DNA of 64,000 nucleotides from Candidatus Gottesmanbacteria bacterium RIFCSPLOWO2_01_FULL_43_11b (GTDB lineage: Bacteria > Patescibacteriota > Microgenomatia > UBA10105 > UBA927), in assembly GCA_001780985.1 (NCBI GenBank), contig MFJV01000001.1:913609-977608 (forward strand). The letters run 5' to 3'. Both the position numbers and the translations under genes were made by a program. The notes under the pieces are model-generated. The model was not told the DNA's origin and made no database searches. It worked only from the letters and a program-made list of their open reading frames with translations. Within the stretch, counting starts at the first letter, position 1. Every line of letters starts with the position of its first letter. Below, in pieces: positions 1 through 64,000 of the stretch.

Positions 1-8
1 ACGCTCTC

Positions 9-983
9 ATGCTTTTGGCAGGGGGACAGATGGGAGTAGCGATGGCATATGCGATTGCACCGCTTGTTTTAACAAATCGTTGGATTTTTCCGGTACAAGT
101 CATGTTTGACCCGCGGATTGCACTGCTTACTCTCATTGTCGCCTTACGAAAAAATCCGAAACAGTTTATTGTTCCGGTTTTAGTAACAATAATAATCCAC
201 ACGTATTGGTGGGTACCGATACTCAAAAATCCCGCAATTGTCGGAACGCAATTTCAGGAAGCCACAAGTAGTGCAGTCAAATACTTAAGTTTCGCATCAT
301 TTTCCAATAGTCTAAGCTTTCTTCACCCTAATTGGCCTGAAAATATATTCGGGAAAGTGTATTTTCAAAGACCTGAATTTTTGATTATTCCGATCGTTGC
401 CTTTGCAGGATTACTGTTTAAGGCAAATGCCTATTACGCCTTGTTAGCACTCATTGGTGCATTTCTCGCTAAAGGCATCAATGAACCATTTGGCGGAATA
501 TATTTATGGCTTTTTGAAAATGTACCGGGGTTTAGTCTTTTCCGCGACCCCACAAAATTTTATCTCTATATCGCTCTTGGGTATTCAGTGTTAATTTCAC
601 GCATTAAAAAACCGATGTTAGTATTTCTCTTTCTTCTTTTTTGGGCATTTACCCTTCGGGAAGCGATTTTAGGATCATTACCGGGAACTTTTCAGCCGGT
701 TAAAGTGCCGAACGAATACACGAAACTTACGGGTGATAATGTGGGCTGGTATCCCAAAAAATCACGATTTAGCTTTAGCGGGAGTGATTTCATCTCACTT
801 GAAAATATTCGTTACGTTGCAGTACCAACAGATGTCCGCGGAGAAATTTTCGTAACAGACCGAAAGTATGATGAATCAAAACACCAGGACGCAATTTTAT
901 TCATTTCAACGATGTCAGGAGTCCGAAGACTTGACGAATATAAAGAACTAGCTGTGTTTGAAGTCTTCAAGGAGTCTCCTTGA
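9..983 (+). CDS. polytopic membrane protein, possibly 5'-truncated at window edge (GT-C-like C-terminal part?)
   Basis: ORF open to window start; multiple hydrophobic segments then a soluble C-terminal domain; lies in the glycan locus. Confidence 0.45.
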   Translation: MLLAGGQMGVAMAYAIAPLVLTNRWIFPVQVMFDPRIALLTLIVALRKNPKQFIVPVLVTIIIHTYWWVPILKNPAIVGTQFQEATSSAVKYLSFASFSNSLSFLHPNWPENIFGKVYFQRPEFLIIPIVAFAGLLFKANAYYALLALIGAFLAKGINEPFGGIYLWLFENVPGFSLFRDPTKFYLYIALGYSVLISRIKKPMLVFLFLLFWAFTLREAILGSLPGTFQPVKVPNEYTKLTGDNVGWYPKKSRFSFSGSDFISLENIRYVAVPTDVRGEIFVTDRKYDESKHQDAILFISTMSGVRRLDEYKELAVFEVFKESP

Positions 984-999
984 AGTTCTTAAAGTTTTT

Positions 1000-1215
1000 A
1001 TGAAAATACAGGATGTATTTTTTTTCATTGTTTTGACTGTTTTGTTCTTCAAACGGAAACCTCGTTTCTTGGTTATTGCCGGTCTTGCTTGCCTTGCACT
1101 GTCTATCCCACTTTTCTACTTTTGGATCTTCTTTACCGCCGACCGCCTCACCTGGTACGCCGCTGCCTTTTTCTTGGTTTTCTATGTATATGCTACAATA
1201 AAAAAGGTGATATGA
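1000..1215 (+). CDS. small hydrophobic membrane protein (72 aa)
   Basis: ATG at 1000; two predicted TM helices; stop overlaps next start (ATGA at 1212). Confidence 0.35.
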   Translation: MKIQDVFFFIVLTVLFFKRKPRFLVIAGLACLALSIPLFYFWIFFTADRLTWYAAAFFLVFYVYATIKKVI

Positions 1216-1424
1216 AATCCCGCCTCAACCAGGCTCAACTCAAGGCGTTGTCTGACTTTGCCAATACCGTTGCGGCTGCTTGGTTTTCTGGAGGCGTCAT
1301 TTCATTGTTTTTTGCACAAACAACTTCGTTGCTAGAAATGTTGCGATTTCCTTTGATTGGTGTCCTTATGACATGGTTTACATTACGGTGGTCCCTGTCG
1401 CTTTTAGAAGGAGTCAAGCGATGA
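1212..1424 (+). CDS. small membrane protein (70 aa)
   Basis: ATG 1212 overlaps upstream stop; hydrophobic segments; stop overlaps next ATG (1421). Confidence 0.35.
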   Translation: MKSRLNQAQLKALSDFANTVAAAWFSGGVISLFFAQTTSLLEMLRFPLIGVLMTWFTLRWSLSLLEGVKR

Positions 1425-1519
1425 ACCAATGGGGTTTTGCCGATACTTTTTTCTTTGCTTCCATTGTCACGAGCCTATTTTTTATTGGGTTGTATTTCTT
1501 TGTGAGGAGAAAAAAATAA
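1421..1519 (+). CDS. small hydrophobic peptide (32 aa)
   Basis: ATG 1421 in ATGA overlap with upstream ORF; single TM-like segment. Confidence 0.25.
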   Translation: MNQWGFADTFFFASIVTSLFFIGLYFFVRRKK

Positions 1520-1520
1520 T

Positions 1521-1598
1521 ATGGAAAATCAACTTTTTCTACTTGCGGTGGCGCTTGCTTTAGTAGCAGGGTACCTTGCGTATCGGGTGAATAAGTAA
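1521..1598 (+). CDS. small hydrophobic peptide (25 aa, MENQLFLLAVALALVAGYLAYRVNK)
   Basis: ATG 2 nt after upstream stop; single TM helix; not in the supplied ORF track (below its length cut-off). Confidence 0.2.
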   Translation: MENQLFLLAVALALVAGYLAYRVNK

Positions 1599-1671
1599 AC
1601 ATTACCACTGCATTTTTCCTCACCGCAATCTTATTTTCACTTCGGAAGTAGGTTAAGGTACAATAGGGGGT

Positions 1672-2646
1672 ATGAAGGTACTAATTACCGGTGGGGCGGG
1701 GTATATCGGGGCGATTACCAACGACTACCTAAAAAAACAAGACTACGAGACTGTGGTGTTTGACAGCCTCAAAAACGGGCACCGTGAGGCTATAGCAGGC
1801 ACAAAACTGGTCGTTGGTGATCTTACCATCAAAAGTGACATAGACGAGGTATTTAAGGCTGATACGTTTGATGCAGTTATCCATTTTGCAGCTTTAGCTC
1901 TGGCTCCGGAGTCAATGGAGAAGCCCTTTGAGTACTACCAAAATAATGTGTTGGGGAGCCTAAATCTTCTCGAATCCATGCGTAATGCAGGATGCAAGAA
2001 CCTGGTTTTTTCCTCAACCTGTGCTGTTTACGGCTATCCCAAGAAACTTCCGGTAACCGAGGATGAAAAAATAGCTCCGGAGAGTGTGTATGGGTCAAGC
2101 AAGCGCATTGTTGAGGAAATTATCGAGTGGTACGGACAAGTGTATGGGCTAAAATACATGAATCTTCGCTACTTTAACGCTGCAGGTGCTGCACTTGACG
2201 GCACACTCGGAGAAAATCACGCTGTTGAAACGCACATTATTCCAATACTTTTGGATGTCATCTCAGGCACGAGGAAAGTATTTGAACTATACGGTAAAGA
2301 TTATCCGACACCTGATGGCACGTGCATTCGCGACTATATTCATGTCGTTGATCTCGCACGAGCCCATGTTGCGGCACTGAAGGGTCAGTCGGGATCGGTT
2401 AATCTTGGTGTTGGCAAAGGGTATAGTAATCTTGAGGTTATCTCTGTGGTGGAAAAGGTCACCGGCAAAAAGGTTCCTGTTGAGGTAAAGTCACGTCGAC
2501 CGGGAGATCCGGCAAGTATTTATGCGGATAACACGAAAGCAAAGAAACTTCTCGGTTGGGAACCGAAACATTCTGATTTAGAAACCATTGTAGAGAGTGC
2601 GTGGAAGTATCATGAGAAGAGGATTCTCGATGAGAATAGGGATTGA
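1672..2646 (+). CDS. galE: UDP-glucose 4-epimerase
   Basis: N-terminal GGAGYIG Rossmann motif; short-chain dehydrogenase YxxxK context; length about 324 aa typical of GalE. Confidence 0.85.
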   Translation: MKVLITGGAGYIGAITNDYLKKQDYETVVFDSLKNGHREAIAGTKLVVGDLTIKSDIDEVFKADTFDAVIHFAALALAPESMEKPFEYYQNNVLGSLNLLESMRNAGCKNLVFSSTCAVYGYPKKLPVTEDEKIAPESVYGSSKRIVEEIIEWYGQVYGLKYMNLRYFNAAGAALDGTLGENHAVETHIIPILLDVISGTRKVFELYGKDYPTPDGTCIRDYIHVVDLARAHVAALKGQSGSVNLGVGKGYSNLEVISVVEKVTGKKVPVEVKSRRPGDPASIYADNTKAKKLLGWEPKHSDLETIVESAWKYHEKRILDENRD

Positions 2647-3151
2647 TATAAGTCAAATCGTGTACGAGGGGACCGGGGTAGGAAATTATGTCCGGCACAT
2701 GGTGACGGAACTTTTGAAACACGATACAAAGAATGAGTATGTTCTCTTTGGCGCTTCGCTCCGTCGACGAAAAGAATTCCGCGAATATTTTCCGAAAAAA
2801 CATCTTGTTATTGTTCCCATCCCACCAACCCTTCTCGATATTCTCTGGAACAGATTTCATATTTTTCCCGTTGAGTGGTTTACCGGGAGTCTTGATGTTT
2901 TTTGGAGCAGTGACTGGACACAGCCTCCTCTTATTCATGCCAAAGGAGTGACAACAATTCATGATTTAACTGTTTTTAGACATCCGGAGAGTTTCGTAAC
3001 AAAAATTATTGAAGTGCAAAGAAGAAGATTGACAAAAGCCGCAAAACTCTGCAGCGCCTTTTTTTGTGATTCTGAAGCAACAAAAAAAGATGCTATTGAA
3101 CTACTCGGAATACCGCAAAATAAACTATTTGTCGTTTACCCAGGCATATGA
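2630..3151 (+). CDS. GT4-family glycosyltransferase, N-terminal domain only (truncated or split)
   Basis: MRIGIDIS...GVGNY N-terminus paralogous to the GT4 genes at 3148 and 11860; ends at VYPGI exactly where the paralogues continue into the C-domain. Confidence 0.5.
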   Translation: MRIGIDISQIVYEGTGVGNYVRHMVTELLKHDTKNEYVLFGASLRRRKEFREYFPKKHLVIVPIPPTLLDILWNRFHIFPVEWFTGSLDVFWSSDWTQPPLIHAKGVTTIHDLTVFRHPESFVTKIIEVQRRRLTKAAKLCSAFFCDSEATKKDAIELLGIPQNKLFVVYPGI

Positions 3152-4206
3152 ATATCGCAATTGATGGTTACGAAGCAAATGTAAAAAATAGAGTCGGAAT
3201 TGGTCGGTATGCATTTGAAATTCTCTCGCACATCTATAACCTACAACCTAAGCACCTCTTCCGAATATACATCCCCTCCAAGCCGCTTCCCGATATGCCC
3301 AAAGAAACCTCATGGTGGAAATATAGAATTGTTCGACCCAAAACACTGTGGACTTTTTTCGGTTTACCGGGTGCGCTAACTAAAGACAAACCCGATGTTA
3401 TATTTTCGCCCACGCACTATGTGCCACGTTTCGTGAAAATCCCCCGGGTAATGGCAATAATGGATCTCTCATATTTAGAATACCCGGAATTATTTCGCAA
3501 ACAGGACCTCCATAAATTGAAAAACTGGACAGCATACGGTGCCTCGATTGCAAAGAAAATACTCACCATAAGTAACTTCAGTAAGAATGATATAATCAAA
3601 ACGTATAAAATAGATCCCGAGAAGGTTGTAGTCACATATCCAGGTATGAGTAAACAATTAATAAGCGAAGCTCCGGCAGAAAAAAACTATATTCTTTCGG
3701 TAGGGACAATCCAACCACGAAAGAATTACATTCGACTCATTGAGGCATTTTCCATGGTTCTTCCGAACTTTCCCGGCTTGAAACTCGTCATAATCGGAAA
3801 AAAAGGGTGGTTATTCGATGAAACACTTGAAGCACCTTCGAAATTCGGCATTCTAAAAGATGTGATATTTCTTCATAGTGTACAGGATACGCTGCTTAGT
3901 GGATTTTACCAACATGCAAAATGTTTGGTGCTCCCTAGCTTATATGAAGGATTTGGACTTCCTGTTTTGGAAGCCATGGCACTTAAGTGTCCTGTGGTTG
4001 TCAGCCGTATATCAAGCTTACCGGAGATTGCCGGGGATGCCGGCATTTACGTAGACCCGGAAAATGTTGAGAGCATAGCTGACGGCATAATCAAAGCATT
4101 AACCGAAAAAAACGATGACAGAATAAAAAAGGGACTCATTCAAGTCAAAAAATTTTCATGGGAAAAAGCGGCTCGACAAACACTGGAGGTTTTGGAAAGC
4201 ATATGA
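3148..4206 (+). CDS. glycosyltransferase family 4 (GT-B)
   Basis: GT4 N-domain plus C-terminal EGFGLPVLEAMA motif. Confidence 0.8.
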   Translation: MNIAIDGYEANVKNRVGIGRYAFEILSHIYNLQPKHLFRIYIPSKPLPDMPKETSWWKYRIVRPKTLWTFFGLPGALTKDKPDVIFSPTHYVPRFVKIPRVMAIMDLSYLEYPELFRKQDLHKLKNWTAYGASIAKKILTISNFSKNDIIKTYKIDPEKVVVTYPGMSKQLISEAPAEKNYILSVGTIQPRKNYIRLIEAFSMVLPNFPGLKLVIIGKKGWLFDETLEAPSKFGILKDVIFLHSVQDTLLSGFYQHAKCLVLPSLYEGFGLPVLEAMALKCPVVVSRISSLPEIAGDAGIYVDPENVESIADGIIKALTEKNDDRIKKGLIQVKKFSWEKAARQTLEVLESI

Positions 4207-4766
4207 GAGCTATCATTGATTTTTGGATTTTTCTTTGCACTCTGACGGGATTCATTCCCAGCCATACGATACGCCTTTTTTTGTATAGAATGCTGTTTCG
4301 CGTTCGTGTAGGCCGCAACTCCTCTGTTCACTGGCGTGCGCAATTCAATCAACCGGCAGGAGTTTCTATTGGCCACAATACCATTATTGGGAACGATGCG
4401 TTTTTGGACGGACGAATGAAAAACTTTCTTATCTGGCGAAAAAAGCACGGCTACCCATTAACAATCGGCAACAATGTTTCGATTGCGGGTGAAGTTCGGA
4501 TTTATACAATGGAACATGATGTCGACGATCCCGATTTTGCCGAAATCGGTGCTCCGGTTGTCATCGATGACTACGTCGTCATCGGGACTCGGGTAACAAT
4601 TCTTCCCGGAGTAACCATTGGAAAAGGAGCAGTTATTGCCTCTGGTGCAGTCGTCACCAAAGATGTCCCCTCATTTACAGTCGTCGGCGGTGTCCCTGCT
4701 CAATTTATTCGCAACCGCAACAAAAATCTTCGCTACACGCTCAAATTCGCCAAACTCTTTCAATAA
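4203..4766 (+). CDS. sugar O-acetyltransferase, hexapeptide-repeat (LbH) family
   Basis: Tandem [LIV]-G-x-x-x-x hexapeptide repeats (IGNNVSIAGEVRI...); WcaF/NeuD-like; ATGA overlap with upstream gene. Confidence 0.75.
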   Translation: MRAIIDFWIFLCTLTGFIPSHTIRLFLYRMLFRVRVGRNSSVHWRAQFNQPAGVSIGHNTIIGNDAFLDGRMKNFLIWRKKHGYPLTIGNNVSIAGEVRIYTMEHDVDDPDFAEIGAPVVIDDYVVIGTRVTILPGVTIGKGAVIASGAVVTKDVPSFTVVGGVPAQFIRNRNKNLRYTLKFAKLFQ

Positions 4767-5632
4767 TGGATCTTTCTATAGTTATCGTAAGTTTCAATAC
4801 GAAAAAACTTCTTGACGACTGTCTTTCTTCTGTGGAACGGAGTCTCAAAGATACGAATGTTTCGTATGAAGTGATTGTGGTCGATAATGTTTCTATTGAC
4901 GGAACTCGGGAAATGCTCAAAAAGAAATATCCACAGGTTCAAACCGTATTGAATTCGGAAAATGTCGGATTCGGCAGAGCAAATAATCAAGGTACGAGAA
5001 AGGCAAAAGGGGAGTATGTTTTTTATTTAAATTCGGATACCATCGTTTTGAATAAAGCGATAGCTAAACTTCTCTCTTTTGCCCGTCAGCACCCGAAACA
5101 TTTCGTGGGTCCAAAACTCCTCAATCTTGATCGAAGCCCGCAATCATCCTGCGGTCCGTTTTTTTCTCTCCCTGTTGTCTTTGCAGCACTTTTTTTAAGA
5201 GGAGATCGTATAGGACTCACCCGCTGGTCTCCAACTCGAACGCGGAAAGTTAGTTGGGTATCGGGGGCGGCTTTGATGGGACCGAGAAAACAACTCCTCG
5301 ATAACCTCCTCTTTGATGAAAAAATATTCATGTATATGGAAGAAATAGACCTCCTGTATAGGGCAAGAAAAAGAGGCTTTCGAACACTCTTTTACCCTAA
5401 GAGTGTGATTATACATTTGGGAAGTGGTAGTTCTACCAACAAAAAGAAAGGCCCCGTCCTCAATATTTATCGGGGTCTCATCTACTTTTATAAAAAGCAT
5501 CATCCATCATGGAAGGTTCGCATACTTCTATTTTTGCTCAAGGCTAAAGCTGCCATTGCGTGGTCTATCGGGGTAGTCAGCGGCAATTCATATCTCAAGG
5601 AAACATATGCAGAAGCTTTTTGGATCGCTTAA
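4766..5632 (+). CDS. glycosyltransferase family 2
   Basis: MDLSIVIVSFN...VVDNVSIDGT (DxD-type GT-A N-terminus); paralogue of the GT2 at 10994. Confidence 0.8.
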   Translation: MDLSIVIVSFNTKKLLDDCLSSVERSLKDTNVSYEVIVVDNVSIDGTREMLKKKYPQVQTVLNSENVGFGRANNQGTRKAKGEYVFYLNSDTIVLNKAIAKLLSFARQHPKHFVGPKLLNLDRSPQSSCGPFFSLPVVFAALFLRGDRIGLTRWSPTRTRKVSWVSGAALMGPRKQLLDNLLFDEKIFMYMEEIDLLYRARKRGFRTLFYPKSVIIHLGSGSSTNKKKGPVLNIYRGLIYFYKKHHPSWKVRILLFLLKAKAAIAWSIGVVSGNSYLKETYAEAFWIA

Positions 5633-8609
5633 ACAACACTGGGAGGAAATTGGGACGTTATTTTTGCTGGCATTTATCCCTCTCTACCCAAAACTTCCTT
5701 TATTTGACATTGTGCAAACATGGGTATACATACGGCTCGATGATTTTGTCGTATTACTCGTTGTTTTAGGGTTCTTATTAAAACTTTACAGGAGAAAATA
5801 TGTCCCCGATACTCCCTTAACAATCCCGATATTCATGTATTGGGCAGTAGGACTCGTATCTATAGCCTGGTCACTTGCATTCATAGGCCCCAAACTTTTA
5901 GGGTATTTTCCACAACTCGTTATTCTCCATTACCTCCGCCGTATTGAGTATATGATCGTATTTTTCCTGGCTTTAGTCGGCATGGGAAGCATCAAGTATA
6001 TACGTAAGTATCTTTTTGTATTTGCCATCACTCTATGTATCGTATCGCTCTATGGAATTGGCCAGCGGTACATGAGACTTCCGGCATTTTTGACCATGAA
6101 CGAGGAGTTTGCCAAAGGCACGCCCCTTATTCTTTCACCTACATCACGGATTACCTCAACATTTGCAGGCCACTATGATTTGGCAATGTATTTAGCATTT
6201 TCTGTAACACTATTTGCAAGCCTTCTCTTTTCTTTGCGGAGGGTTCTTTCAAAAGTTGTAGTTATTCTCCTCTGTGGTTTAGCAACGCTTGTTTTATTTT
6301 TGACGCAATCAAGGGTTTCTCTTTTTGCTCTTGCTTCCGGTGTTATCTTAGTTTTATGGTGGCATAATCAAAAAAAATGGATACTACCAGCAGTAGTATT
6401 GGTGCTTCTTGCCGTACCTTTCGTTCCGGGCCTCTCCGATCGTTTTGCAAAAACATTCAGAGATAAACCGGTTATTTATGATATTCGAGCAGGTGCGCCG
6501 ATTGGTGCCGCGAATATTTCAGATGACGGGCAAGTGACCATTGAGCAGTCAGCATCACCTGCTTTGGAGAATTTACCGATAGGATCAGGATTTATCCGTG
6601 CCCCGGGAGCTACGCGAATTCCGTTGATTTCCTCCTTTGCAGTGGGAGAACTTCGCGGTTCCCCAGATTATCCGTTCGGTCAAACCCCACCGGGCTTGGG
6701 TGAAGAGATGCAAATGGCGATGGAACGGGGTCAATTGTATCTTTCAATAAATTCACCGCTTAAAGCAACAGACGGGGAGGTCGCAAGCATGTCAGGGAGG
6801 TTTTATCTTGACCGTGCACTCCTCTATGACATTTCCTTTACTACACGTTTCCAAGGACAATGGCCAAGAGCATGGGAAGCATTTGGTCGCAATATTTTCT
6901 TCGGAAGCGGGTATTCAGTATTATCAGTTGCTGCAGACAGCGATTACCTGCGGGCGTTGGGGGAGACGGGACTTCTCGGACTGGGTAGTTTTCTATTTAT
7001 TCTTCTTATCTTTTTTATCTACACCCGTACTGCATTACCAAATGCTTCACCTTTGGTTCGCGCGATGACAATTGGCGTAAATGGGGGACTTGTCGGTCTC
7101 CTTATTACCGCGTCTCTTCTTGATGTTTTTGAAGCGTCCAAGATGGCGTATGTTTTTTGGCTCACTGTGGGGGCAACAATTGCAGGATTAGGGATTACCT
7201 ATAAGAAACAATTTAATCTTTGGAAACATGCCAGAGAAATTATTTCCCATCCGATTGTATTTATTATCCTTGTGGGGCTATTAGTACCGATTGTCTATGC
7301 AGGGGTAAATAGATTTTATTTTGTCGCTGATGATTTTACGTGGCTCCGGTGGGCCGGGGAGGCGAAACTGAGCGATCTTTCACGATACTTTCTCGACTCA
7401 ACAGGATTTTTCTACCGGCCGTTGACCAAATTATATTTTTATTTTGCGTCAATGGTATTTTGGCTAAAACCTGAAGGTTACCACAGTGTCAATCTCGTTT
7501 TGCACTTTGTTGGAACTGTGCTTGCCTATCTTATTGTCAGGCGACTTAAAAACACGATAGCAGCTATTCTGACAGCTTTATTTTTTCTTGTTGCCAGCAT
7601 TCACCATGAGAACGTTATTTGGATATCAGGAGTAAGCAGTTTAGCCGGAAGCGTGTTTGCGCTCCTCTCTCTTTATCTATGGATACTGCGTAGACCGGTA
7701 TTTAGTTTGACGTTTCTTATAACGAGCATGTTATTTTATGAGGAAATGATGTTTGTTCCACTCATACTTACCTCATACAGCTGGATTTTTTGGCCAAAAA
7801 AATCCCGAGTTGTCTCAACACTTCCGGCTCTCACAGTCCCGCTGTATTGGTGGCTTCGTTCTATGGCTCATGCCCTTTCACCAGGCGGAAGTTACGGAAT
7901 AAATCTTGCAGCGTTGCCATTTAATGCAGTTGGAAATATTGTCGGATACGTAGTCGTAACCATCATCGGGGCTTCAATGCTTGTTTGGTACGAATGGATG
8001 CGCGGGTTTATGAGAAATGAGCAACTTATCGCCGCACTTACCGTCACTATTGCACTTCTTGTATTCCTTTACTATCGCAAAAAGATACAGCTTTCAAAAC
8101 CCTCTCTCTTTTTCGTGATTTTTACCTGTATTGCGTTACTTCCTGCATTGGGGCTTGGAAATATTGCAGAGCGGTATGGATATCTTGCTTCAGTTGGCAT
8201 AAGTTTTCTTTTTGTGTCATTTGTTTTGTGGATGTTTCAACGCAGAAAAGTTATTGCAGTAGCCCTTTTTACATTAATTTTTGGGGCAAATTATTTGCAA
8301 CTTCAAAACTACATAACAGAGTGGCAACAAACAGGGAAAGTATCAGAGCGAATCCATTATGAACTGCGCAGAATGTACTATCCGATTGAACCGAATACTC
8401 ACTTTGTTGTTGCCAATGTGCCTACAAGAATTGGCCGTGCCTGGTTATTTCCTGTAGGATTAGAAGATGCTGCCTACCATGTGTTTTATGATTCGACGAT
8501 GAAACTTGATGTTGTGGGGAGTGCAGAAGATGCTCTTTCAGTAAAGGGAGCAAAAGCACTCACCATAGTTGATGATAAAGAATATCCAATAAGAGAATTA
8601 TATGAATAA
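5607..8609 (+). CDS. 1000-aa polytopic membrane protein: O-antigen ligase (WaaL/Wzy_C)-like domain fused to GT-C/PMT-like domain
   Basis: More than 20 predicted TM helices; N-half resembles the O-antigen-ligase family with a large periplasmic loop; C-half has GT-C-like helices and a soluble C-terminal domain. Confidence 0.55.
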   Translation: MQKLFGSLKQHWEEIGTLFLLAFIPLYPKLPLFDIVQTWVYIRLDDFVVLLVVLGFLLKLYRRKYVPDTPLTIPIFMYWAVGLVSIAWSLAFIGPKLLGYFPQLVILHYLRRIEYMIVFFLALVGMGSIKYIRKYLFVFAITLCIVSLYGIGQRYMRLPAFLTMNEEFAKGTPLILSPTSRITSTFAGHYDLAMYLAFSVTLFASLLFSLRRVLSKVVVILLCGLATLVLFLTQSRVSLFALASGVILVLWWHNQKKWILPAVVLVLLAVPFVPGLSDRFAKTFRDKPVIYDIRAGAPIGAANISDDGQVTIEQSASPALENLPIGSGFIRAPGATRIPLISSFAVGELRGSPDYPFGQTPPGLGEEMQMAMERGQLYLSINSPLKATDGEVASMSGRFYLDRALLYDISFTTRFQGQWPRAWEAFGRNIFFGSGYSVLSVAADSDYLRALGETGLLGLGSFLFILLIFFIYTRTALPNASPLVRAMTIGVNGGLVGLLITASLLDVFEASKMAYVFWLTVGATIAGLGITYKKQFNLWKHAREIISHPIVFIILVGLLVPIVYAGVNRFYFVADDFTWLRWAGEAKLSDLSRYFLDSTGFFYRPLTKLYFYFASMVFWLKPEGYHSVNLVLHFVGTVLAYLIVRRLKNTIAAILTALFFLVASIHHENVIWISGVSSLAGSVFALLSLYLWILRRPVFSLTFLITSMLFYEEMMFVPLILTSYSWIFWPKKSRVVSTLPALTVPLYWWLRSMAHALSPGGSYGINLAALPFNAVGNIVGYVVVTIIGASMLVWYEWMRGFMRNEQLIAALTVTIALLVFLYYRKKIQLSKPSLFFVIFTCIALLPALGLGNIAERYGYLASVGISFLFVSFVLWMFQRRKVIAVALFTLIFGANYLQLQNYITEWQQTGKVSERIHYELRRMYYPIEPNTHFVVANVPTRIGRAWLFPVGLEDAAYHVFYDSTMKLDVVGSAEDALSVKGAKALTIVDDKEYPIRELYE

Positions 8610-9918
8610 CAGAAAAATAATATTTTTCATAATTTTTATCCTGACGGTGGCGCTTCGTCTGTATCGAATTGATGCACCGCTGGGGGACTGGCACAGTTGG
8701 CGGCAGTCTGATACTGCCTCAGTGGCCAGAAATTACCTGAAATTCGGTTTTGATCCGCTTCGCCCCCGTTACGATGATCTTTCAAGCATTCCGTCGGGTC
8801 TTGATAATCCCATGGGATACCGTATGGTTGAATTCCCACTCTATCAGTTGATTAGCGCAGGTTTAGCAAAGACATTCCCGCAATACTCTGTGGAGGTGTG
8901 GCTCCGGTTGGTCACAGTTGCAGCTGCAGCAGGGACGGCAGTGCTTTTATCCCGAATAAACCTTGTGGCGGGATTTGTTTATGCAGTTCTTCCATATAGT
9001 ATTTTTTTCGGAAGAACAATCCTACCGGAAACGTTTGCAGTTTTTTGGGCAATATTAAGCTTATCTTTATTACCAAAGCGGGTCGTATTGGCCGCTATTG
9101 CGGGGGCATTAGCATTATTAGTAAAACCAACGACAGGTTTTTTACTCCTACCCGTAGTCTATCTGCTTCGTAGAAATATTATTCAATTATTCTTTTACTC
9201 TGTTATTTCATTATTGCCTTTTGTGCTTTGGCGACAATGGATATCTCAATTTCCTGAAGGCATCCCCGCGTATACCTGGCTTCTTAACTCCAATAATATT
9301 CGATTTAAAGGTGCATGGTTCCATTGGTTATTTGCAAAAAGAATAGGAGAATTGATGCTTGGATTTTGGGGCTTAATCCCATTTGCCCTTGGTATTTCAG
9401 CTTTTTGGGGTATCGGCGCACTTTTATACCTCGTTGTATTTGCTACAGGCAACGTTCAACATGATTACTATCAAATTCTTCTTCTTCCAGCAGTTTGTAT
9501 CTTTGTCGGAAAAGGACTGCGACGTCTTCCTTGGTTTTTAGCATCCGTCTCATTTTTATTTATGCTTGCCTTTTCCTGGTATACAATTCGCACGTACTAC
9601 TGGATTAACCGCCCGGATATAGTTGAAGCCGGAAAACTGGCTGACCAAATATTACCTAAAAACGCCAAAGTAATTGCGCCATATAACGGTGATACAACGT
9701 TTTTGTATCAAACCAATCGTCAGGGTTGGCCCATTGGATTTGATATCGAGAAAAAGCTTAAAATGGGTGCAACAGCCTACGTGACGGTTTCTCCTACTGA
9801 TAATGATACAGAAACAAAACAACTTGCAAACTGCTATACCGTACTTGTTCGTAATGACCGCTACGCCATTATCGATCTTACCAAACCTACAAAAATCTGC
9901 ACAATCACAAATCCATGA
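8602..9918 (+). CDS. GT-C glycosyltransferase (family 39 / ArnT-PMT-like)
   Basis: N-terminal LRLYRIDAPLGDWHSWRQSDTA motif typical of ArnT/PMT-type GT-C enzymes; about 11 TM helices. Confidence 0.65.
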   Translation: MNNRKIIFFIIFILTVALRLYRIDAPLGDWHSWRQSDTASVARNYLKFGFDPLRPRYDDLSSIPSGLDNPMGYRMVEFPLYQLISAGLAKTFPQYSVEVWLRLVTVAAAAGTAVLLSRINLVAGFVYAVLPYSIFFGRTILPETFAVFWAILSLSLLPKRVVLAAIAGALALLVKPTTGFLLLPVVYLLRRNIIQLFFYSVISLLPFVLWRQWISQFPEGIPAYTWLLNSNNIRFKGAWFHWLFAKRIGELMLGFWGLIPFALGISAFWGIGALLYLVVFATGNVQHDYYQILLLPAVCIFVGKGLRRLPWFLASVSFLFMLAFSWYTIRTYYWINRPDIVEAGKLADQILPKNAKVIAPYNGDTTFLYQTNRQGWPIGFDIEKKLKMGATAYVTVSPTDNDTETKQLANCYTVLVRNDRYAIIDLTKPTKICTITNP

Positions 9919-11009
9919 AAATTCTTTTTGTTTCAGCAGTACTTCCATGGCCGCTTCATTCAGGGGGACAAATACGAATATACAATCTCTTAAAACGCTT
10001 GGGGAAGAAACACGAAATAACACTTGTCTCATTCATTCGACACCCTGAAGAACTTTCATATCTTAAAGAACTTTCATTTTGCCGATACGTATACATGATC
10101 CACCGCGGATCTGCATGGCAGCCTCGGTACATAATGAGTACCGCCGGCAGATATCCGTTTTTATTGGCAACGTACAACAATGCGGAAATGAAAAATCTTA
10201 TTACCGGTCTTATGAAAAAAAATACGTATGATCTTATTCACCTCGAGCCTTTCTACGTTTGGCCGTCACTGCCCAAAACAGAAACCCCGGTTATCGTTGG
10301 AGAACATAACATCGAATATGAAATATACCAAGAGTACGTGCGACGGTTTCCAATTTTACCCCTGCGGCCATTTTTATATCTCGACACAATCAAGCTCAAA
10401 TTTTGGGAGGAATATGTGTGGCGCAAAGCTTCCGCGATTACCGCTGTTTCAGAACATGATAAAAAGGTAATTCGTAAAGTAAATAGCAACGTTTACCCTG
10501 TGCCGAATGGTGTCGACATACAGTCATTTCCATTCAAACCTAAGAAAACAAGAAGACTTCTGTTTTTGTATACGGGAAATTTTAAATGGATGGAAAACAG
10601 AGATGCGGCTCAAAATATTGTCCAAAATTACTGGCCAACGATTAAAAAGCAGTACCCTAACGCAAGGCTTCGAATTGTAGGCAAGGGTGCGCCGGATGGT
10701 GGGGTTGCAAGTATTGTCGATGAGTTACACAATGCCGATATTATGTTGGCTCCGATTCGGATTGGCGGCGGAACAAAATTTAAGATTCTTGAAGCGATGG
10801 CAACGGGATTGCCGGTTGTCACGACGACTGTTGGTGCGCAAGGTTTGGATACCGACTGTTTGTGGATCGCGGACCACGTCGATCAATTGAATATCGCCGA
10901 GGTTCTCAAGGATACGAAAAAAATAAAAAAGGCAAGGGATGTAGTCGAACAGCAATACAATTGGGATAAAATTACTTTACAGTTAGATCACGTATGGACC
11001 TCTCTATAG
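9915..11009 (+). CDS. glycosyltransferase family 4
   Basis: GT-B fold; C-terminal KILEAMATGLPVV motif. Confidence 0.8.
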   Translation: MKILFVSAVLPWPLHSGGQIRIYNLLKRLGKKHEITLVSFIRHPEELSYLKELSFCRYVYMIHRGSAWQPRYIMSTAGRYPFLLATYNNAEMKNLITGLMKKNTYDLIHLEPFYVWPSLPKTETPVIVGEHNIEYEIYQEYVRRFPILPLRPFLYLDTIKLKFWEEYVWRKASAITAVSEHDKKVIRKVNSNVYPVPNGVDIQSFPFKPKKTRRLLFLYTGNFKWMENRDAAQNIVQNYWPTIKKQYPNARLRIVGKGAPDGGVASIVDELHNADIMLAPIRIGGGTKFKILEAMATGLPVVTTTVGAQGLDTDCLWIADHVDQLNIAEVLKDTKKIKKARDVVEQQYNWDKITLQLDHVWTSL

Positions 11010-11863
11010 TCATTCTCAATTACAACACTGTTGACTTGACACGGATATGTCTCCAAACAGTGTTTGCCTCCAACCTCGGAAAATATACCATGGAAGTAAT
11101 TGTATGCGATAACGGCAGTAGCGACGGAAGTTTGGAGATGATTAAGAAAGAATTCCCTCAGGTAATCCTCATCGATAACAAAAAAAATCTGGGCTTTGCG
11201 GCAGGGAATAATCCCGGGATAAAACGGGCAAAGGGCAGGTATATTCTTCTCCTAAACACCGATATAGAAATTCCGAAAGATACAATTCGGGTGATGCTCG
11301 AGTTTATGGACGGCAGTCCTCAAGTAGGAGTATCAACATGTAAACTACAGCTGCCCGAAGGCTCCATGGACCCTGCCTGTCACAGGGGATTCCCAACACC
11401 TTGGGCAGCATTTACGTACATGAGTGGTCTGGAAAAAATATTTCCCCACACAAAACTTTTCGGAGAGTATCACCAGGGATATAAAGATTTAAAAACCATT
11501 CATGAAGTTGATTGCATCGTTGGTGCATTTTTCCTGGTGAGAAGAGAAGTAATTAAAGAGGTTGGACTACTTGATGAAGACTATTTTATGTATGCAGAAG
11601 ATATTGATTGGTGTTACCGGATAAGAGAGGCAGGTTGGAAGATTATGTTCAATCCAAAAGTTACAATGCTCCATAAGAAAAAACAAAGCGGACGGGCAAA
11701 TATTTTGCGCAAACGCCGCGTCATAACGGAGATCTATTTCCATAAATACAACTGGCTTTTTTACAAAAAGCACTATGCGAAAAAATACGGATCCTTTGTT
11801 TCCATACCCGTCAATATCTTCTACGCGACACGTTTATTTTTTCTTGAAAAACTCGGTCTATGA
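10994..11863 (+). CDS. glycosyltransferase family 2
   Basis: MDLSIVILNYN...VCDNGSSDGS; paralogue of the GT2 at 4766. Confidence 0.8.
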   Translation: MDLSIVILNYNTVDLTRICLQTVFASNLGKYTMEVIVCDNGSSDGSLEMIKKEFPQVILIDNKKNLGFAAGNNPGIKRAKGRYILLLNTDIEIPKDTIRVMLEFMDGSPQVGVSTCKLQLPEGSMDPACHRGFPTPWAAFTYMSGLEKIFPHTKLFGEYHQGYKDLKTIHEVDCIVGAFFLVRREVIKEVGLLDEDYFMYAEDIDWCYRIREAGWKIMFNPKVTMLHKKKQSGRANILRKRRVITEIYFHKYNWLFYKKHYAKKYGSFVSIPVNIFYATRLFFLEKLGL

Positions 11864-12900
11864 AAATTGGTATTGACGCGAGACTTATTGAAGAAACAGG
11901 AGTCGGCCGCTATATTCAAAACCTTATACGGGAACTCGGGCAAATTGATAAGGAAAATACCTACGTAGTATTTTTACGGAAGAATTATCAATTACCAAAT
12001 AATCGTTGGTCAACCCGCATTGTTGACGTGCCGTGGCATAGCATTAGTGAACAACTGGAGATGCCGAAAATACTTTCGCAAGAAAAACTAGATCTTGTCC
12101 ACATTCCATATCACAATCCGCCAATTTTCTATAACGGCAAAATAGTTATCACTATCCACGATTTAACGATCCTCCATTTTGATACTGGACGCGCAACAAC
12201 ATTGCCGTATCCAATATATAGACTTAAGCGATTAGGGTATTATACGGAGCTTGCCATCGGACTGCGGAGAGCAAAGAAAATTATTACAGTATCGGCGACA
12301 ACAAAACAAGAAATCGTGAATCATTTTCATATTGATCCCGAAATAATTACTGTGACTCCCGAAGCAGCAGATGTAGGGATAAGTCGCGGTAAGAGGCTAG
12401 TTGCAGACGAGTATATATTATATGTGGGCAATGCTTATCCCCATAAGAATCTTGATGCTCTTTTCGATGCGTGGCCGGGGAAAATAGTTTTGGCAACGCC
12501 CGATGATTACTTCTCAAAAAGACTTGCGAAACGTAAAAATGTATTCATGTTTGGGGAGGCAAGTAAAGATGAACTTGCTAATCTCTATACATATGCCCAT
12601 GCATTAGTATTCCCGTCTCTTATGGAAGGATTTGGACTTCCCGGAATTGAAGCAATGGCAATTGGCACACCGGTTATATGTTCTGATATCCAGGTATTTC
12701 GTGAAATGTATGGGAATGCGGCTGTTATGTTTAATCCAAATGACTCAAACGATATAGCAAAAAAAATAAAAGAAGTTTTGGGAAACGAAAAACTGCGGAA
12801 AGATTTAATTGCAAAGGGAAAAAAGCAGGCTTCAAAATACTCCTGGCGCAAAATGGCGGAACAGACACTCAAAATCTATGAAAGTAGCTCTCGTCTATGA
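11860..12900 (+). CDS. glycosyltransferase family 4
   Basis: MKIGIDAR...GVGRY N-terminus; EGFGLPGIEAMA motif. Confidence 0.8.
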   Translation: MKIGIDARLIEETGVGRYIQNLIRELGQIDKENTYVVFLRKNYQLPNNRWSTRIVDVPWHSISEQLEMPKILSQEKLDLVHIPYHNPPIFYNGKIVITIHDLTILHFDTGRATTLPYPIYRLKRLGYYTELAIGLRRAKKIITVSATTKQEIVNHFHIDPEIITVTPEAADVGISRGKRLVADEYILYVGNAYPHKNLDALFDAWPGKIVLATPDDYFSKRLAKRKNVFMFGEASKDELANLYTYAHALVFPSLMEGFGLPGIEAMAIGTPVICSDIQVFREMYGNAAVMFNPNDSNDIAKKIKEVLGNEKLRKDLIAKGKKQASKYSWRKMAEQTLKIYESSSRL

Positions 12901-13945
12901 CCGTGTAAATAAATGGGGAGGGGCGGAGAGGGTGCTGCTGGCACTCCATGAGATTTGGCCTGATGCGCCGCTCTATACAGCTGTCTACGATGAAAAACAA
13001 GCCCCCTGGGCAAAGGTTTTTCAAGTAAAACCATCTTTTTTACAGCACTTTCCCTTTGCCAAAAGCTACCACGAACTCTACCCGTGGTTAACTCCCATGG
13101 CTTTTGAGACGTTTAATTTTGGTGAGTTTGACGTAGTCATTTCCATAACGAGCGCAGAAGCCAAAGGTATTATCACAAAGCCAAAAACACTCCATATCTG
13201 CTATTGTCTTACCCCAACTCGCTACCTTTGGAGCGGGAAAGATGTATACGAGAACACTCCCGGAATGTGGGGACTTGGTTTACGCGTGTGGGGACCAACA
13301 CTTCGAAAATGGGATCTTGTAGCATCAAGTCGCCCCGATCACTACATAGCAATCTCAAAACGGGTGAAAGATAGAATTAAGAAATATTATCAAAGGGATT
13401 CTGACGTTATCTATCCTCCGGTAGATATCTTTCAATCAACAAGCAGTAAAAGCGAATATTTTCTTGTTGTTTCACGGTTCGTCGGTTATAAAAGAGTCGA
13501 TATTATTATTGATGCTTTTAACCATCTCGGATGGCCTTTAGTCATTATTGGAGACGGATTACAGAGAAAAGAACTGCAGGAAAGAGCCGATAAAAACATC
13601 CGATTTATCGATCGGCATTTGACAGAAGAAGAATTACACGCCTATTATGGAAATTGCCGAGCACTTATCTCCGCTGCAGACGAAGATTTTGGTATTGCAG
13701 CAGTTGAAGCAATGGGTGCCGGCAAACCGGTTATCTCATTTTCGGAAAGCGGAATCTCGGAAGTCGTTGAATCAGGGAAAACCGGTATTTTTTTTGAAGA
13801 ACAAAACAAACGTGCTATTATCAGTGCTCTTCAAACGTTTATTAAAAAAAGATTCGATCCGGAATTTTGCAGGAAACAAGCACAGCGGTTTGCCAAAGAA
13901 AGATTTAAGAAAGAATTTAAGAATAAAATACTTTCACTCGTATGA
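12878..13945 (+). CDS. glycosyltransferase family 4
   Basis: ATG 12878 (MKVALVYD...); GT-B; AAVEAMGAGKPVI motif. Confidence 0.8.
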   Translation: MKVALVYDRVNKWGGAERVLLALHEIWPDAPLYTAVYDEKQAPWAKVFQVKPSFLQHFPFAKSYHELYPWLTPMAFETFNFGEFDVVISITSAEAKGIITKPKTLHICYCLTPTRYLWSGKDVYENTPGMWGLGLRVWGPTLRKWDLVASSRPDHYIAISKRVKDRIKKYYQRDSDVIYPPVDIFQSTSSKSEYFLVVSRFVGYKRVDIIIDAFNHLGWPLVIIGDGLQRKELQERADKNIRFIDRHLTEEELHAYYGNCRALISAADEDFGIAAVEAMGAGKPVISFSESGISEVVESGKTGIFFEEQNKRAIISALQTFIKKRFDPEFCRKQAQRFAKERFKKEFKNKILSLV

Positions 13946-15015
13946 AGACAATTATTTTTGCAGGAGGGGTTGGGACAAGACTATGGCCGCTTTCACGGAA
14001 AAAATCTCCCAAGCAATTTGAGAAAATTATCGGAAATAAATCCACGCTGCAGCTTGCAGCCGAACGCCTCCAGCCTGATTTTCCGTGGGATACCCTTTAT
14101 GTTTCAACGGGCAAAGCATACGTTTCCACAGTTGCTGACCAACTGGCAAAAGTTCCTGAGAGTCACATTATAGGGGAGCCTGAAATGCGTGACGTTGGTC
14201 CTGCGGTGGGGCTTATGACTGCACTACTTGCGCGTGAATCTCCCAATGAACCTATGGCTATTATTTGGAGTGATCATCTCGTCAAAAACGTAGAATTATT
14301 TCGCAAAATTCTGGTTAACGCCGGAAAAATTATAGAAAAAAAGGGAGACCGGATTGTTTTTGTTGCACAAAAACCCCGCTTTGCAAGTGAGAATCTTGGC
14401 TGGATAGAGTATGGGAAAGAAGTTATACGAGAAAATGGTACTGCATTTCATGAATTCGTTGATTTCCAGTATAGACCGGACCCGGAAACTGCAAAAAAGT
14501 ATTATAAGAGCGGCCACCACGCATGGAATCTTGGATATTTCGTTACCACCCCCAAGTTCTTATGGTCTCTCTATGAACGGTTTGTACCAAATCTTGCAAA
14601 GGGACTAAAAGATATTGTAAAAAGCGAAAAATTTCAACAGACTCTGGAAAAAATATATCCAACGCTTGAAAAAATAAGCTTTGATAATGCAATTTTAGAG
14701 AGTCTCAATCCGAAAGATGCACTTGTTATCTCAGAAAATATTGAATGGAGTGATATAGGAGCCTGGGAAGCGCTTAAAGAAGCACTTGAAAATAGCACGG
14801 ATAAAAACGTAACGCAGGGAAAAGTCATGCTTACGGATACGAGCGATAGTCTCGTTTATAACTACACAAATCAAACAGTCACCACGATCGATGTAAAAGG
14901 AATGCTCGTTGTTGTTACCGATGACGTTGTGTTGGTTTGCCCGAAAGGATCAGTCCCCAAAATCAAAAAATTCGTTGAAAGTCTCTCGGGCACAAAAAAC
15001 GAACATCTTGTTTAA
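13942..15015 (+). CDS. manC: mannose-1-phosphate guanylyltransferase
   Basis: IIFAGGVGTRLWPLSR nucleotidyltransferase motif characteristic of ManC/GMP. Confidence 0.8.
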   Translation: MKTIIFAGGVGTRLWPLSRKKSPKQFEKIIGNKSTLQLAAERLQPDFPWDTLYVSTGKAYVSTVADQLAKVPESHIIGEPEMRDVGPAVGLMTALLARESPNEPMAIIWSDHLVKNVELFRKILVNAGKIIEKKGDRIVFVAQKPRFASENLGWIEYGKEVIRENGTAFHEFVDFQYRPDPETAKKYYKSGHHAWNLGYFVTTPKFLWSLYERFVPNLAKGLKDIVKSEKFQQTLEKIYPTLEKISFDNAILESLNPKDALVISENIEWSDIGAWEALKEALENSTDKNVTQGKVMLTDTSDSLVYNYTNQTVTTIDVKGMLVVVTDDVVLVCPKGSVPKIKKFVESLSGTKNEHLV

Positions 15016-15022
15016 ACAACCC

Positions 15023-15661
15023 ATGCTGTATTCTTTTACAAAACGAATTATTGATATTGTGGGAGCAACGATTCTCCTCATTTTCTTTTTCCCCATATGT
15101 ATTCTGGTAGCACTCGCCATAAAACTTGACCGACCCGGACCGATTTTTGCCGATACGCCGGAGCGTGTTGGGCAAGGCGGAAAGCCATTTAAACTTTTTA
15201 AATTCCGCTCCATGATAATGAACGCACACAAAAAATTACGGCAGGATCCGCGAATGGCACGGCTCTATCAGGAGTATAAGCGGGGTAGCTACAAGTTACG
15301 TCATGATCCCCGGGTAACCCGAGTCGGCAGGTTTATCAGAAAGCACTCACTCGATGAAATCCCCCAACTACTTAATGTTTTACGGGGCGATATGAGTTTG
15401 GTCGGTCCGAGGCCGTACTACCCGGACGAACTAGTTGAACAACAACGGAAATACCCGAACACAAAAAATCTCGTCAAAGTAGTGCTTTCGGCAAAACCCG
15501 GGATAACAGGCTACTGGCAGGTATCAGGGAGAAGCGAGGTCAATTTTGATAAACGGATTAAAATGGATGCAGATTACGTCAAGAGGGAATCGTTATTTCT
15601 TGACCTCCTCATTCTCGCCAAAAGCCCCTGGGCTATGATTTCCGGAAAGGGTGCAGTTTGA
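15023..15661 (+). CDS. initiating phosphoglycosyl transferase (bacterial sugar transferase, WbaP/PglC-like)
   Basis: ATG 15023; single N-terminal TM then conserved KRIIDIV...DRPGPIF...KFRSM sugar-transferase core. Confidence 0.8.
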   Translation: MLYSFTKRIIDIVGATILLIFFFPICILVALAIKLDRPGPIFADTPERVGQGGKPFKLFKFRSMIMNAHKKLRQDPRMARLYQEYKRGSYKLRHDPRVTRVGRFIRKHSLDEIPQLLNVLRGDMSLVGPRPYYPDELVEQQRKYPNTKNLVKVVLSAKPGITGYWQVSGRSEVNFDKRIKMDADYVKRESLFLDLLILAKSPWAMISGKGAV

Positions 15662-15693
15662 CATATAAAATATAAAGTGATAATGTTAGCGCC

Positions 15694-15936
15694 ATGACGG
15701 GCCGACTATTTAAGGAATCGATTAACGACGAACAGAGTATCAATTTTTTTCAGGACGGTGCAGTTTTCTATACGGCTGATGCCGGAAGACTCCCAATAAC
15801 CATTAAGTTTAAGAAAGAGGGGTTTACTGTTATCTATCGAGAATCAAGAGGGGTAGAAAATCACCAACCTCCCATTGATGTGAACCCGACAGAAACTTTT
15901 GAGTTGGCATCGGGAAAAATCCTTCTTGCAGAATAA
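15694..15936 (+). CDS. hypothetical small protein (80 aa)
   Basis: ORF only; the upstream sequence ttagcgccatga is shared with the start of the 21937 paralogue gene. Confidence 0.3.
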   Translation: MTGRLFKESINDEQSINFFQDGAVFYTADAGRLPITIKFKKEGFTVIYRESRGVENHQPPIDVNPTETFELASGKILLAE

Positions 15937-15985
15937 TTTTCTCCCCCCGTTGACAAATTACCCTGAAACAGGAACAATATATAAC

Positions 15986-17938
15986 ATGCCCGATGAGCTT
16001 AAAAAAATAGATTTACCAATAGACTCCCCAATCAAGCCGGAATCTCCAAAGCGCAAAATTAACTGGAAAAAGTTGAAGGTGCCTGCAATTATAATTGGCG
16101 CAATTTTTCTCCTCCTTCTCATTCTCCTTTTACCCCTTCGAGGCGTTATTGCCCAAGGACGGCAGGCGGTTGCGGCTGGCAGGCTGTTATTAGAAGCAGC
16201 TAAAAATCAGGATTTAGCTAAAGCCAAAGAAGGACTGGCCGCAACAAGAAAAGAATTAGAAGACGTACAGCGAGAATTTAATAAGATTAGATTTCTCAAG
16301 TTTATTCCGTATATCGCTGATTTAGAGCATGGGATTAATGCTGCACTTGCCGGAATTTCTGCAGGAGACAAAGCGATTGAAGCGCTCGAACCAAATGCGG
16401 ACCTTTTGGGACTCAAAGGGGAGAGTAAGTTTGTGCAGGGATCAGCAGATGACCGCATCCAAACAGCAGTCAAAACAATGAGCGCCTTAACTCCGAAAGT
16501 TAACGAAATGGCATTGCACATCGATACATTACGAAAAGAACTTAACCAGATTAATCCGAACCGCTATCCAAAAAAGATTGGCAAAACCGTGATACGCGAG
16601 CGTCTTGCATCCACTAAAGAAACAGTTGAAAACGCAGCAAATTTATTCGTCAATGCCCAGCCACTTCTTATAAACCTTCCTGCAATGCTTGGGGAACCAC
16701 AAACAAGACGGTATCTCATCCTTTTCCAAAATGACAAAGAACTTCGGGCAACCGGCGGATTTATTACTGCTTATGCCCAGTTTCGTCTGGAGCGGGGCAA
16801 GATGATTTTAGAAAGAGCCGATGATATTTATAATCTCGACAACGCAAAACGAAAAACTTTTCCAGCTCCCCGCGAGATTACAACATTTCATAAAGGCGTC
16901 TATACGTTAAATATCAGAGATAGCAACCTTTCACCTGACTTTAAACTTTCCATGCAAAAATTTGAGGAGATTTATGACACAGTGAGCGGGAAAGAAGCAA
17001 TTGACGGAATTATCACTGTTGATACACATGTCTTGGTTGAGGCATTCAAGATTCTTGGTCCAATGAACGTTTACGGCCGAGAATTTAGTGCAGAAATTGA
17101 TAAGCGTTGTGACTGCCCGCGAGCGGTTTATGAACTTGAGGATTATTCAACCAGGCCGGTAGGATACGTCCGCGACGCACGGAAAGATATTATTGGTGTA
17201 CTTTTGCAGTCACTCATGCAAAAAGCACTCGGCGTCTCACCATCTCAATATTGGGGGAAACTTTTCCAGATGTTAATTGCTGAAATTAACCAAAAGCATG
17301 TGTTGGGTTACTTCCTTGAAGAAAACGCCCAAAAGGCAGCAGAGAGCTTTAACATGGCAGGCCGGATTATGACCGCAACCGAAACCGCAACACTTCTTAA
17401 ATACCAAGAAGGAGGATGGGATTATATTCACATCAATAACAGCAATATGGCTGGGGCAAAAGCGAACATGTTTGTCTCCCAAAAGGTGACCAAAGATACG
17501 ACAGTAAATGGCAACACGGCAACAACAAAGCTTACGGTTGAATATAAAAATCCGTATCCGGGCAGCGACTGCGGACTGGAAAGCGGGGGGCTATGTCTTA
17601 ATGCACCTCTTCGAAACTGGGTGAGAATTTACGTACCGGCAGGCAGTAAACTAACGGAGAGTAAAGGCAGCCAATCGCCTAAAGATAATCAGCCAGTGCC
17701 ATTGGACGCCTACGATGATCTCGGTAAAACCGTTTTTGAAGGGTTTCTCATAGTCAATCCTATGGGAACAGCACGACTGGATCTTACCTATACTTCACCC
17801 GTTAAATCAGAAGACGGTAAATACCACCTTCTCATCCAGAAACAGCCAGGAACTGAAGGAGACGAGTGGTTGATGAAATTAGCAGGTCGAGAAAAAAAGA
17901 AATTCATGCTCGAAACAGATACAGAACTTGCCCTCTAA
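15986..17938 (+). CDS. large membrane-anchored extracytoplasmic protein of unknown function (possibly DUF4012-like)
   Basis: ATG 15986; N-terminal TM anchor, coiled-coil region, then a large soluble domain; follows the glycan locus. Confidence 0.5.
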   Translation: MPDELKKIDLPIDSPIKPESPKRKINWKKLKVPAIIIGAIFLLLLILLLPLRGVIAQGRQAVAAGRLLLEAAKNQDLAKAKEGLAATRKELEDVQREFNKIRFLKFIPYIADLEHGINAALAGISAGDKAIEALEPNADLLGLKGESKFVQGSADDRIQTAVKTMSALTPKVNEMALHIDTLRKELNQINPNRYPKKIGKTVIRERLASTKETVENAANLFVNAQPLLINLPAMLGEPQTRRYLILFQNDKELRATGGFITAYAQFRLERGKMILERADDIYNLDNAKRKTFPAPREITTFHKGVYTLNIRDSNLSPDFKLSMQKFEEIYDTVSGKEAIDGIITVDTHVLVEAFKILGPMNVYGREFSAEIDKRCDCPRAVYELEDYSTRPVGYVRDARKDIIGVLLQSLMQKALGVSPSQYWGKLFQMLIAEINQKHVLGYFLEENAQKAAESFNMAGRIMTATETATLLKYQEGGWDYIHINNSNMAGAKANMFVSQKVTKDTTVNGNTATTKLTVEYKNPYPGSDCGLESGGLCLNAPLRNWVRIYVPAGSKLTESKGSQSPKDNQPVPLDAYDDLGKTVFEGFLIVNPMGTARLDLTYTSPVKSEDGKYHLLIQKQPGTEGDEWLMKLAGREKKKFMLETDTELAL

Positions 17939-17942
17939 CTCC

Positions 17943-18506
17943 ATGAGTGTGCCTCGGGTTTACAAAGCAGATGCAATTATCCTTAAACGAAGGAATTTCG
18001 GTGAAACAGACAGGATCCTGACTGTATTTACTAAACAGTACGGCAAACTCCGGTTGATTGCCAAAGGTATCCGTAGAGTGACGAGTCGCAGAGCACCGCA
18101 TCTGGAAGTTTTTACCAGAGTGAACGTACTTATCTATCGAGGTGCATCATTAGATAGTCTTTCTGAAGTTATGCCAGTAGAGATTTACAAAAACATTCGA
18201 ACTGACCTTGGGAGAGTGAGTATTGCCTATCTCTATTGTGAACTTATTGACGCACTTCTCCCTGAGAAACAGGAACACAGGGATATATTTGATCTATTTG
18301 TGAACTCGCTTCACACACTTAATGGAAAAAACGCGAGCGATACATATCAAAATAGCAGGCAATTTGCGCTCGAACTATTGTGGAGATTGGGTTTTCTGCC
18401 CAGAAGCAAAACATTAAAGGGAGATACCCTCAAATCATTTATTGAAAGTATTACCGAGAAACGCCTCCGCACCCCCCCTTTTGCACGGCATATCGCTTCC
18501 TGGTAG
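17943..18506 (+). CDS. recO: DNA repair protein RecO
   Basis: N-terminal OB-fold signature (VYKADAIILKRRNFGETDRILTVFTKQYGKLRLIAKGIRR). Confidence 0.7.
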   Translation: MSVPRVYKADAIILKRRNFGETDRILTVFTKQYGKLRLIAKGIRRVTSRRAPHLEVFTRVNVLIYRGASLDSLSEVMPVEIYKNIRTDLGRVSIAYLYCELIDALLPEKQEHRDIFDLFVNSLHTLNGKNASDTYQNSRQFALELLWRLGFLPRSKTLKGDTLKSFIESITEKRLRTPPFARHIASW

Positions 18507-18515
18507 AATTTATCT

Positions 18516-19766
18516 ATGGTAGCACTTGATGCTGTTGTTTCACTTGCAAAACGAAGAGGATTTATTTATCCAGGAAGTGAGATTTACGGCGGATTAACAG
18601 GCTTTTGGGACTACGGACCACATGGCGCTGAACTTAAACGCAACCTCAAAAACGAATGGTGGAAGGCAATGGTATATGGCCGTGACGATGTTGTAGGACT
18701 TGATGCGGCAATTATCATGAATCCGAAAGTATGGGAAGCCTCAGGCCACACAAAAGCATTTGCCGATCCACTTATCGAATGTAAAGTATGTCATAAACGA
18801 TTTCGAGCGGATAATAAAGACATACTTAGTGCACATGAAAAAGAACACAAAGAAACTGTTTCGTGGACAGAAGCTAAACAATTTAATCTACTTACTGAAG
18901 TATATCTGGGTGTAACAGAACCAAAAGATAAAGCATACCTTCGCGGAGAAATAACACAAGGAGTATTTGTTAATTTTGCTAACGTCGTTGCTTCCTCCAG
19001 GGTGAAAATTCCATTCGGTATTGCTCAAATAGGGAAAGCATTCAGAAATGAAATAACTCCAGGAAACTTTACCTACAGAAGCAGGGAATTTGAACAGATG
19101 GAATTGGAGTATTTCGTAAAACCCGGAGAAGATAAATCGTTTGATTACTGGAAAAAGGAACGAATGAAATGGTATGTGTCCTTGGGGATGGATCAAAAAC
19201 ACCTGCGATTTCGTGATCATGAGGAGCATGAACGGGCTCACTACGCACGGTTTGCCACAGATATTGAGTATGAAGCGCCATTCGGGTGGAGTGAATTCGA
19301 GGGAATACATCACCGCGGGGATTTTGATTTAAAAAATCATAAGATTACCTATGAAGACTATACGCCATGGGTAATAGAAACCTCCGGGGGCGTGGATCGG
19401 GCAGCCCTCTTTTTTCTCCTTGAGGCATATCACGAAGAAGACAAGCGCGTCATCTTAAAACTTCACCCGCTCCTTGCGCCAATTAAGGTTGCTGTATTTC
19501 CGCTCGTTGCTAATAAACCACAACTGGTTGAGAAAGCGCAGAGTATTTATAGAGAACTCAAAAAGAATCTCGTTGTTTCCTGGGATGACCGGGGAAATAT
19601 AGGGAAGAGGTATCTTGCCCAGGATGAAATTGGAACTCCATGGTGTGTAACCATTGATTATGATACTCTAGAAAATGACACGGTAACCGTGCGTGATAGG
19701 GATACAACAAAACAGGAGCGAGTGAACGTGAGTAAGCTCGCTTCATACTTTTCTGAAAAACTATGA
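18516..19766 (+). CDS. glyQS: glycine--tRNA ligase (dimeric class II type)
   Basis: RRGFIYPGSEIYGGLTGFWDYGPHG N-terminal motif of GlyRS. Confidence 0.85.
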   Translation: MVALDAVVSLAKRRGFIYPGSEIYGGLTGFWDYGPHGAELKRNLKNEWWKAMVYGRDDVVGLDAAIIMNPKVWEASGHTKAFADPLIECKVCHKRFRADNKDILSAHEKEHKETVSWTEAKQFNLLTEVYLGVTEPKDKAYLRGEITQGVFVNFANVVASSRVKIPFGIAQIGKAFRNEITPGNFTYRSREFEQMELEYFVKPGEDKSFDYWKKERMKWYVSLGMDQKHLRFRDHEEHERAHYARFATDIEYEAPFGWSEFEGIHHRGDFDLKNHKITYEDYTPWVIETSGGVDRAALFFLLEAYHEEDKRVILKLHPLLAPIKVAVFPLVANKPQLVEKAQSIYRELKKNLVVSWDDRGNIGKRYLAQDEIGTPWCVTIDYDTLENDTVTVRDRDTTKQERVNVSKLASYFSEKL

Positions 19767-20215
19767 ATAAAAAACTGCTCTATGCAATTTTAGGTATACT
19801 CCTCGTTATCTCAGGATTTGTTATTTTTAAGGCAATTACATCAAAGCCAGCAGAAGTTGTTGAAGAGGAACCAGTTGAGGTCTTACCGGAAGTTGATGCA
19901 TCAGTTATCGTCGACGTCACCAAAAGTCGGTCAAAAGATAATTCAGTAGTTCTTTCCATAGATGGATTGGGAGGAAAATATACGTCAATCACGTATGAAA
20001 TAAGTTACGATACCCAGGGAGTAGTCCAGGGAGTGACTAGCCAGCCGTTGAATATAAGCGGAAAAGATTCATTTACCCGCGAGGATATATATCTTGGAAC
20101 GTGCTCGAGGAATGTCTGCAGACCGCATTTAGGGGTTAAAAAAGTTTCCGTTGTTATCCAGTTTACCGACACATCAGGCTCCCGCAGCCGATTCTCCAAA
20201 GATTTTGACCTATAA
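19763..20215 (+). CDS. membrane-anchored hypothetical protein
   Basis: N-terminal TM/signal anchor; beta-rich soluble part; ATGA overlap with glyQS. Confidence 0.45.
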   Translation: MNKKLLYAILGILLVISGFVIFKAITSKPAEVVEEEPVEVLPEVDASVIVDVTKSRSKDNSVVLSIDGLGGKYTSITYEISYDTQGVVQGVTSQPLNISGKDSFTREDIYLGTCSRNVCRPHLGVKKVSVVIQFTDTSGSRSRFSKDFDL

Positions 20216-20216
20216 A

Positions 20217-20930
20217 TTATCTTGCAGATGCAGGAAGCTGTATTGGTTTTTGTGATTCTTGAAGCAATACGTTATCTACTTGTAATTTAAATGCCGGAGC
20301 TACACGACTCCTTGCATATTTATCCGGATCTCGAAAATCTGGATTAGGGATTATCCAATGTCGATCAAATTTTTCGTGTTTTAAGAATTTCATTAGAGAA
20401 TTCGTAGGATCTACTTTCAAGATTTCTAGAAATTTTACCCATGCGTCAATGGGATGAATTTGAAGACAAAGAACAGATGCTGCAGAAGTTCTTCCACTAG
20501 GTATGCCCTTAGGCGCATATATCGCAGCCCTTTCCCAACTGATGTTGCCAGCCATAACAGCAGTGCTGGTATCATTTCTGTGATCATTATAGTAGAACCC
20601 ATAAAGATGATAAGGTTGTGGCGTTGACTCAGTTGCCATGTGGCTTAAACGAGACGGTAAGATGTCTGTAAGTATATATGTTATGTCGTATTCTGTTGAA
20701 TAATTTGGGTAGCCCTGCTTAAAATGAGGTGTTTGAATGAATCGTGGACCCATTTGAAGACATTCTCCTTGAAAAGCGCCATACGAGACAGCAACGGTAT
20801 TTTTTACTGTTTTACCAATAATATCGGCGCTTCTTGCGCTTTCGTTTTTATTTCCCTGTAAGTCATCTTTCGCATCTAGATTAGTCATGTGTCGACAATT
20901 ATAACAAATTTGATTCCGACACTTTATCAC
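20217..20930 (-). CDS. hypothetical protein (237 aa; probable start at internal Met near 20888)
   Basis: Long ORF on the strand opposite all neighbours; no competing plus-strand ORF; no confident family assignment. Confidence 0.45.
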   Translation of the reverse strand: MIKCRNQICYNCRHMTNLDAKDDLQGNKNESARSADIIGKTVKNTVAVSYGAFQGECLQMGPRFIQTPHFKQGYPNYSTEYDITYILTDILPSRLSHMATESTPQPYHLYGFYYNDHRNDTSTAVMAGNISWERAAIYAPKGIPSGRTSAASVLCLQIHPIDAWVKFLEILKVDPTNSLMKFLKHEKFDRHWIIPNPDFRDPDKYARSRVAPAFKLQVDNVLLQESQKPIQLPASAR

Positions 20931-20999
20931 TTTTTATCACTTCGCAGATGGAATTGCTTTGCACAATGGTCTCCAAAGACTTCGACCTCTAATCCCGAC

Positions 21000-21050
21000 G
21001 TGGCGTACCTGCCTGCCGGCAGGCAGGTCTGTTCCACATCGGATGTGGAA
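21000..21050. repeat. composite palindromic repeat: GTGGCGTACCTG + 20-nt palindrome CCTGCCTGCCGGCAGGCAGG + TTCCACATCGGATGTGGAA
   Basis: The outer parts match 25607-25637 contiguously; the inner 20-nt palindrome matches 50899-50918. Confidence 0.8.
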
Positions 21051-21123
21051 ATAGCTTTGCACATCGGGTATTTTACCTCAGTAAAACTTGACAACTTTAA
21101 GTACCAAGAGTACTATCGTCGCC

Positions 21124-21540
21124 ATGAAACGAGAAATTGATCCATTGCATCATACATTTTTCAAATCCCGTTTATCTTCTTACAAATCTCCACTTCCTCG
21201 ACAAAATCTCTTATTTAATGTAAGAAGTTATCATTCGGGAGAAATGAGGATTTCCCCAGAAAAAAGTAGTACTAATAAAGTGCTTATTGTACGGATGGAA
21301 GAAGTTGAATATTTAGAATCAAAATTTCAAATCTCACCTTATATAATTACTGATCCGTATCTACAAGTAAGATTAGAAACATCTCCTAATGAGTTACTAG
21401 TAGGGCAAAAACCCAGACCATCTGGGTATTTTGAGGATACTGAAGAACATAGAAAGTTGCTTGCTGATGGAAATTTTCAGGAAGAGCAACCTCGACTTAT
21501 TCTACTTTTTCACACAAGTCTTCGTCAAACACTTGAATAG
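21124..21540 (+). CDS. hypothetical protein, paralogue A1 (MKREIDP...FFKS family)
   Basis: Protein-level paralogue of the 21937 gene, with conserved frame and synonymous third-position changes; shared upstream element gtaNtatNNgNcgccATGaaacgaga. Confidence 0.55.
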   Translation: MKREIDPLHHTFFKSRLSSYKSPLPRQNLLFNVRSYHSGEMRISPEKSSTNKVLIVRMEEVEYLESKFQISPYIITDPYLQVRLETSPNELLVGQKPRPSGYFEDTEEHRKLLADGNFQEEQPRLILLFHTSLRQTLE

Positions 21541-21578
21541 TTGACTATTCCGACATATTTATTTAAGATCGGCCTATT

Positions 21579-21893
21579 ATGACAACCAGAATTGAGGCAA
21601 ACGGGGAAACATTGATCATCCACAATAAGTATAAAAGAACTATTTTGGGTAAGACTGATCCGTTTCTATTTGTTTGGACGAGAGACATGAAGACAGGTTT
21701 AAAGTCGCTCTTCGGAGCAAGTTTTAGAAAAAAAGATAATGATTATACCGTGATAATGGATGGAAATACTCTGACACCTACGGAAATAGAAGATGCAGTT
21801 ACGTTCACAATTGGCGGCAAAAAGTTGGAAATTTTAGACGAAACAAAAAAACCAATCTACACCGCCTTCTGGTCGGAAACCGGTCTTGGTTAA
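21579..21893 (+). CDS. hypothetical small protein (104 aa)
   Basis: ORF lying between the two paralogues; beta-rich and hydrophilic. Confidence 0.4.
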   Translation: MTTRIEANGETLIIHNKYKRTILGKTDPFLFVWTRDMKTGLKSLFGASFRKKDNDYTVIMDGNTLTPTEIEDAVTFTIGGKKLEILDETKKPIYTAFWSETGLG

Positions 21894-21936
21894 TGATATT
21901 TGACAAACCATAAGAAAAGAGCGTAGTATTAGCGCC

Positions 21937-22320
21937 ATGAAACGAGAGTTTGATCCAACACAACAGACCTTTTTTAAATCTCCTCGGCCCCATACCGGAC
22001 TTCTTTCTCGCGTTCGTTCATATCACCCCGGAGTGTATAACATGGAAGGTCATCCACCATTAAAGATTCTTGTTCTCGGCGCAGCAGAAGTAAAGTATCT
22101 CAAAGAAAAGGTCGGAACAATCCCAGTAACTGAGATCACTGATCCAAACACGCAAGTATGGTTTAAGAACCGTCGGGACGAGGGGACTACGACACTTTCT
22201 GAGAAACCGATTGGATTCGTTCAGGACACAGAAGGTGCGAGAATGGATTTAAAAAAAGGCAAGTTTAAGGAAAAAAAACCGGAACTTTCTTTGGTTCCTG
22301 ACAAAAACTTCAATTACTAA
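21937..22320 (+). CDS. hypothetical protein, paralogue A2 (MKREFDP...FFKS family)
   Basis: Paralogue of the 21124 gene (MKREFDPTQQTFFKS...SYHPG...KILVLGAAEVKYLKEKV). Confidence 0.55.
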   Translation: MKREFDPTQQTFFKSPRPHTGLLSRVRSYHPGVYNMEGHPPLKILVLGAAEVKYLKEKVGTIPVTEITDPNTQVWFKNRRDEGTTTLSEKPIGFVQDTEGARMDLKKGKFKEKKPELSLVPDKNFNY

Positions 22321-22391
22321 CCTACGGGTAGCGTGTAATCTTCGAATCTAACTCAACCTATAGTTTCGTGAAACATGCTTTGTGAAACCCC

Positions 22392-22420
22392 TTGACAAAC
22401 CGTGAAAAATGGGTAACTAT
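22392..22420 (+). promoter_or_regulatory. candidate sigma70-type promoter of the dcw operon (TTGACA, 17 nt, AACTAT)
   Basis: TTGACA at 22392-22397, a 17-nt spacer, then the -10-like AACTAT at 22415-22420; 35 nt upstream of the mraZ ATG. Confidence 0.4.
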
Positions 22421-22443
22421 GGATATTAGTGGGAATAAGTGGT
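22408..22443 (+). promoter_or_regulatory. MraZ-box array: four TGG(G) repeats at 10-nt phasing
   Basis: aaTGGGtaactaTGGatattagTGGGaataagTGGtag; this resembles the direct TGGGN repeats to which MraZ binds in its own promoter. Confidence 0.5.
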
Positions 22444-22454
22444 AGACTTCGGGC

Positions 22455-22859
22455 ATGAAGTTATTCCTTGGGGAATACGACCATAGCTTGGATGATCGGG
22501 GCCGCGTAACGCTCCCAAGAAAAATTAGGGCAGAGATAGAAGAACGGGAACTGATACTTGCCAAAGGATTTGATCCGTGCATATTTGGCTTTGACAAAAC
22601 AAGTTGGGAGAAGGAAGCGGCAAAGCACCTTGAAAGTCCGGTAACCGACGAGGGAGGAAGAAAGTTACGACGGTATCTTTTTTCCTCGGCCGAGAAAGTT
22701 GAAATTGATAAGCTTGGTCGTATTCTACTGCCTGCCCAGCTCAAGGAATACGCTTCGATAGGAAAAGATGTTGTTGTGATCGGTGCCGGAGACCATTTTG
22801 AAATATGGGATAAGGCCCGTTGGGAGGAATATGAAGCCGCACATACCGGTACTTCTTAA
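22455..22859 (+). CDS. mraZ: transcriptional regulator MraZ
   Basis: Duplicated MraZ fold signatures (HSLDDRGRVTLP and KLGRILLP). Confidence 0.85.
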   Translation: MKLFLGEYDHSLDDRGRVTLPRKIRAEIEERELILAKGFDPCIFGFDKTSWEKEAAKHLESPVTDEGGRKLRRYLFSSAEKVEIDKLGRILLPAQLKEYASIGKDVVVIGAGDHFEIWDKARWEEYEAAHTGTS

Positions 22860-23628
22860 CCAGGTTATAGCAGGCCTCCAGGTAGCAGCTGGAAAGCGCT
22901 ATATAGATGCGACCTTTGGGGGCGGAGGGCATGCAAGGGAAATAGAAAGACGAGGAGGAAAGGTTTTAGGAATAGATACGGATCCAGATACCGATGCGGT
23001 ACACGGAAATTTTAGAGACATTAAAAAAATTGCGCAAGAGAATGGATTTAGTAAGGTGAGCGGGATTTTGTTTGATTTGGGAGTATCGAGTCACCAGCTT
23101 GATACACCAGAGAGAGGATTCAGTTATCGGTTTACCAACGCTCCTTTGGATTTACGCATGGATCAATCGAAAGGAGAAACGGCTGCCCAGCTGATAAACC
23201 GGTTACCTGAGAGTGAACTGTATGACATTTTTGTTCGATATGCTGAAGAGGAGTTGGCTCGGCCAATTGCTCACGCTATTTATCGCGCCCGTGCCGTAAA
23301 ACCAATTGAAACAACAGGAGACTTGGTAAAAATTATTGGAAACAGACCGGGAGTGTTATCAAGAATATTTCAGGCGTTACGGATTGCAGTCAATGACGAG
23401 TTCGGAGCATTAAAAGAAGGATTAGCCGGAGCGGAAGAATTGTTAGAACAGGAAGGAAGACTTGTTGTTCTTACGTTTCATTCGCTTGAGGATAGGATTG
23501 TAAAAAAGTTTTTGGAAAGAAGCGGATTTAGACGCATTACCAAAAAACCAATCGTTGCGACACAAGAGGAAAAAGAGCTCAATCCGAGAGCTCGAAGCGC
23601 AAAACTTCGGATAGGTGAAAAACTATGA
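22831..23628 (+). CDS. rsmH: 16S rRNA (cytosine1402-N4)-methyltransferase
   Basis: HIPVLLNQV...DATFGGGGHA SAM-binding motif; overlaps the mraZ end. Confidence 0.85.
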   Translation: MKPHIPVLLNQVIAGLQVAAGKRYIDATFGGGGHAREIERRGGKVLGIDTDPDTDAVHGNFRDIKKIAQENGFSKVSGILFDLGVSSHQLDTPERGFSYRFTNAPLDLRMDQSKGETAAQLINRLPESELYDIFVRYAEEELARPIAHAIYRARAVKPIETTGDLVKIIGNRPGVLSRIFQALRIAVNDEFGALKEGLAGAEELLEQEGRLVVLTFHSLEDRIVKKFLERSGFRRITKKPIVATQEEKELNPRARSAKLRIGEKL

Positions 23629-23903
23629 TTCGATTTCTTCCAATAGTAGCAATTGTTTTCCTGATTATTGAAGTTATTTTTATTAATCAGCTCGCCGGAA
23701 TGGGTGAGAAGGTATCAGCATATGACGTTGCGATTGATAAACTTCAGGAAGAAAATGCTCTCCTTGAGCAGGCAGTTGCTTCAGCCTCATCGCTCCTTTT
23801 AATTGAACAGAAAGCCAAAGAATACGGGTTTACTGAAAGTCATCCCACATCCTACATTCATCTTGACGACGAGCTGCCTCTTGCACTCAAGGAAAGCCAG
23901 TAG
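23625..23903 (+). CDS. ftsL: FtsL/DivIC-like cell-division protein
   Basis: Single TM then a coiled-coil; sits in the canonical position between rsmH and ftsI. Confidence 0.55.
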   Translation: MIRFLPIVAIVFLIIEVIFINQLAGMGEKVSAYDVAIDKLQEENALLEQAVASASSLLLIEQKAKEYGFTESHPTSYIHLDDELPLALKESQ

Positions 23904-23915
23904 TACGGTTAAGAA

Positions 23916-25595
23916 ATGCGAATGTGGCGCATTTGGTTTATCTTCTGGATATTCGGAATAGGGTTTTCTCTTGTCGGATTACGCCTGTTTTACTGGTCAA
24001 TTCTTGCCGGTGAAAGCTTACGGCAGGAAGCATCGAGCCAATACCTCATTGAATTTCAGCTTCCCTCCTCCCGTGGATCAATTTCCGATCAAAAAAATAA
24101 CAACTTGGCTTTGAGTCAGCCTGCCTTTCTGGTATACGCCCAACCAAAACTCATAAAAGACATAAGAAATTTTGCCTCAAAAGTTGCAGGCATTCTTTTC
24201 ATTGATGAAGAAAGTGTAGTTGCTGATCTCAATGTCGAGAATCGATTCTGGGTACCTCTAGCTCATAAAATTGAGCAACCGGTTGTCGAAAAACTGAAAG
24301 AGTTAAACCTTGAGGGGCTTGGATTTGAAAAAGAAGCGAAACGGTACTATCCGGAAGCCTCCATGGCAGCACAGCTATTGGGATTTGTGGGTCTGGATGA
24401 GCAGGGGAATGATACAGGGTATTTTGGTTTGGAAGGATTCTATGAGCGGGAACTCCGCGGAAAACCGGGCGCTCTCCAACGGGAAAAAGATGCCAAAGGA
24501 AACCCGATTTTAATAGGTGAAGCACTTCGGGTTGAACCTGAACACGGGAGATCCCTCGTTTTATGGATGGATAGATCCATTCAGCGCATGGTGGAAAAGA
24601 GACTTCTTGAGGGAATTGAAAAATACGGAGCAAAAGAAGGATCAGTCGTGATTATGGATCCAAAAACCGGAGGAATAGTTGCTATGGCATCAACACCAAG
24701 CTATGACCCGATTTCCTATAACACTTACCCAAGTGAACTTTTCAAAAATCCCGTTGTTTCAGGAAGTTACGAGCCGGGAAGTACGTTTAAAGTATTGATT
24801 ATGAGTGCAGCACTTGAAGAAAAACTTGTAACGCCAACGACAACGATGGAGGAAGGCGGACCGACACGCGTCGGCGAATATCTTATTAAAACCTGGAATG
24901 AGCAGTATAGCGGCACAATTTCTATGACAAAGGTTTTAGAGAAATCCAGCAACGTCGGTATGGTTTTTGTAGGACAGAAACTGGGAACTGAGAAAATGTT
25001 GGGATTTCTCAAGCGCTTTGGCATTGGAGAGGTCACGGGAATCGACTTGGAGGAAGAAATTTCACCCGAACTTCGGCAAGAGAAAGAGTGGAGGGATATT
25101 GATCTCGCCACAGCCTCTTTCGGCCAGGGAATAGCAGTCACACCCATTCAGATGCTTCGTGCTGTAGGGGCTTTGGCAAATGACGGATGGCTTATGGAAC
25201 CCCACGTGGTCAAAGAAATTGTTGACACCAAGGGAAAATCAGTTGAAATAAAGCCAAAGAAAGTCCGTCAGGTGATCTCCGCAGCAACAGCCAGAATCAT
25301 TTCTGAAATGATGATTGCAGCAGTTGATAACGGGGAGGCAAAGTGGGCAAAGCCAAAGGGGTATAGGATAGCAGGGAAAACAGGAACAGCGCAGATTCCA
25401 GTCGCCGGCCACTACGATGATAAGAAAACAATTGCATCATTTGTCGGATTTGCACCGGCAGATGACCCGAAATTCGTCATGCTCGTTACCCTTCGTGAGC
25501 CACAGAGCTCTCCCTGGGGTTCAGAAACAGCAGCGCCACTGTTTTTTACCCTTGCAAGAGATATATTCACCTACTGGGGCATTTCACCGCAGTAG
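23916..25595 (+). CDS. ftsI: peptidoglycan D,D-transpeptidase (class B PBP)
   Basis: N-terminal TM anchor; STFK, SSN and KTGT active-site motifs. Confidence 0.85.
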   Translation: MRMWRIWFIFWIFGIGFSLVGLRLFYWSILAGESLRQEASSQYLIEFQLPSSRGSISDQKNNNLALSQPAFLVYAQPKLIKDIRNFASKVAGILFIDEESVVADLNVENRFWVPLAHKIEQPVVEKLKELNLEGLGFEKEAKRYYPEASMAAQLLGFVGLDEQGNDTGYFGLEGFYERELRGKPGALQREKDAKGNPILIGEALRVEPEHGRSLVLWMDRSIQRMVEKRLLEGIEKYGAKEGSVVIMDPKTGGIVAMASTPSYDPISYNTYPSELFKNPVVSGSYEPGSTFKVLIMSAALEEKLVTPTTTMEEGGPTRVGEYLIKTWNEQYSGTISMTKVLEKSSNVGMVFVGQKLGTEKMLGFLKRFGIGEVTGIDLEEEISPELRQEKEWRDIDLATASFGQGIAVTPIQMLRAVGALANDGWLMEPHVVKEIVDTKGKSVEIKPKKVRQVISAATARIISEMMIAAVDNGEAKWAKPKGYRIAGKTGTAQIPVAGHYDDKKTIASFVGFAPADDPKFVMLVTLREPQSSPWGSETAAPLFFTLARDIFTYWGISPQ

Positions 25596-25600
25596 AATTT

Positions 25601-25637
25601 CCCGATGTGGCATACCTGTTCCACATCGGATGTGGAA
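25601..25637. repeat. repeat copy CCCGATGTGGCATACCTG-TTCCACATCGGATGTGGAA, without the inner palindrome
   Basis: Near-identical to the 21000 copy minus the 20-nt insert; contains two mutually exclusive 9-bp stems. Confidence 0.8.
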
Positions 25638-25643
25638 TTTATT
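25619..25643 (+). terminator. candidate intrinsic terminator hairpin (TTCCACATC-G-GATGTGGAA followed by TTTATT)
   Basis: 9-bp inverted repeat plus a T-rich tract 24 nt after the ftsI stop; an alternative upstream pairing (25602-25629) is also possible. Confidence 0.4.
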
Positions 25644-26022
25644 AACGACTTTCCTTTACTTTTACCTCAAAACAGGATGATTTATTTAGAGTTATGATCG
25701 TATCGTGAGAAGTTATTTTTTCCACGAAATCACCACTAGCAATACCTTCAGTATTAACCCCACTACAGACACTTGGTGCTAACTGACAACGCAAACAGGT
25801 ATTAAAAGCTTCAGCGGCTCTTAACCTTTTCGCGCTAACCCTGAAAAAAGAGCTATCATCAAGTTTGTGAAAGGAAGCTCCACTGAATTCATTTAACTTG
25901 TGCGATCGTATTATTAGTTTTTCTATAATCATAAACTCTCCAAGCAAATATAGTGAGGAAGTATAGTAGGAGAGAGAGGAATTGTCAAGCCTATAGTGTT
26001 TTTTGGTTAAATTGGGGCTTAT

Positions 26023-26031
26023 TGGTATAAT
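26023..26031 (+). promoter_or_regulatory. extended -10 promoter element TGgTATAAT upstream of murE
   Basis: The TGN-TATAAT element ends 7 nt before the murE ATG at 26038, which implies a leaderless or very short-leader transcript. Confidence 0.4.
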
Positions 26032-26037
26032 AAACAC

Positions 26038-27195
26038 ATGCTCAGAAGCCTCAAGGGGCTATATCACCTTCTCGTTGCTGTACTTGCCAATATTTGGTTC
26101 GGTTTCCCCAGCCGCAGGCTTACCGTCATAGGTATAACAGGTACGGATGGCAAAACTACGACAACCACACTTATCTACGAAATTCTCAAAGCAGCAGGAT
26201 ACAAAGCCTCAATGATCACATCAGTTCATGCAGTGATTGCCGGAAAAAAGTATGATACAGGCTTCCATGTGACTACTCCGAATGCCTTTTGGGTTCAAAA
26301 ATACCTCCGGGAGGCAGTAAATGGTGGAGATACGCACATGGTTCTTGAAGTAACCTCACACGGACTGTCTCAATTCAGGGTCTTTGGAGTCAAATTTGCC
26401 GTTGGAGTCATTACAAACGTGACCCACGAGCACCTGGATTGGCACGGGACATTTGAACAGTACCTAAAAACTAAACTCTCTCTTCTTAAACGTGCAAAAA
26501 TTGCTGTCATTAATCGGGACGAACTCTCTTATCGCCCAAGGAATAAATACATAACATACGGCATTGTTCGTGAGGCGAGCGTAACGCCCAAAACATATCC
26601 TTTCAAAACAAAACTACTCGGTGATTTCAACCGATACAACATTCTTGCTGCCCTTGCCGCAACGTGTGAAGCATTAAGGGTAGATAAGGAGGTCGCGCTT
26701 AGAAGTATGCGAACCTTCCATGGTGTACCTGGGAGGATGGAGGTTGTGGCAACAAAACCATTTCGAGTAATTGTTGACTTTGCCCATACCCCCCATGCCA
26801 TTGACGTAGCACTCAAAGCGACAAAAAAGTTTACAAAAGGGAGAATAATCCATGTTTTTGGGTCAGCCGGTGCAAGAGACAGAACGAAACGCCCGATTAT
26901 GGGAGAAATGTCGGGAAAATATGCAAAAGTCATAGTTTTGACTGAAGAAGATTACCGGAAAGAGAACGTAAATGACATAATGGATGAAATTACAAAAGGA
27001 ATTTCACCAAATATTGACGTACATCGCTATCCAAACCGTCAGGACGCTATAAATTTTGCCATTTCAATCGCAAAACCAGGAGATACAGTGATAGTCACCG
27101 GCAAAGCGCATGAAAAAAGCCTTTGCCGCGGGACAAAAGAATACCCGTGGAGTGAACATGAGGCAATAAAAAAGGCGCTTAAAAAATATACATAA
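26038..27195 (+). CDS. murE: UDP-MurNAc-L-Ala-D-Glu:diamino acid ligase, lacking the usual N-terminal domain
   Basis: GITGTDGKTTT P-loop, DFAHTP motif and GSAGARDRTKRP C-terminal motif; only 385 aa. Confidence 0.75.
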   Translation: MLRSLKGLYHLLVAVLANIWFGFPSRRLTVIGITGTDGKTTTTTLIYEILKAAGYKASMITSVHAVIAGKKYDTGFHVTTPNAFWVQKYLREAVNGGDTHMVLEVTSHGLSQFRVFGVKFAVGVITNVTHEHLDWHGTFEQYLKTKLSLLKRAKIAVINRDELSYRPRNKYITYGIVREASVTPKTYPFKTKLLGDFNRYNILAALAATCEALRVDKEVALRSMRTFHGVPGRMEVVATKPFRVIVDFAHTPHAIDVALKATKKFTKGRIIHVFGSAGARDRTKRPIMGEMSGKYAKVIVLTEEDYRKENVNDIMDEITKGISPNIDVHRYPNRQDAINFAISIAKPGDTVIVTGKAHEKSLCRGTKEYPWSEHEAIKKALKKYT

Positions 27196-27196
27196 T

Positions 27197-27931
27197 ATGT
27201 TCAAGGAAACAATACCAGGAGTATTTCAATCGGAACTACTTTCTCAGCAAAAAATTCTACACGGATTCTCGAATCGTTTAATCGGGGACATGCGAATGGT
27301 TGAACCACGACACAAGCTCAAGGAACTACTTGGTCTTTCATCATACAGGTTAGTTGCAGCTGAGCAGGTGCATGGGGATTCCGTCCACACGGTAACGGAA
27401 AATGATCTGGGTAAGACTGTTTCTGGTGTAGACGGATTGGTTTATAGCAGAGAAAAAGTGAATGCAAATGTGGCTTTGGGAATTATCGCTGCCGACTGCG
27501 TACCACTGCTTCTTGTTGACACCCGAGCTAAGGTTATCGGAGCAGCCCACGCGGGATGGAAGGGGACACTTAGTAGAATAACGACGAATACCATAGATGA
27601 AATGAAAAAACTTGGTGCGAACGCGTCAGACATAGTTGCATCCATCGGTCCACATATCGGAATGTGCCATTACAATGTACCGACGGAGCGCGCGAGAAGA
27701 TTTCAAGAAGCGTTTAATTATGATCAAAAAGCAGTTACTTTTTTTGATAACAGGTGGCATGTTGATATCGGTTGGGCAAATTACCTGCAACTAATTGCAG
27801 CTGGTATTCCTCCGGAGCACATCGATGCTCCGCCAACATGTACGGCATGCCAAATAGACAATTTCTTTTCCTTTAGAAGGGATACTGCGGAAACCTACGG
27901 AGAAATTATGGGAGTAATAGGATTTATATGA
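27197..27931 (+). CDS. pgeF: peptidoglycan editing factor / purine nucleoside phosphorylase (YfiH/DUF152 family)
   Basis: Conserved HG...AADC...GAAHAGWKG...C-H motifs of the YfiH (Cu-oxidase_4) family. Confidence 0.75.
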   Translation: MFKETIPGVFQSELLSQQKILHGFSNRLIGDMRMVEPRHKLKELLGLSSYRLVAAEQVHGDSVHTVTENDLGKTVSGVDGLVYSREKVNANVALGIIAADCVPLLLVDTRAKVIGAAHAGWKGTLSRITTNTIDEMKKLGANASDIVASIGPHIGMCHYNVPTERARRFQEAFNYDQKAVTFFDNRWHVDIGWANYLQLIAAGIPPEHIDAPPTCTACQIDNFFSFRRDTAETYGEIMGVIGFI

Positions 27932-29292
27932 AACATATTTACTTTGTCGGAATAAAGGGAGTTGGGATGGCAGCTTTGGCCATTTACTGCAAAGAAGCCG
28001 GGATGAAAGTATCCGGATGCGATACAGCCGAAGAATTTCCTACAGATGATGAACTCAAAAAGGCAAATATTCCGGTTGATTTTGGATTTGATCCACAGTT
28101 ATTGAAAAAAGCAGATTTGGTTATTTACACAGGCGCTCATGAAGGCCGTGATAATCCGGTTGTTGTAAAAGCGAGGGAGCGCGGAATAGAAACGCTCCCT
28201 CATGGTAAGGCTTTGGGGATGTTTATGGAGGGTAGTCGTCAGATTACTGTTGCAGGAAGCCATGGAAAAACAACAACTGCTGCTATGATTGCTACAATAT
28301 TAAAATCCGCAGGGAAAGATCCGTCCTATGCAATCGGAGCCGGAGCAATCGGAGAGAGTGCTGCCGGTCATTTTGGAAAAGCAAATATATTTATCGCAGA
28401 AGGGGACGAATATGTTACTGATCATGGACACGACGAAACACCGCGTTTTTTATGGCAAAAACCCGAACTTCTTGTTGTGACCAATATTGATTTTGATCAT
28501 CCTGATGTGTATGCAAATATACGTAATGTGCAAGACGCTTTTGTCAGTCTTCAAGAAAAAAGTTCAACAACAATTATCAACAGAGACGACCATAATAGCC
28601 GAATATTACGCGAAGGAATTTCTTTTGGATTTTCACCACAAGCTGATTTTCGGATTACCCATAGCGGTGTGGGACGGGAACGTATGTTTTTTACCCTTGA
28701 ACAAAAAGGCGTGAAGCTTGGAGAATTTGCACTGAAAGTTCCCGGAGCACATAACGTTTCAAATGCAACAGCAGCTGTTGTTACATGCCAGGCATTGGGG
28801 ATATCGATTGATAAAATTCACAAAGGACTTCTGGATTTTTCCGGAACAAAACGACGATTTGAAAAAACAGGCGAGGCAAATGGAGTGATCTATTACGATG
28901 ATTATGCCCACCATCCAGCAGAAATTAAAGCGACACTGAAAGCAGCGCGGGAGTGGTATCCTGAGAAAAAAATTATTGCCGTTTTTCAGCCGCATACCTA
29001 TTCCCGAACCAAAGCATTACTTCCTGATTTTGCGCGAAGTTTCCAAGATGCTACGATGGTAATACTCACCGATATTTATGCATCAGCACGTGAATCTTAC
29101 TCTCATGGAATAACGGGGAAAACTCTCGTAGAAGAAACACTCAAACATCATGGGTCTGTCCGATACGGAAAAGATTTTTTTGAAGTAGAAAAAATACTCG
29201 AGCGTGAATCAGGAGACATAGTCATTTTCATGGGTGCAGGAGATATATACACATGGGCAAAAAAACTATGGATGAAAAACTCAAAAAGTTAA
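27928..29292 (+). CDS. murC: UDP-N-acetylmuramate--L-alanine ligase
   Basis: MurC-type N-terminal Rossmann domain (VGIKGVGMAALA); GSHGKTTT P-loop. Confidence 0.8.
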   Translation: MKHIYFVGIKGVGMAALAIYCKEAGMKVSGCDTAEEFPTDDELKKANIPVDFGFDPQLLKKADLVIYTGAHEGRDNPVVVKARERGIETLPHGKALGMFMEGSRQITVAGSHGKTTTAAMIATILKSAGKDPSYAIGAGAIGESAAGHFGKANIFIAEGDEYVTDHGHDETPRFLWQKPELLVVTNIDFDHPDVYANIRNVQDAFVSLQEKSSTTIINRDDHNSRILREGISFGFSPQADFRITHSGVGRERMFFTLEQKGVKLGEFALKVPGAHNVSNATAAVVTCQALGISIDKIHKGLLDFSGTKRRFEKTGEANGVIYYDDYAHHPAEIKATLKAAREWYPEKKIIAVFQPHTYSRTKALLPDFARSFQDATMVILTDIYASARESYSHGITGKTLVEETLKHHGSVRYGKDFFEVEKILERESGDIVIFMGAGDIYTWAKKLWMKNSKS

Positions 29293-30248
29293 AAAACATT
29301 TTAGGAGAAAAAGCGAAAGAAAACGAACCGCTCGGACGATACACGACGTTAAAAATCGGTGGTCCTGCGGATCTGTTTTTTGATGCAAAAACAATAGATG
29401 AGCTTACGGAAGCAATTACGTCAGCACGAAAATTAGGAATTCCATATTTCATGCTCGGCGGAGGCACGAATATTCTCATAGGCGATCGGGGAATCCGCGG
29501 ACTTGTCATTAAAAATTCGACAGATAGAATCGCAATCGCCGGAGCAAAAGGCAAATTTGAGGGTGGAGAAAACAAAAGTACTGTGTATGTGGAGGCTGAT
29601 AGCGGTGTCATTATGAATAAATTAGTACGTTTCACAATTGAAGAAGGGCTTGGGGGACTTGAAATGCAATTAGGACTTCCCGGAACTGTCGGAGGAGCAA
29701 TGTATATGAATTCAAAATGGACACAACCGGAAGGTTACGTGGGAGACGCTGTATACCAGGCGACGATTCTCAACGGAAAGAATGAGGTGAAAGTTGTTCC
29801 TCGTTCATATTTTCAGTTTGGATACGACAAAAGCATCCTTCAGGAAATTCCGGATGTAGTTTTGAGAGTCGTGTTTATTCTCAAACGCGAGCCAAAGGAA
29901 AAACTATGGGAAGTTGCCAATTCTGTCATGGCATATAGGAGAGGTACACAGCCACAGGGAGTAAAAAGCCCGGGATGTACATTTCGAAACATATCAAAGT
30001 CCGAAGCCATGTCGGTCCCGACTCCTAACCACACAACATCAGCAGGATTTCTCATTGATCACGCGGGACTCAAAGGAACCAGAGTCGGTGATGCTCAAAT
30101 TTCACCGGTTCATGCCAATTTTATTGTAAACCTTGGGAGCTCATCTGCTTCTGACGTGGTAAAATTAATAGAGATTATCAGGGCAAAAGTGAAACAACAA
30201 TTCGGAGTCACGCTCAAAGAAGAAATAGTCCGAGTAGGAGAATTTTAG
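29253..30248 (+). CDS. murB: UDP-N-acetylenolpyruvoylglucosamine reductase
   Basis: FAD-binding LGRYTTLKIGGPADLF...GGGTNIL motif; alternative start at 29268. Confidence 0.8.
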   Translation: MGKKTMDEKLKKLKNILGEKAKENEPLGRYTTLKIGGPADLFFDAKTIDELTEAITSARKLGIPYFMLGGGTNILIGDRGIRGLVIKNSTDRIAIAGAKGKFEGGENKSTVYVEADSGVIMNKLVRFTIEEGLGGLEMQLGLPGTVGGAMYMNSKWTQPEGYVGDAVYQATILNGKNEVKVVPRSYFQFGYDKSILQEIPDVVLRVVFILKREPKEKLWEVANSVMAYRRGTQPQGVKSPGCTFRNISKSEAMSVPTPNHTTSAGFLIDHAGLKGTRVGDAQISPVHANFIVNLGSSSASDVVKLIEIIRAKVKQQFGVTLKEEIVRVGEF

Positions 30249-30291
30249 ATACCTTTAAAGGTCGGACCTTTAAAGAGTAAGGAGACGTTTA

Positions 30292-30696
30292 ATGAAAAAA
30301 TATAAAATTAATGCTTCTGATTTTGCCAAACGACTAGGTGCGTACTCTCACGGGTATAAAGTTGAGGTAGGAGATGCAGAAATAATATTTACCACTGGGC
30401 AAATTGCTCTTGATAAGAAGGGAGAAGTTCTCTATCCAGACGATCCTGTCAAACAAACAGAATTTATTTTTGAATCACTCCAAAAAATTCTTCATCAATC
30501 GGGTGCAAGCCTCGATGATGTAGTAAAAACTACAATATTTTTAACTAATATTCGTGATTTCCCGAAAATATCACCGGTTAGGAATAAATATTTCAAAAAT
30601 TCTGAGCCTGTCTCTACGTTAGTTGAGGTGAATAAATTGGTAAAAGAAGGGTGTAAAGTAGAAATTGAAGTGATTGCTATAAAACAAAAAGAGTAA
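30292..30696 (+). CDS. ridA: RidA/YjgF family reactive-intermediate deaminase
   Basis: YjgF/chorismate-mutase-like fold signature (KTTIFL...); about 130 aa. Confidence 0.7.
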   Translation: MKKYKINASDFAKRLGAYSHGYKVEVGDAEIIFTTGQIALDKKGEVLYPDDPVKQTEFIFESLQKILHQSGASLDDVVKTTIFLTNIRDFPKISPVRNKYFKNSEPVSTLVEVNKLVKEGCKVEIEVIAIKQKE

Positions 30697-30699
30697 CCT

Positions 30700-32040
30700 A
30701 TGGATACGTTTGTTATTAAAGGAGGAAAACCATTGCATGGAGAAGTGAGTGTTGGTGGGGCGAAAAATGTAGCGCTCAAGATTCTCATTGCCTCGCTTTT
30801 GACCGATGCAGAAATTGTTATTAAAAATGTTCCCCATTTATCTGATGTTACGGCGCTTATCGATGTGCTTAGCGAGCTCGGGGTTCGGGGGACATTTGAG
30901 GGGCACGCGGTAAAAATAAAAAACGGCAACGTAACGGGGGAACCGACTGTTTCCCTTGATGCAGGAGCGAGGCTCCGAACCTCATCGATGGTTTTGGGGC
31001 CACTCCTTGCTCGTTACGGGAAAGCAACGGTTCCTGACCCAGGCGGCTGTCGCATCGGAGCCCGCCCAATTGACCGACATATCGAGGGACTACGGGCAAT
31101 GGGTGCTGACATTTCCTATAATTCAGAAGACGGATTTTTCCATGCGACCGCAAAAAAACTTCATGGCGCAACAATAACATTTCCTAAAAATACCCACACG
31201 GGCACTGAAACAATTATTCTTGCGGCAGTTTTAGCTCAAGGACAAACGACAATTGAAAACGCAGCAGAGGAAGTTGAAATTGATGATCTGATCCTCTGTC
31301 TCAATCAAATGGGTGCAAAAATTACAAGAACAAAGCCGCGCACAATTGTTATTGACGGTGTTAAATCACTCCATGGTGTTCACTATACGATTATGCCTGA
31401 CCGCAATGAGGAAGTGACATTTGCAATTGCAGCTGCTGTAACTTCCGGAAACGTCATTGTGCAAAATTCGCAGTTAAATAACCTTTCTGCATTTTTAGAC
31501 GCGTTTACAAAAGCGGGTGGTACGTACAAAAAACTTGATGGTCAAAGGACCCAATATACTCGTGGTGATTTTTTGAAGCAGACAGATATTATAACCAATC
31601 CCTATCCGGGTTTTATGACTGATTGGCAGGCGCCGTGGGCAGTTCTCATGACTCAGGCAAAAGGGACGTCAACAATACATGAAACGGTCTTTGAAAGCAG
31701 ATTTAAGTATGTCGACGAACTTCGAAAAATGGGAGCAACCATTGACTTTTTTAATCCTAAAATTGAAAACCCTCAAATATTTTACAACTTTAACTGGGGA
31801 GATAGGGCACCGGAATCGCACCAGGCAATTCGGATTACCGGTCCGACGAAACTTCACAATGCGGTCATGGTAGCTGACGACATTCGGGCCGGTGCAACGC
31901 TCGTTTTAGCAGCATTAATTGCCTCCGGGGTAAGTTACATCCACGGAGTCGAGCGTATTGACCGGGGATATGAGAAAATAGAAGAGCGCTTAAGGAAACT
32001 AGGGGCAAAAATTAAGCGGACGGAGAGAATCGTACCATGA
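30700..32040 (+). CDS. murA: UDP-N-acetylglucosamine 1-carboxyvinyltransferase
   Basis: EPSP-synthase-fold MurA N-terminus (GGAKNVALKIL); about 446 aa. Confidence 0.85.
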   Translation: MDTFVIKGGKPLHGEVSVGGAKNVALKILIASLLTDAEIVIKNVPHLSDVTALIDVLSELGVRGTFEGHAVKIKNGNVTGEPTVSLDAGARLRTSSMVLGPLLARYGKATVPDPGGCRIGARPIDRHIEGLRAMGADISYNSEDGFFHATAKKLHGATITFPKNTHTGTETIILAAVLAQGQTTIENAAEEVEIDDLILCLNQMGAKITRTKPRTIVIDGVKSLHGVHYTIMPDRNEEVTFAIAAAVTSGNVIVQNSQLNNLSAFLDAFTKAGGTYKKLDGQRTQYTRGDFLKQTDIITNPYPGFMTDWQAPWAVLMTQAKGTSTIHETVFESRFKYVDELRKMGATIDFFNPKIENPQIFYNFNWGDRAPESHQAIRITGPTKLHNAVMVADDIRAGATLVLAALIASGVSYIHGVERIDRGYEKIEERLRKLGAKIKRTERIVP

Positions 32041-33329
32041 AAAATCTCACAGCACTCATTCTTGCAGCCGGGGCTGGAAAACGCTTTTGGCCATTCTCAC
32101 AGAAAGTCCTTTTCCCTTTCATGGGGAAAACATTTTTTGAACATGCGATTGTTAGCATATTACCAAAGGAAGTTGAGCGTGTTGTAATTGTCGGAAGTAG
32201 TGAAAATGAAAAAGCACTGCGATCAATTAAATTTTCAGTGCCTTCTACAATTGTCGTACAAAAAACACCATCCGGTATGGCAAATGCCATTGTAACTGCA
32301 GAAGATGAAATAAAGGATTCATCGCTCCTGGTTATTAACGCCGATGACATTGAGAATCCAAATGTATACGAAGAAATTATTAAAAAGGCACAATTATCCC
32401 AAGCGTTCGGTATAGTTCCAGCAATTCATACAGATTCATATGAAGAAGCAGGATACCTTGTTTTAGACGGCACAAAGATTAAAAAAATAGAGGAAAAGCC
32501 AGGGGCAGGAAACGAACCAAGCAAGTTAATATTCATGGTGAGTTATTTTGTTCGTGACGCCAATACTCTCATAAATAGCTTAAAACAAACACAAAGTGAT
32601 AAAGATGATGTGCATGAACGCGCACTTACATCTTTGATGCAGTCACATAATTTTGAATTGTATGAACATGAAGGTGCATTTGTTTCTCTCAAATATCCAT
32701 GGCATGTGCTCTCTGCGATGGAGATACTATTGAAAAAAATAGAAAGCTTCAGGGGAAATAATGTTACTACACACAAAAACGTAACAATAGAAGGAGATGT
32801 TTATATAGGTGACAATGTAAAAATATTTGAGGGGACGAAGATAATTGGACCCTGTTATATCGGCCCAAATACAATTATTGGGAATAATAATCTTATTAGA
32901 GAAAGTCATATTGGAAGTAACTGTGTAACAGGATTTAACACCGATATTACGAGAAGCTACGTCGGAGATAGGTGCTGGTTCCACAGCAATTACATAGGTG
33001 ACAGCATCCTTGAATCAGACATTACACTCGGCGCAGGGACAATTCTGGCAAATTTACGTCTTGATGAGGGCGAAATTTTAACTTCCGGTCGTACCAAACT
33101 CGGAGCAATAATTGGAACAGATACACATATCGGGGTTAACACAAGTATCATGCCCGGAATAAAAATCGGCTCTCATTGTTTTATCGGTGCGCAAGTTAGC
33201 ATTGATCGCGACATACAAGATGACAGTTTTTGTATAGGAAAAACAGAACTTATTATTAAAAAGAACACACGAACGATTGCAAAACAATCACGGGAAAGTT
33301 TTCGAGAGAAAATGAAAAAATATGTATGA
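32037..33329 (+). CDS. sugar-1-phosphate nucleotidyltransferase with a C-terminal left-handed beta-helix (GlmU-like)
   Basis: LAAGAGKRF nucleotidyltransferase motif plus C-terminal hexapeptide repeats. Confidence 0.65.
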   Translation: MKNLTALILAAGAGKRFWPFSQKVLFPFMGKTFFEHAIVSILPKEVERVVIVGSSENEKALRSIKFSVPSTIVVQKTPSGMANAIVTAEDEIKDSSLLVINADDIENPNVYEEIIKKAQLSQAFGIVPAIHTDSYEEAGYLVLDGTKIKKIEEKPGAGNEPSKLIFMVSYFVRDANTLINSLKQTQSDKDDVHERALTSLMQSHNFELYEHEGAFVSLKYPWHVLSAMEILLKKIESFRGNNVTTHKNVTIEGDVYIGDNVKIFEGTKIIGPCYIGPNTIIGNNNLIRESHIGSNCVTGFNTDITRSYVGDRCWFHSNYIGDSILESDITLGAGTILANLRLDEGEILTSGRTKLGAIIGTDTHIGVNTSIMPGIKIGSHCFIGAQVSIDRDIQDDSFCIGKTELIIKKNTRTIAKQSRESFREKMKKYV

Positions 33330-34060
33330 AGTTTCCATTCTTCAAACAAACAATCGTCATACTTCATGGTTGGAACCTTTCCGGTGAACGATTTCTTCCC
33401 TTAACTAATGAATTCAAAAAATTGAGATACAAAGTTTTTGCTCCGGATCTGCCGGGGTTTGGAGAGGAAAAGGCACCGGAAACCCCATGGCACATTAAGG
33501 ATTATGCAGATTTTCTGCAAGGGTATTTTCGAAAAAAACACATAAAAAACCCAATTCTTGTCGGTCATTCATTCGGCGGGAGGGTAAGCCTCAAATACCA
33601 ACAGTTGTACCCAAAAAATGTTCGAGCAATAATTTTATCCGGAACACCAGGATTTTCACCTGTTCCCAAGAAAAAAATGTTCATTTTTTTCATCCTTTCG
33701 AAAATCGGAAAAATAATTTTTTCCATTCCGCCTTTAACACTCTTTTCCGATGTAGCACGCCGCTATCTCTATTATGTTGCCGGAACGAGAGAATTTTTCC
33801 ATGCGGAGGGGAGTATGCGGCAGACATTCAAACATATAGTTGCTGATGATTTAGTTGTTTCCATGGAATCAATGCAGGTGCCGTGTTTACTCTTGTGGGG
33901 GGAATACGATGTCATCGTGCCTGTGTCAATTGCCAAGAGAATGCAGGAAGTGATTCCAAACGCTACGCTCAAAGTAATTCCAGAAGCAGATCATGGTGTC
34001 CCTTTTAAACAGTCGGATATCTTTGCCTCCTACGTCGAAGGATTTCTAAAAACCTTATGA
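33326..34060 (+). CDS. alpha/beta hydrolase
   Basis: GHSFGG nucleophile elbow; C-terminal DHG catalytic His. Confidence 0.7.
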   Translation: MKFPFFKQTIVILHGWNLSGERFLPLTNEFKKLRYKVFAPDLPGFGEEKAPETPWHIKDYADFLQGYFRKKHIKNPILVGHSFGGRVSLKYQQLYPKNVRAIILSGTPGFSPVPKKKMFIFFILSKIGKIIFSIPPLTLFSDVARRYLYYVAGTREFFHAEGSMRQTFKHIVADDLVVSMESMQVPCLLLWGEYDVIVPVSIAKRMQEVIPNATLKVIPEADHGVPFKQSDIFASYVEGFLKTL

Positions 34061-35451
34061 ATGTTGTAACAATCCTCCTAGCAATTGCATGGTTTATCCG
34101 AATTTTTGGCAATCTTGTAAGTTTTATTGCACTTTGGTGGATAAAAGAATATCGCATTGATAGGATGATGATTCAGTTTCGGACGAGTGGTTTGAAATTA
34201 CTGTTTTTCCCGCCATATCGGTTGCCTCCATTAAGCCCAAAGACCATGACAATATTTTTATTAGCTTCAGTAAGTATTGTTTCTTTTCTTTTATTTTCGA
34301 AAATTACACTGATAATTGAATTACTTATCGTTGATCTGTTACTTTTTTCATTAACACTGATTTTTGTTGAGTTACTATCTTTACCTACAAAAATTTATCA
34401 TCGTATTCTTATTTCATTGGCAATATCAAAACTTCGAGCCCACAAAGGACTTTACGTTATTGGTATTACAGGAAGTTACGGAAAAACTTCGGTCAAGGAC
34501 TATTTAACAACCATACTTAGTTCAAAATTCCGTGTACTCAAAACTGAAGCGAGTAAAAATTCTCCGATCGGTATTGCAGAGGTCGTATTATCTAAACTTC
34601 ATGCTGATCATGAAATTTTTGTTGTTGAAATGGGAGCGTATAAACGCGGAGAAATAAGAGAAATGACAAATATGGTGAGGCCGCAAATCGGAATAATTAC
34701 AGCAATAAATCCACAGCACCAGGATCTATTCGGAACAATAGAAAACACAATGGCCGCAAAATATGAACTCATAGTAGGATTAACAGGAAAAAAAATGGGA
34801 ATATTTAATGGAGACGACCCGAGAGTACGACAGATGAGTCAATGGGCCAAACGTGATGGGAAACAGGTGCGGATGTGGTCAATTGAAAACGCACAAGACG
34901 TTCGTGCTGATTTGGATGGGGTGCAATTTACATTGAATACATCAGTTCATGTTAAGTCTCCAGTATTAGGAGAGCACCAGGTGAGTAATATTCTCGCGGC
35001 CATTGTTGCGGCTCATGCGTGTGGCATGAATATTTCTGAGGCAGCCAAAGCAGCAACTGAGATAAAACCAGCAAAAGGAGTCATGCAAAAAATCAAAGGA
35101 GTCAATGGATCCCTTTTTATCGATGACACATTTAACAATAATCCCGACGGAGCAAAAGCAGCAATTGCTTTTCTGGAAAAAATGAAAGGAAGAAAAATTC
35201 TCGTATTTCAACCGATGATTGAACTTGGATCATATGCATTAATTTCGCATCGTGAAGTGGGAAAATTCGCAGAGCGAGTATGTGATGAGATTATTTTGAC
35301 AAATAATAGCTATGAGAAGAAACTTCACGGAAAAGTTATGAATACAAAAGATGCGACGGATTATCTGCAAAAAAATATCAAAAAAGGAGACACGGTGTTA
35401 TTTAAAGGAAAAGAAGCAGGTAAAATATTAAAGCTATGTTTAGAAAAATAA
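34057..35451 (+). CDS. murF: UDP-MurNAc-pentapeptide synthetase with an atypical N-terminal membrane domain
   Basis: GITGSYGKTS P-loop and the MurF-specific DDTFNNNP...MIELG C-terminal motifs; the first 120 aa or so are 3-4 TM helices in place of the usual N-domain. Confidence 0.7.
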   Translation: MNVVTILLAIAWFIRIFGNLVSFIALWWIKEYRIDRMMIQFRTSGLKLLFFPPYRLPPLSPKTMTIFLLASVSIVSFLLFSKITLIIELLIVDLLLFSLTLIFVELLSLPTKIYHRILISLAISKLRAHKGLYVIGITGSYGKTSVKDYLTTILSSKFRVLKTEASKNSPIGIAEVVLSKLHADHEIFVVEMGAYKRGEIREMTNMVRPQIGIITAINPQHQDLFGTIENTMAAKYELIVGLTGKKMGIFNGDDPRVRQMSQWAKRDGKQVRMWSIENAQDVRADLDGVQFTLNTSVHVKSPVLGEHQVSNILAAIVAAHACGMNISEAAKAATEIKPAKGVMQKIKGVNGSLFIDDTFNNNPDGAKAAIAFLEKMKGRKILVFQPMIELGSYALISHREVGKFAERVCDEIILTNNSYEKKLHGKVMNTKDATDYLQKNIKKGDTVLFKGKEAGKILKLCLEK

Positions 35452-36560
35452 TATCATGCGCGTTGTCGCCTAATACTGAAATTGATGATGTTTTCCTTGC
35501 GCTACAAACAATCTGCACACCATGGAAATGGAAATATGGCAAAGCGATAGACAAAGTGGAGAAAAAACTGGGCGCTATTACATTTAATAGCGGCAGATCT
35601 GCATTCCTCGCTCTCCTTGAGGCATTTGATATAGGAGAGGGTGATGAAGTAATTGTTCAGGCATTCACCTGCGTTGCCGTACCCAATAGTGTTCTTTGGG
35701 CTGGAGCAAAACCGGTTTTTGCAGATATAGATGAGACGTATAATATTGATCCTAAAGACATCGAGAAAAAAATCACAAAAAAAACGAAAGCAATAGTTGT
35801 GCAACATACTTTTGGAATTCCTGCCGACATGAATGCTATTCTTGCTCTCTCAAAAAAACATAACGTTTTTGTCATAGAAGATTTTGCTCACACGATGTCT
35901 ATACCTATGAGGGGTGATGCGGCATTTTTCAGCTTTGGCAGGGACAAGGTACTTTCGAGCGTGTGGGGTGGGGCAGCCTCAATAAGTTCAAAGTTAAAAG
36001 TTCAAAGTGAAAAGTTAAAAGAATTTCAATCCAATCTTCTGGTGCCGGGAAATTTTTGGATATTTCAACAACTTTTGCACCCAATCGCCTTCTCTATCAT
36101 CCTTACATTGTACGACGTCATCATAGGAAAACTATTTCTTGTCTTGCTTCAAAAACTGAGATTGCTATCGTTTCCGGTCTATAAAGAGGAAAAATCCGGC
36201 GGTCAGCCAAGTGATTTTCCGGCCAAATATCCAAATGCGTTGGCGTGTTTACTATTAAATCAACTCAAGAAACTTGATCGGTATACAGAAAAAAGAGAAC
36301 AAGCCGTGCGTTTCTATGGTGGAAAACTACCGTTATTGCGATACCCAATGCGTGTTAATGAACCTGAAAAAATAATTCAAAGGGCAAAAGAACACGGTGT
36401 TCTTCTTGGGAATTGGTACCACAATGTCATTGATCCCCAAGGGGTAACGTACCGGGCAGCCAATTGTCCGAAGGCAGAAGAGGCGGCAGCTCACATTATA
36501 AATCTGCCAACACTTATTTCTATTGCTGAGGCGAAGCGGGTATGGAAACACTTATCGTAG
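35436..36560 (+). CDS. DegT/DnrJ/EryC1/StrS-family PLP-dependent sugar aminotransferase
   Basis: Fold-type I aminotransferase pattern with the FSFGRDK lysine region. Confidence 0.6.
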   Translation: MFRKIISCALSPNTEIDDVFLALQTICTPWKWKYGKAIDKVEKKLGAITFNSGRSAFLALLEAFDIGEGDEVIVQAFTCVAVPNSVLWAGAKPVFADIDETYNIDPKDIEKKITKKTKAIVVQHTFGIPADMNAILALSKKHNVFVIEDFAHTMSIPMRGDAAFFSFGRDKVLSSVWGGAASISSKLKVQSEKLKEFQSNLLVPGNFWIFQQLLHPIAFSIILTLYDVIIGKLFLVLLQKLRLLSFPVYKEEKSGGQPSDFPAKYPNALACLLLNQLKKLDRYTEKREQAVRFYGGKLPLLRYPMRVNEPEKIIQRAKEHGVLLGNWYHNVIDPQGVTYRAANCPKAEEAAAHIINLPTLISIAEAKRVWKHLS

Positions 36561-37093
36561 GGGCTATGGCGACCAATTGTTACATCGTCGATGGGATTAT
36601 TATAGATCCGGGAGATGATGCAGAATATATAATGGCGCACGTTAAAAATCCTAAAATGATTATTGCAACCCACGGTCATTTTGACCATATTATGGCAGCG
36701 TATGCCCTCCAGCTTGCCTACAATATTCCCTTTTATATTCACCAGGATGATATATTTCTCCTAAAAACTATGCGCTCTTCTGCGCAACATTTTTTAGGAT
36801 TAAAAGATGTCGATCCACCCCCTACACCCTCACTCATTCGTGATATAGAATTTATTCATACCCCAGGACATACTCCGGGAAGTATGTGTTTAAAGTTTGG
36901 AGATGCGTTATTCGTCGGCGATACAATATTTGCCGACGGCAGTGTCGGTCGCACCGATTTTTCATATTCAGATCCTGAAAAACTCGAACTTTCGTTAAAA
37001 ACTATTTTGTCTTATCCAAAAAACACAAAACTATACCCAGGTCACGGCGAAGAGACAACGGTTGAAGCTGAAACTACATACCATCGTGTATAA
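36542..37093 (+). CDS. MBL-fold metallo-hydrolase
   Basis: ATHGHFDH (HxHxDH) motif. Confidence 0.75.
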   Translation: METLIVGAMATNCYIVDGIIIDPGDDAEYIMAHVKNPKMIIATHGHFDHIMAAYALQLAYNIPFYIHQDDIFLLKTMRSSAQHFLGLKDVDPPPTPSLIRDIEFIHTPGHTPGSMCLKFGDALFVGDTIFADGSVGRTDFSYSDPEKLELSLKTILSYPKNTKLYPGHGEETTVEAETTYHRV

Positions 37094-37104
37094 TACCTAT
37101 ATAT

Positions 37105-37443
37105 ATGTTTGTGATAATCGCAAACTGGTTTATTAGTGCAATAGCCCTCTATATCGTTTCAAGACTTATTTCCGGCATTACACTTTCTGATTTTGGAAGT
37201 GCATTGGTTGCTGTTGTTATCATCGGTCTTGTCAATGCACTGATAAAACCATTATTTCTTCTCTTGACTCTCCCAATTAATATTTTGAGTCTTGGGCTTT
37301 TTACATTCGTCATTAACGCCGCAATGCTCATGCTTGCAGGAAATCTCACACCCGGCTTTCAAGTGAACGGATTCGGCACTGCACTTGTTGGCTCAATACT
37401 TCTCTCTGTTATCACAATGCTTCTCCATTCTTTGGTGAAATAG
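37105..37443 (+). CDS. 4-TM holin-like family protein (PF04020-like)
   Basis: 112 aa with four predicted TM helices; glycine-rich loops. Confidence 0.5.
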   Translation: MFVIIANWFISAIALYIVSRLISGITLSDFGSALVAVVIIGLVNALIKPLFLLLTLPINILSLGLFTFVINAAMLMLAGNLTPGFQVNGFGTALVGSILLSVITMLLHSLVK

Positions 37444-37444
37444 T

Positions 37445-38365
37445 ATGACACCTCAAATATGGGAACAATTCCTCATAAAATATAGCCCCAGCGCTCTTTT
37501 TCAATCGTGGAAGTGGGGAGAAGTTGAGAAAAAACTGGGAAACAAAATTTGGAGATTAGAGTGGGAGGACGATGCAATTGCACTGGTTGTTAAAGTAACC
37601 GCGCGGCGCGGAACGTTTTTACATATACGCCACGGACCAGTGGTTTCTGATAAGAGATATTTCAAAAAAATTCTTTCAGACTTAATAGAACTTGCAAAGA
37701 AGGAACACGCATGGTTTGTGCGAATTAGCCCTCAAGTACAGTCACTTCCTGATTTGGGATTAGTATCTGCTCCGATTCATGCCATGGACGCGGAACTTTG
37801 CTGGGTTTTGGATTTGGACAAAAGCGAAGAGGATCTTCTTAGTAACATGCGTAAAACCACTCGCTATGAAATTAAACATGCTCAAGAAGTAACTGTTGAA
37901 AAAACCAAGAAATTAGAACGGTTTTTTCATCTCTACGATGCGACGAGTACGCGGCATAAATTTGTACAGCATACGGGGATTCGTGAAGAATTTGAAACAC
38001 TTGATGCAGAACTTTTTGTAGCATCACATCAAGGGACTGATTTAGCAGCAGCTATCATCGTTTATTATGGTGATCAGGCAATCTACCGCCACGGCGCCTC
38101 TCTTCCATCAAAAGTTCCTGCTTCATATACAACCCAATGGGAGGCAATCCGTGAAGCTAAATATAGAGGTAAAAAATTGTACAATTTTTGGGGTATAGCG
38201 CCTGAGGATAAACTAAATCATCCATGGAGAGGAATAACACTGTTCAAAAAGGGCTTTGGAGGGAGGGAAATTAAGTATATCCACGCTCAAGACTTGCCTA
38301 TTTCACCACTCTATACGATTACACGATCGGTTGAGACAATGAGGAGGATTGTCAAAGGGTATTAA
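37445..38365 (+). CDS. FemAB-family peptidoglycan aminoacyltransferase
   Basis: FLQSWKWGEVK N-terminal signature of the FemABX (GNAT-like) family; about 306 aa. Confidence 0.65.
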   Translation: MTPQIWEQFLIKYSPSALFQSWKWGEVEKKLGNKIWRLEWEDDAIALVVKVTARRGTFLHIRHGPVVSDKRYFKKILSDLIELAKKEHAWFVRISPQVQSLPDLGLVSAPIHAMDAELCWVLDLDKSEEDLLSNMRKTTRYEIKHAQEVTVEKTKKLERFFHLYDATSTRHKFVQHTGIREEFETLDAELFVASHQGTDLAAAIIVYYGDQAIYRHGASLPSKVPASYTTQWEAIREAKYRGKKLYNFWGIAPEDKLNHPWRGITLFKKGFGGREIKYIHAQDLPISPLYTITRSVETMRRIVKGY

Positions 38366-38385
38366 GAATGTAGTACAATCGTTTT

Positions 38386-38754
38386 ATGCGGGAGATACTG
38401 CGTAAACATCACATATCCTTCAAAAACGCATTTGCCGGGATCTTTTGGAGTCTGCGGACACAACCAAATTTCCGTGTGCATATTTTCCTCTCTACCCTTG
38501 CCTTGATTCTCGCCTGGTATTTACGTATTTCTCGATTAGAAACACTCGTAATTATTTTTACGATAATTCTTGGTTTAACCGCTGAGATGATTAATACCTC
38601 ACTTGAATCCATGACTGATTTAATTACCAAAGAATGGAAATCTGAAGCCAAGGTTGCTAAAGACGTCTCAGCAGGTATGATGCTCACAGTAGCAATAGGA
38701 GCCGTGATTATTGCGGCGTTTATTTATGTACCCTACTTATGGAAATTCTTTTAG
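38386..38754 (+). CDS. dgkA: diacylglycerol / undecaprenol kinase
   Basis: Three TM helices plus the DgkA signature (FRVHIF...GLTAEMINTSLE). Confidence 0.7.
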   Translation: MREILRKHHISFKNAFAGIFWSLRTQPNFRVHIFLSTLALILAWYLRISRLETLVIIFTIILGLTAEMINTSLESMTDLITKEWKSEAKVAKDVSAGMMLTVAIGAVIIAAFIYVPYLWKFF

Positions 38755-39785
38755 GTCTGCTTTTGTTTTCGTGGCTGATATCCAGCATTCTCTATATTCC
38801 TTTCATTAAGCTTCTCTATAAATGGAGGTTTCAACGTCTCCGCCAGACAACGCGTGACGCATTTAATAAACGAACTCCCATTTTTGACCGCTTCCATGCA
38901 AAAAAAGCAGGAACACCGGTCGGTGGAGGACTCCTTATAATTCTCGTGGCAACCGTGCTTTTTCCTCTCGTACTTATTTTGATGCGCTATTTCTGGATTC
39001 CTATTTCATCAGTCTACCCGCTTTCAAGCGAGATTAAAATATTACTCTTTACGTTCGTTTCATTCGGCGTACTGGGACTTCTCGATGATATTAAAAAGAC
39101 GTTTCTTTGGGTAAAGCCGAAGTTTTTTGGGCTACGTCTTCGGCATAAATTATTTCTTGAAATAGTTCTTGCCGCAATTGTTTCGTTTTGGATGATGTTC
39201 GAGCTTAAAATTAGTATCTTCTATATTCCCGGATTTGGTGTCATTGAGCTCGGGTGGTGGTATATACCATTTGCCGTATTTGTCATTATTGCATTTGCCA
39301 ATGCATTCAATATTACCGATGGTTTAGATGGGCTCGCTTCCGGGGTACTCATGGTTGCCCTCATGGCGTTTTGGTTTTTATCAGCCTCAATTCTCGATAC
39401 ACCGCTTTCCGTTTTTATCGCATTGTGGCTCGGCGCCCTTCTTTCTTTCCTCTACTTCAATATCCACCCTGCAAGGATTTTTTTAGGTGATGTGGGCGCT
39501 TTATCCTTTGGGGCAACGTTTGCCGTTGTTGGGCTTATTTTAGGGAAAGCGCCGGCACTTGTTGTCATCGGAGCTATTTTTGTCGTTGAGGCTGCCTCTT
39601 CCCTCCTTCAGCTTACGTCAAGATCAGTGTTAAATAAAAAAATATTTGCCGTTGCGCCGTTTCACCTCTGGCTCCAATTGAAGGGATGGGAAGAATCAAA
39701 AATAGTCATGCGCTTCTGGATTATTGCAATTGTGTTGGCAATTTTTGGTTTATGGCTAGCATTACTCATAAAACCCACCGTCTAA
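38739..39785 (+). CDS. mraY: phospho-N-acetylmuramoyl-pentapeptide transferase
   Basis: NAFNITDGLDGLASG motif. Confidence 0.85.
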   Translation: MEILLGLLLFSWLISSILYIPFIKLLYKWRFQRLRQTTRDAFNKRTPIFDRFHAKKAGTPVGGGLLIILVATVLFPLVLILMRYFWIPISSVYPLSSEIKILLFTFVSFGVLGLLDDIKKTFLWVKPKFFGLRLRHKLFLEIVLAAIVSFWMMFELKISIFYIPGFGVIELGWWYIPFAVFVIIAFANAFNITDGLDGLASGVLMVALMAFWFLSASILDTPLSVFIALWLGALLSFLYFNIHPARIFLGDVGALSFGATFAVVGLILGKAPALVVIGAIFVVEAASSLLQLTSRSVLNKKIFAVAPFHLWLQLKGWEESKIVMRFWIIAIVLAIFGLWLALLIKPTV

Positions 39786-40843
39786 CCCCCCCTGATTACT
39801 GGTTAACGGTCGTGACCATTATCCTGAGTATTTTCGGCCTCATCATGGTCTATGATTCCTCTGTTGCTATTGCACTTCGGGATTTTTCAGACCAATATCA
39901 CTTTGTCCGTGAGCAGATTCGATGGTTTTTTGTCGGAAGTATTGCCCTTATAATTGGTTCGTTTTTTGACTATCACCGCCTGTATAAGCTCGCAGTTCCT
40001 TTACTTCTTGTAACGCTTTTTCTTCTCCTTCTCGTATTTATTCCTAGTATAGGGATTGCCGCATTAGGAGCTCATCGTTGGATTAATTTTGGTTTCTTTG
40101 TTTTTCAGCCGGCGGAACTTGCCAAACTTAGCCTTATTATTTATCTGGCAGCATGGTTTTCATATCCTGAAAAAGGAAGAATCTTGCCATTTCTCTTTTT
40201 ACTGGGTTTAGTTATTGGATTAGTTGTTGCTGAGCCGGATTTAGGAACGGCGTTTATTATTTTAATGATCGCGCTCACCATGTATTTTTTTTCAGGCGCA
40301 TCTTTATGGCAATTTGCACTGCTTATTCCGGCCTTAGCTACATCTGTCGGTGCACTTGCGGTATTTTCTCCGTATCGACTCAGGCGTATTACTACATTTT
40401 TTAATTCAGATATAGACCCTCTGGGGGCTTCATATCAAATCCGTCAAGTACTTCTTGCTTTAGGATCCGGCGGATTATGGGGTCTGGGTCTTGGGAAATC
40501 ACGCCAGAAGTACGAATACCTTCCTGAGGCCAATACGGATTCAATTTTTGCAATTATTGGAGAAGAGATAGGGTTTATCGGTGCAGCAGCAGTCATTTTC
40601 CTTTTTTTATTCCTCGTATGGCGGGGATTCCGTATCGCAAGACGCGCCCCGGATACGTTTGGGAAGCTCCTTGCTCTCGGAATTTCTTCCTGGATTGGCC
40701 TCCAGGCGCTTGTAAACCTCGGGGCGATGGTTGCACTCATTCCCTTAACAGGCGTCCCATTGCCGCTTATTTCATACGGCGGATCAAGTTTGATTCTTAT
40801 GCTTTTTGGTATTGGTATACTTTTAAATATAAGTAGGCAATGA
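39752..40843 (+). CDS. ftsW: SEDS-family peptidoglycan glycosyltransferase / lipid II flippase FtsW
   Basis: 10-TM SEDS signature; position between mraY and murG; start taken at ATG 39752. Confidence 0.75.
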   Translation: MASITHKTHRLTPPDYWLTVVTIILSIFGLIMVYDSSVAIALRDFSDQYHFVREQIRWFFVGSIALIIGSFFDYHRLYKLAVPLLLVTLFLLLLVFIPSIGIAALGAHRWINFGFFVFQPAELAKLSLIIYLAAWFSYPEKGRILPFLFLLGLVIGLVVAEPDLGTAFIILMIALTMYFFSGASLWQFALLIPALATSVGALAVFSPYRLRRITTFFNSDIDPLGASYQIRQVLLALGSGGLWGLGLGKSRQKYEYLPEANTDSIFAIIGEEIGFIGAAAVIFLFLFLVWRGFRIARRAPDTFGKLLALGISSWIGLQALVNLGAMVALIPLTGVPLPLISYGGSSLILMLFGIGILLNISRQ

Positions 40844-41889
40844 AAATACTTATTACCGGCGGCCATATTACCCCAGCGCTTGCTGTTGCGGAAGAAATAA
40901 GGGAGCGATACCCGGACTGGGAATTAGTGCTCGTGGGGCGCCGGTTTTCTCTGGAAGCGAATAAAATTCAATCAGAAGAGGAGCGGTTAGCAAAAAAATA
41001 CAACCTTGAATTTATCCCATTTAAAACAGGAAGATTCACCCGTGCATTTGCCCTCACAACACTTATCTCTTTATCTAATGTACCCGTCGGATTTATTAGC
41101 GCAATCAACATTGTTTCCTCAGTCCGCCCGAACCTCATTATTTCTTTTGGTGGTTACATAGCGCTTCCCGTCGTTATTGCCGGAAAACTCATGGGAATTC
41201 CGACTGTCACACATGAGCAGACGCGTAAACGCGGACTTTCGAACAGAATTATTGGTCTTTTTGCCCGTAAAGTTTGCGTGAGCTACCCTGATCAAAAAGG
41301 AGTCTATACAGGATTACCCATACGAAGAAGTATTTTTGAAAAATCGAAACCACCTGCAGGAGTTGATTCCAAGCGCCCGTTATTGTTTTTTTCCGGCGGT
41401 AGCACCGGATCGCAATCATTGAACACAATTTTTTTTGAATGTATTACTCTGCTAACCAAGCGATACATGGTCGTCCACCAAACGGGGAGAGCGTCAGAAT
41501 CAAAACAAATGGAGAACTACCAATCGTTTCCATACATAGATTTACCCGAGTATGCATGGATTTTACAAAATGCAAAACTCATTATCGGAAGAAGCGGAGC
41601 AAACACAGCAGGAGAAGTAGCGGCTCTTGGGAAAGTTGCACTCTGGATTCCGCTTCCGTGGTCAGGTGCGAATGAACAATACGAAAACGCTGCATTTCTT
41701 GTAAATAAAGGAACAAGCGAGCTCATACAACAAAAAAATCTTACCCAAGCCACTCTCATAAGTATGATTGAAAAAATGGTGAGTAATTATGAATCCTACA
41801 AAAACAATGCGGAAAAATACTCACGGGAGATTTCCCGGAACGCCGCCGGAAAGCTTGTTGACGAAATAGTAAAACTCCCGGAAGTATGA
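40840..41889 (+). CDS. murG: UDP-GlcNAc:lipid I GlcNAc transferase
   Basis: MKILITGGHITPALAV N-terminus (GT28); position in the dcw cluster. Confidence 0.8.
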   Translation: MKILITGGHITPALAVAEEIRERYPDWELVLVGRRFSLEANKIQSEEERLAKKYNLEFIPFKTGRFTRAFALTTLISLSNVPVGFISAINIVSSVRPNLIISFGGYIALPVVIAGKLMGIPTVTHEQTRKRGLSNRIIGLFARKVCVSYPDQKGVYTGLPIRRSIFEKSKPPAGVDSKRPLLFFSGGSTGSQSLNTIFFECITLLTKRYMVVHQTGRASESKQMENYQSFPYIDLPEYAWILQNAKLIIGRSGANTAGEVAALGKVALWIPLPWSGANEQYENAAFLVNKGTSELIQQKNLTQATLISMIEKMVSNYESYKNNAEKYSREISRNAAGKLVDEIVKLPEV

Positions 41890-42545
41890 AATTCATAAGA
41901 AGGAAAAAAATCGGACGTATTATTTTTGCCATTCTCATTGTCATAGGAATCACCATCGGATTGTGGATTGCAGTCCGGGATCTTTTTCAAATTACTCATG
42001 TAGAAGTTATCGGAGCTCAGATTGACGTACGAATTGACCAGGAAAAGATGAACAAGAATCTTCTTTTTTTCCCCACACAAAAAATACGGACGCAACTTTT
42101 AAGTCAGAATCCTCTTGTTGAAAATATAGAAATTCAAAAAAAATTTCCTCATACAATACGGATTATCGTAACCTCACGAATGCCTATTGCCCGTGTTGCA
42201 CTTTCGGATCGCACAGTTTTGGTCGATCGAGAGGGTGTTGTCATTGGACTTTCCGGTGACGCTGATAATTTTCCTTTACTTTCTCTTAACAATGATGAAT
42301 CTCTCCTTATTGAAAGCCTTGAAATAGTAGCAGGTATGGAACAAGGAGAATTACTTTCGATAACAAAGATTGATAACGCGACCTTACTTGCTAAATCGAC
42401 AACAACAGATATATATTTTCCTCAAAGTGATCAGATTCAAAATAAAGTGGCTACTTTACAAAGCATCTTGAGCGGGTTTAGAATAAAAGGAACTCTGCCC
42501 AAAGTAATAGATCTCCGGTTTGAAAAACCAATAGTAACCTTTTAA
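41886..42545 (+). CDS. ftsQ: cell-division protein FtsQ/DivIB (POTRA domain)
   Basis: N-terminal TM then a POTRA-like domain; canonical position upstream of ftsA. Confidence 0.65.
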   Translation: MKFIRRKKIGRIIFAILIVIGITIGLWIAVRDLFQITHVEVIGAQIDVRIDQEKMNKNLLFFPTQKIRTQLLSQNPLVENIEIQKKFPHTIRIIVTSRMPIARVALSDRTVLVDREGVVIGLSGDADNFPLLSLNNDESLLIESLEIVAGMEQGELLSITKIDNATLLAKSTTTDIYFPQSDQIQNKVATLQSILSGFRIKGTLPKVIDLRFEKPIVTF

Positions 42546-42549
42546 GTAT

Positions 42550-43848
42550 ATGGCGCGAACGAGCACAATAACCGGTATAGATGTAGGAACATCAAAAATA
42601 ACTACGCTCGTTTCTTCTATAGGCGAAGAAGGTGAAGCCCGTGTCATTGGAGTATCCACAGCAGTAAGCCGCGGCCTTCGGAAAGGCCAGGTTGTTAATA
42701 TTGAGGAAGCAACAGCTGCAATATCTTCATCTCTGGAAGGGACTGAACGGATGGCAGGGTCATCCATAGGCCGGGCATATGTTTGTGTAGGTGGAGCACA
42801 TATAGCATCGATTAATTCACACGGAGTAGTTGCGGTAGCAGAACCTGAACGGGAAATTACGGAGTTTGATATAAAAAGAGTCATCGATGCGGCAAAAGCA
42901 GTCTCCCTTCCATCTTCCCGTGAAATTCTCCATGTGTTGCCGCGAGGATATGTAGTCGATGGTCAGGAGGGAATTGTTGACCCAATTGGCATGACAGGGA
43001 TTCGGCTTGAGGTCGATACCCACATTGTGACAGGAGGGGCAACGGCGATACGAAACTTACGTAAATGCGTTGAAGAACTGGGAGTTGAAGTTTCAGGGAT
43101 GGTATTTAGCGGACTGGCATCAGCTGCAGCAAGTTTGTCAGATACGGAAAAGGAGCTGGGTGTAATTTTAATTGATATTGGAGGCGGCACGACCGACGTT
43201 GCAATATTTGTTGAAGGAGCACTTTCCTACTCGTCAGTTATTCCGATAGGTGCCATAAATATCACAAAAGATTTAGCAGCGGGGCTTCGCGTGTCGCTCG
43301 AAAGCGCTGAAAAAATAAAGTTGGCATTGGGGGAGGCGCCAAAATTGCCGGCAATCCTTGAAGAAGAAAGTGTAAAAGGGGGAAAATCGGATAAGACCGA
43401 TGAAATTGATCTTACCAAACTGGGACTACCTGAAGAACTCAAAACTGTCTCGAAGAAGACGTTGGTCGAAGGGATAATTAAACCACGACTTAATGAAATA
43501 TTCACAATGGTTGGCCTTGAGATAAAACGGAGTGGATTTGGCGGAATGACGCCATCGGGAATTGTATTAACAGGCGGAGGAGCCCAAACAGTCGGAGCGG
43601 TTGAGGCTGCACGAAGAAATCTGGCCATGCCGGTTCATGTCGGCATACCACAACATATTACAGGGCTTATTGATGAAATCATGAATCCTGCATATACTGC
43701 TTCTGTCGGGTTAATTCTCGGAAGTACGAAGACCGGTATGGGAGAAAGCTCATCAGGACTTTCAGGTTTTCGGAAAGTCGGAGAACGAATTCAAATAAAA
43801 GGAATGGCCGGAAAAGTCATTGATTTTGTGAAATCATTCTTGCCCTAA
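42550..43848 (+). CDS. ftsA: cell-division protein FtsA
   Basis: Actin-fold [11 protein letters not shown] phosphate-1 motif. Confidence 0.85.
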
Positions 43849-43882
43849 TGTACTAATTTTTCTGCCCCAAGATTTACTTTTT

Positions 43883-44998
43883 ATGCTCATAAAGCCCGAA
43901 ATTGCCCGCTTTGCAAAAATTAAAGTCGTTGGAATTGGTGGTGGTGGCTGTAATGCGGTTACTTCGATGATCAGTATAAGCCAAATTAATGGTGTTGATT
44001 TTATCGGCATTAATACAGACGCCCAAGCTCTCCTCATGTGTCAGGCTGCAACGAAGATTCAAATCGGAGAAAATTTAACGCGGGGCTTAGGAGCAGGGGG
44101 TGACCCGGAAATCGGAATAAAGGCAGCTGAAGAGTCTAAGGAAAAAATAAAAGAATACCTTCGCGATAGCGACATGGTGTTTCTTACCTGTGGCGAGGGA
44201 GGAGGAACAGGAACCGGTGCAACACCACTCATTGCTGAAATTGCAAAAGAGCTTGGCGCTTTGACAGTTGCTGTTGTTACAAAACCATTCCAATTTGAGG
44301 GCACGCGAAGGATGATAAATGCAGAAGAGGGAATTACAAACCTCAAAGATAAAGTGGATACCCTCATTGTCATTCCGAATCAACGACTCCTAGAGGTAAT
44401 TGATAAAAAAATGACCCTTCTTGAGGCATTTAGAGTTACAGACTCAGTATTATCTCAGGGTGTACAGGGTATTTCTGACCTTATTACCATGCCGGGGCTT
44501 ATTAACGTCGACTTTGCAGACGTACGAACCATTATGACGAGTGCAGGATCTGCACTTATGGGAATTGGAACCGGGGTCGGAGAAAATAGAGCCGCAACAG
44601 CAGCCAGGACTGCAATTGCCTCGCCGCTTCTTGAAATGTCGATTGAAGGGGCTAAGGGAGTGCTTTTCAATATTACCGGAGGCCCGGATCTCACCATGTC
44701 AGAAGTTGATGAGGCAGCCAAACAAATTGCTGCTGCAGTTGACCCGGATGCAAATATTATTTTTGGCGCGACCATTGACGAACATCTTGTTGATCAGGTA
44801 AAAATTTCAGTGATCGCAACAGGATTTGATGAAACGAGAAGGAGATTAAGGGAGCTTTCATCGCGGCCATCCCCCGTAGGCCAAGTTCCACCCCCACTAA
44901 CAACGACACAACAGCCTCCGGTAACACAACTCACGGATGATCTTCCTCCCGAAGAGGACGAATTCGACATCCCCGCATTCCTCCGTCAAAGAAGCTAG
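43883..44998 (+). CDS. ftsZ: cell-division GTPase FtsZ
   Basis: [10 protein letters not shown] and GGGTGTG tubulin-signature motifs. Confidence 0.9.
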
Positions 44999-45010
44999 CC
45001 ACGAATCCCT

Positions 45011-45319
45011 ATGATTAATCTTGAATGTCTAAGGGATTGTGAAGCCGCTTGTTGCAAAAAACAACATAACCACCGAGTGACATTTGACTTCAATGAACAA
45101 GAGGGTTCCATGTTTCAACAAAGAGGAGTTATATTAATTCCCCATGAGGGTGGAGGATTCACGATGCAAGAGGATTGTATTTTTTTACAAGGAAAATTAT
45201 GCACATTGCATGGACAACCAACTCAACCAAAATGCTGTGTAGATAACAAAGCAGGTGAAGAGTTATGTTTAAGGGTGAGAGAATCAGTTGCCGGTAAACG
45301 ATGGAGTGAAGTTGAATAA
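45011..45319 (+). CDS. YkgJ-family Cys-rich Zn/Fe-chelating protein (UPF0153)
   Basis: CLRDCEAACC N-terminal cysteine cluster and a second cluster (CTLHGQPTQPKCC); about 100 aa. Confidence 0.5.
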   Translation: MINLECLRDCEAACCKKQHNHRVTFDFNEQEGSMFQQRGVILIPHEGGGFTMQEDCIFLQGKLCTLHGQPTQPKCCVDNKAGEELCLRVRESVAGKRWSEVE

Positions 45320-45339
45320 TAGAAGTATGCGAACCTTCT

Positions 45340-48189
45340 ATGCCTACGAGGAGTCTCCTTGTAGGGAAGAAGCCCCAATTTGTCAAGAACAAAAGCGCCG
45401 TTTATAATAAGTGGATGGCGTTTAAATCAGTCTCACCACAAGTAAATTTTCCGGAGTTGGAGCAGGAAGTGCTCGAGTACTGGAAAAAGAATAAGATTTT
45501 TGAAAAATCAATTGAATCCCGGCCAGTTGAGAAATCCTGGACGTTTCTTGACGGCCCTCCGTTTATAACAGGCCTTCCGCACTACGGCACGTTACTTTCA
45601 AGTATTCCAAAAGATCTTTTCCCCAGATACTGGACAATGAAAGGGTATAGAGTACGAAGGGTCTGGGGTTGGGATTGCCACGGACTTCCTGCAGAAAACA
45701 AAGTTGAAGAGAAATTACACATAAAAAGAAAACGGGATATAGAAGAAAAAATCGGTGTCAAGAAATTTATTAACGAATGTAAACTCTACGTTAAAAATGT
45801 TTCTTCAGAGTGGGAATGGTACGTTGACCACATAGCCCGATGGGTTGATTTCCAAAACGCATATAAAACCATGGACAAAGACTACATGGAAACCGTGATA
45901 TGGGTATTTAAACAAATGTATGACAAAGGCTTGATTTATAAAGGGCTCCGCGTTTCCCTCTACTGCCCCCACTGCGGTACTCCCATTTCAAACTTTGAGG
46001 TTGCAATGGATGCGGATAACTATAAGGAAATGACGGAACCGACTGCAGTATTTATGTATCAGCTTGAAGATAAAAAAGATACGTATTTACTCGCCTGGAG
46101 TACGACACCATGGAATAAGATTGCCACCCCGGCACTCGCTGTTAATCCAAAACTTACGTATGTGAAAGTTAAACAAGGGGATAAATTTTTCATTTTGGCA
46201 AAACCCACGATGGCAATGATCAACGGTGAGTATAAAATTACTGAAGAATTTAAAGGAAAAGAACTCATCGGGAAAAAGTTTGTTAAACATTATGATTTTT
46301 ACTCATATGACCCCGGGATTATCATAGCAGGGGATTTTGTGACAGCAGAGGAAGGAACAGGAATTGTGACAATCGCAGCGTACGGTGAGGAAGATTTAGC
46401 GGTCATGCAGAAAGAAAAAATCCAACTTGTCCTCCATGTTGATGATGAAGGAATGATGAAAAGACAAGTGCCAAAATGGGCCGGGAAATACTATTTGGAC
46501 GTTGACTCTTTGGTTATCGATGATTTGAAATCACGCGGACTCATTTATAGAGTTGATAGCTACACTCACACAATTCCCACCTGCTGGAGATGCCACACAC
46601 GACTCTACTACGCTCCGCAGGATGCTTGGTATGTAAACGTGCAAAAACTGAAACCCGCCATGTATAAAACCAATGAAGCGGTCAATTGGTTTCCGGAACA
46701 CTTTAAGTACGGCAGATTCCTCAAAAGCATGGAGTCAGCGCCTGATTGGTGTATATCCAGGAGCCGATTTTGGGGTTCGCCCGTACCTGTTTGGGAATGC
46801 ACGAACGGCCATAGATTTGTACCGGGATCAATTAAAGAGCTTGAGAAAGCAAGCGGGGTAAAAATAACCGATCTCCACAAACCTGAGATAGATGAAATAA
46901 AAGTGACATGCAAGGAATGCAAAAAACCAGGCTCGAGAGTACCAGAGGTATTAGATAGCTGGATTGAGGCAGGAAGCGCATCATTTGCAGAGCGACATTT
47001 TCCCTTCAGTAAAGTCGATCTCAAATCCTTTTTCCCTCCTGACTTTATCGTTGAATACACAGGACAAATAAGAGCATGGTTTTACGTGCTCCATGTGATT
47101 TCTACTGCCCTTTTCGATAGCCATGCATTTAAAAACGTGGTTGTCTCCGGAGTTATTTTAGGTACAGACGGACGAAAGATGAGCAAAAACTATGGAAATT
47201 ACCCTGATCCAAAAGAGATGCTTCTCAAATACGGCGGTGACGCGCTAAGACTATATTTATTGGGTTCACCTGTCATGCACGGAGAAGACATTCGGATTTC
47301 TGAGGTGGAATACAGAGATCAAGTAAGGGGTTTGCTCCTCAAGCTTTGGAACGTGTATAACTTTTTTGTGACATATGCAAACGTTCATAAATGGAAACCG
47401 AACGGCAAAGAGTCGAAACATATTCTTGATCGGTGGATACATGCACGTCTTCAAAAACTCAATAGCGATGTGACAGAGGCACTTGAGGGATATGATTCTG
47501 TAGTAACTGTACGCGCTTATGAAGACTTCGTAAACGATCTATCGACCTGGTACATACGAAGAAGCAGAAATAGGATTGGTGATGAATTCTATCAAACGTG
47601 TTACCAAGTCTTAACGACTTTGTCACAACTTCTTGCACCAACTGCCCCGTTTATTGCTGAGGCAATATATAGAAATTTGACCGGCGAAGAGTCTGTGCAC
47701 CTCACTAGTTGGCCAACAGCAGCAAAATTACAACACTTCGATCTATCGATAGATGAAAGTATGAAGATTGTTCGACGAATCTGCGAGCTTGGACATGCAC
47801 AGAGAAAAGAAAATAAAATAAAAGTACGACAGCCACTTAGCCTTTGTAGTGTCAAAAACATCCAAATAGATCTTGATGATGAATATCTTGCATTGATTCG
47901 GGATGAACTAAATGTAAAAACCGTTCGTTTAGAGAAAGGTAAAGGGGAGATGGGTGTAGCTCTCGATACGAAATTAACTCCGGAACTTATGCAAGAAGGA
48001 CAGGCGAGAGAACTTATTCGTGAAATTCAGAAACTTCGCAAAGTTAAAGGATGTAGAATAGATGAACGGATCACCGTCACCCTTCCGAAATCGTTTAAGG
48101 AATTACCTAAGGATCTCATTGATTTTATTAAAAAAGAAACATTGACTGGTAGTCTTCTATGGGGAGAACAACTGACGATTGGATCATAA
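45340..48189 (+). CDS. ileS: isoleucine--tRNA ligase (type 2)
   Basis: DGPPFITGLPHYG HIGH-region variant, GWDCHGLP and KMSKNYGN motifs; the true start may be the internal Met (MAFKS...). Confidence 0.85.
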   Translation: MPTRSLLVGKKPQFVKNKSAVYNKWMAFKSVSPQVNFPELEQEVLEYWKKNKIFEKSIESRPVEKSWTFLDGPPFITGLPHYGTLLSSIPKDLFPRYWTMKGYRVRRVWGWDCHGLPAENKVEEKLHIKRKRDIEEKIGVKKFINECKLYVKNVSSEWEWYVDHIARWVDFQNAYKTMDKDYMETVIWVFKQMYDKGLIYKGLRVSLYCPHCGTPISNFEVAMDADNYKEMTEPTAVFMYQLEDKKDTYLLAWSTTPWNKIATPALAVNPKLTYVKVKQGDKFFILAKPTMAMINGEYKITEEFKGKELIGKKFVKHYDFYSYDPGIIIAGDFVTAEEGTGIVTIAAYGEEDLAVMQKEKIQLVLHVDDEGMMKRQVPKWAGKYYLDVDSLVIDDLKSRGLIYRVDSYTHTIPTCWRCHTRLYYAPQDAWYVNVQKLKPAMYKTNEAVNWFPEHFKYGRFLKSMESAPDWCISRSRFWGSPVPVWECTNGHRFVPGSIKELEKASGVKITDLHKPEIDEIKVTCKECKKPGSRVPEVLDSWIEAGSASFAERHFPFSKVDLKSFFPPDFIVEYTGQIRAWFYVLHVISTALFDSHAFKNVVVSGVILGTDGRKMSKNYGNYPDPKEMLLKYGGDALRLYLLGSPVMHGEDIRISEVEYRDQVRGLLLKLWNVYNFFVTYANVHKWKPNGKESKHILDRWIHARLQKLNSDVTEALEGYDSVVTVRAYEDFVNDLSTWYIRRSRNRIGDEFYQTCYQVLTTLSQLLAPTAPFIAEAIYRNLTGEESVHLTSWPTAAKLQHFDLSIDESMKIVRRICELGHAQRKENKIKVRQPLSLCSVKNIQIDLDDEYLALIRDELNVKTVRLEKGKGEMGVALDTKLTPELMQEGQARELIREIQKLRKVKGCRIDERITVTLPKSFKELPKDLIDFIKKETLTGSLLWGEQLTIGS

Positions 48190-49208
48190 CCCTCCTCCTT
48201 GTTTTTCTCACAAGCGTGGGTTTGTTTGTCCTCTCGACTCTTTCTCAAGCACTATTTCTCCAGCAGTTTGTCTTTGTTATATTTGCTGTTGTATTTTTCA
48301 GACTGTTTTCGCGTATTGATGGAGCGGTTCTTTGGTGGTTTGCACCATGGGGGTATATTTTAAGCCTCATTTTATTGCTCGTTTCGTTTTTGGGACCTGA
48401 AATTCGCGGTGCAACACGGTGGATTATGATAGGAACTATTCAAATTCAACCGTCTGAACTGGTCAAGCCTTTGCTTCTTTTGGCATTTAGTCGATTCATG
48501 ACACAATTTTCGCCCCGGCAGTTTAAAAATGTACTCCTCCATATGCTCCTTTTTGCCTTACCGGTACTTCTTGTCATACGGCAACCGGACCTTGGAACAA
48601 GCATAATTTACACGAGTTCCTGGGTTGCCATGATGGTTGCCGCCGGACTTCCTCTCTGGACATTAATTCTAGCGGGTATTGGAGTTGGGTTCATTTTCCC
48701 CTTTCTCTGGAATCTTCTGGCGCCTTACCAGAGAGATCGGCTTACAACATTCCTCGCTCCCACACTTGATCCGAAAGGGGCAGGGTACAATGCGCTGCAA
48801 TCTATGATTGCAGTGGGAAGCGGCCAGTTTTTTGGAAGAGGTTTAGGGCGGGGTACGCAGAGCCATCTCCGTTTCTTACCGGAGCACCATACGGATTTTA
48901 TTTTTGCGACCCTTGTTGAAGAGCTCGGATTTTTTGGTGGCATTGCACTTTTATTATCCTATTTTGCACTCTTTGTCCGCATGCTCATGCCGCTTCTTCG
49001 GGGGTTCACTGATGATCTTTTTGCGTTTATCTTTAGCATTGGGTTATTTGCCGTCATTATGGCTCAGGTTTTTATTCATGTCGGGATGAATATGGGGGTA
49101 CTTCCCATTACCGGTATTACTCTACCGCTTGTTTCTTACGGCGGAAGTTCCGTCATTTCAATAGCAATCTCATTCGGAATCTGGTTTGCGCTGGTGCGAC
49201 GCAGATGA
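48159..49208 (+). CDS. rodA: SEDS-family protein RodA/FtsW paralogue
   Basis: Second 10-TM SEDS protein. Confidence 0.7.
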   Translation: MGRTTDDWIITLLLVFLTSVGLFVLSTLSQALFLQQFVFVIFAVVFFRLFSRIDGAVLWWFAPWGYILSLILLLVSFLGPEIRGATRWIMIGTIQIQPSELVKPLLLLAFSRFMTQFSPRQFKNVLLHMLLFALPVLLVIRQPDLGTSIIYTSSWVAMMVAAGLPLWTLILAGIGVGFIFPFLWNLLAPYQRDRLTTFLAPTLDPKGAGYNALQSMIAVGSGQFFGRGLGRGTQSHLRFLPEHHTDFIFATLVEELGFFGGIALLLSYFALFVRMLMPLLRGFTDDLFAFIFSIGLFAVIMAQVFIHVGMNMGVLPITGITLPLVSYGGSSVISIAISFGIWFALVRRR

Positions 49209-49224
49209 TACAATTAGCCTTGCT

Positions 49225-49542
49225 ATGTTCGCAGTCGTCACCATTTCCGGAAAGCAGTATAAGGTGAGTGTTGGTGACACAATAGTCGTTGACCAGATTG
49301 ACGGAAAGGTGGGTTCAGTCGTTACCTTTGACCACGTGTTACTCTCATCTGACGGCAAAAAAACCACTGTCGGCAAACCAACCCTGAAAAAAGTCGTGGT
49401 AAGCGCAAAAATTTTAGCTCACCAAAAAGGAGAAAAAATTCAGGTTCGTCGCTTTAAATCCAAAGTCCGCTACCGCCGCTCTGTGGGTTTTAGAGCGCGA
49501 CAAACGAAACTCGAAATTGTCAAGATATCTACTTCTTCATGA
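49225..49542 (+). CDS. rplU: 50S ribosomal protein L21
   Basis: MFAVVTISGKQYKV N-terminus. Confidence 0.85.
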   Translation: MFAVVTISGKQYKVSVGDTIVVDQIDGKVGSVVTFDHVLLSSDGKKTTVGKPTLKKVVVSAKILAHQKGEKIQVRRFKSKVRYRRSVGFRARQTKLEIVKISTSS

Positions 49543-50657
49543 CTTCCTACCTTTTCTTATTTGGGAAAACGCCAGAGCTTTCGTGGCTTGAACTTAGGTC
49601 ACTCTATTCTCAAGCTCGTCTTATCAGCCCGCTTGTTGCCTTTGTGGAAGCAGTTTTAGATCCAATTGCCGTGATGCGACAACTCGGAGGAACCGTTAAA
49701 ATTGCCAAAGTAGTGGGAACGGTAACAGAGATTTCAGTTAAAACTCTTGTTCCCCTTCTTACAAAAGAAAAACGATCCAATCATATTACCTTCGGGGTAA
49801 GTCGATACGACACCAATGAACCTATTTCCAAAGGTCTTCTTGCGGACATTAAAAACCAGCTTGAACTTACTGGTATAGGCGCACGATTTGTTGAAGCACG
49901 TGCCGATAGTCGCTTGGGGAGCGTTATTATTGCAAAGCAGGATGTCGTTGATCTTGTTATTACCCGTGAAAAGAAAACGTATCTGATTGCACGAACTATT
50001 GCAGTGCAACTATTTGAAGAATGGAATAGACGCGATTACGGCAGACCGAACGCTGACCCTAAAAGCGGCATGCTCCCTCCAAAAGTAGCACGCATGCTTG
50101 TGAATATTGCCCTTCGGCAAGCTCAGGGTAAACCGATTCTTCTTGATCCATTTTGCGGGATGGGGACAATTCTTGCAGAGGCGTTGCTCACAGGATGGGC
50201 AGTTTTGGGGAGTGACCAATCATCTGACGTAATCAAAAAAGTTGAAGAAAATCTTCGATGGCTTTCCCGCGAATATCCCTCTATTGAATCGAGTTTAGAT
50301 CTCTACGTTTCCGATGCAACACATATTTCCCAGAATGTAAAACCAGAAAGCATTGACGCAATTGTGACAGAACCATATATGGGCCCTGCGAAACTTAAAA
50401 GTCCCATTAAAAATATTATAAAAGGACTGGAGAAACTCTACATTGGATGCCTCAAAGACTGGCACGGCGTGCTTAAAACTGGAGGTAAGATTGTCATGGC
50501 CATCCCAAAATATTCGATAAACAACAAAACATATTTCGTGAAAAAAGTCATTGACAGCTGTGAAATGCTCGGCTATACTACCATCGCTGGACCTATAGAA
50601 TATAGTCGTCCACAAGCGGTCGTACGAAGACAGTTTTATATATTACAAAAGAAATAA
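49539..50657 (+). CDS. THUMP-domain RNA (guanine-N2) methyltransferase (Trm11/RlmL-like)
   Basis: [16 protein letters not shown] motif typical of THUMP-linked m2G methyltransferases. Confidence 0.65.
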
Positions 50658-50659
50658 CT

Positions 50660-50941
50660 ATGGCTCATATTAAAGCAGGCGGAACCACTCGAGCAAATAA
50701 AGATTCAGCCTCCAAGAGACTTGGAGTTAAAATTTATGGTGGACAACGCGCAATTGCTGGAAATATCATTGTTCGTCAAAAGGGAACAAAAGTATACCCG
50801 GGAGACGGGGTGAGTATTGGGAGAGATTTTACAATTTTTGCATTGACTTCTGGTTTAGTTGAATTTTTTACCAAAAGAGGGAAACAATACGTTTCGGTCC
50901 TGCCTGCCGGCAGGCAGGTCCTGCCCGCCAAGAGCCAATAA
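50660..50941 (+). CDS. rpmA: 50S ribosomal protein L27 with a 7-aa in-frame C-terminal insertion encoded by a palindromic repeat
   Basis: [17 protein letters not shown]-terminus; the C-terminus [16 protein letters not shown] contains the 21-nt repeat at 50896-50921. Confidence 0.85.
50899..50918. repeat. 20-nt perfect palindrome CCTGCCTGCCGGCAGGCAGG (copy 2, inside the rpmA 3' end)
   Basis: Identical to 21008-21027; flanked by CCTG direct repeats (tCCTG ... tCCTG). Confidence 0.8.
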
Positions 50942-50942
50942 C

Positions 50943-51752
50943 ATGGCCGACACCCAACAGGTTTTACATCTTGAGATTGATCTTGTTCAACCCAACCCAC
51001 TGCAGCCCCGTGGTTTGATTTCACCTGACTCCCTTGCAGAACTGGTCAACTCCATTAAAGAACACGGAATTATTGAGCCATTGGTTGTAGCTAAGACACC
51101 TGCTGGCTACCAAATTATTGCGGGGGAGAGACGGTGGCGGGCAAGTAAATTAGCAGGACTGTCAACCGTTCCCGTCATCCTTAAGGAAACATCAGCAAAA
51201 GGAATGCTCGAGATGGCATTGGTTGAAAACGTACAACGCGAGGATTTAAATCCCATTGACCGCGCGCAGGCATTTCAACGGTTAATTGAAGAATTTGGGT
51301 TGCCAGTTTCAGAGATTGCAAAACGCATTGGAAAAAGCGAATCGTATGTGAGCAACACAATGCGTCTTTTAGCCCTTCCTGATGCGATAAAAGACGGATT
51401 AATTTCAGGTTCTATTTCTGAAGGGCATGCGCGGGCAATTGCAGGCCTTGGTGATGTCAAACTCATGGTGGATGCGTATAAAACAATTCTTACGGAAAGC
51501 GCGTCTGTTCGTAGAGCAGAAGATTTAGCACGAAGACTCAAAGCGCAAATAAATAAAAAACCTGTCCATAAATTACAGCGAATTCACAGCGACGAGCTGG
51601 ATAACATGGCAAAGGGCATGGCGCAGGCAGTCAACGGACTCGTTAAAATTACCCAATCGAAAGTCGAAGCACGATTGGTCTTTGTCATCCGTGGCAACCT
51701 CGAATCAACAAGCAAAATCCTCAAGGATATAAATAAAAAACTCACCTCTTAA
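50943..51752 (+). CDS. parB: chromosome partitioning protein ParB/Spo0J
   Basis: IAGERRWRA ParB-box motif and HTH region; ATG at 50943. Confidence 0.85.
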   Translation: MADTQQVLHLEIDLVQPNPLQPRGLISPDSLAELVNSIKEHGIIEPLVVAKTPAGYQIIAGERRWRASKLAGLSTVPVILKETSAKGMLEMALVENVQREDLNPIDRAQAFQRLIEEFGLPVSEIAKRIGKSESYVSNTMRLLALPDAIKDGLISGSISEGHARAIAGLGDVKLMVDAYKTILTESASVRRAEDLARRLKAQINKKPVHKLQRIHSDELDNMAKGMAQAVNGLVKITQSKVEARLVFVIRGNLESTSKILKDINKKLTS

Positions 51753-52315
51753 GGGATCTCGTAGGAAGGCTGTGGGACAACGCCGAATTTAGAAAACGGC
51801 CAATAGCGAAGAAACGCTTTTCCGATAAAATCTTCTTTCGGAACCGTTCCAAATTCCCGTGAATCAGCACTATGCGGGCGATTGTCACCCATGACAAAAT
51901 ATTCTCCTTCGGGTACAACAATCTCTTGATCTTCGGTTAAATACGATCCGCCGAAAATCGTTATGTCTGGCGAGAGATACGGTTCCTCAACTTCACTGTC
52001 GTTGACATACATCGTATCGTTACGAAGCATCACCGTATCACCGGGAAGACCGATAATTCTTTTAATGTAATCAATTTCAGGATTACCGGGGGATTTAAAA
52101 ATTACAACTTCACCACGTTTGGGATCTTTAATTTTATAAAGAATTTTGTTGGTGAGGATGTATTCCCCGTTGATAAACGACGGCTCCATGCTTGCCCCTT
52201 TAATTTCCTGTGGCGACATAACGAAGAGGTAAATCATGACCATAATTGCCATGACAACAACGATAGATTGGAGAAAATCAAAAATGGCCACCACGGCCCG
52301 CTTAATAAAATCCAT
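51749..52315 (-). CDS. lepB: signal peptidase I
   Basis: N-terminal TM, GASMEPS serine box, KRIIGLPGD and GDNR boxes. Confidence 0.85.
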   Translation of the reverse strand: MDFIKRAVVAIFDFLQSIVVVMAIMVMIYLFVMSPQEIKGASMEPSFINGEYILTNKILYKIKDPKRGEVVIFKSPGNPEIDYIKRIIGLPGDTVMLRNDTMYVNDSEVEEPYLSPDITIFGGSYLTEDQEIVVPEGEYFVMGDNRPHSADSREFGTVPKEDFIGKAFLRYWPFSKFGVVPQPSYEIP

Positions 52316-52360
52316 AATTTTCCTACGTTTAGTCTAAGTGATATAATAACCCTCGTCAAG

Positions 52361-52381
52361 GACGACTAGCTCAGCTGGTTT
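52361..52381 (+). other. tRNA 5'-fragment-like sequence (acceptor plus D-arm only)
   Basis: GGACGACTAGCTCAGCTGGTT matches the 5' acceptor/D-arm of a tRNA but no anticodon or T arm follows. Confidence 0.25.
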
Positions 52382-52426
52382 ACCCGATCAAGTTTTTTTG
52401 CAAAGCAAAAAATTTGTGCGGGTGAA

Positions 52427-52439
52427 GAGCGTTTCATTG
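52427..52439 (+). repeat. 13-nt direct repeat GAGCGTTTCATTG (left copy)
   Basis: Repeated at 52764-52776; together they bracket the GIY-YIG gene and tRNA-Val. Confidence 0.6.
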
Positions 52440-52705
52440 TGTATTACGTGTATATTTTAAAAAGTTTGACTGACAAGAAATTGTATTCCGGATATACTGA
52501 TAATTTGAAAAGGCGTTTTCGAGAGCATAATAATGGAGAAGTGGAGAGTACGAGGAATAGAAAACCTTTTACGTTGGTATATTACGAAGCGTATCAGCAT
52601 CAACAAGATGCTACCGCAAGAGAAAAGTTCTTTAAAACACAGTGGGGAAGGAATTATTTGAAAAAGGTTTTAAAAAATTATTGGGCGCGCATAGCTCAGG
52701 GGTAG
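52439..52705 (+). CDS. GIY-YIG family nuclease (small stand-alone)
   Basis: YVYILKS...KLYSGYTDNLKRRFREHN is the classic GIY-YIG motif; GTG start; its 3' end overlaps tRNA-Val by 21 nt. Confidence 0.75.
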   Translation: MYYVYILKSLTDKKLYSGYTDNLKRRFREHNNGEVESTRNRKPFTLVYYEAYQHQQDATAREKFFKTQWGRNYLKKVLKNYWARIAQG

Positions 52706-52756
52706 AGCGCTTCGTTGACATCGAAGAGGTCTATGGTTCAAATCCATATGCGCGCA
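52685..52756 (+). tRNA. tRNA-Val (anticodon GAC)
   Basis: Hand-folded cloverleaf: acceptor GCGCGCA/TGCGCGC, D-arm GCTC-AGGGGTA-GAGC, anticodon stem CTTCG/CGAAG with loop TTGACAT, T-arm TATGG-TTCAAAT-CCATA, discriminator A; no encoded CCA. Confidence 0.8.
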
Positions 52757-52763
52757 CAAGGAT

Positions 52764-52776
52764 GAGCGTTTCATTG
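52764..52776 (+). repeat. 13-nt direct repeat GAGCGTTTCATTG (right copy)
   Basis: Identical to 52427-52439; a related TGCGCGGGTTGA motif downstream mirrors TGCGGGTGAA upstream of the left copy. Confidence 0.6.
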
Positions 52777-52832
52777 ACCCGAACAAATTTTCTCAAGAAA
52801 ACTTGCGCGGGTTGACATTGAAAAGGGTCCAC

Positions 52833-54089
52833 ATGAATAAAAATCTTCGCGCATGGCTCCTCTACGATGCCGGTAATTCTTTCATCGTTTCCGCGACAGG
52901 AGGGCTATTCCTGGCACAATGGTTCGTGTTAGACAAAGGGATTCCTGAAGCCTGGTATGGATTTGCGTTTTCAGCCGCCACAGTTTTTGTATTGCTTTCC
53001 TCTCCCATCATTGGTGCTTGGTCGGATACACTCGGCTACAGAAAACCATTTATCAATTTTTTTACCATCGCACTTCTTCTTGCGGGATCGTTGATGATTT
53101 TCACAACGAATGTAGCTGGTTTTGGAAATCTGTTTCCACTTCTCACACTCTTACTTTTCTTTTTTGTGCAATACACCTACCAGTTAAGTTTTTTATTTTT
53201 CAATACATTGTTAGAAAAACTCTCCTCGAAACAAACTCTTGCTCGTATATCAGGATTAAGCACTCTTTATAATCAAATAGCCTACGTATTAGCGAATGCA
53301 ATTCTTTTACTGTTTGCCATGGGCAAAATAACGCTCATTGGAATTCCCGGACGTTCTCAAGTATTTTTGCCGGCAGTAGTAATCTGCACAATTTTTTCTT
53401 TACCGCTTATTCTGCAATTTCAGGAGAAACGTACGGTGAAAGAGGGAAGTACAAGACAAACGAGTGCGCTTGCAGAAACAATCGGTGGAATTCGAATGCT
53501 TTTTAAGAAAGAAAGAAATGTTGGAGTGTTTCTTTTGGGATTTAGTTTTGTATCTGACGCGCTTCTCACAATCTCGCTGTATTTTGCTCTCGTCATGAAT
53601 GAACTCTACCGCATGAGCGACGTGCAAAAACTTATCGCCATCTCTTTAATGTATGTCTGTGCGGGATTAATTGGCGCGCTGCTTGGAAAAGTCGCTGGTC
53701 GGTTTGGGATGAAGCGAAGCTTACTTTTTATGGCGTTGATGCTTACTGGATCCTTTACCGTTGCACTTTTGGGGTCAAACTTTTCCGTGTTGCTGGTAAC
53801 CTTAATTTTTGCAGGGATAGGATGGGGCGGATTTTACAGTCTGACGAGAGCGATGCTCATTCGAATTGCGCCCCCTGCGCGATTGGGAGAATACTTTGGG
53901 TTTTACTCAACATTTGAGCGCTTCGCATCAATTATTGGACCGACGATTTGGGGAGTGATCGTCACATGGCTTGCAGTAACTGGAGGATTCAGATATAGAA
54001 TTGCAGGGATTACAGAGGTAGTACTTATGGTCATAGGAATAGTTTTATTGTCGAAAGTAAAAGTAAGTAGATCCTATGGCAAACTATAA
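52833..54089 (+). CDS. MFS transporter
   Basis: 12 predicted TM helices in a 6+6 arrangement; ATG at 52833. Confidence 0.7.
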   Translation: MNKNLRAWLLYDAGNSFIVSATGGLFLAQWFVLDKGIPEAWYGFAFSAATVFVLLSSPIIGAWSDTLGYRKPFINFFTIALLLAGSLMIFTTNVAGFGNLFPLLTLLLFFFVQYTYQLSFLFFNTLLEKLSSKQTLARISGLSTLYNQIAYVLANAILLLFAMGKITLIGIPGRSQVFLPAVVICTIFSLPLILQFQEKRTVKEGSTRQTSALAETIGGIRMLFKKERNVGVFLLGFSFVSDALLTISLYFALVMNELYRMSDVQKLIAISLMYVCAGLIGALLGKVAGRFGMKRSLLFMALMLTGSFTVALLGSNFSVLLVTLIFAGIGWGGFYSLTRAMLIRIAPPARLGEYFGFYSTFERFASIIGPTIWGVIVTWLAVTGGFRYRIAGITEVVLMVIGIVLLSKVKVSRSYGKL

Positions 54090-54768
54090 TTCAACCATTC
54101 TTGATACTCTCATTCCTAAAATAAAAGCAGTTATTTTTGATATGGATGGGGTGCTGGTTGATTCCGAATCTCAACATTTCCGTGCGCATAAAATGGCAAT
54201 AGAAGAAAATGGAGGAACATTAACCAAAGAATTTTATAGTACGCATGGGATTTCTCGCGACCCCTTACTGTTTTACGCGGATTGTTTTCCTGATAAAAAG
54301 AATAACAAAGAATTTTTATCATGCGTGTCACGGCGAAAACTTCAAATATATAGACAGTTGCAGGAGAAAGAGGGAATTCTTTCTGTCAAACCAGCGATAT
54401 CGCTAGTCAAATTTCTTTACGGAAAACATATTCCGCTTGCAGATGGAACAGCGGTCTACAAGAATGAAGCAATGAAAAATCTTACGACACTGGGAGTAAG
54501 TAATTTTTTCCGAGTGATTGTAACTCTTGATGATGTTGGCGGTAAACGGAAACCAGCTCCAGATATTTATTTAAAAGTTTCACAACTTCTTAAAGTTCCT
54601 CCCAATCGCTGTCTAGTGATTGAGGATTCAGAAAATGGCGTTAAGGCGGCAGCAGCCGCGGGTATGCCTGTTGTCGTTGTTCCGAATGCGTTTACCAAAA
54701 CGCACAATTTTACCGGTGTAATCATCGTTTCCTCATTTGAGCAGATCAAAAAAACATTTAGTATCTAG
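54076..54768 (+). CDS. HAD-IA family hydrolase (beta-phosphoglucomutase-like)
   Basis: VIFDMDGVLVDSE motif I, K at motif III and EDS.NG motif IV. Confidence 0.75.
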   Translation: MANYNSTILDTLIPKIKAVIFDMDGVLVDSESQHFRAHKMAIEENGGTLTKEFYSTHGISRDPLLFYADCFPDKKNNKEFLSCVSRRKLQIYRQLQEKEGILSVKPAISLVKFLYGKHIPLADGTAVYKNEAMKNLTTLGVSNFFRVIVTLDDVGGKRKPAPDIYLKVSQLLKVPPNRCLVIEDSENGVKAAAAAGMPVVVVPNAFTKTHNFTGVIIVSSFEQIKKTFSI

Positions 54769-54833
54769 ACAAAAGAAGTAAATTGTGAGGTAATATACGT
54801 AAACTGTTTTTTATGAAGGCGAGGTGATACGAA

Positions 54834-55079
54834 ATGCAAAACGTACCTGGCGTCACTGATCATCTAAAGACACATATCGGTAAATGGCCGGCGACAAAAG
54901 CAGAACTGGTTGCGGCTTGTAATGCTTTAAGCGATTTTACTCCGGAAGATAAAGCAGAATTTGAATCGAAACTGCCGGATGGGACATACAACAGCGCCGA
55001 CGATGTGATGAGAGCATTGGGAATGGAGGCAAGTCCGCCAGTTGGTGGAACGCCACCATCTGCGCCGATGCCAAGCTAA
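54834..55079 (+). CDS. hypothetical small protein (81 aa)
   Basis: ORF only; hydrophilic with a Pro-rich C-terminus. Confidence 0.35.
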   Translation: MQNVPGVTDHLKTHIGKWPATKAELVAACNALSDFTPEDKAEFESKLPDGTYNSADDVMRALGMEASPPVGGTPPSAPMPS

Positions 55080-55138
55080 TGTGAAAACCAATTCATAAAG
55101 CGCGCTTGCGAAATTACGTTTGACCTCAAGCGCGTTTT

Positions 55139-55561
55139 CTATTTGGAAGTCCGTTGAATGGAAGGGTGCGCTATATATATGTACCCGGTTTCACGAATAG
55201 TCTGAACTATTGCAGGAAGAGAAGTATCCGCGAATCGAAGGTTTGAACGAACCCGAGAAGCACATTGACGAAAAGCACTTATCATAGCTTCTTTAACAAA
55301 TTTATTACTGTTTTTTAAAGTGTCACCATTTTTAAAAAATAATGCCTCGAGTAGGACTTCGTATGTTTGAATAGAGTTTGGATTTATGAGCAATTTTAAA
55401 AAAAATGAGTGATCAAGAGGGAATAACCGCGCGATTACGTTTTTATTGACCAGCAATTCATGGTTGAGTATGTCATAGGAAACATATTTATTTTTCCTGT
55501 CGAGCAATTTCAGGTAGGTTTCTACGCCTAATCGTTCTCGATTAATCTCGATGCGATTCAT
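55139..55561 (-). CDS. hypothetical protein (140 aa)
   Basis: ORF on the minus strand in an accessory-looking stretch. Confidence 0.35.
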   Translation of the reverse strand: MNRIEINRERLGVETYLKLLDRKNKYVSYDILNHELLVNKNVIARLFPLDHSFFLKLLINPNSIQTYEVLLEALFFKNGDTLKNSNKFVKEAMISAFRQCASRVRSNLRFADTSLPAIVQTIRETGYIYIAHPSIQRTSK

Positions 55562-55594
55562 AATTGACGCTATTATACTTTAGCCCACCAGTAT

Positions 55595-55948
55595 TTGACA
55601 AATTATTGTTTCCTTGACAAAATAGCGCATATGCCAAATATTGAAGCGCTTTATGACGGAGTTGCACATACCGTTGATTGTGTGAATGTGAAGATCAAAA
55701 ATGGAGGACGGGTTGTCATCCTTGAAGTGCCCAAAGGATCTGTTTGGGGATTACGTGACCTTATCCGGCACGAATCCTATGGTATGCAAATAACTCCGGA
55801 GAGCGAAGGGGATGCAACTACTGAAGATGTTATTTCATTGGATGCAAGGCGGACACCGATAGCCGGACCCATGAAGATTTTGAAAAAGGATCAAGACGGA
55901 CGCCGTGTAGCAATAAAAGTCCGCCGCTTCCGCCCGTTCCCAATATGA
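55595..55948 (+). CDS. hypothetical protein; its C-terminal 10 codons are duplicated downstream of the next gene
   Basis: ORF; the C-terminus IKVRRFRPFPI* is re-encoded as IKVRRFHPFPAT* at 56684-56722. Confidence 0.4.
   Translation: MTNYCFLDKIAHMPNIEALYDGVAHTVDCVNVKIKNGGRVVILEVPKGSVWGLRDLIRHESYGMQITPESEGDATTEDVISLDARRTPIAGPMKILKKDQDGRRVAIKVRRFRPFPI
55912..55941 (+). repeat. 30-nt direct repeat (left copy) AATAAAAGTCCGCCGCTTCCGCCCGTTCCC
   Basis: 27/30 identity with 56683-56713; brackets the lipoprotein gene. Confidence 0.75.
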
Positions 55949-56649
55949 GACGACCCGGTCCTGAAATTATTATACTGAGCAGTTTATTCCTTGGTTCGTG
56001 TAATCCTGTTCGAGCAACACAACAACCTGAAATTATTGATACACCCTCTAGGTTTACTCCCGCTCTGCCGATTCCTTCAATGACCCCTAAGCCAGAACAA
56101 ATCCCCTCAGCCGGTATTCATCAAATAGAACCAGGAGAAATTTTAAATTTGGAGCATTTTACGTTTGAAAATCAGATGAGAGGGTATTCGGTTCGGATAG
56201 TCACCCTCCAACTTAACGAGGTGTCAAAACGGTATGACGTACCATTAGATGTGGGACAAGATACAACTATAATCCTCTCACCAGAAATTTTTGAAGGTGA
56301 GAATGGAAGCGCCGTACGTTTTTTCGACGAAGAGAATGGCAAACAACGCATCGAAATTTCAGGCGGACTGTTTGAACAAGTTGTTTCGTTAATTACGGGT
56401 AGAGTTCCAAGAGACTTAAGAGATCAAACGCTTTTATCGGTTATGTTAAGTGAAAAAATGATTTTTGCCCTTGCTCGCATTGCTGAGCAACGGGGACAAC
56501 TTCCTGAGGGTTCATCTCAAATTATTGAAAGCCAGTACATAGAAGATATACTAAATTTGGAAGCAAAATTAGTGGCAGGGATGCAGATTTTGGGAAATCC
56601 TCTTCCTGAACCTGCCGAACCTCCCCCCGGCAACCCTCCCTCTGCTTAA
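55945..56649 (+). CDS. lipoprotein of unknown function
   Basis: Signal peptide with the lipobox LFLGSC; Pro-rich C-terminus; flanked by 30-nt direct repeats. Confidence 0.55.
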   Translation: MRRPGPEIIILSSLFLGSCNPVRATQQPEIIDTPSRFTPALPIPSMTPKPEQIPSAGIHQIEPGEILNLEHFTFENQMRGYSVRIVTLQLNEVSKRYDVPLDVGQDTTIILSPEIFEGENGSAVRFFDEENGKQRIEISGGLFEQVVSLITGRVPRDLRDQTLLSVMLSEKMIFALARIAEQRGQLPEGSSQIIESQYIEDILNLEAKLVAGMQILGNPLPEPAEPPPGNPPSA

Positions 56650-56682
56650 CATTAGAAGTATGCGAACCTTCTCTGTCTTTCT

Positions 56683-56713
56683 AATAAAAGTCCGCCGCTT
56701 CCACCCTTTTCCC
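56683..56713 (+). repeat. 30-nt direct repeat (right copy)
   Basis: aataaaagtccgccgcttccacccttttccc. Confidence 0.75.
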
Positions 56714-56714
56714 G

Positions 56715-57128
56715 CTACTTAGCCTGCGGGACGTAGGTAATTCCCACTCCTTTAATTGTTTTAACACTCTCCGCGAGGGTTGGATCAACAGATTTTAATT
56801 TATTTCGCAATTGAGTTATGATTCCTGTGGTAAGCTTCAGGACTTTGAATGCTTCATATTCATTTTCGGGGAGTGGGGTTGACGGAAAGAGTAATCGAAA
56901 TACATCTGTGCGTGAGAGAATTTCATCGGGATGGGCTATTAAATGCGAGAAGAGCTTACTCCGTTGTTTTGAAAGTCGTACCCTTGATTCTCCATTTGAG
57001 AGCATACGTTTTCTGGGCGCATAATAAATGCTTTTCTTTCCATTTTGGTTTAGTTGAATAAGACCTTCCCCCTCCGGCGCTTTCATAAATTTATTATAGC
57101 AGAGCGCATATTGATAACAATAATTCAA
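56715..57128 (-). CDS. winged-helix DNA-binding protein (OmpR/PhoB C-terminal-type trans_reg_C domain, stand-alone)
   Basis: RVRLSKQRSKLFSHLIAHPDEILSRTDVF...KLTTGIITQLRNKLK...IKGVGITYV matches the OmpR-type effector domain; the start may be an internal Met. Confidence 0.55.
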   Translation of the reverse strand: MNYCYQYALCYNKFMKAPEGEGLIQLNQNGKKSIYYAPRKRMLSNGESRVRLSKQRSKLFSHLIAHPDEILSRTDVFRLLFPSTPLPENEYEAFKVLKLTTGIITQLRNKLKSVDPTLAESVKTIKGVGITYVPQAK

Positions 57129-57148
57129 ATTCCTATAATGCCATTAGG

Positions 57149-58198
57149 ATGAAATACCGAACGCTTGGGAAAACAGGACTGAATGTGTCCGAAGTCGGCA
57201 TGGGGACGTGGCAACTGGCTGGTAAACCATGGGGTTGGGATGCACCTGATGAAGCCGAAAGCATAAGGGCTCTGTATAAATTTGTAGAGCTTGGCGGAAA
57301 CTTTATTGACACTGCCTGGGTATACGGAAGAGCAGATGAATCAAGTGCACCGAAAGAAATGCATACATCGGAAGAGTTAATTGGAAAATTTATTAAAGAA
57401 TCAGGTACAAGAAATAAAGTTATTATTGCTACAAAAATACCAGGTAAAAACAGAAAGTGGCCGGCATGGCGAGGAACTCCAATTTCAGAGGTTTTCCCGG
57501 ATTCATATATAGAGGAGATGGTGGATAGTTCGCTGCAAAGTTTGGGAGTGGATTCAATTGATCTCATGCAATTCCATGTGTGGCAGGACGATTTTGCCAA
57601 AGAGGACGGATGGAAAAATACAATTAAGAAAATTACGCAGTCGGGAAAAGTGAAACATTGGGGGATTTCAATGAATGATTACCAACCAAGCAATTGTCTC
57701 AAAACACTCGACACTGGACTCATTTCATCTATTCAATGCATATTTAATATTTTCCATCAAAAACCGACCGAGAAACTTCTCCCATATGTAAAAACACACA
57801 ATATAGGTCTCATTACAAGAGTTCCGCTTGATGAAGGAGGACTGTCCGGGAAATTAACACTGGATACGGTGTTTACTGACGAAATGAGACCACACTATTT
57901 TAGCAAAGCGAGACTGCAAGAGTATATGCCAAGAATAAGAGAGTTAGAAAAATTGTTGGGAACGGAAGCAAAAACATTGCCGGAGTTAGCTCTTCGATAT
58001 TTATTATCCTGGGATGAAGTTTCTGTAGTAATTCCGGGAACGAGAAAAGTCAAAAATGTTGAAGCAAACGTATCTGTTTCTGATGGGCGAAAATTATCAC
58101 AAAAATTAATGGAAGAGCTTAAGTATCACGCCTGGGAACGAAACTTCTACCTCGACCTCGACCCTTCACTGGAGAAGGATGGATATATAGAGAAATGA
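57149..58198 (+). CDS. aldo/keto reductase
   Basis: MKYRTLGKTGLNVSEVGMGTW N-terminal AKR signature. Confidence 0.8.
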   Translation: MKYRTLGKTGLNVSEVGMGTWQLAGKPWGWDAPDEAESIRALYKFVELGGNFIDTAWVYGRADESSAPKEMHTSEELIGKFIKESGTRNKVIIATKIPGKNRKWPAWRGTPISEVFPDSYIEEMVDSSLQSLGVDSIDLMQFHVWQDDFAKEDGWKNTIKKITQSGKVKHWGISMNDYQPSNCLKTLDTGLISSIQCIFNIFHQKPTEKLLPYVKTHNIGLITRVPLDEGGLSGKLTLDTVFTDEMRPHYFSKARLQEYMPRIRELEKLLGTEAKTLPELALRYLLSWDEVSVVIPGTRKVKNVEANVSVSDGRKLSQKLMEELKYHAWERNFYLDLDPSLEKDGYIEK

Positions 58199-58207
58199 TA
58201 GAAAATG

Positions 58208-60541
58208 TTATTGAATCGGTTCGTCGAGAGGGGTCGTTGGATCGAAGGAGATGGTTAAAAACTTGGGCAAAATATTTTTGAGTTTGTATTTTTTCCACAG
58301 ATTTTTTCCGTTAGCCAAAAATTGACCGATAATGACCGTTGTTTCGTTACTTTTAGGGATGAGACGTAATTGATAGTTGCCACTTTTGGGATTGACTATA
58401 CCGACAAGCCCATCTGAATCTTTAACCGTTTTACTTTGAGGATCGACCACCCAAAAAATAGCCGGATAGCCAATGATGGTAAGGGCGGAGCTGGGAGTAA
58501 TAGAGTCTGCCATTAAAGTTGCTGGAATAGGAATGTCAAGAAAATTGAAAATTTCACCGATCCCCTCAGCCGAGTTAATTAAGCCACCATGATCGAGGTT
58601 TACTACCTTTTTGTAAGCTCCGGGAATAAGACTACTTGATGTCATAATCCTGCCATCACCGGTTGAGTCTTCGACTGTTTTGAACAATTTGCCGTCAAGC
58701 CAATTCTCCAGCTTGATATCATGTTTGGAAGGATCTTTGACGATAATATTTCTGAGTGTATTAAAACCATTTCCGGCTAAACTTCCGATGGTGACTCCAA
58801 AGAAATCCTCGGGAAGATACGTGTTTGGTAACCAGTTATTTTTATTAATGTCATGCATGGATGCGATTGGAATCGGATCACCAGATTTACTCATGAGGTA
58901 ATCGACGGTTGGCAAAAGATTTCTTAGTGACGGAGCCTGAGTCCGCATGGTCGCTCCGTCATCACCGCCCAAACCACCACACTCTTTGAGGAGAAAAGTA
59001 GCAGCAAATCTGAAGAGCAAATCTTCTTTAGAGACATCCCCCGCCGCCCAGAGAGGATAAGCAAATGCTGTGCCTTGGTGGGGAGAGCCGACGGTCATGA
59101 ATCTCTCCAATCTGTTATTAGTCTGTTGATTTTCTAAATAAGCTCGACCAACCAGTCCTCCCATGCTGTGGCCAACTAGATGAAATCTTTCATCCTCAAC
59201 CGTGGTATTCGTATTTATCCAATTACTTAATTTGGGGATATTATCAATGACATCTTTTCGCCAATCATAGTAAAAAGGTAAAGGTGTATATCCCGAAGTG
59301 GTAATTGCATTGAGGATCGGATTGTAGGCGCCAGCGGCCAAGGGATTAAGTACCCATTCACCATTATCAAGAAAACCGCAACTGAGCAAACTTGCTGCAT
59401 TCCAACTCCCTCCGAATCCGGGAATAATCACAACCTTATCTGCTGGAATTGGTGTTGGGGTGGGCGTTGAGGTGGGAGTGGGCGTCGCCACAACCTCAAT
59501 TGCGGGATTAGTGGCTAACCCCACTGCCCAATTACTTCCATTGTACCCGGAGAAGTATAGTCGATAATGATCAGATTCTTTGAGAATATCACTTAGAGTG
59601 AAGCGTATACTATCAAACGATCCAGAGGTTCGAGTGAGTACAGGATTTTCGCTAGCAGGTTTTATCCAGTTTATACCATCTTCTGAATAAGCATATACTA
59701 TATCAGTTGGAGCCTCTCCTTCTCCCGCTGTATACCACATTTTGTATAATCCGTCCTCCAAGAGAACCGTCGGGTAACTTACATTATTAAGCTCCCACCA
59801 CATAGTCGGATTAATTACAGGGTTGCCCCCATTTTGTTTCGTCCAGTTAACACCATTTGATGATGTAGCATATCCTATTCTCCAAAACGGGTACGTAACA
59901 AGGTTATCATTGTTCGTGCCTGCATACCACATATGATATATTCCATCTTTATAAATGATCGAGTTGCCTCGATTAATGCCGCCGCTATCCCACATACCTG
60001 AGGATCCAGTAAATATCCAACCATCAGTTTTTGTCCAATTAATACCATCCGTAGAGGTCGCAAATCTTAGTCGAAATCTATCTGGTCCTGAAAGCCAATA
60101 AGAGTTTATGGATGAATACCACATTTGATAAATATTATTTGTGGAATTATAAAGCACTCGAGGGTCACTGATAAGCGCTTCCCATCCGTCGGATGAACCT
60201 ACGCTAATAACTGGGTGATTTAATCTTAACCAACCAGTGATACCGTCACTTGATGATGCGTAGCCAATTTTCCAAACGCCACTTCCTTCATTGGCTTGAT
60301 ACCACATTTTATAGATACCATCACGTTTAAGAAGAGAAGGGGATGCTACATATCGACCATCCCAACTTCCTAAAGGACCTGGTAAGAATATTGGATTGTT
60401 CAGGTATTTAACAAAACCGGTTACTGCTACAGCAGGTTTTAAAAGCAACGTAAACGGAAGTGTAAAAAGGATTAAAGTTAAAAAAGAAAATCTCTTTAAG
60501 GGCATTGTTCTATAAATAATACATTTAAATCGACCGGTCAA
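58208..60541 (-). CDS. secreted two-domain protein: Asp-box beta-propeller (glycosidase/sialidase-like) + Thr/Pro linker + alpha/beta-hydrolase lipase-like domain
   Basis: N-terminal signal/TM; five or so repeats of DGxYxMWY...IGYAxSxDGxxW with Asp-box-like SxDGxxW; TPTPTSTPTPTP linker at about 59428-59479; C-domain with the GHSMGG nucleophile elbow (about 59170). Confidence 0.6.
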   Translation of the reverse strand: MTGRFKCIIYRTMPLKRFSFLTLILFTLPFTLLLKPAVAVTGFVKYLNNPIFLPGPLGSWDGRYVASPSLLKRDGIYKMWYQANEGSGVWKIGYASSSDGITGWLRLNHPVISVGSSDGWEALISDPRVLYNSTNNIYQMWYSSINSYWLSGPDRFRLRFATSTDGINWTKTDGWIFTGSSGMWDSGGINRGNSIIYKDGIYHMWYAGTNNDNLVTYPFWRIGYATSSNGVNWTKQNGGNPVINPTMWWELNNVSYPTVLLEDGLYKMWYTAGEGEAPTDIVYAYSEDGINWIKPASENPVLTRTSGSFDSIRFTLSDILKESDHYRLYFSGYNGSNWAVGLATNPAIEVVATPTPTSTPTPTPIPADKVVIIPGFGGSWNAASLLSCGFLDNGEWVLNPLAAGAYNPILNAITTSGYTPLPFYYDWRKDVIDNIPKLSNWINTNTTVEDERFHLVGHSMGGLVGRAYLENQQTNNRLERFMTVGSPHQGTAFAYPLWAAGDVSKEDLLFRFAATFLLKECGGLGGDDGATMRTQAPSLRNLLPTVDYLMSKSGDPIPIASMHDINKNNWLPNTYLPEDFFGVTIGSLAGNGFNTLRNIIVKDPSKHDIKLENWLDGKLFKTVEDSTGDGRIMTSSSLIPGAYKKVVNLDHGGLINSAEGIGEIFNFLDIPIPATLMADSITPSSALTIIGYPAIFWVVDPQSKTVKDSDGLVGIVNPKSGNYQLRLIPKSNETTVIIGQFLANGKNLWKKYKLKNILPKFLTISFDPTTPLDEPIQ

Positions 60542-60588
60542 GTAGGAATATCACTTTTTTTCGATAGATATAGTAAGATAATTGAAAT

Positions 60589-61413
60589 ATGTCGGACATA
60601 ATTCACTGTTTAGTCTGTAACAAAGTTCAATTTACTTTGATAGATGGTTACCGAAGGTGCGAAAAATGTAGAACATACATCGCCGAAAGTTTGCCAAATG
60701 AAAGAAGAGTTCAAAAAGTACTTGAGGAACACGCTTCCTCTTTTATAGTCGGTAGTCAGGAATCAAAAGATATTCGTACTGAGGAAATGAGACTTTCATT
60801 AATTAAAAAATTTTCCAAAGTTGCCAGTATCGTTATCGATTTTGGTTGTGGGAAAGGTAAGTTTGTCGAATTTTTATCTTCAAAAAAATATAAAGTTTTT
60901 GGTTACGATAAATCAGAAGTAATTAAAAAATATCTGGTTTCAAAAAATATAGCTTTTTACGAAAGTGTAAAAGAAATACCAACTGGGTATTTTGATGTTG
61001 CAACCTGTTTTGATGTTATAGAGCATGTAACTAATCCACGGCATCTTATTTGGACCATTGTACGGAAGTTAAAAAAAGATGGAATCTTTATAATATCTAC
61101 CCCAAATTCAATAGGTTTTTCAGCAAGGATTTTAGGTAAAAGATGGTGGGTATTCAGTGCGAGGTCTCACTTTATTTTGTTTTCTCCATATTCACTTAAA
61201 CTTCTATTAGCAGATATGGGGTTTGAGATTCTCGACGCCAAAACAGATACAATAACACCATGGTTTACACCATCAGAGAGATTTGTTTTTAAAATATTTA
61301 ATAAACTCATTTATTTAATATTTCTTCCGTTTAAATCAATTCTATTTGATAATTATTTGGGTGATAACATACAGATTGTCGCAAAGTTGGCGGGCAGTAA
61401 AAACGCAGGGTAA
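60589..61413 (+). CDS. class I SAM-dependent methyltransferase with an N-terminal Zn-ribbon
   Basis: CxxC...CxxC N-terminus; VIDFGCGKG motif I; DVIEHV motif. Confidence 0.7.
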   Translation: MSDIIHCLVCNKVQFTLIDGYRRCEKCRTYIAESLPNERRVQKVLEEHASSFIVGSQESKDIRTEEMRLSLIKKFSKVASIVIDFGCGKGKFVEFLSSKKYKVFGYDKSEVIKKYLVSKNIAFYESVKEIPTGYFDVATCFDVIEHVTNPRHLIWTIVRKLKKDGIFIISTPNSIGFSARILGKRWWVFSARSHFILFSPYSLKLLLADMGFEILDAKTDTITPWFTPSERFVFKIFNKLIYLIFLPFKSILFDNYLGDNIQIVAKLAGSKNAG

Positions 61414-61422
61414 AAAATAGAT

Positions 61423-62133
61423 ATGAATATTGCTTTTGTCGTTGTTACATATAAACCAAATAAAAAAGCTTTAGGGAGTTTAGTTGACACTCTTGGAAAA
61501 AAAGACGTGATTGTGGTGGATAACACAGGGAATAACCGGGGTTATGCAGGAGGGGCGAATGTGGGGGTGAGGAAGGCATTGGAACAAGGATACGAGTGGA
61601 TTGTGATGGTCAATGACGACGTCACGTTGAGTAAATATGCACTTTCTCAATTCTTAGACATCGTCAACAAAAGTGAACCGGCAATCATCGGTCCCGTTGC
61701 CGGGAGAATCGATGCGAAGCGCTGGACAACTATTGTTCCCGCGACACAAATGGACTGGATCGACGGTGCATTCACCGCAATCCACGCCAAGATTTTCCAG
61801 ACTATCGGAGAATTTTATGCGCCGTACTTTATTTACTACGAAGATATTGATCTTTGCATACGAGCCAAACGCGCAGGATTTCCTCTTCGTTGGTTTCCCA
61901 TCGACGGAATCCGTCACGAAGGATCAGTAGTTTTAGGTCGGGGATCATTCCGGCACCAATACTACGCTGCTCGAAATCACCTTAAATTTGTCGAACGTCT
62001 TGCGCCGTTACGGGTTAAGATATATGAATATATGAGACTCCCGAAAACAGTTTACGAACATGTCATTCGAAGAGAGTGGGGAGCACTCCTTGGGATTTTT
62101 CACTATTTTATTCGTCGATTCGGACGCCTATGA
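61423..62133 (+). CDS. glycosyltransferase family 2
   Basis: GT-A N-terminus (VVVTYKP...VVDN); DDD-like region. Confidence 0.7.
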   Translation: MNIAFVVVTYKPNKKALGSLVDTLGKKDVIVVDNTGNNRGYAGGANVGVRKALEQGYEWIVMVNDDVTLSKYALSQFLDIVNKSEPAIIGPVAGRIDAKRWTTIVPATQMDWIDGAFTAIHAKIFQTIGEFYAPYFIYYEDIDLCIRAKRAGFPLRWFPIDGIRHEGSVVLGRGSFRHQYYAARNHLKFVERLAPLRVKIYEYMRLPKTVYEHVIRREWGALLGIFHYFIRRFGRL

Positions 62134-63134
62134 ATATTGGAGTTGATGCGGGAGCACTGTCGATTACTGATAACCGATTAAAACTCGGTGTCTACTGGGT
62201 CAATGTCAATTTATTGCGGGAACTATCTAAAATCGACAAAACGAACACGTACTATTTATACAGCTTTATCCCAATTGAAGAAAACTTCGGGCCTCGTATG
62301 TTAAATAAAGTTTTACGACCTGCTTCGGGATGGTTTTCTCTTCGACTGCCGCTAGAGCTTTCACTTCATCCGGTTGACGTTTTTCTCGGCCTCTCGCAAG
62401 CAATTCCAGTGAGCAAATGCAGAAATATCGGATTTATTTATGATTTAGGATTTTTGCATCACCCCGAGGCATATCCGGAATCAGCTACAAAACTAAAAAA
62501 ACAAACAGAGGATCTCATAAAAAGATCAGATCATATCGTATGTATTTCACAGGTTGTTAAAAATGACGTGATCACAACATACGGGAAAAAAAATATTACC
62601 GTAGCATATCCGGGTGTCGATAACACATTTACCTCATCTGGAGCGAAATATAAGAATAAAAATCCGTATTTTCTATTTGTCGGAGCATTGAAACGGGGAA
62701 AGAATATTCCGTTTCTTTTGAGGTCTTTTGCAAAATTCCTCAAACAAATAAAAAAACCCTATGATCTTATTCTTGTGGGAAGCGACTACTGGTTGGATCC
62801 CGGAATTTCGTTTGGTCCGCACGTAAAGTTTTTGGGATTTGTTGAAGATAAGATTCTTGCATCGCTCTATCGGGGGGCACTTGCATTTGTGTCGCCCTCA
62901 CTGTGGGAGGGATTTTGTCTGCCTGCAGCCGAGGCATTGTCTTGCGGTACAGCTGTGATTGCATCAAAAACAGGGGCGTTTCCTGAAATAGTCGGGAAAT
63001 CCGGAACACTCGTTGATCCGACAAACGAAGAGGAGTTAACGAAGGCATTCCATACATATGCTAAAAAAATTTCCATTCAACCCAAAAAATTCTCCTGGTC
63101 AACATTTGCACACACAGTCCACAAACTTCTATGA
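62130..63134 (+). CDS. glycosyltransferase family 4
   Basis: ATG 62130 in ATGA overlap; GT-B with the EGFCLPAAEALSCGTAV motif. Confidence 0.75.
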   Translation: MNIGVDAGALSITDNRLKLGVYWVNVNLLRELSKIDKTNTYYLYSFIPIEENFGPRMLNKVLRPASGWFSLRLPLELSLHPVDVFLGLSQAIPVSKCRNIGFIYDLGFLHHPEAYPESATKLKKQTEDLIKRSDHIVCISQVVKNDVITTYGKKNITVAYPGVDNTFTSSGAKYKNKNPYFLFVGALKRGKNIPFLLRSFAKFLKQIKKPYDLILVGSDYWLDPGISFGPHVKFLGFVEDKILASLYRGALAFVSPSLWEGFCLPAAEALSCGTAVIASKTGAFPEIVGKSGTLVDPTNEEELTKAFHTYAKKISIQPKKFSWSTFAHTVHKLL

Positions 63135-64000
63135 GAGTTGCTCTAATCCGGGGTAAATTTCTCAACGCCTACGAAATGCAGTTATTCGAAAAATTGCCCC
63201 GCAAATATAAAATTACTGCTTTTGCCTCACTCACTCCGTTCCACGGGAAGTTTTCGTTTCCCGTAATAAAACTTCCTTCCCCTATGGACCTACCGGATTT
63301 TTCATACAAAATGCCGATTTTAAATAGATTATTCATCGATGCGCATTATCTTTTTGGATTAGAAGAGAAACTTAGAGGTTTCGATCTTGTGCACAGTGCG
63401 GAAAACTACTATCACTACACCCAACAAGCGCTCAATGCAAAAAAACATGGATACGTTAAGAAAGTTGTCGCTACGGTATTGGAAAATATTCCGTTTAACA
63501 ATGAAGGCATTTGGGGAAGACGCGCGTTTAAAAAACGGGCACGGCAAGAACTCGATCACATAATTTCGTTAACACAAAAAACGAAAGACGCCCTTATTTT
63601 GGAAGGATGCGAACCTTCTAAAATTACTGTCATCGGCCATGCGATTGATACGGATAGATTCACGCCCGTGCCTATTCGGAAAACAAAACGTCTTGTGATT
63701 CTTTTTGTCGGTAGATTGGAAGAGGAAAAAGGAGTACTGGACATTGTTGAGGCAGCAAAACTACTGCATAACGACAATCTAAAATTTATTATGATCGGCA
63801 CGGGCAGTAAAAAAAATCTGCTTCCAAAATTTATTACACAGAAAGTTGTGTCGTACAAAAATATGCCACGGGAGTATCAGGCGGCTGATATTTTTGTCGC
63901 ACCAAGTAAACCGATAAAAACATGGGATGAGCAGTATAACACTGCACTTTTAGAAGCCCAAGCATCCGGACTTCCAATCGTAACAACTAAAACCGGAGGA
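63131..64000 (+). CDS. glycosyltransferase family 4 (3'-truncated by the window end)
   Basis: ATG 63131 in ATGA overlap; hand translation gives an open frame to the window end, which is why it is absent from the ORF track; C-terminal ...LEAQASGLPIVTT motif. Confidence 0.7.
   Translation, partial: MRVALIRGKFLNAYEMQLFEKLPRKYKITAFASLTPFHGKFSFPVIKLPSPMDLPDFSYKMPILNRLFIDAHYLFGLEEKLRGFDLVHSAENYYHYTQQALNAKKHGYVKKVVATVLENIPFNNEGIWGRRAFKKRARQELDHIISLTQKTKDALILEGCEPSKITVIGHAIDTDRFTPVPIRKTKRLVILFVGRLEEEKGVLDIVEAAKLLHNDNLKFIMIGTGSKKNLLPKFITQKVVSYKNMPREYQAADIFVAPSKPIKTWDEQYNTALLEAQASGLPIVTTKTGG

Follow-up and report, generated by a model that had tools for sequence, protein, structure and literature searches.

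Mobile DNA classically lands in tRNA genes, and the integrase-dependent elements of phages and ICEs insert into a tRNA gene, are bracketed by a tRNA-derived direct repeat and restore the tRNA. Stand-alone GIY-YIG proteins of a single domain are assigned to UPF0213/COG2827, to which E. coli YhbQ and B. subtilis YazA belong; to our knowledge each is encoded by a single gene of housekeeping type, for which neither a link to tRNA genes nor one to palindromes has been reported, and their function is poorly defined, with almost nothing found on it in the literature. Characterised homing endonucleases recognise their targets via an added DNA-binding domain. In phage T4, the free-standing GIY-YIG homing endonuclease SegB is encoded in a tRNA gene cluster and has a C-terminal DNA-binding part with a NUMOD3 motif; its target is a conserved tRNA-gene motif (T-loop), and its homing mobilises neighbouring tRNA genes and replaces the recipient tRNA region (PMC2330249). 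In Patescibacteria, most tRNA introns are reported to be without endonuclease genes, and the terms 'GIY-YIG', 'hairpin' and 'palindrom' are absent from the text describing them (PMC13011429). A published description of the GIY-YIG/tRNA arrangement reported here was not found in a search that covered subscription journals only to a small extent.

The locus described here lies in a 64-kb stretch of a genome of the Microgenomates, which belong to the ultra-small CPR bacteria, and the whole stretch analysed is referred to as the window. Like SegB, its GIY-YIG gene is located among tRNA genes without an intron, and its replacement tRNA-Val beside a broken resident tRNA-Val parallels the outcome of SegB homing. 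Unlike the phage-borne SegB, the protein consists of just the 88-aa catalytic domain and is encoded on CPR chromosomes, without relatives in the viral contigs scanned; its ORF is fused to the tRNA (the stop codon lies inside), it is accompanied by a conserved palindrome as well as a duplicate of the tRNA 5′ part, and the cassette is anciently fixed at one locus. In size and single-domain organisation it resembles the UPF0213/COG2827 proteins BH0048 and EF2693, its best solved-structure matches. With phage and ICE elements it shares the position within a tRNA gene, a bracketing direct repeat derived from the tRNA and the restoration of a functional tRNA; differing from them, the insert comprises only ~340 bp (337 bp) with a nuclease and a tRNA alone and no integrase, the 5′ or middle part of the tRNA and not its 3′ end is duplicated, and a whole new tRNA is supplied. 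The imperfect palindromes share a conserved base, a variable tip, conserved unpaired bases and insertion into structured-RNA genes with small palindromic insertion elements (MITE-like repeats, Rickettsia palindromic elements) and with structure-recognised sites (integron attC, IS200/IS605 end hairpins), but they are confined to the surroundings of one nuclease family and to tRNA loops, have no associated DDE, HUH or tyrosine enzyme, and only approximate the attC core GTTRRRY / RYYYAAC (GCCTAAA / TTTAGGC in a sister clade). With the group I introns of Patescibacteria tRNAs the locus has in common the organisms and the kind of target (anticodon loop), but it contains no ribozyme and the interrupted tRNA is not restorable.

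An 88-aa GIY-YIG ORF ends inside an intact tRNA-Val

An initial annotation of this DNA, made from the letters alone, had proposed a GIY-YIG ORF with a GTG start at 52439 overlapping by 21 nt a tRNA-Val(GAC) at 52685-52756; the ORF listing and Pfam verified the former, and ARAGORN called the tRNA at essentially the same position (Table 1). The protein matched the Pfam GIY-YIG family PF01541 over residues 1-71 (E=1.7e-16, 60.7 bits versus a cut-off of 22.6), and no separate DNA-binding domain was found in its 88 residues. Among 21 homologues, Y5 (YVY), Y16-G18-Y19, R26, H30-N31 and E50 were invariant; these residues match the GIY-YIG catalytic motifs and, by analogy with published structures, would hold the corresponding catalytic roles. 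The closest solved structures were 1ZG2 (BH0048) and 1YWL (EF2693), with a profile E=5e-9 and a nearly full-length match to 1YWL. The homologues begin with the same start, M-(Y/F)-Y-V-Y-I-L, and are mostly 84-125 aa long, and the family comprises ~4,000 clusters at 50% identity.

The ORF has no stop codon of its own but terminates at a TAG (52703-52705) within the D arm of the following tRNA, so that the last 6 residues are translated tRNA; likewise, the variable C-terminal tails of the homologues are translated tRNA 5′ ends. A conserved Trp codon is followed at once by the first base of the intact tRNA-Val, which has the acceptor GCGCGCA/TGCGCGC and no encoded CCA, and a promoter-sized gap is absent both before the nuclease ORF and before the tRNA. 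The cassette is neighboured by genes for LepB, ParB, MFS and HAD proteins. PADLOC yielded no defence-system match for it, PHROGs and NCBIfam gave sub-threshold matches only, and a viral_contigs scan with the family profile retrieved no relatives, providing no evidence for a phage vector. The ORF is also the sole one in the cassette, where none of the known transposase classes (DDE, HUH, serine, tyrosine or Cas1) was represented.

Table 1. Features of the cassette and of the tRNA-Val gene that surrounds it (window positions)
Feature	Position	Strand	Basis
Extended -10 promoter-like element, TGATATAAT	52339..52347	+	Sequence; cross-genome conservation
5′ fragment of broken tRNA-Val	52360..52381	+	Aligns to tRNA-Val positions 1-20
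Palindrome A, 42 nt, in D loop at position 20/21	52382..52423	.	Fold -21.4 kcal/mol, z = -6.3
Continuation of broken tRNA-Val, GAA-GAGC-G-TTTCA-TTG	52424..52439	+	tRNA alignment
13-mer, copy 1	52427-52439	+	Exact match
GIY-YIG nuclease gene, stand-alone, UPF0213-like	52439..52705	+	GTG start, 88 aa; ORF listing, Pfam
Intact (replacement) tRNA-Val(GAC)	52685-52757	+	ARAGORN; Rfam tRNA 70.2 bits
13-mer, copy 2 (positions 22-34 of broken tRNA-Val again)	52764..52776	+	Exact match
Palindrome B, in anticodon loop after G34	52777..52812	.	Fold -15.2 kcal/mol, z = -4.3
3′ remainder of broken tRNA-Val	52813..52831	+	tRNA alignment

The block is located inside an older tRNA-Val gene

The GIY-YIG and tRNA-Val block is situated inside an older tRNA-Val gene, remnants of which were recognized on both flanks. 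This gene, with the acceptor GGACGAC...GTCC-A and the anticodon stem TTTCA/TGAAA, survives in pieces only, interrupted by two ~40-nt imperfect palindromes (in the D loop and the anticodon loop) and by the ORF-tRNA block; it is an ancestral tRNA-Val(GAC) different from the intact one, and intact tRNA-Val genes with the identical acceptor strand GGACGAC are present at two loci of the comparison set (L008 and L011; L numbers denote its loci). Its 5′ fragment consists of the acceptor 5′ strand GGACGAC, U8 A9, the D-stem 5′ strand GCTC and the D loop AGCTGGTTT. This tRNA start, GGACGACTAGCTCAGCTGGTT (52360-52380), had been noted as a fragment with nothing downstream; it is real and unique in the window (0 matches expected by chance), but not orphaned, since the tRNA resumes after the 42-nt palindrome with GAA, the D-stem 3′ strand GAGC, G26, the anticodon-stem 5′ strand TTTCA and U32 U33 G34. 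The last G of this continuation is the first base of the GTG codon, namely that the nuclease ORF starts at the exact anticodon-loop break of the older tRNA, and the GAAGAG within it is a possible ribosome-binding site.

The identical 13-mers GAGCGTTTCATTG reported at 52427 and 52764 were recovered as the only exact copies in the 64 kb; allowing ≤2 mismatches, 5 matches were obtained versus 2.0 expected, one of them (52705) being the homologous stretch of the intact tRNA. The 13-mer corresponds to tRNA-Val positions 22-34, i.e. the D-stem 3′ strand, G26, the anticodon-stem 5′ strand and U32 U33 G34, and in related genomes the corresponding stretch tracks the local tRNA sequence and is not a fixed motif. 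Both copies are parts of the disrupted tRNA and not promoter or operator elements, and they are not proven as integration duplications. Beyond the second copy and palindrome B, the 3′ remainder comprises TG (33-34 repeated), ACAT (35-38), the anticodon-stem 3′ strand TGAAA, AGG and GTCC-A, of which TGAAA pairs with TTTCA at 52432-36, GTCC is complementary to GGAC at 52360-63 and A is the discriminator. Deletion has removed the T arm together with the greater part of the 3′ acceptor strand; the missing GTCGTCC occurs at 41470 and 50605 only and nowhere near the locus. The MFS gene begins directly after the remainder (ATG at 52833), and the remnant at the orthologous locus L003 ends with the same GGTCCACA.

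Twelve nucleotides upstream of the tRNA-like 5′ end lies the element TGATATAAT, which is presumably the old tRNA promoter, now driving leader, ORF and tRNA. Because the -35/-10 consensus promoter scan did not call it, this assignment is based on cross-genome conservation: in 18 of 20 related loci, the leader is preceded by a TAnAAT element (often TGnTAnAAT). An Rfam search of 51800-53300 at E up to 10 returned the tRNA and chance microRNA-type matches on the palindromes only, with no ribozyme, riboswitch or known small RNA.

Two homologous palindromes interrupt the broken tRNA

Motifs GCGGGTGAA and GCGCGGGTTGA had been listed beside the 13-mers; they are present, but are in fact the right arms of palindromes A and B, which the initial annotation had missed. 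The stem of palindrome A reaches 52379-52426 via TTT/GAA and has a 2x2 mismatch (AT/TG) 5 bp from its base, and that of palindrome B reaches 52774-52815 with a 2x2 mismatch (AA/CG). The two are homologous and no others occur in the window; each holds both arms, and they flank the ORF and tRNA as direct copies and not as single inverted ends. Palindromes of the same family take the position of A in ~20 related loci, and the placement of B is repeated in L003 and L004.

Tabulating the hairpins across loci, with arms such as GCGCGGGT taken at full extent, yielded the family consensus ACCCG-NN-CAAATTT...AAATTTG-NN-CGGGT. In its layout, a conserved base of 5-8 bp is separated from a second stem, likewise conserved, by 2 nt that are obligatorily unpaired, and the tip is variable, measuring 3 to about 70 nt and the whole palindrome 36-115 nt. 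The base was paired in 38 of 38 cases, positions 9-10 were unpaired in ~85%, complementary NN combinations were found in none of 27 palindromes versus 28% expected, and the distal stem covaries; because the base always pairs, NN is never complementary and the distal stem covaries, the palindrome appears to be under selection. Outside the fixed positions, G.T and A.C stem mismatches were about equally common (~14 versus 9 by our own tally), a balance that does not decide between an RNA and a DNA role of the palindrome. In ~460 kb of related sequence, the palindrome was encountered almost only beside GIY-YIG genes; about 12 loci, the window included, have one on each side of the ORF and tRNA, and the two copies within one locus are often identical (L019, L031). 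Of the non-coding features of the family, the palindromes are the best conserved.

The nuclease family is tied to tRNA genes across CPR genomes

The comparison set comprised 81 loci, namely those of 80 genomes with homologues plus the window. A same-strand tRNA lies just downstream of the ORF in 56 of the 81, beginning from 23 nt before to 26 nt after the ORF stop in 46 and within 110 nt of it in 10 more, versus a chance expectation that we estimate at ~0.1%. The association of the protein family with tRNA genes greatly exceeds what chance would give. The tRNA provides the stop codon in 25 related loci (26 with the window), at U8-A9-G10 in 19 and at the D-loop TAG in 7. About 20 loci display the full layout of promoter, tRNA 5′ fragment, palindrome, GAAGAGCG, ORF and tRNA, of which the tRNA 5′ fragment, palindrome and GAAGAGCG constitute a leader conserved in ~20 genomes. 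For Val, Ile, Asp and Thr, the leader and the tRNA downstream are of one type, and in a Parcubacteria-type clade the two types agree for Thr, Asn, Lys and Phe. Past the intact tRNA, host-tRNA 3′ remnants remain in ~12 loci; at loci other than the window, the remnants are missing the 5′ acceptor strand or their T arms are broken. A long-range helix between the leader acceptor strand and the downstream tRNA 3′ strand, which would enclose the ORF, was considered as a general feature and rejected, since GGACGAC and TGCGCGC of the window cannot pair; where the acceptor strands are identical, such pairing is possible (L008, L012, L016, L018, L025 and L036).

The initial annotation had asked about further GIY-YIG copies beside tRNAs with the same 13-mer: the window contains this single copy and the 13-mer is not shared, but the palindrome and the D-arm hold across genomes. 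Its suspicion of a small mobile unit was supported in part by relatives that form discrete elements at unrelated sites. Five sister elements (L029, L032-34, L038) are units of 278-296 bp with 19-nt inverted ends and 63-78% mutual identity, which have unrelated flanks and each abut the ATG of a different gene; the arms of this sister clade tightly bracket the GIY-YIG ORF alone. Partner tRNAs for Ile (three times), Asp, Thr and Lys are nested inside the Val-linked clade, tandem copies and multiple partial tRNA copies are found in the family, with a repeating unit of palindrome-GAAGAGCG-ORF 3′ end-tRNA[1-20] in L010, and nearly all family ORFs are intact. Duplications in the relatives amount to 14-38 nt of the tRNA 5′ part or to 'ATG', compared with the 13-nt direct repeat of the window, and this variable length fits recombination as well as staggered cutting.

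The cassette is old at its locus

Synteny of ParB, lepB and the cassette was detected in at least 10 genomes, and that of lepB and the cassette in 11-12. The nuclease orthologues share 56-76% identity, compared with 35-68% for LepB, and have a dN/dS of 0.03-0.09 and saturated synonymous sites. The cassette at the ParB-lepB locus is therefore old and maintained by strong purifying selection; of the proposal of a mobile or homing-type cassette integrated at a tRNA locus, the position of the block inside an older tRNA-Val holds, and the insertion is not a recent one. Orthologous loci without the ORF do exist: ParB-lepB-tRNA-Val loci devoid of it were identified in L086 (a clean empty site), L082, L083, L103 and L112, a presence/absence polymorphism at a homologous locus as in free-standing homing endonuclease genes. 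These empty-site relatives are as distant as the cassette carriers; the comparison is one at deep divergence and not between close strains. Orthologues with a ParB identity ≥79% all carry the cassette, while L082 (76%) is without the ORF, and no empty site was found in close relatives among the orthologous loci.

Discussion

In our preferred reading, to which we give about an even chance, the locus is an old GIY-YIG cassette of homing or transposon-like kind, maintained by selection, which enters tRNA genes and provides a substitute for the tRNA. The mechanism that we infer would involve a large CPR family of minimal selfish GIY-YIG cassettes, seated immediately 5′ of a host gene, usually a tRNA gene, which carry or regenerate the tRNA that they disrupt. 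The family palindrome would be the paired terminal repeat or recognition site of the element, interrupting the old tRNA copy, and would probably work as folded or cruciform DNA. In a homing-like process, the nuclease would break tRNA-gene DNA in the 5′ half, repair from a cassette-bearing copy using the conserved D-arm as homology would copy in the ORF and replacement tRNA, and unequal crossover between the tRNA-derived repeats would generate extra partial copies. The old tRNA promoter would produce one precursor RNA consisting of leader, nuclease mRNA and tRNA; an RNase P cut at tRNA +1 would take away the stop codon, so full-length translation would compete with tRNA maturation and nuclease expression would be kept low. 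Mobility of the family is argued for by the empty sites, the partner switches, the discrete sister elements and the repeating unit of L010, and SegB offers a precedent. Several observations weigh against a selfish cassette: no empty site was found in close relatives; the synteny is deep, the nuclease is better conserved than LepB and synonymous sites are saturated, a pattern no less compatible with a domesticated gene than with an active selfish element; the protein comprises a catalytic domain only; for homing, the intact downstream tRNA with its uninterrupted D arm would have to escape cleavage; the palindrome lies upstream of the ORF and does not bracket it as in the form with inverted ends; and there are no viral relatives and a single copy in the 64-kb window.

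Rather unlikely in our estimation, yet the next to be weighed, is that a former insertion has become a fixed, beneficial part of the tRNA-Val operon. The same reserve applies to the parts of this proposal: that the protein serves the cell, for instance in DNA repair or structure-specific cleavage, as other enzymes of the UPF0213/SLX1 type do; that the conserved leader (D-arm, palindrome and GAAGAGCG) is a regulatory 5′ UTR or operator; and that the essential tRNA promoter and the tRNA overlap tune nuclease expression. Besides the synteny and the conservation above LepB, such domestication would agree with a leader motif still conserved at saturated dS and a dN/dS of 0.03-0.09, with nearly all ORFs being intact and a single copy in the window, with housekeeping-type UPF0213 proteins and SLX1 as the closest structures, and with the absence of PADLOC and viral matches. 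However, the ORF is missing from this locus in equally distant lineages (L086, L103, L112), the clade has changed its partner tRNA, some loci have tandem copies or several partial copies of a tRNA, sister elements with defined inverted ends sit at unrelated genes, and a purely regulatory leader need not copy the local tRNA type each time.

A further version of the selfish cassette, which the sequence patterns make conceivable and which we regard as unlikely, would be a complete, autonomous ~0.3 kb element consisting of an 88-aa GIY-YIG protein and ~20-bp imperfect palindromic arms, representing a new GIY-YIG-only class of DNA transposon. The ends of such an element, folded into a hairpin or cruciform in which a 2-nt mismatch is obligatory, would be recognised by its own protein; it would insert at the 5′ edge of genes, above all in tRNA-gene loops, with the tRNA regenerated or replaced, and owing to the stop codon within the tRNA its nuclease synthesis would depend on precursor not yet cut by RNase P, so that expression would be gated by RNA processing.

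Quite improbable is that the palindromes serve as recombination sites recognised by their structure, in the manner of integron attC and IS200/IS605 end hairpins, with a recombinase encoded elsewhere, the ORF and tRNA as the cassette between two sites and the GIY-YIG protein as cargo or accessory factor. In layout the hairpins do match attC sites (a conserved base, unpaired spacer nucleotides, then another stem and a tip that varies), ~12 loci, among them the window, carry a palindrome on each side of ORF and tRNA, and copies within a locus are often identical, as in L019 and L031. Speaking against it, no recombinase is encoded in or beside the cassette, the palindrome occurs almost only beside GIY-YIG genes in the ~460 kb, and the sister-clade arms bracket the GIY-YIG ORF alone, as expected if GIY-YIG is the element's own enzyme.

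That the repeats are promoter or operator elements shared by two adjacent transcription units, the alternative offered by the initial annotation, is very improbable: the 13-mer does stand immediately ahead of the ORF and recurs ahead of the MFS gene, which is nothing specific, but it occurs nowhere else in the 64 kb, is homologous to tRNA-Val positions 22-34 including the intact copy at 52705, and follows the local tRNA sequence in related genomes. A functional intron-containing or split tRNA, with the palindromes and ORF-tRNA as introns (group I or bulge-helix-bulge), has a negligible probability, even though insertions in the D loop and anticodon loop recall the introns of some archaeal tRNAs and group I introns are common in Patescibacteria tRNAs (PMC13011429); it was dropped for the window because GTCGTCC is not near the locus (41470 and 50605 only), the joined pieces are devoid of a T arm and retain just 4 nt of the 3′ acceptor strand, no ribozyme, intron or other Rfam family was found at E up to 10, and elsewhere the remnants are without a 5′ acceptor strand or their T arms are broken.

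Minimal GIY-YIG genes that are fused to tRNAs and form a chromosomal family extending across CPR have apparently been undescribed. Should the autonomous ~0.3 kb element be real, hardly any known autonomous mobile element would be smaller, and it would give a function to the widespread UPF0213-like CPR proteins. If domestication applies, a protein gene ending inside a tRNA would still be an unusual operon design. If the cassette is selfish and tRNA-invading, it would invade an essential single-copy RNA gene without host death, via the replacement brought along, and would account for the palindromes and tRNA fragments by which tRNA annotation is confused in these genomes; it would also assign a role to a large family (~4,000 clusters at 50% identity) and offer biochemistry a very small pair of nuclease and site.

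A split second tRNA-Val gene encloses the ORF–tRNA block

The GIY-YIG ORF of the window has no stop codon of its own there and ends with a TAG at 52703-05, within the D arm of the intact tRNA-Val, so that 21 nt are shared by the two genes as the initial annotation had claimed. The identical 13-mers (GAGCGTTTCATTG) that it had placed at 52427 and 52764 were found exactly at no other site in the 64 kb, and its tRNA-like 5′ fragment (GGACGACTAGCTCAGCTGGTT) was confirmed as a single occurrence at 52360; its statement that nothing follows the fragment was wrong, as tRNA positions resume past palindrome A. Read in order, the pieces constitute a second tRNA-Val(GAC) gene, split by two palindromes and the ORF–tRNA block and deprived of its T arm, as argued by the complementarity of TTTCA to TGAAA and the match of GTCC-A to GGAC plus the discriminator base, by an alignment to tRNA-Val spanning positions 1 to ~47 once the pieces were joined in silico, and by the same acceptor (GGACGAC...GTCGTCCA) in intact tRNA-Val genes of two other fetched genome loci, L008 and L011. 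The block is thus situated within a tRNA gene, and leader, ORF and tRNA follow one another without promoter-sized gaps. In the output of a repeat finder, GAGCGCTTCGTTG of the intact tRNA (52705) belongs to the 13-mer family, and 52811-52826 (GTTGACATTGAAAAGG) corresponds to that tRNA's anticodon loop and 3′ stem. Palindromes A and B are homologous, without further copies in the window, and their folds are much more stable than those of shuffled sequences (z = -6.3 and -4.3, respectively). Within the MFS ORF, CGCGCATGGCTC (52848-52859) agrees at 11/12 positions with the start of the intact tRNA-Val (CGCGCATAGCTC), probably by chance.

Coordinates of features at the window locus and at related loci (L-numbers)
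Feature	Position	Strand	Description
Split tRNA-Val, GGACGAC-TA-GCTC-AGCTGGTTT	52360-52381		5′ piece: acceptor 5′ strand, U8 A9, D-stem 5′ strand, D loop
Palindrome A	52382-52423		Insertion in D loop of split tRNA-Val
GAA-GAGC-G-TTTCA-TTG	52424-52439		D-stem 3′ strand, G26, anticodon-stem 5′ strand, U32 U33 G34
Inserted block	52439-52757		GIY-YIG ORF and intact tRNA-Val
GIY-YIG ORF	52439-52705	+	88 aa, GTG start; PF01541 catalytic domain, E=1.7e-16
tRNA-Val(GAC), intact	52685-52757	+	ARAGORN; Rfam 70.2 bits
Spacer	52758-52763		6 nt
GAGC-G-TTTCA-TTG	52764-52776		Second copy of split-tRNA positions 22-34
Palindrome B	52777-52812		Insertion in anticodon loop of split tRNA-Val
TG-ACAT-TGAAA-AGG-GTCC-A	52813-52831		Remaining anticodon arm, then 3′ end of split tRNA
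MFS gene ATG start	52833
Parcubacteria-type palindromes	L042, L043, L047, L053, L065, L067, L071, L074, L079		~110 nt upstream of ORF; tRNAs Thr, Asn, Lys, Phe
Sister GIY-YIG units	L029:2174-2469; L032:2489-2766; L033:974-1266; L034:2471-2760; L038:2470-2763

Linkage of the GIY-YIG family to tRNA genes

The family of the window protein is large, a profile search against 1.84 billion 50%-identity representatives having returned 3,956 cluster representatives with E up to 1e-10; among solved structures, the stand-alone UPF0213 proteins 1ZG2 and 1YWL come nearest to it (E=5e-9), and SLX1 matches weakly. An identical protein is encoded on a 180-kb metagenome scaffold among the same neighbours (L21, L27, ParB, LepB, MFS, HAD), and the homologues carry the names Roizman-, Gottesman-, Levy-, Woese- and Daviesbacteria, i.e. 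Microgenomates within the CPR. Many MAG records (L002, L004, L005, L009, L010 and others) are labelled 'uncultured Gammaproteobacteria bacterium' despite a Microgenomates-typical ParB-lepB-cassette, and these labels look wrong. Early stops truncate 2 of ~90 family ORFs (L031:2501-2548 and L080:1030-1128), rare decayed copies among otherwise intact ones.

The ORF–tRNA linkage is systematic: among 81 loci (80 fetched loci encoding relatives, plus the window), a same-strand tRNA started -23 to +26 nt from the ORF stop in 46, and in 10 more the distance was no greater than 110 nt, a partial tRNA copy usually lying in the gap. The partner of the closest relatives is tRNA-Val (GAC, CAC or TAC), and those of other relatives are Ile, Asp, Thr, Lys, Asn, Phe, Met, Cys and Glu. 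The stop codon is tRNA U8-A9-G10 in 19 loci and a TAG at the D-loop end in six others and the window; the conserved protein terminus ...LKNYW often provides tRNA G1 G2 through its TGG codon, and translation of tRNA sequence accounts for the variable homologue tails (SSAG, SSVG, AQG). Tandem GIY-YIG ORFs within ~300-500 nt were seen at eight loci (L043, L045, L055, L057, L060, L063, L066, L076). The tRNA link is not restricted to the CPR, since ORFs of Bacteroidota/Ignavibacteria-type loci (L046, L054, L058, L066, L076) also lie near tRNA-Gly or tRNA-Cys, those of L054 and L076 between the two. Just upstream of the ORF in L039, two head-to-head tRNA-Gly(CCC) genes (2301-2372 + and 2373-2444 -) form a 144-nt inverted duplication (2301-2444).

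A common leader with a structured palindrome

One upstream layout is shared by ~20 Microgenomates-type loci, comprising a TAnAAT element (often TGnTAnAAT), a tRNA-like 5′ strand, TAGCTCAG(T)TGGTTT, a palindrome (ACCCG-NN-CAAATTT...AAATTTG-NN-CGGGT), (G/A/T)AAGAGCG with a few anticodon-stem bases, and a start codon mostly 11-28 nt past the palindrome. The leader type is that of the downstream tRNA, as seen in the unusual D stem of the Ile leaders (GTTC/GAAC) and in acceptors specific to Asp and Thr. The Parcubacteria-type clade follows the same logic with another, GC-rich palindrome (CCCGCCCG...CGGGCGGG), for which the adjacent tRNA's first 14-29 nt are duplicated exactly and the duplicate holds the palindrome at variable positions 7-21.

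Across 38 unique palindrome copies from 27 loci, ACCCG/CGGGT was paired in every copy, positions 9-10 were unpaired in ~85% and positions 11-18 paired, while the distal stem varied in sequence and length (tip 3 to ~70 nt) with complementarity kept. The NN dinucleotides come from AA, TT and CG, and their three complementary combinations occurred in 0/27 against 28% expected from marginal frequencies (P ~1e-4 if independent). Mismatches of G.T and A.C were similarly frequent, so no RNA-specific signature was evident. Structure-recognised DNA sites such as attC and IS200/IS605 ends combine a conserved stem, an obligatory mismatch, a second stem and a variable tip; the palindromes share this layout, a likeness that serves as a lead only. 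At L005:2768-2819 one copy interrupts another in its mismatch region, and back-to-back pairs occupy single D loops at L006:2881-2969 and L017:1661-1740.

Domesticated gene or mobile cassette

Age and selection make a domesticated host gene a strong alternative. ParB-lepB(-)-cassette synteny extends over 10 genomes and lepB-cassette over 11-12, with identities among syntenic loci of 56-76% for GIY-YIG, 35-68% for LepB and 54-85% for ParB (one weak outlier). Comparison of the window with L003 and L012, its syntenic orthologues, showed saturation at synonymous sites (pS 0.71-0.81) with pN of 0.06-0.14, and dN/dS was 0.03-0.09 where computable; hence the ORF is a working gene. That the D-arm, the palindrome base and GAAGAGCG stay conserved at such divergence cannot be neutral, and these elements are either functional or continually renewed by gene conversion. 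ParB lies on the opposite strand downstream of the cassette in L003 and L010 and upstream of lepB in window 50859-52315; the surroundings of the lepB-cassette segment have been rearranged.

Several observations speak for mobility. Orthologous loci lacking the ORF exist at comparable distances, including L086 (lepB-promoter-tRNA-Val, nothing more), L103 and L112, as well as L082, with a different palindrome ending ...AAGAGC immediately 5′ of the tRNA, and L083, with a 5′ half-remnant, intact tRNA and 3′ half-remnants. In a neighbour-joining tree, Ile (three times), Asp, Thr and Lys partners were nested in the Val-linked clade, with low support owing to the short alignment. A sister clade (L029, L032, L033, L034, L038) forms discrete 278-296-bp units of the form CCCGCC(T/C)AA...ORF...TTAGGCGGG with 19-nt inverted arms (CCCGCCTAAATTTTTGCAC / GTGCAAAAATTTAGGCGGG), the right arm containing the ORF's stop codon. 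These units are mutually 63-78% identical in unrelated flanks and sit exactly before a host gene ATG, with 'ATG' duplicated on the left and TATG plus a different host ORF following each, e.g. ParA (L032) or a membrane protein.

At about 12 loci, the outer 3′ part of the invaded tRNA survives on the far side of the intact tRNA, and there is often another D-arm copy bearing a palindrome, in some cases an identical one. The order in L010, ORF...NYW-tRNA[1-20]-palindrome-GAAGAGCG-(ORF last ~15 nt)-tRNA[1-76], defines a unit that repeats (palindrome, tRNA positions 21-26, ORF, tRNA positions 1-20) and shows amplification between repeats. Small T-loop hairpins, e.g. GGTT[TCCCGCTTAAGCGGGA]TCC, occur in remnants 3′ of the intact tRNA (L003:~1530-1560, L017, L020, L023, L015), so that in some remnants at least two of the three loops are interrupted. 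The motif GCAGGCGGGTCGAA directly precedes 3′-half remnants in L006 (upstream of the ORF), L020 and L083 (reverse complement, ~2125-2140); in L083 and L006 an intact tRNA is nested between the halves of another, with no ORF there.

Known systems and a candidate homing mechanism

In membership tests the region qualified neither as an integrase island nor as an element with a transposase of a known class nor as a tRNA intron. Its nearest counterparts are free-standing homing endonucleases of the SegB type, UPF0213 proteins, integrative elements that target tRNA genes, and small insertion elements of palindromic structure. Full-text literature searches returned no published description of the GIY-YIG–tRNA arrangement, and the text of a recent survey of Patescibacteria tRNA introns (PMC13011429) contains none of 'GIY-YIG', 'hairpin' and 'palindrom'. 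That the cassette is a minimal GIY-YIG transposon of a new class seems rather unlikely.

In phage T4, the GIY-YIG enzyme SegB targets a motif conserved in tRNAs and takes adjacent tRNA genes along as it spreads (PMC2330249). By analogy, a homing cassette of this kind would break tRNA-gene DNA by its nuclease, be copied by repair from the cassette-bearing template with the near-universal D-arm as homology, and leave the old tRNA copy marked or disabled by the palindrome. The presumed old tRNA promoter, TGATATAAT (52339-47), would drive one precursor. Cutting by RNase P at tRNA +1 would detach the stop codon and the final codons from the rest of the ORF and would leave the unprocessed precursor as the only source of full-length nuclease.
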